Virus record (IMG/VR): IMGVR_UViG_2711768000_000006 | Reading direction: 5' to 3' (one strand) | Origin: a virus | Taxonomy: Duplodnaviria; Heunggongvirae; Uroviricota; Caudoviricetes | DNA: 6,540 nucleotides | Part shown: positions 1 through 6,540 of the stretch, one piece after another | How the letters are laid out: each line of letters opens with the position of its first letter | Position numbering within the stretch: the first letter of the stretch is position 1 | Notes under the pieces: model-generated | Told to the model about the DNA's origin: nothing | The model's input: only the letters and a program-made list of their open reading frames with translations | The model's database searches: none | Position numbers and translations under genes: made by a program

Positions 1-107
1 CTCTCGTCTGGGGAATATCTCCCCGGCAGCCTTCAGGGAAAAATATCATCAGATGGCTGCTTAAAAAAAGAACAAATGGTAGTGTCCGCTATTGCCAGTA
101 CACCTCA
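1..107. repeat. Left arm of a perfect 107-bp inverted repeat (partner 6434..6540)
   Basis: Bases 1-107 are the exact reverse complement of 6434-6540, compared base by base; identity stops at 108 versus 6433. The arm holds 75 bp of upstream sequence plus the first 32 nt of the ORF starting at 76. Confidence 0.95.
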
Positions 108-306
108 TCCATCACCGAAAAAAATTGGCTTTTACACCATTGGCGATAAAAGCATTTACCTGTATGACCTACGCCGCATGGATGAAATCATGGAGGCTCT
201 TGATAATCGTTCGTCGATGGATTGGTGTGTTGCTGTTCATGATATGAATGCAGGGTTTGATGAAAAGATTTTGTTCCCCTCATCAGTTGAAAGCACTGCG
301 GGTTAA
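76..306 (+). CDS. Hypothetical protein, 76 aa; its 5' end lies inside the left inverted-repeat arm
   Basis: ATG-initiated ORF from the six-frame track. No clear Shine-Dalgarno upstream (A-rich aaaaaagaacaa). Co-directional with downstream genes. Product not recognised. Confidence 0.35.
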   Translation: MVVSAIASTPHPSPKKIGFYTIGDKSIYLYDLRRMDEIMEALDNRSSMDWCVAVHDMNAGFDEKILFPSSVESTAG

Positions 307-316
307 GGAGTAACAC

Positions 317-484
317 ATGACCACTATTACCAAAGAACGTATTGAATTGTTCATTAAAAACCCGCTTGAAAACGGGCTTACCCGTGGTGAACAAATGGAA
401 CTGGCACGGATTGCGCTGGCATCGCTGGAAGCAGAGCCGGTTGTGTTCTGGTTTGAAAAATATCAAGAAGGGGCTACGGCATGA
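317..484 (+). CDS. Hypothetical small protein, 55 aa (nin-region type)
   Basis: ATG at 317 preceded by a strong SD AAGGAG (305-310). The stop TGA (482-484) overlaps the next ATG (481-483) in an ATGA arrangement, suggesting translational coupling. Below the 60-aa cutoff of the ORF track. Confidence 0.45.
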
Positions 485-825
485 CGACTTTTACCAGAGA
501 GCAGTTAATAGCTCACGCAGAGGAGACTATTGAAGCACAGAGACTGTGCATACCGGGCACAATCGACCATGACATCATCCGCACATATAAGATGGATATT
601 GCTGTTCTGGAAATCGCACTGGTATCGCTGGCAGCAGAGCCAGCCGGTAAATTGCATGAATACAAACCAGTGGGATATCAGCGTCTGGTCGATGAGTTAA
701 CCATGCTGGTAAAGCAGTTAACCTGGCAACTGAGGAAAGCGAAGCCAGACTGCAAATTACCGGATAAGGCGATGAGTTATCTGGAGCGGAACGGACTGAT
801 AAGCGTGGAGGATATTTTACGATGA
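481..825 (+). CDS. Hypothetical protein, 114 aa
   Basis: ATG overlaps the stop of the upstream ORF (ATGA), with a GAAGGGG SD-like stretch 7 nt upstream. Its stop overlaps the start of the next small ORF. Product not recognised. Confidence 0.5.
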
Positions 826-905
826 CCTGGCCTGAAGCATTAACAACGGTAGGAATTGCGATGGCGGTGGCGCTGGTGGTGTATTCGATTTGCCGCTGGG
901 GATAA
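822..905 (+). CDS. Possible 27-aa hydrophobic peptide ([27 protein letters not shown])
   Basis: ATG 822-824 overlaps the TGA 823-825 of the upstream ORF. The predicted peptide is dominated by a single hydrophobic helix. Very short, so speculative. Confidence 0.25.
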
Positions 906-912
906 AAACGGT

Positions 913-940
913 TTGCGGGAAAAGGAGAGTTAAGTAGAAT
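913..940 (+). promoter_or_regulatory. Candidate sigma70 promoter for hok mRNA (-35 TTGCGG 913-918, -10 TAGAAT 935-940)
   Basis: 16-bp spacer. The predicted start near 947 coincides with the 5' segment (947-958) that is complementary to the 3' end of the locus. Confidence 0.3.
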
Positions 941-1004
941 TGCAGCGGGTGCTTGAGGCTATCTGTCTCAGGCATGAACACCAAAAGGCAGATAGAGAAA
1001 AGCC

Positions 1005-1068
1005 CCAGTTAACATTACGCGTCCGGCAAGACGCTTAACATTAATCTGAGGCTCAATCTATGAACGGC
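1005..1068 (-). ncRNA. Predicted Sok-like antisense RNA covering the mok-like translation initiation region (boundaries approximate)
   Basis: Minus-strand promoter-like elements: -35 TTGCCT (complement of 1098-1103) and -10 TAACCT (complement of 1075-1080), 17-bp spacer. The transcript would be antisense to the SD and ATG at 1047-1062. This matches the known architecture of hok/sok loci. The 3' end is not defined by a clear terminator. Confidence 0.3.
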
Positions 1069-1116
1069 AAATCTAGGTTAGCCTCTTACGTGCCGAAAGG
1101 CAAGGAGAAGCAGGCT

Positions 1117-1272
1117 ATGAAGCAGCAAAAGGCGATGTTAATCGCCCTGATCGTCATCTGTTTAACCGTCATAGTGACGGCACTGGTAACGAGGAAAGAC
1201 CTCTGCGAGGTACGAATTCGAACCGGCCAGACGGAGGTCGCTGTCTTCACAGCTTACGAACCTGAGGAGTAA
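1117..1272 (+). CDS. hok: Hok/Gef-family type I toxin, 51 aa (HokD/RelF-like)
   Basis: Translation MKQQKAMLIALIVICLTVIVTALVTRKDLCEVRIRTGQTEVAVFTAYEPEE has the Hok-family single transmembrane helix and the conserved TRKxLCE and EVAxF motifs. SD AGGAG lies 9 nt upstream. An in-frame upstream ATG at 1060 with its own SD (mok-like) gives the 70-aa ORF in the track. Confidence 0.9.
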   Translation: MKQQKAMLIALIVICLTVIVTALVTRKDLCEVRIRTGQTEVAVFTAYEPEE

Positions 1273-1341
1273 GAGACCAGGCGGGGGAGAAATCCCTCGC
1301 CACCTCTGATGGGGCAGGCATCCTCAATGCACCCACACTTA

Positions 1342-1367
1342 ACCCGCTTCGGCGGGTTTTTGTTTTT
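1342..1367 (+). terminator. Rho-independent terminator at the 3' end of the hok transcript
   Basis: Stem CCCGC (1343-1347), loop TTCG, stem GCGGG (1352-1356), followed by TTTTTGTTTTTATTTT. Confidence 0.6.
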
Positions 1368-1380
1368 ATTTTCAACGCGT

Positions 1381-1410
1381 TTGAAGTTTTAGATGGTGCC
1401 GGAATAGAAT
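1381..1410 (+). promoter_or_regulatory. Candidate sigma70 promoter (-35 TTGAAG 1381-1386, -10 TAGAAT 1405-1410)
   Basis: 18-bp spacer, located just after the hok terminator and about 80 bp upstream of the ORF starting at 1493. Confidence 0.35.
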
Positions 1411-1492
1411 CAAAAATACTTAAGTAGCGCGCAGGGAGAAGAGGGATGGACCCCGAACAGGGGAGTGCTATTTATCTGGAAGGATTCTGTTG

Positions 1493-1774
1493 ATGAAAAT
1501 CGAAGAATTACGTGAAATTTTTAGTGAAGATGGCCTCTATACTGTGCGCGTTGAGAATGGCGCTATTGTCAGCCACTGCCTTCCAGACTACACAATTCTG
1601 ATAATTCAGCCGTCTTTGCCAGCAGGCACGGGCGGCGCTCTCACGCATTTAAATCTGATTGGTACCAGCATCCCCCATGCACTGAAGAACAGGCCGAATG
1701 GCTCATTCAGTGTTACCGCAGGCGCGGATGCGAGGTTAAAAAAGCCCTTAGCCTCGACTACCGTCACTGGATAA
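1493..1774 (+). CDS. Hypothetical small protein, 93 aa; position matches rem of Qin-type prophages
   Basis: ATG at 1493 with SD GGAAGGA 8 nt upstream (the track starts at the preceding TTG, 1490). The C-terminal half has atypical composition, so the true 3' end is uncertain. The rem assignment is positional only (between hok and the DUF968 gene). Confidence 0.4.
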   Translation: MKIEELREIFSEDGLYTVRVENGAIVSHCLPDYTILIIQPSLPAGTGGALTHLNLIGTSIPHALKNRPNGSFSVTAGADARLKKPLASTTVTG

Positions 1775-1849
1775 TCTCCGTCAGGCTCCCTTACTCCGAA
1801 CGGCCAACGCGTCCGTCCCGCACATTCCAGCAACGGATCTGGAGGTAAT

Positions 1850-2908
1850 GTGCGGGTATTACTTCGACCTGTTCTGGTACCGGAACTCGGTCTGGTTATC
1901 GTTAAGCCAGGCCGTGAATCAATGTCAGCATTCCATAACGGCAGAATACTGGTGGAGCCGGAACCAAAAAGCATGCGTAATCTGCCGTCCGGGGTCGTTC
2001 CTGCCGCTCGCCAGCCGCTGGTGGAAGACAAAACATTGCTGCCGTTTTTCAGTAACGCACGGGTGATTCGTGCTGCTGGTGGTGCTGGTGCATTGTCTGA
2101 CTGGCTGTTGCGCCATATTAAATCCTGCCAGTGGCCACACGGCGATTATCATCACAGCGAAACCGTCATTCACCGTTATGGTACCGGCGCAATGGTGTTG
2201 TGCTGGCACTGCGACAACCAGCTGCGTGACCAGACATCCGAATCACTCGAGCAACTTGCTCATCAAAACCTGTCAGCATGGATGATTGACGTCATCGGTC
2301 ACGCAATAAGCGGTACGCAGGAGCGTGAATTATCTCTGGCTGAATTATCCTGGTGGGCGGTCCGCAATCAGGTGGCGGACGCGCTACCGGAAGCGGTATT
2401 ACGTCGTTCGCTGGGGTTGCGTGCGGAAAAAATTCGCTCTGTGTACAGTGAAAGCGACATCATACCGGGAGAGCAGACAGCCACCAGCATACTGAAGCAG
2501 CGCACAAAAAATATTGCGTTACTGCCTCACGTCCACCAGCAACAGAACCCACCACAGGAAAAGACGGTGGTCAGCATTGCCGTTGATCCGGAGTCACCGG
2601 CTCAGTATCTCCAGCGCCAGAAATCACAACGGGAAGAGATGCCTGTATACACGCGCTGGGTAAAAACGCAGAAATGCATGACGTGTGGCAATCAGGCAGA
2701 TGATCCGCATCACATCATTGGTCATGGACTGGGAGGGATGGGAACAAAGGCTGATGATTTGTTTGTTATTCCGTTATGCCGTAAATGCCGTAACGAACTA
2801 CATGCCGGAGTAAAAGATTTTGAAGAGAAACACGGCAGTCAGCTGTTGTTGCTGATTCGTTTTTTAATGCACGCGAGAAATTCGGGTGTTCTGAAGTGGA
2901 AAGCATAA
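1850..2908 (+). CDS. DUF968/YdfU-like prophage protein with a C-terminal HNH-like Cys/His motif
   Basis: 352-aa ORF. The C-terminus contains CMTCGNQADDPHHIIGHG...PLCRKCRNELHAG (CxxC...HH...CxxC...H). GTG start at 1850 follows GGAGG (1841-1845); an alternative ATG is at 1922. The stop TAA is immediately followed by the rusA ATG. Family assignment is from memory of YdfU-like proteins. Confidence 0.7.
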   Translation: MRVLLRPVLVPELGLVIVKPGRESMSAFHNGRILVEPEPKSMRNLPSGVVPAARQPLVEDKTLLPFFSNARVIRAAGGAGALSDWLLRHIKSCQWPHGDYHHSETVIHRYGTGAMVLCWHCDNQLRDQTSESLEQLAHQNLSAWMIDVIGHAISGTQERELSLAELSWWAVRNQVADALPEAVLRRSLGLRAEKIRSVYSESDIIPGEQTATSILKQRTKNIALLPHVHQQQNPPQEKTVVSIAVDPESPAQYLQRQKSQREEMPVYTRWVKTQKCMTCGNQADDPHHIIGHGLGGMGTKADDLFVIPLCRKCRNELHAGVKDFEEKHGSQLLLLIRFLMHARNSGVLKWKA

Positions 2909-3289
2909 ATGACCGAGCGCATAGAATTTGTTTTACCTTACCCGCCGACGGTGAACACTTACTGGCGTCGTCGTGGCAGCACATATTTTGTATCAAAAGC
3001 CGGGGAGCGTTATCGCCGGGCAGTGGCGCTTATTGTTCGCCAGCAGCGGCTGAAATTAAGCCTGTCCGGAAGGTTGGCAATAAAAATTATTGCAGAACCA
3101 CCGGATAAGCGCCGCCGTGACCTGGACAATATTCTGAAAGCGCCGCTGGATGCGCTGACGCATGCGGGGTTGCTAATGGACGATGAGCAGTTTGATGAAA
3201 TCAATATCGTTCGTGCTCAGCCAGTATCTGGTGGACGTCTGGGGGTGAAGATTTATCCCATAATGCTTGAAGGGCAGGTCAAAAAATGA
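2909..3289 (+). CDS. rusA: Crossover junction endodeoxyribonuclease RusA (Holliday junction resolvase)
   Basis: 126-aa product with RusA hallmarks: N-terminal LPYPPTVNTYWRRRG, the catalytic-region motif PDKRRRDLDNILKAPLDALTHAG, and C-terminal GGRL. Lies directly upstream of the Q candidate, as in lambdoid prophages. Confidence 0.9.
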   Translation: MTERIEFVLPYPPTVNTYWRRRGSTYFVSKAGERYRRAVALIVRQQRLKLSLSGRLAIKIIAEPPDKRRRDLDNILKAPLDALTHAGLLMDDEQFDEINIVRAQPVSGGRLGVKIYPIMLEGQVKK

Positions 3290-4107
3290 AACTGGAAGAT
3301 TTACCGAAATACTACTCCCCAAAATCCCCCGGCCTGACTGATGCATCGGCCTCAACGTCGAAAGATGCGCTGAGTATCACTGATGTGATGGCCGCGCAGG
3401 GCATGACACAGAATCGGGCTGAGATGGGGGTTTCTGCGTTCCTTGGGAAAATGGGCATTAGTATGAATGACAGAGAGCGGGCAACAGAATTGCTGACAGA
3501 ATATGCACTCAGTCGGTGTGATCGCGTGGCGGCGTTAAGAAAACTCCCGGCAGAAATAAAACCGGCAGTGATGCGTATTATGGCTTCGTATGCGTTTGAA
3601 GATTATGCCCGTAGCGCGGCGAGCAAAAAACAGTGCCCCTGCTGTCACGGAAAAAAATTTATTGAAAGCGAGGTTTTTACAAACAAGATCCAGTATCCGG
3701 ATGGTAAGCCGCCGGTATGGGCAAAGTGTACGAAAGGTGTGTATCCGTCTTACTGGGAAGAATGGAAAAAAGTCAGGGAGGTGGTAAAAGTTGCCTGTCC
3801 GGAGTGTGGCGGAAAGGGTGAGGTTTCCACCGCCTGTAAGGATTGCCGTGGGCGTGGTGTCGCCATTCATCGTGAAGAGTCGGTAAAACGTGGTATGCCT
3901 GTTATCAGAGACTGCCAGCGTTGTGGTGGTCGTGGCTATGAAAGACTACCATCAACGGAGGCATTTAATGCTATATGCGAGGTGACAAACCAGATAACAC
4001 GCGCGTCATGGGAAAAAACAGTTAAGAAATTTTATGATGCGCTGGTGACCCGGTTTGATATTGAAGAAGCATGGGCTGAGCGGCAGTTAAAAAAGGTAAC
4101 TAGGTAA
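3286..4107 (+). CDS. Putative late-gene antiterminator Q with DnaJ-like zinc-finger repeats
   Basis: 273-aa ORF whose ATG overlaps the rusA stop (ATGA). Contains CPCCHGKK plus three CxxCxGxG motifs (CPECGGKG, CKDCRGRG, CQRCGGRG). Sits between rusA and a pR'-like promoter and terminator, the canonical Q position. The assignment is positional plus motif-based, not a confirmed match. Confidence 0.6.
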   Translation: MKLEDLPKYYSPKSPGLTDASASTSKDALSITDVMAAQGMTQNRAEMGVSAFLGKMGISMNDRERATELLTEYALSRCDRVAALRKLPAEIKPAVMRIMASYAFEDYARSAASKKQCPCCHGKKFIESEVFTNKIQYPDGKPPVWAKCTKGVYPSYWEEWKKVREVVKVACPECGGKGEVSTACKDCRGRGVAIHREESVKRGMPVIRDCQRCGGRGYERLPSTEAFNAICEVTNQITRASWEKTVKKFYDALVTRFDIEEAWAERQLKKVTR

Positions 4108-4112
4108 CAAGG

Positions 4113-4140
4113 TTGATTTTTCCGGAATCTGTGGTAAATT
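4113..4140 (+). promoter_or_regulatory. pR'-like late promoter (-35 TTGATT 4113-4118, extended -10 TGgTAAATT 4132-4140)
   Basis: 16-bp spacer. The -10 TAAATT with an upstream TG resembles the lambda pR' -10. Begins 6 bp after the Q stop. Confidence 0.5.
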
Positions 4141-4187
4141 CGTTATAACGATGGGCGTTTTATGCCTGACGTTAGAAGAGTTTCTAC

Positions 4188-4212
4188 AACCCGCCGCCGA
4201 GCGGGTTTTTTA
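4188..4212 (+). terminator. tR'-like rho-independent terminator ending a roughly 65-nt leader RNA
   Basis: Stem AACCCGC (4188-4194), loop CGCCGA, stem GCGGGTT, then a T-run (4206-4211). Lies about 50-65 nt downstream of the predicted pR' start, analogous to the short terminated late leader of lambdoid phages. Confidence 0.55.
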
Positions 4213-4331
4213 TGACTGAAATCGCGTCAGTACAGTAAACGCGCTGGTGGCGGTGAATACCTGTCTTTCAGCTTGCTGGCTTTTTCGACAAGAGTTATTG
4301 GTGTGTCACGTTAACCGGAAAAGGAAAAGAC

Positions 4332-4529
4332 ATGCTAAAACAGCAGGATATGACAGAAACCGCCAGAGTGGTGTTTAATGAATTAAGCGTTACCGAACCG
4401 GCGACAGTCGGGGAGATAGCGCAGAATACTTACCTTTCACGCGAACGCTGCCAGTTAATACTGACCCAGCTGGTTATGGCGGGTCTGGCAGACTATCAGT
4501 TCGGTTGTTACAGACGCCTTCCGCAGTGA
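4332..4529 (+). CDS. Small hypothetical protein, 65 aa, possible winged-helix DNA-binding fold
   Basis: ATG with SD AAGGA 6 nt upstream. The segment VGEIAQNTYLSRERCQLILTQLVMAGLADY resembles a helix-turn-helix or winged-helix. A terminator-like hairpin overlaps the stop. Confidence 0.45.
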   Translation: MLKQQDMTETARVVFNELSVTEPATVGEIAQNTYLSRERCQLILTQLVMAGLADYQFGCYRRLPQ

Positions 4530-4540
4530 AGGCTTTTTTA
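4516..4540 (+). terminator. Rho-independent terminator-like hairpin overlapping the stop of the 65-aa ORF
   Basis: Stem GCCTTC (4516-4521), loop CGCAGT, stem GAAGGC (4528-4533), followed by TTTTTTATTT. Confidence 0.45.
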
Positions 4541-4558
4541 TTTGTGGTAAATGGGCGG

Positions 4559-4585
4559 CTGGTGGGTGTTAGGGGCACCCACCAG
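4559..4585. other. Perfect 10-bp stem-loop (CTGGTGGGTG / TTAGGGG / CACCCACCAG) in the leader upstream of the methyltransferase gene
   Basis: Exact reverse-complement arms at 4559-4568 and 4576-4585, with no T-run afterwards. A second near-palindrome lies at 4629-4647 (CTGCTTTGC GCAAAAGCAG). Confidence 0.5.
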
Positions 4586-4679
4586 CCATCTGCTCATGCG
4601 TTGGGTTCACAAGCAAACCTCAGGCCCACTGCTTTGCGCAAAAGCAGAATGAGCCTATCAGAGACAGGCTTAATGATCC

Positions 4680-5738
4680 ATGCTTAATACTGTAAAAATA
4701 TCCAGTTGTGAGTTAATCAACGCCGACTGCCTGGAATTTATCCGGTCGTTACCCGAAAATTCTGTTGACCTGATAGTCACGGACCCGCCGTACTTTAAAG
4801 TGAAGCCTGAGGGCTGGGATAACCAGTGGAAGGGCGACGATGATTACCTGAAGTGGCTGGACCAGTGTCTGGCGCAGTTCTGGCGGGTGCTGAAACCTGC
4901 CGGAAGTCTTTACCTGTTCTGTGGTCATCGCCTGGCATCTGATATCGAAATCATGATGCGTGAACGCTTCAGTGTGCTGAACCATATTATCTGGGCGAAG
5001 CCGTCCGGACGCTGGAACGGATGCAACAAGGAAAGCCTGCGGGCGTATTTCCCCGCCACAGAGCGCATTCTGTTCGCGGAACATTATCAGGGGCCGTATC
5101 GTCCGAAAGATGCCGGGTATGCGGCGAAGGGCAGTGCACTGAAACAGCATGTGATGGCCCCGCTGATTTCTTACTTTCGTGATGCGCGAGCTGCCCTGGG
5201 GATAACGGCAAAACAGATTGCAGATGCCACAGGAAAGAAAAACATGGTGTCGCACTGGTTCAGTGCCGGTCAGTGGCAGTTGCCGAATGAAAGCGATTAT
5301 CTGAAATTACAGGCGCTGTTTGCCCGGGTGGCAGAAGAGAAGCATCGGCGTGGTGAACTGGAAAAGCTCCACCACCAGCTGGTGGATACGTATACCTCAC
5401 TGAACCGGCAGTATGCGGAGCTGCTGAGTGAATATAAACATCTGCGGCGGTATTTTGGCGTGACGGTGCAGGTGCCGTATACCGATGTGTGGACGCATAA
5501 ACCGGTGCAGTTCTATCCCGGGAAACATCCGTGCGAAAAACCGGCAGAAATGCTGCAGCAGATAATCAGCGCTAGCAGTCGTCCGGGTGACCTGATTGCA
5601 GATTTTTTCATGGGGTTGGGTTCGACAGTGAAAGCGGCACTGGCGCTCGGGCGTCGTGCAATTGGCGTTGAGCTGGAGACTGAACGTTTTGAGCAGACGG
5701 TTCGGGAAGTACAGGATTTAGTCAGCCAGAACGGATGA
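4680..5738 (+). CDS. DNA amino-methyltransferase (N6-adenine or N4-cytosine), beta-class motif order, no adjacent restriction enzyme
   Basis: 352-aa ORF with motif IV DLIVTDPPYF near the N-terminus and the AdoMet-binding motif I DFFMGLGST near the C-terminus (motif IV before motif I). The long middle region contains an HTH-like segment (LGITAKQIADATGKK). No cognate endonuclease ORF is present. Confidence 0.85.
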   Translation: MLNTVKISSCELINADCLEFIRSLPENSVDLIVTDPPYFKVKPEGWDNQWKGDDDYLKWLDQCLAQFWRVLKPAGSLYLFCGHRLASDIEIMMRERFSVLNHIIWAKPSGRWNGCNKESLRAYFPATERILFAEHYQGPYRPKDAGYAAKGSALKQHVMAPLISYFRDARAALGITAKQIADATGKKNMVSHWFSAGQWQLPNESDYLKLQALFARVAEEKHRRGELEKLHHQLVDTYTSLNRQYAELLSEYKHLRRYFGVTVQVPYTDVWTHKPVQFYPGKHPCEKPAEMLQQIISASSRPGDLIADFFMGLGSTVKAALALGRRAIGVELETERFEQTVREVQDLVSQNG

Positions 5739-5778
5739 TATTGAAGAATTAATTACGCGTCGTTATTATGCGGCTCCC

Positions 5779-5854
5779 GGCCCTTTAGCTCAGTGGTGAG
5801 AGCGAGCGACTCATAATCGCCAGGTCGCTGGTTCAAATCCAGCAAGGGCCACCA
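5779..5854 (+). tRNA. tRNA-Ile2 (anticodon CAT, lysidine type), ileX/ileZ-like, with encoded CCA
   Basis: Manual cloverleaf: acceptor GGCCCTT/AAGGGCC, D-arm GCTC..GAGC, anticodon loop CTCATAA, T-arm GCTGG TTCAAAT CCAGC, discriminator A, CCA. Closely resembles E. coli ileX as recalled. By anticodon alone it could also be scored as Met. Confidence 0.8.
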
Positions 5855-5861
5855 TCACATA

Positions 5862-5938
5862 CCGCCATTAGCTCATCAGGAAAGAGCGCCAGCCTTCGAA
5901 GCTGGCTGCGCGGGGTTCAAGTCCCCGATGGCGGTCCA
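5862..5938 (+). tRNA. tRNA-Arg (anticodon TCG), with encoded CCA
   Basis: Manual cloverleaf: acceptor CCGCCAT/ATGGCGG (7 perfect pairs), D-arm GCTC..GAGC, anticodon stem CCAGC/GCTGG with loop CTTCGAA, T-arm CGGGG TTCAAGT CCCCG, discriminator T, CCA. The C1-G72 start is unusual but it folds cleanly. Confidence 0.7.
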
Positions 5939-5951
5939 TTATCTGCATCAT

Positions 5952-6009
5952 GCGTTGTTAGCTCAGCCGGACAGAGCAATTGCCTTCTAAGCAATCGGTC
6001 ACTGGTTCG
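5952..6009 (+). pseudogene. 3'-truncated tRNA-Arg (anticodon TCT), argU/argO-like; breaks in the T-loop
   Basis: Acceptor 5' strand GCGTTGT, D-arm GCTC..GAGC, anticodon stem ATTGC/GCAAT with loop CTTCTAA, and the T-stem 5' strand ACTGG followed by TTCG are intact. The expected T-stem 3' strand and acceptor 3' strand (ACAACGC) are absent and replaced by CTTTTGCGGGCCTTTTTTTT. Confidence 0.6.
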
Positions 6010-6227
6010 CTTTTGCGGGCCTTTTTTTTAAATGTCTCACAATTCAGACGGTTGACAGTTGTCTGTTTTGCGGGGAGTTTGTTAAAAGAAACTGGCATGG
6101 TGAATCCCCCTGTGCGGAGGGGCAATCAGCGAGTAGGTATATGGGATAATCGCGGATTCAGGTGCTGGTACTGAATTCACCGGGAGGCACCCGGCATCAT
6201 GCAATGGCACATAGCGCCACTCTCCAG

Positions 6228-6250
6228 CCCTCTCCGGAGGGGCTTTTCTG
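6228..6250 (+). terminator. Weak terminator-like hairpin (CCCTC / TCCG / GAGGG followed by GCTTTTCT)
   Basis: 5-bp GC-rich stem with tetraloop and a short T-rich tail, in an otherwise ORF-free region. Weak. Confidence 0.25.
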
Positions 6251-6433
6251 TGCCGGATACATCACAGTTTCTGGAACCTTAGGTACTACAGTATCAGTCA
6301 GGGTGCTATATTTTCAGATGTGATGAAAGCCTGTCAGCAGGCAGGGCGTATCGGAAATGACCCAGTAGAGAAAACGTTGACTCAGATACCGGTGCTGAGT
6401 TACCGGGAAACCGGCATCACATGACCGCTATCC

Positions 6434-6540
6434 TGAGGTGTACTGGCAATAGCGGACACTACCATTTGTTCTTTTTTTAAGCAGCCATCTGATGATATTT
6501 TTCCCTGAAGGCTGCCGGGGAGATATTCCCCAGACGAGAG
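6434..6540. repeat. Right arm of the perfect 107-bp inverted repeat (partner 1..107)
   Basis: Exact reverse complement of 1-107. Read on the minus strand it reproduces the upstream region and first 32 nt of the ORF at 76, then continues as only a 21-codon ORF (complement 6400-6465). Confidence 0.95.

Follow-up and report, generated by a model that had tools for sequence, protein, structure and literature searches.

The 6,540-nucleotide stretch of DNA analyzed here (hereafter, the window) is, with a probability of about 0.95, a 6.3-kb piece of prophage lying between two full-length, inverted copies of the insertion sequence IS600 whose right ends face inward. As the window takes in just the innermost 107 bp of each IS600, it gives the appearance of a perfect terminal inverted repeat. 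An IS600-flanked segment of decayed prophage is an ordinary and already documented arrangement in Shigella sonnei, and the locus adds one more case to the well-documented expansion of IS600 that has cut up and rearranged the prophages of this organism. A practical caution follows for similar records: a perfect inverted repeat that coincides with the two ends of a contig-sized window indicates a segment between collapsed IS copies and is not the signature of a new mobile or invertible element.

The terminal repeats and IS600

A repeat search of the window confirmed the initial annotation in that positions 1–107 and 6434–6540 are exact reverse complements (107 nt, 100% complementary, 6326 nt apart) and that the inverted match ends at 108/6433. 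By our own arithmetic, arms of this length have a chance expectation of approximately 1e-57 (about 2e7 position pairs × 4^-107), so the repeat is not due to chance. Judged by their sequence, the arms are the right ends of IS600. The right end of copy 1 occupies positions 1–107 on the plus strand, with the body of the element to the left of the window, and was assigned by identity of the arm to annotated IS600; the right end of copy 2 occupies positions 6434–6540 on the minus strand, in inverted orientation and with its body to the right, and is part of a full copy in 15 of 18 closed chromosomes. A sequence 100% identical to the arm is present in 2887 of 5426 complete E. coli genomes, on both chromosomes and plasmids and in up to 43 copies per genome, where it is annotated as 'IS3-like element IS600 family transposase'. 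Positions 2–64 in frame 2 encode the last 20 codons and the stop of transposase orfB, reading SRLGNISPAAFREKYHQMAA, and the right terminal inverted repeat of IS600 ends with ...GTACACCTCA (...CACCTCA) at base 107. In the annotated copy of L001, the end of the IS600 coding sequence likewise corresponds to window position 64 and the end of the element to position 107.

These results overturn the earlier statement that the repeated unit was 'not an IS end', and its description as a gene start (75 bp of upstream DNA and 32 coding nt) in fact refers to a chimeric open reading frame (ORF) that opens at an ATG within the IS terminal repeat. The inner limit of the arms (107/108 and 6433/6434) is biologically real, being the terminus of IS600. 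The outer limit is only the window edge: in closed genomes, the inverted repeat extends to 1264 bp on each side, which answers positively the check proposed earlier, namely whether the repeat continues past the window, and bears out the option that the arms belong to a longer inverted duplication of which the window shows the inner margin. The absence of a transposase between the arms, also pointed out before, holds as well, the transposases being located just beyond the window edges in the closed genomes.

The flanking copies are 1264 bp long and 99.6–99.9% identical to the annotated copy in L001. They start with TGAGGTAGCC..., end with ...GTACACCTCA and have TG...CA termini, and their terminal repeats are imperfect, with 19 of the first 27 positions matching between the two ends (our own count). 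Their transposase genes, called either as 100 and 272 aa products or as a 385-aa fusion, match the Pfam families HTH_Tnp_1, HTH_21, rve, rve_3 and rve_2, and the PGAP label in L001 ('IS3-like element IS600 family transposase, programmed frameshift') agrees with an orfA/orfB pair joined by a −1 frameshift. The right end, length, TG...CA termini, orfA/orfB frameshift, rve DDE domain and 3-bp target duplication are all shared with IS600 (IS3 family, IS3 group), and the element itself shows no difference; the window merely carries its last 107 bp on each side. IS600 is one of five insertion sequences that are expanded in all Shigella species (PMC7373316).

The locus in closed chromosomes and draft assemblies

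The same locus was found in S. sonnei Ss046, a reference genome of the same organism, and in 17 other closed chromosomes. Except for one 39-bp deletion, the window aligns at >99.9% to Ss046 (CP000038.1; PMC6562246) and to other closed chromosomes. Two full-length inverted IS600 copies flank the prophage segment beside ompW in 15 of the 18 distinct closed chromosomes, the right one being a full 1264-bp minus-strand copy directly to the right of window position 6433. On the left, a full 1264-bp copy is present at this position in L002–L011. Beyond the IS600 copies, the outer flanks carry a DUF977 gene on the left and a gene for a 617-aa SASA-domain protein on the right. The two flanking copies of Ss046 differ from each other at 2 positions. 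Three chromosomes (L008, L014 and L019) contain the segment and the left IS600 together with an empty and intact right site. The repeat is therefore a real duplication, as the initial annotation had held, with full IS600 copies on both sides in closed genomes.

Neither window junction was detected in the 5426 complete E. coli genomes, in which each flank alone matches at 99.6–100%. GTDB is believed to place S. sonnei within E. coli, and this is the likely reason why a degenerate pattern spanning both junctions had no match in a contig collection in which each GTDB species is probably represented by a single genome. IS expansion and IS-flanked inversions have been described in S. sonnei (Hawkey et al. 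2020, PMC7373316; PMC12795559); the structural variants listed in these two papers are >7 kb, and the present 6.3-kb segment is not named among them.

In most assemblies, the prophage segment sits on a contig of 2–10 kb. One draft contig of 6236 bp also has 107-bp IS600 arms (L050), another has 74-bp IS600 arms (L135), and a third ends 107 nt into IS600 (L049). Because other draft contigs end likewise in IS600, the 107-bp arm looks like a draft-assembly cutoff, and the truncation of the arms is probably a property of the assembly. The arm length may mark the point at which short-read assembly broke off within the collapsed repeat; as a lead only, 107 is one of the k-mer sizes that Unicycler tries with SPAdes. 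It is highly improbable that the pair itself arose in this way, i.e., that the genome has one arm and that the second was made by misassembly or a chimeric read. Such an artefact would account for both arms touching the window edges, and the recurrence of the 107-nt length at other draft contig ends does point to assembler behavior; however, both junctions recur with full IS600 copies in 15 chromosomes that were closed independently, the finished Ss046 among them, and the assembly-related features are confined to the truncation of the arms and do not extend to the inverted pair. The earlier suggestion of an assembly artefact thus fails for the structure and is probably correct for the arm length.

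Insertion history, mobility and inversion

The two IS600 copies differ in their target sites. Comparison of the flanks identified TCC at positions 6431–6433 as the inner copy of the 3-bp target duplication of copy 2, which lies in the context ...gctaTCC–IS600–TCCttcc... with a clean TCC duplication, and the empty site in L008, L014 and L019 reads GCTATCCTTCCAGG. Since the right copy is missing from these three chromosomes and the empty site is intact, it was inserted directly at its present site. The left copy lacks a target duplication in place (TTT versus TCC): TCC at positions 108–110 is its target triplet, and the other TCC half-site is found approximately 3 kb away, inverted and fused to an integrase fragment. 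This copy therefore shows signs of rearrangement, and its history is not one of simple insertion. A simple inversion between the left copy and either the right or a third IS600 was considered as the cause of the absent duplication, but the flanking triplets fit neither. The two target sites agree at 10 of 11 bases (GAYCGCTATCC), a resemblance that might reflect a preference of IS600 for certain targets; given that a motif of this type is absent from 104 other distinct IS600 right-end flanks in IMG/VR, the shared 11-mer is regarded as a probable coincidence.

Transposition of the IS3 family via a circular copy-out intermediate is established, and each IS600 presumably arrived by copy-out/paste-in transposition of this kind with the OrfAB frameshift transposase. 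The pair would now serve only as 1.26 kb of homology for RecA-type recombination. Composite transposons of the Tn5/Tn10 type also consist of inverted IS copies around a cargo, and the present locus shares this formal layout, with two inverted copies of one IS bracketing the cargo. Joint movement of both IS600 copies and the 6.3-kb cargo as one unit is nevertheless extremely unlikely. The outer flanks (...aatTTT and TCCttc...) show no target duplication shared by such a unit, and the right copy, having its own TCC on both sides, was inserted alone, as a demonstrably later and independent event; the three chromosomes mentioned above hold the cargo with the left copy only. Moreover, the cargo consists of native prophage DNA that runs collinear with ordinary E. 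coli prophages, the prophage context is the same wherever the right-hand flank is preserved, and no unrelated site was observed to carry the IS600–cargo–IS600 unit as a whole. With the right copy inserted in place with its own duplication and the left copy rearranged and without one, the locus is not a composite transposon.

The initial annotation had also proposed that the arms are paralogous, inverted copies of a prophage gene start, which could permit RecA-mediated inversion of the segment. In favor of gene starts or a dedicated invertible switch, a 76-aa ORF begins at the left-hand ATG (base 76), and the corresponding ATG of the right arm starts an ORF of 21 codons. However, the shared 107 bp belong to a multicopy insertion sequence, the 76-aa ORF joins the IS end to the 3′ portion of an interrupted 87-aa gene, and neither the ORF list nor a Pfam search revealed an invertase or recombinase within the segment. 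The proposal of paralogous gene starts is thereby refuted, and either form of this explanation has a next to negligible probability. In every one of the 18 chromosomes, the cargo points the same way with respect to the right outer flank, and a cargo flipped between the two IS600 copies was observed in none of them (0/18). Accordingly, of the two features of a programmed inversion switch, both orientations among isolates and a dedicated invertase, neither was found among the consensus chromosomes compared. Such copies do recombine homologously at the locus: neighboring DNA has been rearranged by IS600-to-IS600 recombination in three strains, and in L005 the left copy and a third IS600 bound an inversion. 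This part of the RecA idea is retained, whereas inversion of the 6.3-kb segment itself was not observed. A low-frequency recombinational flip by the inverted IS600 pair in subpopulations of S. sonnei appears improbable; if true, it would reverse the Q–methylase–tRNA module relative to the downstream lysis genes, and such heterogeneity would be hidden from consensus assemblies.

Content of the prophage segment

The 6.3-kb segment between the IS600 copies is part of a degenerate lambdoid prophage located next to ompW in S. sonnei, and all features described below are on the plus strand. Positions 108–306 contain the 3′ part of the 87-aa phage gene broken by IS600 copy 1, which has no Pfam family and is intact in L012 (3937–4200). 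The 76-aa ORF at 76–306 is therefore a chimera whose ATG lies inside the IS end, and E. coli matches to the interior begin or stop at window base 107/108. Two small phage ORFs of 55 and 114 aa (317–825) have no Pfam match and no assigned function. They are followed by a hok/sok type I toxin-antitoxin locus (947–1272), which comprises an Rfam sok match at 947–1122 (RF01794, 112 bits) and a Hok/mok ORF at 1060–1272 (PF01848 HOK_GEF, E = 3e-23). A remnant of the rem region (1490–1774) was recognized by comparison with longer alleles, which match PF27490 (Rem): at 1580/1581 the window lacks a stretch of 250 bp that L008 has, and L014 and L019 share the longer gene layout of L008.

Downstream, the segment encodes a DUF968 (YdfU-like) protein with a weak HNH-like match (1850–2908; PF06147, E = 2.6e-62), a RusA Holliday-junction resolvase (2909–3289; PF05866, E = 1.5e-16), the late-gene antiterminator Q (3286–4107; PF03589, E = 1.6e-53), and a phage DNA methyltransferase of the N6/N4 type (4680–5738; PF01555, E = 7.9e-42). 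A tRNA cluster (5779–6010) contains a tRNA with a CAU anticodon (5779–5854), tRNA-Arg UCG (5862–5938), and a third tRNA, tRNA-Arg UCU, that is truncated by the 39-bp deletion at 6009/6010. This deletion sets the window apart from all closed genomes: the missing 39 bp are present in 10 of 10 loci (L002–L011), L011 has three intact tRNAs, and the deletion junction had no match in IMG/VR or JGI metagenomes. A match to the STnc100 family of small RNAs (RF02076, 123.6 bits) covers positions 6066–6255. The order of hok, rem, ydfU/DUF968, rusA, Q, methylase, and tRNAs is that of the lambdoid nin–Q–tRNA region in E. coli ompW-site prophages and Stx phages, at 90–97% identity, whereas the S. sonnei segment has been severed from the replication and lysis genes by IS600 and has small deletions.

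Identity of the terminal repeat

A repeat search confirmed the perfect inverted repeat that the initial annotation had placed at both ends of the window: bases 1-107 and 6434-6540 are 100% complementary over 107 nt, are separated by a 6326-nt spacer, and cease to match at 108/6433. Since only ~1e-57 such pairs are expected by our own arithmetic (~2e7 position pairs x 4^-107), a chance origin is impossible. When the whole window was compared with 5426 complete E. coli genomes by megablast, its interior matched lambdoid prophage DNA from base 108 onward. Junction-spanning queries found neither junction in any of these genomes; bases 108-330 matched alone at 100% and bases 6200-6434 alone at 99.6%. 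The 107-bp arm by itself was present in 2887 of the 5426 genomes, on both chromosomes and plasmids and in up to 43 copies per genome, and the features overlying its matches were annotated as 'IS3-like element IS600 family transposase'. In an annotated E. coli copy (locus L001), the transposase CDS ('programmed frameshift') stops at the equivalent of window position 64 and the element terminates at the equivalent of position 107, beyond which the disrupted ninF continues. Translation of window bases 2-64 in frame 2 yields the end of orfB, SRLGNISPAAFREKYHQMAA followed by the stop, and the IS600 right end in the arm terminates in ...GTACACCTCA. Taken together, the annotation, the CDS and element ends in L001 and the orfB translation identify the arm as the right end of IS600. 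The repeat had been read as a gene 5′ region and not an IS end, which is incorrect given the annotation and the orfB terminus; the ATG lies inside the IS600 terminal repeat and opens a reading frame by chance. In the resulting ORF (76-306, 76 aa), 32 nt of IS600 terminal repeat run into the 3′ portion of an interrupted 87-aa phage gene; gene callers count this fusion as a protein across 795 blocks of a public collection.

Flanking IS600 copies and the length of the arms

An exact-protein look-up showed that several closed chromosomes, including CP000038.1, which is Shigella sonnei Ss046 (PMC6562246), carry the identical DUF968 protein. The window aligned to these closed loci at >99.9% identity with both junctions included. 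In Ss046, a full 1264-bp IS600 lies on each side in inverted orientation, with right ends pointing inward and two differing positions between the copies, and a third copy follows 3.5 kb beyond the right one. Genomes added by searching with the chimeric 76-aa ORF brought the set to 18 distinct closed chromosomes, 15 of which have both copies around the prophage segment (6362-6365 bp between copies, or 8966 bp in a single genome that has an additional insertion); the remaining three (L008, L014 and L019) have the left copy only. The repeat thus reaches far past the window, and transposase genes sit immediately beyond the window edges; this agrees with the proposal that the arms were the inner edge of a larger inverted duplication. 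The inverted repeat is real and its mechanism understood. The 2005-era Ss046 reference already shows the IS600-flanked arrangement.

Searching IMG/VR with the right end of IS600 revealed many draft contigs that stop within the element, and the segment lies on a 2-10 kb contig in most assemblies. One contig of 6236 bp (L050) has the same left junction as the window and perfect 107-bp terminal arms, and another (L049) likewise stops 107 nt inside the element, while L135 (4604 bp) has 74-bp arms and L122 (8417 bp) has arms of 67 and 66 nt. Because draft contigs end inside IS600 in this way, the arm length looks to be set by how deep the assembler ran into a collapsed repeat. Contigs that both start and end in IS600 right ends represent a recurrent assembly pattern, which can mimic a bounded element.

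Insertion history and recombination at the locus

The right copy arose by simple insertion in place and postdates the left copy; it has TCC on each side, and the intact site GCTATCCTTCCAGG is present in the three chromosomes that lack it. These three may preserve an earlier form of the locus, as all are without the right copy. In L008 the rem region also has 250 bp, at window 1580/1581, that are missing from the window and Ss046; judging by their gene layout, L014 and L019 apparently have them too. The left copy has TTT outside and TCC inside, and hence lacks a target duplication. Against an intact E. coli prophage (L012), the left copy can be seen to have landed in the 87-aa gene at ...GCTATCC^ATCACC. 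That gene's upstream half, terminated by TCC, is found inverted ~3 kb leftward, alongside the genes for DUF4014 and DUF977 (5189-5762 and 6533-6995 in the Ss046 locus L011 vs 2977-4004 in L012), joined, by our own reading of the sequence, to an integrase fragment beside ompW. This displaced, inverted half indicates that the left copy was involved in a rearrangement, and suggests that an IS-associated inversion or deletion took place long ago left of copy 1. A composite transposon arriving as a unit is ruled out, because the outer flanks of the unit differ and one copy inserted on its own. The two independent target sites, GATCGCTATCC and GACCGCTATCC (window 108-110 and 6423-6433; L012 about 3990-4004), share 10 of 11 bases, including the duplicated TCC; their likeness is probably a coincidence, as the motif was not seen in 104 other IS600 right-end flanks in IMG/VR.

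IS600-to-IS600 recombination is visible at the locus. Relative to Ss046, S. sonnei L005 has exchanged and reversed outer flanks at the left and third copies (L005 6552-8259 and 19349-21059, compared with L011), equivalent to an inversion of the 13.6 kb that separate copies 1 and 3, and L007 and L010 have unrelated DNA as the outer flank left of copy 1. These observations agree with the literature, in which both IS expansion and inversions flanked by IS elements are described for S. sonnei (PMC7373316; PMC12795559). Inversion of the 6.3-kb segment itself, as initially suggested, is mechanistically possible but was not observed: the orientation of the segment relative to the right outer flank is identical in 18/18 closed chromosomes.

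Prophage segment between the copies

The segment contains a hok/sok locus (Rfam sok 947-1122; Hok ORF 1060-1272), a remnant of rem, DUF968 (1850-2908), RusA (2909-3289), antiterminator Q (3286-4107), a DNA methyltransferase (4680-5738), and two tRNAs plus a truncated third (tRNA-Arg UCU, 5952-6010), as is typical for E. coli lambdoid prophages of the ompW-site and Stx types. Relative to E. coli and to the ten closed S. sonnei loci compared (L002-L011), the window is missing 39 bp at 6009/6010; the near-repeats CTGGTTCG and CTGGCTCG bracket this deletion, which truncates the third tRNA by its 3′ part. Neither IMG/VR nor the JGI metagenomes yielded the deletion junction, and the deletion is specific to the strain or else an assembly error. 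The interval from the tRNA cluster to the right IS600 copy, which is the position occupied by stx in Stx phages, contains a strong match to the STnc100 sRNA family (6066-6255; Rfam, 123.6 bits).

Follow-up and report, generated by a model that had tools for sequence, protein, structure and literature searches.

Work on the hok/sok family, a textbook example of type I toxin-antitoxin systems, goes back to the 1980s. The copy on R1 is plasmid-borne and serves in post-segregational killing. The mRNA switch of this founding member (parB) has been summarised (PMC9841398), and a close prophage homologue, hokW/sokW, has been tested in its Sp5 copy by Takada et al. (PMC8621323). HokW stopped growth, and sokW expressed from its own promoter prevented HokW toxicity. 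Both hokW and sokW RNAs were visible on northern blots, sokW RNA being detected in Sp5 lysogens; smaller hokW RNAs were also seen and were left unassigned. Mutation of the −10 region, in which the primer YO-421 replaces sequence, silenced sokW, and protection was lost. The sokW RNA disappeared after mitomycin C in a RecA-dependent manner, and deletion of the hokW/sokW locus delayed lysis and halved phage release (all PMC8621323).

We analysed a stretch of 6,540 nt (the window) that was part of a lambdoid prophage, with all named genes on the + strand. Small ORFs with no Pfam match (76–825) were followed by a hok locus (about 912–1368), a rem-like ORF (1490–1774), DUF968/YdfU (1850–2908), RusA (2909–3289), the Q antiterminator (3286–4107) and an N6/N4 DNA methylase (4680–5738); two tRNAs and an STnc100 sRNA lay downstream of the methylase gene (5779–6255). 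The two ends of the window (1–107 and 6434–6540) were perfect inverted copies of 107 nt each that matched the terminus of IS600 (IS3 family), a sequence that recurs up to 43 times in an E. coli genome, and the ORF at 76–306 was chimeric, starting inside IS600. Collinear prophage DNA was restricted to 108–6433, and thus the window held a prophage fragment flanked by a pair of IS600 copies in inverted orientation; it is probably a contig that broke at these repeats.

An earlier note, made by a reader without tools, had described a Hok/Sok-type locus in the nin region with no relBE genes upstream. Both points of placement held: hok was located upstream of DUF968, RusA and Q on the same strand, and RelB/RelE families were undetected in a Pfam scan of the three upstream ORFs (zero matches). 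The locus is very probably an intact, hokD-type representative of the hok/mok/sok family of type I toxin-antitoxin systems, lying within the nin region of a lambdoid prophage fragment that resembles Qin and Rac. This family identity was based on matches to Pfam HOK_GEF and Rfam RF01794, a Hok peptide identical to HokD and a DNA identity of 92.7% to the 933W locus. All sequence elements were present, namely both promoters, tac, ucb, dcb, both Shine-Dalgarno (SD) sequences, both ORFs, fbi and a terminator.

For comparison, one genome per species was scanned, yielding 53 related loci. Forty-three complete units were aligned (MAFFT, alignment A2). Covariation was counted in 42 of them, which belong to the enterobacterial genera Escherichia, Kluyvera, Citrobacter, Pseudocitrobacter, Photorhabdus, Pantoea, Erwinia and Kalamiella, the row of a P1-like plasmid (L059, coordinates off by 5 nt) being left out of these counts and kept in the 43-row alignment and in the counts for mok.

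The hok toxin gene (1117–1272, + strand) encoded 51 aa, identical to K-12 HokD (RelF). A mok frame of 70 aa (1060–1272, + strand) was in frame with hok and had the same stop codon, and its product matched Pfam HOK_GEF (PF01848) at 3e-23 (81.6 bits, cutoff 22). The mok SD GAGG (1048–1051, + strand) stood 8 nt before the ATG at 1060, and the hok SD AAGGAG (1102–1107, + strand), read from the sequence, 9 nt before its own ATG. The 51-aa Hok-family toxin and the in-frame mok start with its own SD, both proposed in the earlier note, were thereby borne out. In the alignment of 43 sequences the GAGG columns of the mok SD were invariant and a CAAGGAG block over the hok SD was nearly so. An in-frame ATG at exactly −57 with GAGGC upstream was present in 27 of the 43 related loci and absent from the others; on this survey the in-frame mok arrangement is common, yet not universal. 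The exact 70-aa Mok/Hok sequence was found in 18,190 blocks of a public collection, and in the six places shown its neighbours, co-oriented with it, were always replication genes on one side and DUF968-(RusA)-Q on the other.

The loci in which AAGGTCAAGG carried an extra T (L003 at 3131–3344, L012, L059 and the Kluyvera loci) lacked an in-frame ATG upstream of hok. Only one of them, L003 (Rac442), had an annotated mok, which stopped 7 nt before the hok stop, and therefore mok was in another frame there. Within the mRNA, the most variable 10-column block lay at 1063–1071 (0.84 bits, against ≤0.3 in most blocks), as calculated from a small sample of seven closely related hokD/hokW-type loci. This block encoded mok codons 2–4 and the first nucleotides of Sok, a pattern that diversification preventing cross-reaction between paralogous hok/sok copies of one genome would give.

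The DNA of mokW/hokW/sokW of phage 933W was 92.7% identical to the window over 439 nt, and the combined MokW/HokW product was 89% identical. Both loci combined a 51-aa hok with an in-frame mok of 70 aa and an antisense RNA of 71 nt, the latter predicted in the window, and both had identical tac sequences and identical sok promoter boxes; the fbi sequences differed solely at the bulged base (T in the window, C in 933W). Differences were seen in Mok codons 2–5, which encode the first Sok nucleotides (MNGKS in the window, MLNTC in 933W), and in the last residues of Hok (TAYEPEE in the window, VDYESEK in 933W). The 933W locus occupied the attR end of its prophage, on the int/pL strand, whereas that of the window was in the nin region, and 933W lacked the hairpin terminator that follows fbi in the window.

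Over 1103–1560 of the window, including fbi and the terminator, the hokD (relF) DNA of the K-12 Qin prophage was 94.5% identical, and the downstream neighbours (a rem-like ORF, DUF968/ydfU and Q) were the same. Homology to Qin took in fbi and the terminator as well as the rem-like ORF, and resumed in DUF968/ydfU. It started only at 1103, inside the hok SD, upstream of which K-12 had relB-relE; tac, ucb, the mok start, the Sok body and the sok −10 box were all missing from K-12 hokD. Since the K-12 match began at 1103, K-12 lacked the whole leader and the window had the intact form. Compared in this way, the window copy appears to be complete and self-regulated, with only the toxin end left in K-12, and this copy is a clear example of the intact form from which K-12 hokD descends. 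A relBE-linked hokD context was rejected for the window because the K-12 homology begins only at 1103.

In its predicted elements and logic the window locus was the same as R1 hok/sok, with a tac/fbi stem, the ucb and dcb boxes, a metastable hairpin at the 5′ end, coupling of hok translation to mok, and a Sok antisense RNA encoded in cis (PMC9841398). R1 Hok and HokW, the latter closely related to the window Hok, are only 44% identical (PMC8621323). IncF-type plasmid loci resembled the window only in a 47-nt block (1075–1121, 87% identity), and the rest was unalignable. The comparison with R1 rests on the literature because the 3′ end of the IncF plasmid hok locus in our set (L058) was replaced and its fbi was absent. 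The chromosomal hokC (gef)/mokC/sokC locus of E. coli was about 74% identical in DNA across leader and ORF, with an identical tac, mok in frame and an antisense RNA annotated at the equivalent place. It had a shorter sokT hairpin, without the 18-nt insert at 1019–1036 of the window. The hokC-type loci in other Escherichia species kept tac/fbi; in K-12, hokC had an IS186 just downstream and the fbi motif was absent.

A putative hok promoter (912–940, + strand) consisted of a −35 box TTTGCG (912–917), a 17-nt spacer and a −10 box TAGAAT (935–940) that ended 7 nt before the predicted mRNA start at 947, the boxes being read from the sequence. Its −35 box was weak (3/6 consensus matches). A −10-like hexamer (TAGAAT, TATAAT, TATATT or TAGTAT) was equally spaced from GGG in nearly all related loci. 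A consensus sigma-70 scan of 800–1500 missed the hok promoter as well as that of sok, since one hexamer in each had only 3/6 matches; both promoters were placed by homology and fixed spacing.

The full-length hok mRNA was predicted to run for about 420 nt from this GGG to the T run of the terminator (947–1368, + strand). Homology among more than 50 related loci started at about 935–947 and stopped at 1334–1337, right after fbi. A terminator scan found an intrinsic terminator (1341–1368, + strand) with a 7-bp stem and a 4-nt loop (1341–1358) followed by a T run, in agreement with the clean terminator after hok that had been noticed earlier. RNAfold gave −169.5 kcal/mol for 947–1368 (z = −6.9 against dinucleotide shuffles). 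When the whole-mRNA structure was laid on the alignment, 83.9% of cells were paired, against 38–47% with partners slid by 1–3 columns, and 32 pairs were changed on both sides, a number reached by none of 500 shuffles. A conserved GC-rich stem-loop in the 3′ UTR (1280–1301, + strand; helix 17 of the 43-unit alignment) had 97.7% of cells paired and 3 pairs changed on both sides. By inference from R1 (PMC9841398), it is probably the 3′-terminal hairpin of the processed (truncated) mRNA.

The tac element GGGTGCTTGAGG at the 5′ end of the mRNA (947–958, + strand) was complementary to the fbi element CCTCAATGCACCC (1322–1334, + strand) by 6 + 6 Watson-Crick pairs with T1328 bulged, exactly at the coordinates given from the letters alone; such a fold-back is thus recognisable to a tool-less reader. 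Its counterpart in R1 hok mRNA is the published tac/fbi stem. The helix was present in both the minimum free energy (MFE) and the centroid folds of 947–1368, with pair probabilities of 0.90–0.999. Among all 12-mers between 900 and 1047, that at 947 was the best, and the duplex of tac with the 3′ UTR (−21.1 kcal/mol) beat 4989 of 5000 dinucleotide-shuffled 3′ UTRs.

In all 42 homologous loci the tac/fbi helix was kept, with compensatory changes, so that the 5′-3′ complementarity proposed in the earlier note was conserved. The pair 950:1331 was U-A in 27 loci, C-G in 12 and U-G in 2, and was unpaired in 1. The pair 958:1322 switched between G-C and A-U, and 957:1323 did likewise, once. In Photorhabdus the bulge was absent and tac/fbi formed a perfect 12-bp helix. 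A raw count in the 43-row alignment gave 89.8% of cells paired for this helix (helix 1), an underestimate because MAFFT set the Photorhabdus fbi one column off for pairs 7–12.

Folding gave tac three mutually exclusive partners: 1322–1334 (fbi), 965–975 and 1000–1006. In a fold of the first 39 nt (947–985), 949–959 paired with 965–975 (+ strand) as a metastable nascent hairpin. In a fold of a 64-nt transcript, 947–954 paired with 1000–1006 as a tac/ucb stem. Position 950 covaried with both 974 and 1331: the combination at 950/974/1331 was T/A/A in 27 of the 42 loci, C/G/G in 12, T/G/G in 2 and C/G/A in 1. Such three-way covariation is the pattern expected if the 5′ end swaps partners over time. 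All three alternative tac pairings were thus predicted by folding and conserved with compensatory changes, and the relatives from Photorhabdus, Kluyvera, Pantoea and Erwinia add covariation data on the three-way tac switch.

The ucb (anti-SD) box AAGCCCCAG (1000–1008, + strand) paired with tac in the Rfam consensus structure as well as in the 64-nt fold, and its columns A53–C59 were invariant in the 43-unit alignment. When tac was forced to be unpaired, ucb (1001–1008) covered the mok SD region (1046–1053). The dcb box AGCCTC (1080–1085, + strand) paired with GAGGCT (1048–1053) over the mok SD. This helix (helix 7) was present in the full-length MFE fold and in the Rfam consensus, its pairs being conserved in 42–43 of 43 units, and by this measure 1080–1085 is the predicted conserved partner of the mok SD. 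An MFE helix of 1002–1007 with 1310–1315 was dropped as a candidate ucb/dcb pair; it was specific to the window, with 40% of cells paired. The whole-molecule MFE folds of 3′-truncated mRNA (ending at 1321 or 1328) contained no tac/ucb stem and paired tac with 1315–1323, so that support for the tac/ucb switch comes from the partial folds and the consensus structure of the Rfam family. The partial folds reproduce, as a model, the published R1 scheme (PMC9841398) in this copy.

The Rfam covariance model RF01794 matched 947–1122 end to end (112.4 bits against a gathering score of 59). Although named ‘sok’, this family matched the strand of the hok mRNA, over the stretch that begins with the transcript start and ends at the hok AUG, and it has the open leader fold as its consensus structure; the predicted antisense RNA lay on the opposite strand, inside 947–1122.

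The position of Sok was taken from an alignment with the sokW misc_RNA annotated in 933W, which gave a predicted antisense RNA of about 71 nt (998–1068, − strand). The predicted Sok had a single-stranded 5′ tail, a long hairpin and a U-rich 3′ end; the minus-strand fold of 994–1068 (−31.4 kcal/mol, z = −5.2) consisted of the hairpin followed by GGGGCUUUUCUCU. Its span took in the mok SD and ATG and was nearly that foreseen for an antisense RNA across the mok start (1005–1068). The predicted sok promoter (1075–1103, − strand) had a −35 box TTGCCT (1103–1098), a 17-nt spacer and a −10 box TAACCT (1080–1075), the latter matching the consensus at only 3/6 positions. From the −35 box through the −10 box the window and 933W were identical, and a AGGCAAGGAG block at the sok promoter was nearly invariant in the 43-unit alignment. 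The minus-strand promoter-like element of the earlier note was thus supported by homology to sokW of 933W, as an element weak by consensus.

Taken over from R1 and 933W, the proposed mechanism is as follows. A weak promoter would make a stable mRNA of about 420 nt from 947. During synthesis tac would be held in the local metastable hairpin (949–959 with 965–975). In the finished mRNA tac would pair with fbi, leaving ucb (1000–1008) free to cover the mok ribosome-binding site (1046–1053), so that neither mok nor hok would be translated and Sok binding would be blocked. Slow trimming from the 3′ end would remove fbi, upon which tac would switch to ucb and expose the mok SD. The exposed mRNA would be bound by the short-lived antisense Sok (about 1068–998, − strand) and destroyed. 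Once Sok was exhausted, mok would be translated, allowing translation of hok, and the 51-aa Hok would damage the inner membrane.

Could the 5′-3′ complementarity be a chance match of two GC-rich 12-mers with no structural role? The helix has just 12 pairs with a bulge, and 11 of the 5000 shuffled 3′ UTRs equalled it. Against this, both sides co-vary in other genera at 3 of the 12 pairs, the same 5′ position covaries with a second partner too, homology to distant loci ends exactly where the 3′ element ends, and the pair probabilities are high throughout. The likelihood of chance complementarity is practically nil, and this explanation was rejected as already refuted by the comparative data. That the locus is a decaying relic, intact in appearance yet unexpressed or non-toxic and with no present role in an IS-bounded fragment, is a different matter and one we consider very unlikely. 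Relatives do decay: K-12 hokC has an adjoining IS186 and no fbi motif, K-12 hokD is without its whole leader, and fbi is degenerate in a hokC-type copy from Shigella (L049); the prophage DNA here is itself cut on both sides by IS600. However, every element is intact in the window, Hok is identical to K-12 HokD, and the recurrence of the exact 70-aa Mok/Hok in 18,190 blocks argues for selection and against drift. Despite its intact look the copy could be silent, since the fragment is bounded by IS600 and several chromosomal hok loci of K-12 are inactive.

With the locus read as an intact hok/mok/sok member, its role here could be maintenance, help in lysis or exclusion. What has been demonstrated for a prophage copy is limited to earlier lysis with a twofold higher phage release after induction (PMC8621323), and this single prophage-copy experiment points to lysis help after induction, not to maintenance or exclusion. 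One idea beyond the literature is that the locus is a switch coupled to prophage induction, and not a maintenance device, with read-through lowering Sok. It comes from the orientation and placement of hok. In every context seen, the hok sense strand was co-directional with N-antiterminated early phage transcription; hok shared its strand with Q and lay in the nin region both in the window and in nine other prophage contexts (L002, L003, K-12 Qin and L061–L066), and it was at attR on the int/pL strand in 933W, where a pL transcript would reach hok only after excision and circularisation. Upon induction, read-through would meet the sok promoter head-on, lower Sok and release Hok early. Coupling of this kind could tie Sok loss to induction and, if true, would account for the RecA-dependent disappearance of sokW RNA, for which Takada et al. 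offered no explanation; we regard it as unlikely.

A match to 906–1370 was found in 4933 of 5426 complete E. coli genomes, at a median of 2 and a maximum of 9 places per genome, and PGAP annotated it there as hokD. Matches were also present in 110 phage records and in P1-like and other plasmids. The locus is therefore ordinary, matching most of these genomes and having a close homologue, hokW/sokW, that has been tested (PMC8621323), and it is already known, being annotated automatically as hokD in thousands of genomes.

Downstream of the methylase gene, the tRNA at 5779–5854 was called as Met (anticodon CAT) by ARAGORN; in the RefSeq genome L002 the leading tRNA of this pair, at the homologous position, was annotated as tRNA-Ile, as is the ileZ-type tRNA of Stx phages. 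After tRNA(CAT) and tRNA-Arg(TCG) there was a third tRNA-like sequence (5959–6024) with the anticodon loop TCT. It scored 22.5 bits (Rfam tRNA threshold 29), was uncalled by ARAGORN, and in place of its 3′ part there was apparently a GC stem with a T run, resembling a terminator. Downstream of the tRNAs, 6066–6255 was a full-length match to STnc100 (RF02076, 123.6 bits), adjoined by a second match below threshold (6294–6482, 21.8 bits).

Between related prophages (L061–L066), the slot directly upstream of hok (about 6000–7950 in the coordinates of those loci) differed in its cargo, which included a SIR2-like protein (L061), a RES-domain protein and Peptidase_U49 (L062), QueH (L064) and an IS21 element (L065). 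This slot looks like a variable cargo site beside a constant hok locus.

Follow-up and report, generated by a model that had tools for sequence, protein, structure and literature searches.

A lambdoid late-gene cassette of Escherichia coli, very likely governed by a Q-lambda-family antiterminator with a putative second zinc ribbon

What kind of protein sits in the Q position of this viral sequence, and how might it act? The window (the whole 6,540-nt stretch of Caudoviricetes DNA analysed here) had previously been read from its letters alone as harbouring a zinc-finger-repeat Q variant with DnaJ-like repeats. Our findings point to a more familiar object: the locus very likely serves a lambdoid prophage of E. 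coli as its late-gene antitermination cassette and operates like the Q/pR'/tR' module of lambda. It is a late-gene switch that is already known and annotated, and it does not constitute a new regulatory class. The question of the variant thus closes with a standard and very common Q-lambda-family antiterminator that is accompanied by its cognate pR'-like promoter.

Three families of Q proteins are known: Q-lambda (PF03589), Q21 (PF06530) and Q82 (PF06323). They perform the same job from the same genomic position without obvious sequence similarity, and Q21 and Q-lambda are structurally unrelated functional analogues (PMC9388147). The 273-aa protein matches PF03589 at 1.6e-53 (179.2 bits against a cut-off of 26.7), lambda Q (7ubm_Q) in phmmer at E=3.5e-41, and PHROG 127, 'anti-termination protein Q-like', over its full length at 6e-112; Q21 and Q82 were absent among the Pfam matches at E <=0.01. 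Residues 1-113 and 182-273 are collinear with lambda Q residues 1-113 and 116-207, the first block being ungapped in phmmer, with an identity of about 40% by tblastn, and the predicted structure gives a fold match to lambda Q. Family membership, collinear homology, the fold match and zinc-ligand conservation are hence established, and the profile searches and structure prediction that the sequence-only reading had proposed now identify a bona fide Q-lambda-family member, as judged by sequence, rather than a separate Q variant. With the lambda protein (PDB 4MO1, 7UBJ-7UBN) it has in common an N-terminal nozzle segment, a body, a zinc-ribbon arm with four zinc-binding cysteines and a C-terminal helix, arranged as follows.

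3286..4107, plus strand: Q gene (ATG start, TAA stop included) for the 273-aa Q-lambda-family antitermination protein; ORF list, Pfam, phmmer and PHROG
3286..3417, plus strand: aa 1-44, counterpart of the lambda Q torus/nozzle segment; ungapped alignment with lambda Q, with KSP, D-MAA-GM and G39 conserved
3466..3624, plus strand: aa 61-113, first half of the helical body; aligned to lambda Q 61-113, AF2 helices 60-80, 82-85 and 92-108
3625..3828, plus strand: aa 114-181, 68-aa insert relative to lambda Q; falls in the gap between lambda residues 113 and 116
3829..3939, plus strand: aa 182-218, lambda-type zinc-ribbon arm; alignment with lambda Q, four invariant cysteines
3940..4104, plus strand: aa 219-273, second half of the body with helix-turn-helix and C-terminal helix; aligned to lambda Q 153-207

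In lambda Q, residues 1-44 refold into a torus or nozzle at the RNA-exit channel, the arm is defined as residues 114-152, and L202 and T206 contact the flap-tip helix of RNA polymerase (PMC9388147). In the AF2 model the block-mean pLDDT is mostly >=90 in the 61-113 body segment, and helices are predicted at 223-233 and 239-272 in the second half of the body. The arm cysteines C184, C187, C210 and C213 correspond to lambda C118, C121, C144 and C147; these zinc ligands are invariant in 109 homologues, as are F52, G54, K55, W242, K247 and L268, and G39 and T272 are conserved at >=90%. Alignment equates L268 and T272 with lambda L202 and T206. Of the positions that contact the flap-tip helix in lambda Q, those of F52, L268 and T272 keep the lambda residue, and 53, 56 and 58 are substituted, which counts against the lambda-like reading: H56 to M and L58 to I are conservative or hydrophobic changes, and C53, another site at which substitution impairs lambda Q function (PMC9388147), is L in the window protein.

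How do the cysteine repeats fit into this architecture? The sequence-only reading had counted a CPCC and three CxxCxGxG motifs, and all four can be located: CPCCHGKK at aa 117-124, itself a degenerate CxxCxGxx, CPECGGKG at 171-178, CKDCRGRG at 184-191 and CQRCGGRG at 210-217. The last two belong to the zinc-ribbon arm that lambda Q also possesses. The first two lie in the 68-aa insert, at the junction of body and arm, where all 109 homologues keep C171 and C174, and at least 90% of them C117 and C120. In the model, knuckles at C117/C120 and C171/C174 are joined by a long beta-hairpin (125-136/159-170) with a variable helical tip (144-157). Most likely, therefore, the insert forms a second zinc ribbon that stands in tandem with the lambda-type arm and is capped by a variable tip, a proposal in which the zinc site is based on cysteine conservation and predicted secondary structure. 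The length of the insert hairpin differs between lineages, and the hairpin is nearly absent in L066.

About 30 of the 46 near-full-length (195-300 aa) cluster representatives carry four cysteine motifs. The two-ribbon form is thus the majority in the Q-lambda family and lambda's single ribbon the minority, and all structural work has used this minority form. Because lambda Q works without it, the insert is dispensable for the basic mechanism. It is an accessory module that does not set DNA specificity; one locus (L047) combines a lambda-type recognition helix and a lambda-type spacer and yet has the insert. A recent internal duplication is not demonstrable, since hhalign aligned the insert (aa 112-181) and the arm (180-225) over a single 9-residue CxxCxGxG[FY] motif, with a probability of 24%. 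We found no study of the second ribbon in the literature that we searched.

The gene itself occupies the canonical Q position that the sequence-only reading had recognised. As in lambda, where Q lies past the nin/RusA region and ahead of the late genes, the order in a 96.8%-identical prophage is DUF968, RusA, Q, a 65-aa ORF, a methyltransferase, tRNAs, holin and lysozyme; holin, lysozyme and Rz follow the cassette there, and the holin and endolysin lie outside the window. RefSeq names this Q counterpart 'antitermination protein'. The late-region layout presumably resembles that of Stx phages. The phage record mEp460_ev081 contains the same Q (96% amino acid identity), with lysis genes downstream of it. 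The cassette is found in 2479 of 5426 complete E. coli genomes, where it is annotated as 'antitermination protein', so that prophage late genes in nearly half of these genomes would be under its control. One copy of the window gene, with 92% nucleotide identity, is labelled 'quuQ' in LC567834, and a literature search for QuuQ/YdfT gave no functional information.

Immediately downstream of the gene lie the elements on which a lambda-like switch would depend.

4113..4118, plus strand: -35 hexamer TTGATT of the late promoter (pR' equivalent), starting 6 nt past the last base of the stop codon; sequence
4119..4134, plus strand: 16-nt spacer TTTCCGGAATCTGTGG, probable Q-binding element (QBE); conservation and co-variation with the recognition helix
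4132..4140, plus strand: extended -10 TGgTAAATT; sequence, TAAATT being identical to the lambda pR' hexamer
4147..4155, plus strand: predicted start A4147 and pause element (AACGAT, then GGG); the gap to the -10 is 6 nt, the exact spacing of lambda pR'
4161..4164, plus strand: TATG at +15 to +18, pause-capture match; fits T-3 N-2 Y-1 G+1 with the RNA 3' end at +17
4147..4173, plus strand: predicted 5'-terminal leader hairpin; RNAfold, outer-stem covariation
4188..4212, plus strand: intrinsic terminator (tR' equivalent); terminator scan, MFE and centroid folds

This anatomy of promoter, pause element and terminator is established, and it bears out the pR'-like promoter and the short terminated leader that had been read from the sequence. 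The promoter hexamers are modest, each matching the consensus at 4 of 6 positions, and a generic sigma-70 scan, which demands 9 of 12, did not list a promoter at 4113-4140. The promoter is nonetheless credible because of its extended -10 TG, the identity of its -10 hexamer to lambda pR' and its conservation; at the equivalent place the -35 reads TTGACT in lambda and TTTACT in other genera.

Judged by its sequence and placement, AACGATGGG is the sigma-dependent pause element of lambda at the lambda spacing: the window reads TAAATT-CGTTAT-AACGATGGG, and lambda pR' has the same -10 hexamer, the same 6-nt gap and the same element in TAAATT-TGACTC-AACGATGGG. The window has a single copy of the composite TAAWTT-N6-AAYGATGGG, where shuffles predict 0.01, and 89 fetched loci have one each on the Q-gene strand; in loci of known layout it falls downstream of the Q match, at a distance of up to about 100 nt. 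This element, at its exact distance from the -10, is the strongest evidence at the locus and had escaped the sequence-only reading. One feature departs from lambda, in which TTGACT just upstream of AACGAT serves as a -35-like site for the repositioned sigma region 4 (PMC9388147); the window has CGTTAT there, a poor match that counts against the lambda-like reading. The idea that the extra ribbon offsets the missing site was discarded, as L043, L045 and L047 carry both the insert and a TTGAC-like site. The TATG matches the pause-capture consensus T-3 N-2 Y-1 G+1 (PMC9191641), and a TNYG that places the RNA 3' end at +15 or +17 is present in 20 of 51 related leaders and is thus not universal.

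What might Q recognise at this promoter? The spacer contains a block, TTTTCC[C/G]GAA-N-CTG, whose conservation in 36 distinct loci drawn from many genera is 90% or higher and exceeds that of the -10 hexamer; this holds even though identity to the window Q drops to about 49% across these genera. It is also established that the type of spacer switches together with the type of Q recognition helix across lineages. Because it is conserved across genera and changes with the recognition helix, the -35/-10 spacer is the probable QBE, with TTCCGGAA and CTG as candidate portions. Lambda pR' has a -35/-10 spacer in the equivalent position, and we take the lambda QBE to lie in it; the window spacer differs in sequence from that of lambda, and hence presumably the QBE does too. 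A further type is provided by the 250-aa Q proteins of E. coli, Shigella and the phages mEp460, SfV and Stx2c, which belong to the same family and have the same four-motif, two-ribbon architecture. Their loci likewise place AACGATGGG at the same spacing and then a terminator. They are about 38-40% identical to the window Q and have a shorter insert hairpin, and their recognition helix LVPDLTDYQWYKGYADVI and spacer TTGCATTTTTCAAAAAATATGG are both unlike those of the window. Together, the matched spacers and helices form a ready natural specificity set for QBE recognition of the Q-lambda type.

The terminator consists of a stem AACCCGC/GCGGGTT at 4188-4207 with 7 pairs, 5 of them G-C, a loop of 6 nt and a T-run extending to about 4212; the distance from the -10 to the start of the stem is 48 nt. 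Most related loci have, no more than about 75 nt after the pause element, a G+C-rich inverted repeat with a T-run behind it, taken by eye as a terminator. A terminated leader of about 65 nt, from 4147 to about 4212, is thus predicted, compared with about 195 nt in lambda (from +1 to the T-run read as tR'). A 22-codon ATG ORF that spans the terminator (4151-4219) was dismissed because it lacks a Shine-Dalgarno sequence, because its ATG lies inside the pause element, and because the corresponding ATG frames of lambda and L005 are wholly different by eye.

How might the cassette work? DNA binding, pausing, nozzle formation and readthrough by this Q are inferred from its homology to lambda Q. We envision that sigma-70 RNA polymerase initiates at about 4147 from the extended -10 promoter and pauses some 16-17 nt downstream, when sigma region 2 re-binds the -10-like AACGAT on the non-template strand. 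Without Q, transcription would end at 4188-4212 and release the leader RNA of about 65 nt. Once Q has accumulated, its helix-turn-helix body and zinc-ribbon arm would bind the spacer TTTCCGGAATCTGTGG, and Q would dock onto the paused polymerase, whereupon its conserved N-terminal 44 residues, aided by NusA, would make a nozzle on the RNA-exit channel. The modified polymerase might then read through the 4188-4212 terminator and later ones and reach the 65-aa ORF, the DNA methyltransferase, the tRNAs and, if the gene order of the 96.8%-identical prophage applies, holin and endolysin.

Alternatively, the protein might not be a transcription factor at all but a DnaJ-type zinc-finger or chaperone-like protein, its CxxCxGxG repeats representing the DnaJ cysteine-rich domain. 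Four CxxCxGxx motifs, weak matches to DnaJ_CXXCXGXG (PF00684, 30.1 bits) and TIGR02349 (27.9 bits), a family database entry (P0029) named 'chaperone protein DnaJ' and the appearance of DnaJA2 in the Foldseek list at E of about 1 could be taken in this sense. The scores, however, stay below the curated cut-off of 32.7 bits for PF00684 and far below the threshold of 377 for TIGR02349, and the Q protein has no J domain and no DnaJ fold match. Its zinc sites are arranged in tandem, whereas those of DnaJ are nested (motifs 1 and 4, 2 and 3). The same spelling recurs in anti-TRAP, which also gives a weak local match (E=0.034). We consider a DnaJ identity practically negligible in probability: of the DnaJ-like Q variant that had been proposed, the spelling of the motifs stands, and neither a DnaJ domain nor a separate variant does, the likeness being one of motifs only. 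It is also conceivable that the locus is a relic inside a cryptic prophage, inactive despite an intact ORF in that its promoter, pause site or Q no longer works, and that the terminator does no more than end the early-right transcript. We count in favour of this notion that many lambdoid prophages of E. coli are defective. A viral-contig scan, which returned relatives 94-100% identical in Q and is informative for micro-variation of the pause element alone, revealed seven different pause-element hexamers; point variants in close E. coli relatives include AATAAT, AACTAT, AAAGAT and AACAAT, and uncompensated changes are present in the leader hairpin of such relatives. Some copies may indeed be decaying in cryptic prophages. 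Yet every variant retains the key -10 positions A2 and T6, the window copy has the canonical AACGATGGG together with an intact ORF and terminator, and the cassette is conserved over many genera and occurs beside lysis genes in sequenced phage genomes, all of which renders a relic improbable.

A functional antitermination cassette, the reading that we prefer, would be compatible with a further role for its leader. The pR'-tR' transcript of an Stx phage, StxS, is an Hfq-bound regulatory sRNA, and such leaders have been proposed as a general source of sRNAs (PMC7547250). By this precedent, the leader of about 65 nt (4147 to about 4212) might also act in trans in lysogens. Like lambda 6S RNA and StxS, it would be a short constitutive RNA from the late promoter to the first terminator, although it is much shorter than either. 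RNAfold predicts for it a hairpin at the 5' end, a short central one with a few unpaired bases on its sides, and the terminator with its U-tail, at -21.4 kcal/mol with z = -2.2. Against a trans-acting role, the sequence between pause element and terminator diverges widely among genera, and an Rfam scan assigned the leader to no family, the only hit being a chance match to Trp_leader (21.8 bits against a cut-off of 41). On balance, such a role appears rather unlikely.

A minor lead is the possible conservation of the 5'-terminal leader hairpin. In RNAfold, AACG at +1 pairs with CGUU at +24 to +27 around an inner stem GGGCGU/AUGCCU. Across loci, the outer stem is paired in 83% of cases compared with 12-46% when slid, and it contains 12 double-change cells where shuffles give 4.8 +/- 1.7. 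A bolder version, in which a selected 5'-terminal hairpin is family-wide, lambda included, and the second ribbon gives a polymerase contact missing from the lambda Q structures, strikes us as somewhat doubtful. In this version the first 4-5 transcript nucleotides, which are the RNA copy of the sigma-dependent pause element, may pair with positions around +20 to +27, and the resulting hairpin might protect the late mRNA or the leader RNA from decay or play a part during Q loading. The second ribbon is located at the hinge between body and arm, adjoining residues that in lambda Q touch the beta' zinc-binding domain of RNA polymerase, and could, if this version were true, supply a contact beyond those in the lambda Q structures.

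The window very probably carries a Q-lambda-type antitermination cassette, and we envision that this cassette would operate by the lambda Q/pR' mechanism. The sequence-only reading was right in its observation and interpretation. Window Q is an annotated member of a well-populated family, Q-lambda, and is accompanied by textbook pR' anatomy. The elements of the cassette are as follows.

3286-4107, + strand: Q gene, 273 aa with a TAA stop (ORF list and sequence)
4113-4118, + strand: -35 element TTGATT, beginning after five nt past the Q TAA stop
4132-4140, + strand: extended -10 element TGgTAAATT; a 16-nt spacer separates the -35 from TAAATT
4188-4207, + strand: terminator stem (7 bp, 5 G-C pairs), with a T-run to about 4212

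The 273-aa ORF, earlier put forward as a Q candidate, is a real Q gene. The Pfam family "Antitermination protein Q" (PF03589) matches it with 179 bits (cut-off 26.7), and PHROG 127, "anti-termination protein Q-like", covers it end to end (6e-112). A PDB-sequence search pairs it with lambda Q (E=3.5e-41) in two collinear blocks, residues 1-113 with lambda Q 1-113 and residues 182-273 with lambda Q 116-207. The Q-lambda family is PF03589, Q21 is PF06530 and Q82 is PF06323 (Yin et al. 2022, PMC9388147); neither of the latter two matched window Q in the Pfam search. The HMM search that the earlier reading had proposed thus found Q-family membership, with PF03589 far over its cut-off, and left DnaJ_CXXCXGXG under its own (30.1 bits, cut-off 32.7). 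In the alignment, the lambda flap-contact residues C53, H56 and L58 are replaced by L, M and I, respectively, differences that could matter, and L202 and T206 are retained.

Window Q contains four CxxCxGxx motifs (CPCCHGKK at 117, CPECGGKG at 171, CKDCRGRG at 184 and CQRCGGRG at 210); such repeats had been noticed from the sequence, but were counted as three, next to a CPCC. Motifs 3 and 4 supply C184, C187, C210 and C213, which align with C118, C121, C144 and C147 of lambda Q, the ligands of the type I shuffled zinc ribbon that forms its arm (lambda residues 114-152; PMC9388147). Motifs 1 and 2 belong to an insert of 68 aa (aa 114-181) that sits precisely where body and arm meet; across 109 homologues, each of its four cysteines is either invariant or conserved at 90% or more. 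In a predicted model, the insert runs from one knuckle (C117/C120) through a long, helix-tipped beta-hairpin (125-136/159-170) to another knuckle (C171/C174). Judged by cysteine conservation and this predicted secondary structure, the insert is a putative second zinc ribbon, arranged in tandem with the lambda-type one, a pattern unlike the nested DnaJ arrangement. Hairpin length differs by lineage; in one Q relative (L066) the hairpin is nearly lost and both knuckles are kept. The extra ribbon would adjoin the position of lambda Q residues 110-126, which contact the RNAP beta' zinc-binding domain (PMC9388147), and could matter there.

Two-ribbon Q is the commoner form. At least 80% of window Q is covered in 131 of 249 phage records, a criterion missed by the lambda-like short form, which matches in two pieces (78% coverage); long-form phages include mEp460, SfV, ES18, ST104, phiEt88 and Stx2c phages. 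Among 46 near-full-length (195-300 aa) representatives of clusters at 50% identity, about 30 have four motifs and about six have two, like lambda. The family is narrow, with 234 representatives among 1.84 billion proteins; the 90%-identity clusters of window Q have thousands of members. Of 5426 complete E. coli genomes, 2479 carry the Q-plus-leader segment (>=80% coverage), with the annotation "antitermination protein".

How might Q act at the late promoter? As the earlier reading had it, a pR'-like promoter follows the Q stop. Lambda pR' reads TTGACT-17-TAAATT-TGACTC-AACGATGGG and the window promoter TTGATT-16-TAAATT-CGTTAT-AACGATGGG; both have the same -10 hexamer, a 6-nt gap and a -10-like hexamer plus GGG. 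Passages in PMC9388147 and PMC9191641 describe the lambda -10-like element as inducing a sigma-dependent promoter-proximal pause, the site of Q loading. In lambda, a -35-like site just upstream of the pause element serves repositioned sigma region 4 (PMC9388147), whereas the window has no good -35-like site there, which could matter. A generic promoter scan of the window did not list the late promoter, because its hexamers match at 8/12 positions and the scan needs 9; agreement with the consensus is thus by itself weak evidence for a promoter. The composite -10/pause motif is expected by chance 0.01 times in the window. Each of 89 fetched loci has a single copy, on the same strand as the Q gene, and wherever the layout is known this copy follows the Q match by no more than about 100 nt. 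Taking +1 as 4147, TATG at +15 to +18 fits the pause-capture consensus T-3 N-2 Y-1 G+1, as a passage of PMC9191641 gives it, with the RNA 3' end at +17; this motif is not in all related leaders.

Comparison of 36 distinct loci (Escherichia, Klebsiella, Enterobacter, Kluyvera, Serratia, Pantoea, Erwinia and other genera; Q identity to the window protein 49% to 97%) draws attention to the -35/-10 spacer. Conservation of its block TTTTCC[C/G]GAA-N-CTG reaches at least 90% and exceeds that of the -10 hexamer and of the 6-nt gap; spacer type and recognition-helix type of Q change in step. On these sequence comparisons, the spacer is probably a Q-binding element.

Recognition-helix types of Q and the spacers found with them.
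Window's group: helix ITDAIxLDTWKKSVKPFYD; spacer TTTTCCSGAAnCTGTG
250-aa group: helix LVPDLTDYQWYKGYADVI; spacer TTGCATTTTTCAAAAAATATGG
Lambda: helix LIPNLTQPTWSRTVKPLYD; spacer TTGAATAAAATTGGG
ITIDQWKR type: spacers with CACTTT

The Pectobacterium locus L047 pairs a lambda-type helix with a lambda-type spacer and yet has the insert, so the insert sets no DNA specificity.

Pause hexamers of prophage relatives in IMG/VR (L082-L161, Q identity 94-100%), equivalent to window 4147-4152, vary as AACGAT, AATGAT, AATAAT, AACTAT, AAAGAT, AACAAT and GATGAT; all retain A2 and T6, the two key -10 positions. Most non-Escherichia relatives (L005-L039) carry an inverted repeat, AAAATAGCnnnn...nnnnGCTATTT, in the 40-70 nt from the Q stop codon to the -35, a region absent from the window. 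Its variable inner bases co-vary (e.g., CTCAC/GTGAG versus CCTG/CAGG), and its 3' arm shares bases with the -35 TTTACT. The repeat may terminate the Q transcript or have a regulatory role.

The short terminated leader of the earlier reading is likewise predicted: termination at the T-run would give about 65 nt of RNA, with a predicted fold of three hairpins (-21.4 kcal/mol, z = -2.2). The predicted late transcript begins with 4-5 nt that copy the sigma-dependent pause element into RNA and are complementary to nt at about +20 to +27 (window 4147-4173; leaders of L001 and L003-L074). RNAfold places a 5' hairpin from +1 or +2 in most of 52 distinct leaders, lambda among them, with an inner stem of GGG(C) and downstream G(Y)CC. 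Across 47 leaders in an unbiased MAFFT alignment, the outer stem of five pairs (AACGA/UCGUU in lambda) is 83% paired; sliding the partner lowers this to 12-46%. Its double-change cells number 12, compared with 4.8 +/- 1.7 for shuffles (0/500 reach 12), a result that kinship among leaders can inflate. Apparently compensatory pairs in distant lineages are GAUGA/UCAUC, AACAA/UUGUU and AACAG/CUGUU, and AUAA/UUAU is a further example. Against the hairpin, point variants of the pause element go uncompensated in E. coli prophages that are nearly identical. A literature search, with older lambda work largely outside it, found no description of such a hairpin. We regard it as a possible structure, a lead rather than a finding.

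Upstream of Q the window encodes hok/sok, a DUF968 protein and RusA, and downstream a 65-aa ORF, an N6/N4 DNA methyltransferase and two tRNAs. In an E. coli prophage of 96.8% identity, the gene order goes on with esterase, holin, lysozyme and Rz, and phage record mEp460_ev081 has lysis genes downstream of a 96%-identical Q copy.

947-1122: sok (Rfam, 112 bits), in a hok/sok type I toxin-antitoxin module spanning 947-1272
1060-1272: hok, a 70-aa ORF of the mechanical scan (Hok/Gef domain at residues 25-66, 3e-23)
5779-5854: tRNA(CAU), Met by ARAGORN
5862-5938: tRNA-Arg(UCG), next after tRNA(CAU)
5959-6024: degenerate third tRNA-like stretch (22.5 bits); at this place the related prophage has a second tRNA-Arg
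6066-6255: STnc100 prophage sRNA (Rfam, 123.6 bits), own terminator 6226-6244

RefSeq gives hokD of the related prophage 51 codons against the 70-aa ORF here. Just 3' of hok, 1281-1362 weakly matches isrK (25.8 bits, cut-off 50) and ends with a strong terminator (1341-1358); IsrK, an sRNA of Gifsy-1, is linked to a promoter under antitermination control. The DUF968 protein (1850-2908, upstream of RusA) has an HNH-like C-terminus and no PF03589 match; its counterpart in phage record LR597641 (L162 3068-4117) is mislabelled 'Phage antitermination protein Q'. The 65-aa ORF (4332-4529), the first of the late transcript, matches PHROG 331 (unknown function) and has a weak TrmB-type winged helix match (18 bits, below cut-off); a second terminator-like hairpin (4516-4533) overlaps its 3' end and precedes the methyltransferase gene. 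Since RefSeq has tRNA-Ile in the related prophage, tRNA(CAU) may be a lysidine-type Ile tRNA. STnc100/PasD sRNAs have been associated with PF03589 Q genes (bioRxiv 10.64898/2026.05.13.724894), and a second, weak STnc100-like match lies at 6294-6482 (21.8 bits, below threshold).

Follow-up and report, generated by a model that had tools for sequence, protein, structure and literature searches.

An M.EcoGII-Type Adenine Methyltransferase Gene behind a Conserved Folded Leader in a Probable Lambdoid Prophage Late Operon

Introduction

M.EcoGII and M.EcoGI, from prophages of E. coli O104:H4 C227-11, are orphan adenine methyltransferases. M.EcoGII methylates any adenine in double-stranded DNA, single-stranded DNA and RNA; its lack of sequence specificity has been shown biochemically, and all dinucleotide contexts are methylated (PMC5778455). 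The enzyme is active in vitro in the absence of other proteins, so that its catalysis requires no partner. It is silent in lysogens, and its constitutive expression is unstable or toxic (PMC5778455). Transcription of an M.EcoGI homologue was also not seen in an ST131 lysogen (PMC4659465). Murray et al. named the methylase of phage 1720a-02 as a close relative of M.EcoGII and described the family as very large in E. coli prophages (PMC5778455). M.EcoGII-type enzymes are widely used as reagents in chromatin and RNA footprinting. How their silence is controlled has not previously been described; the published work on M.EcoGII and M.EcoGI does not describe an upstream small open reading frame (ORF), a terminator or a conserved leader (PMC5778455).

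Two other phage systems are relevant. In phage Mu, an mRNA structure over the start site of mom inhibits translation and is opened by Com, a small protein encoded upstream (PMC6483171). Genes linked to com also include the non-specific adenine methylases Hin1523, Nma1821 and Hia5 (PMC3299994), and a review pairs Mom with M.EcoGII as lysogen-silent and toxic (PMC12707154). The second system is the MT-A70/PNB-2 pair of a Stx phage, a 16S rRNA methyltransferase (Gong et al. 2024; PMC10810198).

Here we analyze a viral DNA stretch of 6,540 nucleotides (the window). It probably contains the beginning of a lambdoid prophage's late operon, most likely in Shigella, with a counter-restriction cassette around an M.EcoGII-type, non-specific N6-adenine methyltransferase. 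The one new point is that the methylase gene lies behind a strongly conserved folded leader that is absent from Rfam.

The Late Operon

The features of the window that concern us are the following.

3286-4107, + strand: antiterminator Q of the phage 82/21 type, with a DnaJ-like zinc-finger region (PF03589, PHROG)
4113-4155, + strand: putative late promoter pR' with initial-transcribed pause element (comparison with lambda pR')
4188-4215, + strand: predicted tR' intrinsic terminator, AACCCGC CGCCGA GCGGGTT, then TTTTTAT (terminator scan)
4332-4529, + strand: small winged-helix-like protein of 65 amino acids with a good Shine-Dalgarno sequence, AAGGA (weak winged-helix matches, phrog_331)
4516-4540, + strand: second terminator-like hairpin (P0) with a T-run after it, overlapping the stop codon of the small ORF (terminator scan)
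4541-4679, + strand: structured leader RNA of the methylase mRNA (alignment, covariation, covariance model)
4680-5738, + strand: methylase ORF, M.EcoGII-family beta-class N6-adenine methyltransferase of 352 amino acids (PF01555, identity to M.EcoGII)
5779-5854, + strand: phage tRNA with anticodon CAT, annotated as Ile or Met in relatives (ARAGORN, Rfam)
5862-5938, + strand: phage tRNA-Arg(TCG) (ARAGORN, Rfam)

The Q gene product matches Pfam PF03589 Antiterm (E = 1.6e-53) and the PHROG anti-termination protein Q-like family (E = 6.8e-114). Beyond it, TTGATT (4113-4118), 16 nt, TGGTAAATT (4132-4140, an extended -10), 6 nt and AACGATGGG (4147-4155) match lambda pR' (NC_001416: TTGACT, 17 nt, TGGGTAAATT, 6 nt, AACGATGGG) motif for motif. 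On the lambda paradigm this element would function as pR', and transcription would start near 4147. A consensus promoter scanner did not list it because only 8 of 12 hexamer positions match. The terminator tR' lies directly after pR', as in lambda and in related locus L011. The methylase had been placed in a Q-controlled late transcript by the first-pass annotation, and Q, the lambda-like pR' with its pause element and tR' all agree with this placement. The terminator it had noticed before the methylase is also found by the terminator scan (hairpin 4516-4533, followed by TTTTTTATTT). In related loci a hairpin at the P0 position is kept with many differing stem sequences, even where the small ORF is absent; it is missing in Providencia and Morganella. 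Between 4000 and 6540 there are nine terminator-like sites, against 2.7 +/- 2.0 expected.

Upstream, the window carries DUF968, RusA and Q. Downstream of the methylase are the two tRNAs (Rfam scores 72.5 and 58 bits), a truncated third tRNA and the STnc100 sRNA. The two-tRNA arrangement 3' of the methylase is also seen in Stx2a phages and phiP27.

How would such an operon work? If the lambda paradigm holds, pR' would fire in the lysogen and transcription would stop at tR', giving a transcript of roughly 65 nt; any leak-through would meet P0. After induction, Q would modify RNA polymerase at pR' so that both hairpins are read through, and the transcript would cover the small ORF, the leader, the methylase, the tRNAs and the lysis genes. 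Expression appears to be multiply gated, in line with the tight gating proposed earlier.

The Methyltransferase

The methylase matches Pfam PF01555 (N6_N4_Mtase, E = 7.9e-42) over residues 29-340. Its motif order is that of the beta class, as first read, with the catalytic DPPY N-terminal and the SAM-binding FxGxG C-terminal. FMGLG occupies residues 310-314, close to the position of about 310 given before, while DPPY lies at residues 35-38 rather than 34-37, and the two motifs are separated by 271 residues rather than about 250. [quoted passage not shown] The two proteins share 324 of 349 residues (93% over the full length), a figure that is approximate because the M.EcoGII sequence was machine-read from a PDF (PMC11551740 Table S1) and contains obvious reading errors, which account for some of the mismatches. 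Residues 160-237, in the recognition domain, are nearly identical. By its sequence the enzyme is thus a member of a known family, a Shigella-prophage copy of the characterized M.EcoGII type.

AlphaFold models of M.EcoGII contain a central helical-bundle recognition domain of the helix-turn-helix (HTH) type and a charged helical linker (PMC11551740). The AF2 model of the present methylase (moderate overall, pLDDT 65; about 70-83 over residues 160-240) has helices at 147-173, 177-184, 190-194, 204-223 and 230-255, and its secondary structure agrees with that description, with a predicted HTH target-recognition domain at about 147-255. A weak Pfam HTH_3 match at residues 167-195 (E = 0.036) overlaps the motif ITAKQIADATG (residues 175-185). 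The first-pass annotation was right that an HTH-like stretch and a charged helical segment exist; it had taken the former for an insert, but they are the ordinary target-recognition domain and linker of the family. The nearest solved relatives are adenine methyltransferases of the same class: 8urk/9c3u, M.RsrI (1eg2) and CcrM (6pbd). Their catalytic Rossmann core aligns with that of the methylase as two separate blocks, one at DPPY and one at FxGxG (E = 7e-25 to 2.5e-18). These relatives are sequence-specific and have no counterpart to residues 115-280 of the methylase here (approximately 165 central residues).

One residue deserves attention. Motif I reads DFFMGLG in this methylase and DFF[MFI]GSG in 117 of the 120 top homologues, so that the lineage-specific Leu313 replaces a Ser that M.EcoGII itself has at the matching position. 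Since this Ser is otherwise invariant in the SAM-binding motif, the Shigella allele with Leu313 in its FxGxG loop may be a weakened copy. A stronger version of this idea is that the whole cassette is a decaying remnant, with an inactive methylase and with conserved structures merely inherited from functional relatives. Gene decay is known in Shigella genomes. Besides Leu313 within the invariant GSG, the third tRNA has been truncated by a deletion when compared with E. coli relatives, and the final 45 nt or so of the window are unmatched in related prophages. Against this, the methylase ORF is full length and otherwise intact, its exact protein is recorded in Shigella on at least 997 contigs, and Q, pR', the small ORF and the leader are intact as well. 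We regard a decayed cassette as unlikely, though it is the most serious of the alternatives considered here.

The Leader RNA

Within the leader we distinguish four elements (+ strand).

4551-4597: hairpin 1, in which AUGGGC (4551-4556) and GGCUGGUGGGUG (4557-4568) face CACCCACCAGCC (4576-4587) and GCUCAU (4592-4597)
4605-4615: shared strand, GUUCACAAGCA
4629-4647: apical hairpin P4
4667-4679: start-proximal strand, GGCUUAAUGAUCC

The perfect hairpin reported by the first-pass annotation is there, with a stem of 12 bp (GGCTGGTGGGTG/CACCCACCAGCC, 4557-4587) of which the 10 bp given at 4559-4585 are the inner part. The near-palindrome at 4629-4647 (CTGCTTTGCGCAAAAGCAG) was correctly described. 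What had been called a weak ribosome-binding site is in fact the absence of any Shine-Dalgarno sequence within 15 nt before the ATG at 4680.

An alignment of the leader from 44 distinct related loci has a mean column identity of 83%, and the structures upstream of the methylase are conserved in it with compensatory changes. Pairwise identity of the approximately 140-nt leader is 81%, versus 70% for methylase DNA, 74% for methylase protein and 38% for four-fold sites of the adjacent gene. A covariance model of the leader gives a single match in each locus, and this match always adjoins the methylase on its 5' side. In viral contigs, the methylase start lies at +129 to +132 after 114 of 118 evaluable leader matches. 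The first-pass annotation overlooked both the conservation of the leader, far above that of the surrounding genes, and the occurrence of the small-ORF partner in several genera.

The region 4510-4700 folds with z = -4.2 (none of 200 dinucleotide shuffles folds as well), and in the minimum-energy fold of the window the methylase AUG is paired. A two-hairpin fold of 42 pairs has 93.5% of cells paired and 11 pairs changed on both sides; when the partners are slid by one to three columns, at most 41.6% pair. Its basal helix (4605-4615/4667-4679) is paired in 92% of cells across the 44 loci, with four covarying pairs, and an alternative helix, P3, has five (pair 55-81 is CG in 22 loci, AU in 8, UA in 5 and UG in 4), all of these drawn from related sequences (effective number 1.43), for which the shuffle control overstates significance. 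On average, about 2 kcal/mol separates the two alternative folds, and both are supported. Two other pairings were rejected: a short hairpin just 5' of the AUG (columns 125-130/142-146) has no covariation and many mismatches, and the variants of a GCUCAU/GUGAGC helix, inspected by eye, are uncompensated.

Could this spacer act as DNA, with its own promoter or operator (e.g., for the small winged-helix protein), or encode a peptide, rather than act through RNA structure? One of its blocks, TGTG(R)AAAT, is invariant, looks like an extended -10 and repeats TGTGGTAAAT of pR', and the P4 region is palindromic DNA in many loci. Yet compensatory changes keep the helices as the sequence changes, and G-U pairs arise, and are tolerated, solely when the + strand is read. 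An autonomous promoter at the block is disfavored: family members are not transcribed in lysogens, and the start would sit in a conserved helix. As for a peptide, a mini-ORF encoding MGGWWVL begins at a conserved ATG (4551), and its tandem Trp codons recall an attenuation peptide, but its length and sequence are not conserved among the window, L025 and L067. A 60-amino-acid ORF across the leader (4505-4687) has no Pfam match, and single-nucleotide indels break its frame across loci. On balance, a DNA or peptide role for the spacer is improbable, and we read the leader as a structured RNA.

Rfam 15, run on the whole window and on 4500-4700 with lax filters, gave no match to the leader at gathering score. 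The best match in the region, P26, lay on the opposite strand and scored 24.2 bits, below the threshold of 36. A full-text literature search with the leader sequence retrieved no relevant paper. The leader RNA thus appears to be undescribed and is possibly a new cis-regulatory element.

What might it regulate? The small protein has a normal ribosome-binding site and the methylase none: a Shine-Dalgarno core of at least 4 nt precedes 40 of 56 small ORFs versus 4 of 56 methylases, and those four cores lie inside the basal helix. Judging from covariation, the 13-14 nt before the methylase AUG would be held in that helix, at the base of the long leader hairpin. A second, nearly iso-energetic pairing of the same leader strand would free the start region; its regulatory effect and its trigger are conjectural. 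With no Shine-Dalgarno sequence and a start region caught between alternative pairings, translation of the methylase is probably limited or conditional. The modeled accessibility of the start region is modestly reduced, at 0.40 versus 0.51 for shuffled leaders, and is lower in 38 of the 44 loci; a median of 20% of shuffles do as well. The leader probably helps to keep a toxic methylase off until lytic growth.

It is tempting to go one step further and propose that the leader founds a new class of cis-regulatory RNA, specific to M.EcoGII-type genes and with two states. In the off state GGUCACAAGCG would pair with the start region, and in the on state it would instead join an upstream strand in a three-way junction. 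The switch could be set by the small winged-helix protein, in the manner of Com in Mu, by the methylase itself (e.g., through m6A in the leader) or by a metabolite, for instance SAM or SAH. We put this forward tentatively, as a possibility that falls well short of even chances. If true, it would explain how phages can safely carry a methylase that modifies every adenine.

The Small Winged-Helix Protein

Matches of the small ORF to Pfam are confined to sub-threshold winged helices (TrmB, E = 0.0026; MarR_2; DprA_WH; HTH_24). It strongly matches phrog_331, a family of unknown function (E = 1.4e-37), and has 334 homologues whose source names are TrmB-family or DprA-like winged helix. Its AF2 model has three helices at low confidence (pLDDT 64). 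The top Foldseek matches are all winged helices, none at E <= 0.001, and include the RNA-binding winged helices of SelB; these matches are generic and non-significant, so a specific function could not be assigned by fold search. Lambda orf-64 was considered as a homologue and gave no alignment.

Of 78 genome loci, about 62 have the small ORF immediately 5' of the methylase, as do 108 of the 112 methylase-bearing viral loci with sufficient upstream sequence. From Escherichia to Xenorhabdus, a winged-helix ORF of 62-67 amino acids precedes the methylase in most loci, and differences between loci are enriched at third codon positions. The winged-helix-like ORF that the first-pass annotation saw upstream is thus present, with weak TrmB, MarR and DprA_WH matches, and is a conserved partner across genera. 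As a partner of the methylase it appears to be undescribed. The small ORF is lost in about 16 of the 78 genome loci while the leader persists there, so the small protein cannot be an obligatory activator.

Might the two proteins instead act as one holoenzyme whose substrate is rRNA or tRNA and not phage DNA? There is a precedent in MT-A70/PNB-2, another Stx-phage methylase, which is redirected to 16S rRNA by its winged-helix partner (PMC10810198). As in the cassette here, a winged-helix gene lies just upstream of a Stx-type phage methylase, with a terminator before the pair. RNA is a substrate of M.EcoGII in vitro, the small ORF and the methylase are syntenic across genera, SelB is among the structural neighbors of the small protein, and tRNA genes lie 3' of the methylase in E. 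coli phages. However, the MT-A70 gene lies near the integrase end and encodes a 208-amino-acid protein of a Pfam family other than PF01555. BLASTP against the VT2phi_272 orthologues of this Koudelka-lab pair gave E = 0.03 for the rRNA methyltransferase and 0.14 for PNB-2, i.e., no homology, and we reject identity with that system. Moreover, RNA activity of M.EcoGII is approximately 100-fold below its DNA activity (V0 0.12 versus 11.1, PMC11551740 Table S3), the small ORF is missing in about one fifth of genome loci, and most non-Escherichia loci have lysis genes, not tRNAs, downstream. An RNA-directed holoenzyme therefore seems quite improbable, and the counter-restriction cassette acting on DNA remains our reading.

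The closest analogy is to Mu com/mom and the com-linked methylases. They share with the present cassette a late, host-toxic adenine modification of broad specificity and a small protein (approximately 40-65 amino acids) that binds nucleic acid, a property only predicted here, and is encoded upstream in the same operon. There is no homology between the two systems. Com is a Cys4 zinc finger, while the small protein is winged-helix-like and has at most one invariant Cys pair (C40, C59). Hia5-type enzymes belong to the alpha class and the methylase here to the beta class. Finally, unlike in Mu, loci that have lost the small ORF keep the leader. By this analogy we read the leader as a putative translational lock like that of com/mom. 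The conserved terminator, the constrained leader, the missing Shine-Dalgarno sequence and the syntenic winged-helix protein together amount to a specific model that lends itself to mutational tests. Should the lock model hold, the leader would be a new phage riboregulator, a non-homologous counterpart of Mu com/mom, and would also be relevant to the passage of Stx and related phages across the restriction barriers that separate Escherichia, Shigella and other genera.

Specificity and Role

The first-pass annotation held that the target specificity could not be read from the sequence. At 93% identity to M.EcoGII, whose non-specificity was shown biochemically, it can be: the methylase probably has none. 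The assignment to the M.EcoGII family thus settles the main question which that annotation had raised. A sequence-specific orphan methylase for epigenetic regulation of phage or host genes is very improbable: a central HTH (weak HTH_3 match, AF2 helices) is a kind of domain that often reads specific sequences and the site-specific relative M.PflMI has a similar predicted fold (SUPREM paper, PMC11551740), but the identity to an enzyme that methylates all dinucleotide contexts includes the recognition domain, and family members are silent in lysogens, so no epigenetic state could be maintained there.

The two roles suggested earlier fare differently. An anti-restriction role is the published view for the M.EcoGII-type family (PMC5778455, PMC12707154), while an epigenetic module is unlikely for a lysogen-silent enzyme type that methylates any adenine. 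Packaged genomes would resist the many restriction enzymes blocked by m6A; the methylating activity behind this was demonstrated for M.EcoGII, and the biological role is a deduction made in the literature. Toxicity of the methylase would be harmless at that stage because the cell is near lysis. A literature search found no published test of virion or natural hypermethylation by phages with an M.EcoGII-type gene. Such a host-toxic methylase is carried by very many enterobacterial prophages, including Shiga-toxin phages, where it shares the Q-dependent transcript with stx.

Distribution and Neighbors

In approximately 200 related loci, the methylase always lies between Q and the lysis genes. Across 80 genome loci, the Q gene upstream of the cassette belongs to one of three unrelated families (PF03589, PF06530/DUF1133, PF06323), and the genes downstream of the cassette encode holin, lysozyme and Rz. 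The methylase gene of phage 1720a-02, with 95% DNA identity to the present one, is found in the order Q, small ORF, methylase, stx2. To call the cassette a Stx-phage feature would be too narrow, because the window shows no stx gene.

The methylase had also been described as lacking a restriction partner, and no restriction gene adjoins it in the window, in Stx2a phages, in phiP27, in phage 1720a-02 or in non-Stx prophages. An ordinary Type II restriction-modification system was rejected: there is no endonuclease in the window, and the recurrent neighbors in the 80 genome loci (the Q families, DUF968, RusA, holin, lysozyme, Rz and a Tad2-like gene) include no endonuclease family.

A GIY-YIG ORF occurs near the methylase in phiP27, as a single case.

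Layout of the Window and the Late Promoter

The window is the early-right/late junction of a lambdoid prophage, with the following features:

947-1362, hok/sok type I toxin-antitoxin module (Rfam sok, 112 bits; Hok-like ORF at 1060-1272)
1850-2908, DUF968/HNH protein
2909-3289, RusA
3286-4107, Q antiterminator of the phage 82/21 type (PF03589, E=1.6e-53)
between Q and the small ORF, a non-coding stretch
4332-4529, small ORF of 65 amino acids
between the small ORF and the methylase, a 150-nt spacer
4680-5738, methyltransferase of 352 amino acids
3' of the methylase, two tRNA genes

All the features described in the first-pass annotation are present, with four details corrected. At lambda pR', a -10-like element gives rise to the sigma-dependent pause where Q loads. 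The sequence after Q in the window reads TTGATT, 16 nt, TGGTAAATT, 6 nt, AACGATGGG, and that of lambda pR' (NC_001416) reads TTGACT, 17 nt, TGGGTAAATT, 6 nt, AACGATGGG; by this match, the post-Q promoter is the same as pR' and shares its -10-like element, which likewise falls within the initial transcribed region. A strong, tR'-like terminator (4188-4207) lies approximately 40 nt farther on. Ahead of the methylase, where a terminator had been reported, the scan returns a second terminator-like hairpin (4516-4533) followed by a T-run to 4540; nine such sites were found against 2.7 ± 2.0 expected. Everything downstream would therefore lie on a Q-dependent late transcript, and from the lambda paradigm we infer, in line with the annotation, that the methylase region rides on it. 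Transcription from pR' to tR' (4147-4215) should also yield a short constitutive RNA of approximately 65 nt in lysogens, analogous to the lambda 6S RNA and to StxS, an sRNA reported from Stx phages (PMC7547250).

A Conserved Leader Precedes the Methylase Gene

The spacer between small ORF and methylase is about 150 nt long in Enterobacteriaceae and Morganellaceae, and the leader within it is better conserved than the adjoining genes. Mean pairwise identity is 81% for the leader, 70% for methylase DNA, 74% for methylase protein, and 38% for four-fold degenerate methylase sites; in 99.9% of the 903 pairs, the leader has the higher identity of the two when set against the four-fold sites. Searched with a covariance model, each locus has exactly one leader copy, which in every case lies directly 5' of the methylase on the sense strand, and the 13 loci lacking the small ORF retain it as well. 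An exact 20-mer scan of IMG/VR gives 121 copies, with a methylase starting 129-132 nt further on in 114 of the 118 that are evaluable. In the other four (L100, L138, L164, and L183), the leader is cut right after its first hairpin and an AT-rich ORF of about 240 amino acids stands in the methylase's place, with the tRNAs still downstream, which is a clean module swap with its breakpoint inside the leader. The T-tailed hairpin ahead of the leader (the 4516-4540 terminator in the window) is maintained with many different stem sequences. Rfam 15 contains no family for the leader, and a literature search for its sequence found no paper with it.

The region 4510-4700 folds at z=-4.2, bearing out the structured leader proposed earlier, and of two folds considered the one with two hairpins is better supported. 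The first hairpin consists of AUGGGC and a stem closed by GCUCAU; the stem is the perfect hairpin already reported, of 12 bp at 4557-4587 rather than 10 bp at 4559-4585. The second is a three-segment rod whose tip is the near-palindrome noted at 4629-4647, and at whose base GGUCACAAGCG pairs with the 13 nt just before the methylase AUG. In an alignment of closely related sequences (effective number 1.43), this fold has 42 pairs, with 93.5% of cells paired and 11 pairs changed on both sides; as a control, with the partners shifted by 1-3 columns, pairing reaches no more than 41.6%. The G-U pairs are consistent only with the mRNA strand. The alternative fold instead places GGUCACAAGCG in a three-way junction, paired with CGCUCAUG. 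Five covarying pairs belong to this fold alone (pair 55-81 is CG in 22 sequences, AU in 8, UA in 5, and UG in 4), and the mean predicted energies of the two folds are close (-49.8 and -51.9 kcal/mol).

The modelled occlusion of the methylase start region is modest. A Shine-Dalgarno core of 4 nt is found in only 4 of 56 methylase genes, from Providencia and Morganella, where it lies inside the basal helix of the two-hairpin fold. It seems possible, though on balance doubtful, that the leader is a dedicated riboregulator. Xenorhabdus and Photorhabdus (loci L046-L083) have a short version, 76-101 nt before the methylase, in which the GUGAAAUGG block and the first hairpin (GGCUGGUG...CACCAGCC) are all that is left; because both the shared strand GGUCACAAGCG and the apical hairpin P4 are missing there, a two-state mechanism would be confined to Enterobacteriaceae and Morganellaceae.

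A mini-ORF, MGGWWVL-stop (4551-4574), begins with a conserved ATG at 4551 and has tandem Trp codons in most loci. Since its frame continues without this stop in the window and is different in Providencia, the mini-ORF probably arises only as a consequence of the stem sequence.

The Methylase Belongs with M.EcoGII

Pfam places the methylase in N6_N4_Mtase. Its two motifs are present as annotated, with DPPY at residues 35-38 (not 34-37), FxGxG, previously put near residue 310, at 310-314, and 271 residues between them rather than roughly 250. The nearest solved structures are beta-class adenine methylases, with which only the two catalytic blocks align, residues 115-280 being unmatched. The protein is 93% identical over its full length to the printed M.EcoGII sequence (SUPREM paper, PMC11551740, Table S1), in which some of the mismatches are evident PDF reading errors. 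M.EcoGII methylates adenine whatever the context, and does so in RNA as well as in single-stranded and duplex DNA (Murray et al., PMC5778455). The specificity, which was said not to be readable from sequence, can therefore be read from homology, and most likely there is none beyond adenine. In the AlphaFold model of M.EcoGII, residues 1-134 and 260-349 form a Rossmann core and residues 160-237 a four-helix-bundle recognition domain with an HTH, and there is also a charged two-helix linker (PMC11551740). The HTH-like insert and charged helical segment noted earlier are exactly this domain and linker, and our model of the window methylase shows the same helices with moderate confidence.

M.EcoGII is silent in its native lysogen, and its constitutive expression is poorly tolerated; the family is very large in E. 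coli prophages, phage 1720a-02 being given as an example (PMC5778455). Methylome papers report that prophage orphan methylases homologous to M.EcoGI or M.EcoGII yield no signal in lysogens. Phage 1720a-02 matches the window with 95% identity in DNA, and its genes run Q, small ORF, methylase, stx2A.

Motif I reads DFFMGLG in the window versus DFF[MFI]GSG in 117 of the 120 top homologues, and M.EcoGII also has GSG. The exact protein with Leu at residue 313 (codon 5616-5618) is recorded as Shigella sonnei/flexneri on at least 997 contigs, and the closest match in a complete E. coli genome is only 96.8%; the window therefore probably comes from Shigella. The Leu313 allele may be a lineage-fixed hypomorph.

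The Small ORF and Its Cassette in Other Genomes

An ORF of 62-67 amino acids immediately precedes the methylase in about 62 of the 78 genome loci and in 108 of the 112 methylase-bearing viral-contig matches with enough upstream sequence. Its identity drops to about 40%, with MLKxxDMT and RCQLxLTQ conserved and the differences concentrated at third codon positions, and a Shine-Dalgarno core of 4 nt or more is present in 40 of the 56 copies. These patterns mark it as a genuine gene. Its domain matches are to winged helices and are weak; an AF2 model gives three helices at low confidence, and its structural neighbours, none significant, are generic winged helices, including RNA-binding SelB domains. 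It is homologous neither to PNB-2, the partner of the Stx-phage MT-A70 rRNA methylase, nor to lambda orf-64. Loci without it keep remnants of its 3' end, showing loss by recombination, and it is therefore dispensable.

The cassette of small ORF, methylase, and tRNAs is found directly 5' of stx2 in Stx2a phages (94.5% DNA identity), in phiP27 (86.6%), and in non-Stx E. coli prophages. Across 80 genome loci, sampled as one genome per species, methylase identity goes down to 61% (Xenorhabdus, Photorhabdus, Providencia, Morganella). On the upstream side, three unrelated Q families, DUF968, DUF1367, and RusA recur, and on the downstream side holins, lysozyme, Rz, and DUF2514; a place at the head of the late operon is general. 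No endonuclease recurs next to the methylase in these 80 loci, so that the check for a restriction enzyme beside it in homologous loci, proposed with the annotation, gives a negative answer and the description of the methylase as an orphan is upheld.

The only nuclease near any cassette, which is not recurrent, is a 409-amino-acid ORF (L22) of the GIY-YIG family between the Q-like gene and the small ORF of phiP27 (L002, 3702-4931); instead of being a restriction partner, it may be a nuclease of the homing type. A protein with a Tad2-like (Thoeris anti-defence 2) domain lies approximately 170 nt 3' of the methylase in 14 Xenorhabdus loci (e.g., L069, 5197-6180; E=8.5e-17). Its place just past the methylase suggests that the late-operon head is a counter-defence slot.

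A Possible Mechanism and Its Precedent

We propose that tR' and the second terminator hairpin would lock transcription until Q acts, after which the leader would limit methylase translation or make it conditional. The methylase could then modify adenines of progeny DNA, and with this m6A the DNA would be shielded, on entering its next host, against m6A-sensitive restriction. In terms of function, the closest precedent is Mu mom, a broad adenine-modifying function that is toxic and expressed late, and whose start site is buried in RNA structure and opened by Com, a small protein encoded upstream (PMC6483171). Com homologues also lie 5' of non-specific adenine methylases in Mu-like prophages (PMC3299994), and a recent review groups Mom and M.EcoGII as toxic and silent in lysogens (PMC12707154). 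By this analogy, the cassette would solve the problem that com/mom solves, but by non-homologous means. One may hypothesize that the winged-helix protein takes the role of Com, in which it cannot be obligatory. The enzyme was known before, as were its status as an orphan and its HTH domain, and public databases contain the identical protein. What appears to be undescribed is the arrangement of the gating elements, together with the small gene syntenic with the methylase and, most of all, the structured leader that is conserved ahead of it.

Other Elements of the Window

An isrK-like match (1281-1362) after hok/sok is sub-threshold in Rfam (25.8 bits; threshold 50). A third tRNA (Arg, anticodon TCT region; 5953-6030) is cut short after GGTTCG, where the sequence passes into a hairpin (6004-6021) that resembles a terminator and has a T8 run; it is uncalled by ARAGORN and scores 22.5 bits over positions 8-63 of the Rfam tRNA model. 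E. coli relatives have a complete tRNA-Arg and about 40 extra bases at this site. The final approximately 45 nt of the window, past about 6435-6495, have no alignment with related prophages and may mark an insertion-sequence or rearrangement boundary. An STnc100 sRNA lies at 6066-6255 (123.6 bits; threshold 47), and another, weak match (21.8 bits) follows shortly after it at 6294-6482.

Follow-up and report, generated by a model that had tools for sequence, protein, structure and literature searches.

The roughly 420 bp of seemingly empty DNA that follow a group of phage tRNA genes are very probably part of a standard accessory-RNA module in the late region of a Stx-phage-like lambdoid prophage, and the module carries small RNA (sRNA) genes. 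The whole stretch analysed, referred to as the window, is 6,540 nt long and is a fragment of a Shigella sonnei lambdoid prophage that lies between two inverted copies of IS600. In the proposed arrangement, a tRNA operon composed of the promoter pT, ileZ, argN, argO and a terminator would stand downstream of Q and a DNA methyltransferase gene, followed by tandem sRNA genes of the STnc100 family and then, in intact relatives, by a nanS-p-type SASA esterase gene and the lysis genes. Homology to PasD2 suggests that a weak sigma-70 promoter would drive each sRNA unit separately and that a Rho-independent terminator would end it. The sRNA would act in trans through Hfq-dependent base-pairing, with a 5' domain that is structured and conserved and, before the terminator, a variable single-stranded segment as the presumed seed. 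The stx genes of 933W form an inserted cassette that separates the tRNA terminator from the sRNA promoter. Three lesions specific to the lineage or to the isolate are present in this module, namely IS600 in the second sRNA unit, IS600 at the left edge, and the loss of 39 nt, by which argO is inactivated. In annotation, the DNA that follows the phage tRNAs deserves to be treated as an sRNA gene and not as vacant cargo space.

The first sRNA unit, unit a (6066-6255, plus strand), matched Rfam model RF02076 in a cmscan search with 123.6 bits (cut-off 47) and E = 1.3e-27, over model positions 1-206 of 206. Membership in STnc100 was defined by a score at or above the curated gathering score of 47 over the entire model, and 6066-6255 is, as judged from its sequence, a member of the family. 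The suggestion in the original prediction that this DNA may encode a small RNA was thus borne out by the Rfam covariance search. A weak hairpin reported at 6228-6250 was also present; it spans 6226-6244, is followed by a T-run, and was recognized by a terminator scan and the Rfam alignment as the terminator hairpin and U-tract of unit a (6226-6249, plus strand). The 5' arm of this terminator is one base shorter than that of the E. coli O121 copy, which leaves a one-base bulge in the stem; in the four S. sonnei genome loci with both IS600 copies, the terminator sequence is the same as in the window. The likely transcript starts near 6095 and stops near 6247-6249, for a length of about 155 nt. 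Published PCR primers for STnc_100 match exactly at 6096-6115 and 6170-6189.

The structure of unit a was evaluated in a set of eight units, consisting of unit a of the window, units b and c of S. sonnei, the copies of 933W, Stx2_PV11-59, Stx2a_WGPS6 and PhiR12_2, and PasD2. The RNAalifold consensus contained 33 pairs, 9 of them with compensatory changes, and recovered the Rfam architecture; the closing helix, the three internal hairpins and the terminator of unit a are kept across the relatives. The MFE of 6095-6255 was no better than that of shuffled sequence (z = -0.61), and this measure was dropped as uninformative. The structural support therefore comes from the covariance model and covariation, not from stability.

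The promoter of unit a was located by homology to PasD2. The mapped 5' end of PasD2 lies at GCATGGTGAATC, behind TTGACT, a 17-nt spacer and TTAAAA. By analogy, unit a would start at about 6095, with a putative promoter at 6059-6087 (plus strand) in which the -35 element TTGTCT (6059-6064) and the -10 element TTAAAA (6082-6087) are 17 nt apart. A consensus scanner made no call on this TTAAAA promoter. The original prediction had pointed to a perfect TTGACA at 6052-6057, and this hexamer does exist. As the -35 element of the sRNA it was rejected because it stands 24 nt from the conserved TTAAAA, compared with the 17-nt spacing of PasD2, and TTGTCT appears to be the better candidate. A sigma-54 promoter, considered on account of a remark on RpoN binding for Salmonella, was also set aside when the sequence was read and no match to GG-N10-GC was seen.

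The 5' end of unit a could instead come from processing of a longer late transcript. A broader version of this idea holds that the units are structured segments within the long late transcript antiterminated by Q, where they would act in cis on the esterase and lysis genes as leaders or signals for processing, with the short RNAs as by-products. The region does form part of the pR' late operon, with Q before it and the lysis genes after it, the putative promoter is weak, and PasA of EPEC was reportedly cleaved from a longer transcript. However, in EPEC cells that have not been induced, PasD1 and PasD2 are abundant, are stabilised by Hfq and have a defined 5' end at a conserved GCATGG (PMC8550237), EcOnc27 is Hfq-bound in EHEC, and each unit has its own terminator together with a conserved upstream block of TTGACA...TTAAAA. 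As a full account of the locus this is unlikely, while a role of the region within the late transcript during induction is possible.

The preferred reading, that unit a is an sRNA gene with a promoter of its own, raises the question of its seed. In the alignment of the eight units, variability was highest in the segment that follows the closing helix and precedes the terminator, and since the PasD seed is reported to lie there, the same segment may well be the seed of unit a. This segment is unlike those of PasD and of the 933W copy, and targets are therefore not transferable from these RNAs to unit a. In particular, the PasD seed UGUGAG and the probe target CCTTGTGAGTTCTGGCTGCGCATG were absent from 6095-6255 when the sequence was read. 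The hallmark of PasD, UGUGAG just upstream of the terminator, is missing from unit a, and only the 5' domain aligns; the PasD targets therefore cannot be assumed for unit a.

The original prediction held that the 420 bp occupy the place where Stx phages carry stx, and this did not survive the alignment with 933W. The 1332-nt stx2AB cassette of 933W maps between the bases equivalent to 6030 and 6033, and DNA homologous to the sRNA region stands downstream of stxB in that phage. When the 933W DNA from the end of argO to the STnc100 promoter was compared with the window by blastn, only 6004-6030, containing the terminator, and 6033-6065, the block upstream of the sRNA, were matched. No stx remnant was found in the window by blastn with 933W DNA or by tblastn with Stx2A and Stx2B. 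Since blastn matched only the two flanks of the cassette and tblastn found nothing, the stx2 cassette site (6030-6033) is unoccupied, and it comes down to the 2 nt at 6031-6032, with the tRNA terminator on one side and the sRNA promoter on the other. A Stx-converting phage would have stxA and stxB between argO and STnc100 or the esterase; stx2AB is absent from this position in the window.

The related claim of an empty or decayed cargo site was correct in that stx2 is absent and its site unoccupied, and incorrect with regard to decay, as no decay remnant was seen and the 420 bp are sRNA DNA. A rival explanation built on decay would be that a stx operon or another moron was deleted, leaving a functionless scar of about 420 bp. 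The locus does show decay, in the 39-nt deletion at 6006/6007 and the IS600 at 6434, and Stx phages carry stx immediately beside the equivalent DNA. Nevertheless, a scar is extremely improbable given that no stx-derived sequence was detected by blastn or tblastn, that the flanks of the 933W cassette are continuous in the window, that Stx phages keep the homologous 420-bp DNA downstream of stxB, and that the DNA matches a curated RNA family. Furthermore, the tRNA-sRNA block (5740-6433) is intact, with at least 97% identity, in 616 of 5,426 complete E. coli genomes. The original prediction had named beforehand such an intact occurrence downstream of tRNAs in ordinary prophages as an outcome that would speak against it, and this was the outcome.

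An sRNA module at this position is also what the relatives display. The order in 933W is argO, terminator, stx2A, stx2B, STnc100 (207.7 bits, starting 75 nt past stxB), an oppositely oriented AsxR, and the esterase gene L0105, and the order in Stx2a_WGPS6 is the same. STnc100 was found at the equivalent position in O121 (two copies, 137 and 161 bits), Stx2a_WGPS6, Stx2_PV11-59, P27, the non-Stx phage PhiR12_2 and S. sonnei genomes, and sRNA homologues were present in 284 phage records, mostly of Stx2-converting phages. Unit a shares this synteny: the tRNA/stx block precedes it, and the genes for the SASA esterase and the holin come after it. The sRNA DNA is thus common to Stx and non-Stx phages and lies downstream of the stx site.

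Upstream of unit a, the tRNA island begins with a putative promoter, pT (5741-5769, plus strand), identified in a consensus scan as TTGAAG, a 17-nt spacer and TATTAT. In the 933W record, the position upstream of ileZ is annotated as "pT; putative tRNA promoter". The first tRNA (5779-5854, plus strand) has a CAT anticodon and is of the ileZ type, as found by ARAGORN and by Rfam (tRNA, 72.5 bits); its counterpart is annotated as tRNA-Ile/ileZ in O121 and 933W, and it presumably reads AUA as tRNA-Ile2 after lysidine modification. The second (5862-5938, plus strand) is a tRNA-Arg(TCG) of the argN type, supported by ARAGORN, Rfam (tRNA, 58 bits) and the annotation of relatives. The third is a pseudogene, a 5' fragment of an argO-type tRNA-Arg(TCT) (5952-6006, plus strand), which was not called by ARAGORN, as only two tRNAs were detected in the window by that program. 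The Rfam tRNA model gave 22.5 bits on 5959-6024, under the cut-off of 29. The series of CAT, TCG and TCT tRNAs in that order, as originally described, accordingly holds for two intact genes and fails at the third, which is cut.

Comparison with E. coli O121 and six S. sonnei loci showed that a 39-nt deletion at 6006/6007, flanked by the near-repeats TGGTTCG and TGGCTCG, removed the 3' half of the T-arm and the 3' acceptor strand of argO. The Rho-independent terminator of the tRNA operon (6004-6029, plus strand) was detected in a terminator scan with 7 pairs and a T8 run; its 5' arm was rebuilt from tRNA sequence by the deletion, and the resulting terminator contains two G.U pairs. The 933W record also has a terminator annotated at the matching site behind argO. 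The deletion junction was absent from 5,426 complete E. coli genomes, GTDB species representatives and JGI metagenome contigs, and the deletion is therefore either peculiar to this assembly or an artefact of sequencing or assembly. The likeness of the island to the Stx-phage tRNA cluster, as proposed in the original prediction, was confirmed: it is homologous to ileZ-argN-argO, with 94% identity to 933W, VT2-Sakai and many Stx2 phages over 5740-6009, and promoter and terminator are included in this homology.

Downstream of unit a lies a second, diverged STnc100-like unit, unit b (6294-6433, plus strand), with an extended -10 element, TGcTATATT, at 6304-6312, and it is truncated by IS600. It scored 21.8 bits in cmscan in the window (match 6294-6482), and the intact O121 unit b scored 30.1 bits with E = 1.7e-4; both are below the gathering score of 47. 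Unit b is best described as STnc100-like and is not filed as a member of the family. The window retains unit a whole and about three quarters of unit b (about 6320-6433). Alleles of unit b that are intact with a terminator were found in the S. sonnei locus L005 and in phage PhiR5_2. Two related motifs noticed in the original prediction at 6178-6201 and 6401-6423 are real and belong to homologous parts of the two paralogous sRNA units a and b, namely a hairpin and a strand of the closing helix.

Small protein genes were considered as another explanation of this DNA, the candidates being a 55-aa antisense ORF (5961-6125) and a 34-aa ORF (6320-6421). They matched PHROG 27294 and 23557 with E = 3.8e-28 and E = 2e-19, respectively, and "hypothetical protein" is annotated over these stretches in PhiR5_2 and some other records. 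On the other hand, both PHROG families are of unknown function and no Pfam match was obtained, the O121 counterpart of the antisense ORF is marked as an incomplete pseudogene in RefSeq, and the ORF of unit b has 55 aa with ATG in PhiR5_2 versus 34 aa with GTG in the window. Where the S. sonnei and PhiR5_2 alleles of unit b differ, the changes cluster in a hairpin and keep its pairing (U-A to C-G; U.G to U-A; C-G to U.G), but they alter 4 of 8 codons non-conservatively. Moreover, the unit b DNA aligns to the STnc100 covariance model. Protein genes are very unlikely on this evidence, and the hypothetical-protein calls over this DNA, as well as PHROG 27294 and 23557, are probably over-predictions. 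The original statement that no ORF of 60 aa or more exists was nearly right; a 64-aa ORF with a TTG start is found at 5980-6174, and it had no Pfam or PHROG match.

With unit b taken as an sRNA unit, the locus becomes a tandem array. In E. coli O121, the interval before the esterase gene contains three tandem units of 136.9, 30.1 and 161 bits. A tentative proposal, possible though doubtful, is that unit b (about 175 nt when intact, with its extended -10 and its own terminator) represents an unrecognised third subfamily of STnc100/PasD, and that up to three paralogous sRNA genes form an array at the stx-proximal site, with a shared 5' scaffold and differing seeds. If true, this would be a cassette system diversifying the targets of phage sRNAs, one member of which was disabled by IS600 in S. 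sonnei. S. sonnei keeps one intact STnc100 copy on each side of the IS600 that inactivated the middle paralogue.

The remainder of the window has the usual lambdoid gene order in its ORFs and RNA genes. It begins with nin-like small ORFs, followed by a hok/sok toxin-antitoxin pair, in which the sok RNA lies at 947-1122 (Rfam, 112 bits) and the Hok ORF at 1060-1272, and by genes for a DUF968 protein (1850-2908), RusA (2909-3289), the 273-aa Q antiterminator (3286-4107), a 65-aa ORF, and a 352-aa N6/N4 DNA methyltransferase (4680-5738), after which the tRNAs appear. The order of Q, methyltransferase and tRNAs had been stated correctly, as the ORFs and the annotation of relatives show.

The two ends of the window belong to IS600. 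Positions 1-107 (plus strand) are the right-end terminus of IS600, on the IRR side with C-terminal transposase codons, and form the left boundary of the prophage; positions 6434-6540 (minus strand) are a second, inverted terminus inserted into unit b. The two segments constitute a perfect inverted repeat, and these 107 nt show 100% identity to annotated ends of IS600 or IS3-family transposases in more than 3,000 E. coli records. Similarity to other prophages begins at base 108 and ends at base 6433. The terminal inverted repeat of a novel transposon was considered and rejected, as 1-107 and 6434-6540 are the same IS600 end found twice. The length of the repeat, 107 nt, may reflect an assembly k-mer of 107, which is a guess. 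The region flagged in the original prediction ends at 6433, the final base before the IS600 end.

The insertion into unit b was reconstructed from two S. sonnei loci, L004, in which the right-hand IS600 is present, and L005, in which it is absent. The comparison revealed a simple insertion with a 3-bp duplication, at the junction ...CTATCC[TGAGG...CCTCA]TCCTTCCAGG..., and one copy of the target-site duplication, TCC, occupies 6431-6433. Identical terminal sequence, TG...CA ends (TGAGG...CCTCA) and the TCC duplication identify the element as IS600, and it parts the body of unit b from its terminator GGCCCATCCGCTCCGGTGGGCCTTTTT. No match to the junction of IS600 and unit b was found in complete E. 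coli genomes, GTDB representatives or metagenomes; it was located solely through a chimeric ORF (76-306) that starts inside IS600, whose exact-protein look-up led to complete S. sonnei chromosomes. The whole window is present in four S. sonnei loci retrieved from complete genomes, where both IS600 junctions are identical to those of the window, and it differs from them by two substitutions (1314 and 4144) and one 39-nt indel. In those genomes a full IS600 flanks the region on each side, in opposite orientations, and the window is therefore a contig that ends within this repeat at both sides. To the right of the second IS600, the complete S. sonnei genomes resume with the remaining part of unit b, followed by a third copy of STnc100 and by genes for a nanS-p-type SASA esterase and a holin.

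The tRNA island, the STnc100/EcOnc27/PasD family and its position by stx and the nanS-p esterase are already published and curated. STnc100 was described 75 nt downstream of stx2 in STEC, and RT-PCR detected it in preparations of vesicles (PMC12370729). The Hfq-bound sRNA EcOnc27/sRNA103 overlaps with STnc100, and overexpression of this sRNA raised fimZ and espA transcripts (PMC12711010). PasD1 and PasD2 of EPEC were found to be Hfq-dependent by northern blot and to be RIL-seq hubs, with mapped ends (PMC8550237). A shared ancestry of PasD1/PasD2 and STnc100 was proposed, with PasD located upstream of an esterase (bioRxiv 10.64898/2026.05.13.724894). Slight novelty is confined to unit b, the middle unit, which has no name, scores under the threshold and may form a branch of its own within STnc100/PasD.

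Among the known systems, the IS600-fragmented lambdoid prophages of S. sonnei, such as the Ss046 locus encoding Q3Z0Y9, are closest to the window: in four of the complete S. sonnei genome loci retrieved, both IS600 junctions are the same. Neither the SNPs at 1314 and 4144 nor the 39-nt argO deletion of the window are seen in those genomes. The ileZ-argN-argO island of the Stx phages 933W and VT2-Sakai agrees with that of the window in gene order, putative promoter, terminator and place downstream of Q/pR'. The two differ in that argO is cut by the 39-nt deletion in the window, and in that no stx follows the island there. The window has a 352-aa methyltransferase gene after Q and before the tRNAs, whereas 933W is without it and P27 has only a 153-nt fragment.

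PasD1 and PasD2 of EPEC E2348/69, homologues of EcOnc13, lie downstream of Q and directly upstream of a SASA esterase gene, as here. They have in common with unit a the 5' start GCAUGGUGAAUCC, the promoter layout, the architecture and the Rho-independent terminator, while PasD2 reaches only 41.4 bits on the STnc100 model. The STnc100 RNA downstream of stx2B (EcOnc27 in Sakai, sRNA103 in EDL933) differs from unit a in several respects. Identity between unit a and the Stx2-phage copies is about 70-77%, the internal variable loop is shorter in unit a, and its segment from closing helix to terminator is unlike that of 933W. The antisense neighbour AsxR is present in 933W and P27 and absent beside unit a, and unit a follows the tRNA terminator directly, whereas stx intervenes in 933W. 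Unit a and the Stx2-phage STnc100 RNAs share the same helices with compensatory changes, the conserved upstream block, the 5' GCAUGGUGAAUCCCCC start, and the position between the tRNA/stx block and the SASA esterase gene.

The two ends of the window form a perfect inverted repeat of 107 nt, with one arm at 1-107 and the other at 6434-6540, and both arms are the same IS600 end, on the C-terminal side of the transposase. The window is thus a contig with an IS600 copy at each boundary, the two in inverted orientation, and the equal length of the arms suggests, as our guess, an assembly-graph overlap (k = 107). Beyond the left IS600, the S. sonnei genome locus (L004 8379-8832) has a DUF977 gene on the strand opposite to the one this gene occupies in the related E. 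coli O121 prophage, and an IS1 is found near it. The reversed gene and the nearby IS1 argue that the left IS600 marks an inversion or rearrangement and not a simple insertion. An ORF of 76 aa on the plus strand (76-306) starts within the IS600 end and continues into prophage DNA. This chimera has been deposited for Shigella sonnei as a ‘prophage protein’ (Q3Z0Y9_SHISS) and is present on 832 contigs; it offers a handy lineage marker but probably does not represent a genuine gene.

Only two substitutions separate the window from four complete S. sonnei genomes, one at 1314, within the structured region downstream of hok, and one at 4144, within the pR'/qut region that comes right after Q, where the window has T and the others C. 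Furthermore, the near-repeats TGGTTCG and TGGCTCG flank a private 39-nt deletion at 6006/6007, which truncates argO and regenerates the terminator hairpin. Since this deletion was not found in six S. sonnei genome loci, 5,426 E. coli genomes, GTDB representatives or metagenomes, it may have arisen as an error of sequencing or assembly.

A hok/sok type I toxin-antitoxin module occupies 947-1272, in which a sok RNA match of 112.4 bits accompanies a Hok/Gef ORF of 70 aa (1060-1272), annotated in relatives as hokD. Rfam also gives a weak IsrK-like match at 1281-1362 (25.8 bits, where the cut-off is 50), which follows closely on hok and precedes the Q-containing block. This match ends in a strong terminator and may simply be the 3' end of the hok mRNA. 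Two short ORFs, at 5961-6125 (minus strand) and 6320-6421 (plus strand), match PHROG 27294 and 23557, both of unknown function, and overlap the tRNA terminator, the sRNA promoter and the diverged STnc100-like unit b; these PHROGs probably stem from over-prediction of ORFs on sRNA DNA.

The unoccupied stx site of the window reads AAATGTCTCAC. In the Stx2 phage 933W, the pentamer ATCTG stands on either flank of the stx2AB cassette (L002 2910-2916 and 4240-4246), and this may be a trace of cassette acquisition. Both 933W (L002 4485-4537) and P27 (L013 2733-2785) carry the anti-sRNA gene AsxR on the minus strand, antisense and immediately after STnc100, whereas no AsxR match was obtained in the window, O121 or the S. 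sonnei loci.

Directly after Q, a short pR'-to-tR' unit (4108-4214) has a promoter-like TTGATT...TAAATT, after which come a hairpin rich in GC and a T-run (about 4190-4212). The sole Rfam match within 4108-4214 was Trp_leader, at chance level. A short terminated late-promoter RNA has been reported for Stx phages; the unit could be the source of such an RNA, and the predicted transcript would be its analog.

Follow-up and report, generated by a model that had tools for sequence, protein, structure and literature searches.

Does a tRNA gene that stops in its T-loop mark a place where DNA of another origin was joined, or a gene that lost its end in place? We asked this of the third tRNA gene in a 6,540-nt stretch of viral DNA (Caudoviricetes; IMG/VR record IMGVR_UViG_2711768000_000006; hereafter the window). 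A first-pass annotation had described the stop and had taken it as a rearrangement junction, with the DNA to its right (6011–6433) possibly derived from elsewhere. Here, we compare the locus with related phages and chromosomes and discuss what removed the end of the gene.

The tRNA cluster and its prophage setting

The 561 bases around the break matched hundreds of Stx and other lambdoid phages, in which the tRNA genes are annotated as ileZ, argN, and argO. In the GenBank record of 933W (AF125520), from whose annotation we took the gene names and codon assignments, the order is pT, ileZ (AUA), argN (CGH), argO (annotated as "AGA; AGG?"), a possible rho-independent terminator, and stx2A. The tRNAs of the window follow the same anticodon order (CAT, TCG, and TCT) as those of Nil3, PhiR49_2, phi296, and 933W, with the third gene truncated; promoter-like and terminator-like sites are predicted at the positions annotated in 933W, and the cluster lies downstream of a Q antiterminator gene. 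Judged by these similarities, the locus is the ileZ–argN–argO tRNA cluster of 933W-type lambdoid prophages, and its third gene is argO. 933W-type prophages carry this cluster downstream of the Q antiterminator and ahead of the lysis or stx region. The third gene had been labeled argU-like in the first-pass annotation; the annotations of its relatives identify it as prophage argO, which has only the TCT anticodon in common with the argU of the host. E. coli hosts also carry this chromosomal argU. A literature search on ileZ, argN, and argO returned nothing useful.

On the plus strand, a putative sigma-70-like promoter (TTGAAG-17-TATTAT, 5741–5769; 9 of 12 matches in a consensus scan) precedes the cluster and is equivalent to pT of 933W, which is annotated at the homologous position as "pT; putative tRNA promoter", 10 nt before ileZ. 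Two tRNA genes follow on the same strand: an ileZ-type gene with a CAT anticodon (5779–5854; Rfam tRNA, 72.5 bits), annotated as a tRNA-Ile reading AUA in 933W and RefSeq and also as tRNA-Ile in the relatives, and a tRNA-Arg(TCG) gene of the argN type (5862–5938; 58.0 bits; argN in 933W). Both were called by ARAGORN and Rfam, and their encoded CCA was read directly in the sequence, which agrees with their earlier description as intact. Further upstream are genes for a DUF968 protein, RusA, a Q-type antiterminator (antitermination protein ORF, 3286–4107), and a DNA methyltransferase, a gene content that places the locus in the late-regulatory region of a lambdoid prophage.

The window and the 933W cluster share gene order and approximately 94% identity from the promoter to the break, as well as the position of the pT-like promoter, a terminator hairpin after argO, and the location downstream of the Q antiterminator. 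They differ in that the third gene of the window lacks its last 19 nt together with a 20-nt spacer, a full-length DNA methyltransferase gene lies between Q and the tRNAs, and an STnc100 region, not stx, comes after the terminator. The genes of the window use AGA, AGG, and ATA at 7.4, 4.4, and 14.8 per thousand codons, respectively, well above the average of the E. coli host; such an excess is in line with the reason commonly given for rare-codon tRNAs on phages. Among E. coli genomes, the region of the tRNA cluster occurred at a median of 2 places per genome and at up to 11.

The prophage itself is a fragment. Positions 1–107 of the window are the reverse complement of 6434–6540, and both represent the same terminus of one IS3-family element, which we take to be possibly IS600; two inverted IS copies thus bracket a 6.3-kb piece of prophage. 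This IS-bracketed, degraded context is common to four near-identical chromosomes (loci L146–L149), whereas three further loci (L008, L009, and L013) lack the right-hand IS. The genes called around the locus encode the DUF968 protein, RusA, Q, the methyltransferase, IS3-family transposases, and a SASA esterase, and no integrase was found among them.

The truncated argO and the 39-bp gap

The remnant of argO occupies 5952–6009 on the plus strand, as delimited by an Rfam model match and by alignment with intact 77-nt copies. It keeps the acceptor 5′ strand, the D arm, the anticodon arm, the variable loop, the T-stem 5′ strand, and the first four bases of the T-loop. In E-value mode, the Rfam tRNA model (RF00005) matched these 58 nt at model positions 1–58 of 71 with 25.9 bits and flagged them as 3′-truncated, which bears out the first-pass description of a tRNA-Arg(TCT) running through the T-stem 5′ strand. 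The match falls below the gathering score of 29 bits, and at that threshold only the tRNAs at 5779–5854 and 5862–5938 were found in the window. ARAGORN likewise called the two upstream tRNAs and not the third, as the first-pass annotation had anticipated. Beyond 6009, the sequence continues with CTTTTGCGGGCC (6010–6021) and a run of eight Ts (6022–6029), exactly as had been read before.

The 3′ portion of argO that is missing, AATCCAGTACAACGCGCCA, comprises 19 of the 77 nt. The T-stem and acceptor 3′ strands that it carries, reported earlier as missing, are indeed absent from the window and present in intact relatives. A search for a displaced 3′ half, which had also been suggested, returned no copy elsewhere in the window with up to three mismatches tolerated. 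The D arm and the anticodon arm (anticodon TCT) were modeled with high posterior probability and are identical to those of intact relatives. Of the T arm, ACTGG and TTCG are kept and AAT and CCAGT are deleted; the acceptor 3′ strand (ACAACGC), the discriminator G, and the CCA of the relatives are all absent. Without the 3′ strands of the T-stem and the acceptor stem, the discriminator base, or CCA, the remnant is a tRNA pseudogene; from general tRNA biology, we infer that it cannot form a cloverleaf and should be neither processed nor aminoacylated.

Comparison with Nil3, PhiR49_2, and phi296, each of which carries an intact 77-nt tRNA-Arg(TCT), showed that both flanks of the break are collinear and that exactly 39 bp are missing between them. 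The same gap, with the flanks in perfect register, was found against fourteen near-identical chromosomal loci encoding an identical methyltransferase or DUF968 protein. Of the missing 39 bp, 19 are the 3′-terminal nucleotides of the tRNA, and the other 20 are spacer that extends into the stem of the terminator. At the ends of this segment, the intact allele has an imperfect direct repeat, TCACTGGTTCG and TCCCTGGCTCG, at an offset of 39 nt. The two copies (tCACTGGTTCG and tCCCTGGCTCG) are identical at 9 of 11 positions, with the last three bases exact; the former lies in the T-arm of the tRNA, and the latter makes up the 5′ strand of the hairpin in the cluster's terminator. In the window, only TCACTGGTTCG is left, at the deletion junction (5999–6009); the 39 bases would fit in between 6006 and 6010, at a position that is ambiguous within the TCG common to both copies. 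In the 577 nt around argO, there are approximately ten distinct repeat pairs with at least 8 of 10 identical positions, the deletion repeat among them, and most of the others reflect similarity between tRNAs; for one given pair of 10-mers, the chance of such identity is about 4e-4.

Thus, one repeat copy is kept, 39 bp are gone, and direct repeats lie at both ends of the undeleted allele. A deletion between imperfect repeats would remove one copy together with everything in between, and such a loss is what slipped-strand or microhomology-mediated deletion typically leaves behind. Exact microhomology amounts to only 3 bp, and the longer repeat is imperfect; the pattern of the end product nevertheless suggests replication slippage or other microhomology-mediated illegitimate recombination as the mechanism. 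Short-direct-repeat deletions of this kind were reportedly studied in classic work on E. coli lacI and on plasmids. The present case resembles them in that one copy and the intervening sequence are gone and in that the repeats are short (3 bp exact within 9 of 11), 39 bp apart, and beside hairpin-forming sequence; it differs in that the repeat is imperfect and the mechanism is deduced from sequence. Overall, we consider it highly probable that a 39-bp deletion between short direct repeats made argO a pseudogene in an IS-bracketed prophage remnant, and that this deletion is private to the strain and probably neutral.

The right flank and the terminator

The DNA to the right of the break offers no sign of another origin. 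In Nil3, PhiR49_2, phi296, and the chromosomal relatives, an STnc100 region adjoins the argO terminator as it does in the window, and the prophage homology runs on to 6433, where the end of the IS3-family element begins. The DNA from the hairpin and the T run through STnc100 up to 6433 is the native continuation of argO. The proposal that 6011–6433 came from elsewhere is accordingly rejected by the collinearity of both flanks with these relatives, and with it the notion of a junction between DNAs of different origin, since the only difference from the relatives at this point is a clean 39-bp gap.

An intrinsic-terminator-like hairpin is predicted across the junction (6004–6029, plus strand; GGTTCGC-TTTT-GCGGGCC followed by T8), as indicated by a terminator scan, by folding, and by its homologue in 933W. 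It consists of a 7-bp stem and a 4-nt loop at 6004–6021, followed by T8 at 6022–6029. The T-stem strand GGTTCG of the truncated tRNA replaces GGCTCG as the 5′ half of the hairpin; owing to the close similarity of the two repeats, the hairpin forms again with one C-to-U change, which turns a G–C pair into G–U. The predicted fold has a free energy of −11.3 kcal/mol in the window versus −13.8 kcal/mol in the intact allele, and the 7-bp geometry is shared. Given this single change, transcription of the shortened operon would be expected to end where it did before, with no effect on the two tRNAs upstream. The motif GG[CT]TCGCTTTTGCGGGC[CT] was present within 60 nt of argO in 100 of the 137 intact copies fetched, with close variants in most of the others, and in the 933W record a possible rho-independent terminator is marked 14 nt beyond argO. 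The window therefore provides a tidy example of a deletion that takes the end of a gene yet restores the downstream terminator from the gene's own T-arm.

Some side observations concern the region beyond the terminator. STnc100 (RF02076) was matched in full length at 6066–6255 on the plus strand (123.6 bits), approximately 35 nt downstream of the cluster terminator; it ends in a terminator-like hairpin of its own (6226–6244), and a TTGACA hexamer is located at 6053–6058. The 3′ half of the cluster terminator, TCGCTTTTGCGGGCC, is similar to TCTGTTTTGCGGGGA, which lies 55 nt further downstream, at the start of the STnc100 match (8697–8711 and 8752–8766 in locus L146, corresponding to approximately 6007–6021 and 6062–6076 in the window). 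STnc100 has been related to PasD sRNAs in a 2026 preprint (doi 10.64898/2026.05.13.724894).

Distribution, origin, and fate of the deletion allele

We investigated how widely the deletion allele is distributed. Intact argO was present in 14 of 14 near-identical chromosomal loci inspected, a count to be read with the fact that the contig look-up merged places with identical neighboring proteins, so that near-identical genomes beyond those inspected could carry the deletion. One of these loci (HE616528.1) is presumably Shigella sonnei 53G, and the window therefore probably comes from a strain of S. sonnei. A 44-mer spanning the junction gave no megablast match in 5,426 complete E. coli genomes, a collection that contains no Shigella genomes, or in 50,697 phage records. 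Exact searches for a junction 29-mer (AATCGGTCACTGGTTCGCTTTTGCGGGCC) and a 22-mer found neither in species-representative genomes, IMG/VR, or JGI metagenomes, and no exact-protein record was found for two ORFs spanning the junction. As a control, the corresponding 44-mer of the intact allele matched 952 of the 5,426 E. coli genomes, at 1,320 places, and the intact allele matched at least 120 viral contigs, indicating that the junction searches work. The deletion allele is known from this window alone and, on these sequence searches, is best read as strain-private.

When all 6,540 bases of the window were compared with loci L146, L148, and L149, the only differences were the 39-bp gap and substitutions at two positions, 1314 and 4144. 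Both substituted bases are private to the window: G for T at 1314, compared with the four loci that reach this position, and T for C at 4144, compared with 12 of 12 near-identical chromosomes checked. Neither position falls within any listed ORF of at least 50 aa.

Another form of argO disruption was encountered in a search of IMG/VR for other breaks at the same base. In one contig found by this search (IMGVR_UViG_2671180283_000019, positions 90–113), argO is interrupted after GGTTCG by the end of an IS66-family (ISCro1-like) element starting with GTAAGCG. The two cases are alike in that the gene is inactivated in the T-loop and in a prophage context, but differ in that the contig carries an IS insertion, whereas the window carries a deletion without an insert. 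The IS66-family insertion is an independent inactivation of argO, unrelated to the 39-bp deletion. In addition, two complete E. coli genomes matched both halves of the 150-nt query, but as separate pieces spanning 248 and 499 bp.

The uniqueness of the junction across all collections searched also raises the question of whether the 39 bp were lost in assembly or cloning, while argO is intact in the source strain. The two additional private SNPs in a window that otherwise belongs to a very uniform genome set would fit such an artefact, and the multiple copies of the tRNA cluster per E. coli genome complicate assembly. However, a clean loss of 39 bp exactly between short direct repeats is what biological slippage leaves, and apart from this loss the flanks align without any shift. 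The usual errors of assembly are of other kinds (homopolymer indels, collapsed repeats, or chimeric joins at long repeats), and assemblers are not known to join sequences at 3-bp overlaps. We therefore regard an artefact as unlikely. Much less likely still is a scar of imprecise excision, in which a mobile element once inserted in the T-loop of argO left and took the 39 bp with it. That argO can be hit by mobile DNA is clear from the IS66-family end that follows GGTTCG in the IMG/VR contig, but the agreement in position follows from the search pattern, which demanded it. Moreover, no trace of an element or target-site duplication remains in the window, no insertion at argO was seen in the near-identical genomes inspected, and the deletion ends fit the direct repeat with no element required.

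The first-pass annotation had offered site-specific or illegitimate recombination as the cause of the break. Illegitimate recombination stands as the likely event, given the repeat-flanked 39-bp gap. Site-specific recombination does not, as nothing is inserted and no integrase was called in the neighborhood. Its appeal lies in the location of the break, because the T-loop is a preferred crossover site for tyrosine integrases that target tRNA genes, as Williams reportedly described in 2002. An event of this kind, for example one driven by such an integrase, would have joined the tRNA to DNA from elsewhere, but the right flank is the native continuation seen in phages and chromosomes that are uninterrupted here. 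An att junction would also be difficult to reconcile with the lack of a second copy of the tRNA 3′ half in the window, the lack of an integrase among the neighboring genes called, and the position of the tRNA, which lies within the late region and not at the edge of the prophage. We give this explanation next to no chance, and rejected it both as an att junction made by an integrase and as a join to foreign DNA on the right-hand side.

Deletion between the direct repeats thus being the preferred reading, the truncation of argO is ordinary decay of a defective prophage. Because the prophage is an IS-bracketed fragment, E. coli genomes usually hold several copies of the cluster, and the host has its chromosomal argU as well, the loss of argO was most likely a neutral step of decay that is confined to the source strain. 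For annotation, the locus should be corrected to a tRNA pseudogene made by a small deletion in a well-known prophage cluster, not a recombination breakpoint or integration site. At most, the 39-bp deletion could help to mark a strain or lineage within a pathogen background that is very clonal.

A more speculative consequence concerns the transcript. The 5′ two-thirds of the tRNA, with the D and anticodon arms, are now fused to a terminator hairpin and a U-tail, and the fusion should escape recognition as a tRNA precursor because it has no acceptor stem or T arm. By analogy, it could persist as a stable chimeric tRNA-derived sRNA of approximately 75–80 nt that binds Hfq by way of its terminator and U-tail and acts as a regulator or sponge, an outcome that we consider extremely improbable; if true, a single event would have turned a tRNA gene into the source of a small RNA. 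The analogue is 3′ETS-leuZ of E. coli, an external transcribed spacer RNA of a tRNA operon that Lalaouna and colleagues reportedly described in 2015. Both would be short RNAs from the stretch that follows the last functional tRNA of an operon, closed by the operon's intrinsic terminator hairpin and U-tail, although for the argO remnant transcript this is only a conceivable fate.

Elsewhere in the fragment, we observed a hok/sok type I toxin-antitoxin module, with an Rfam match to sok (947–1122, plus strand; 112.4 bits) and an ORF of the Hok/Gef family (1060–1272, plus strand), annotated as hokD in a relative. Compared with the prophage of E. coli TUM10008, the closest complete one, the window lacks approximately 1.8 kb at approximately 1362–1592. 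In TUM10008, this segment lies between hok and the DUF968 gene and contains a hypothetical gene and an HTH/Peptidase_M78 gene; the difference is mosaic variation of the nin-like region.
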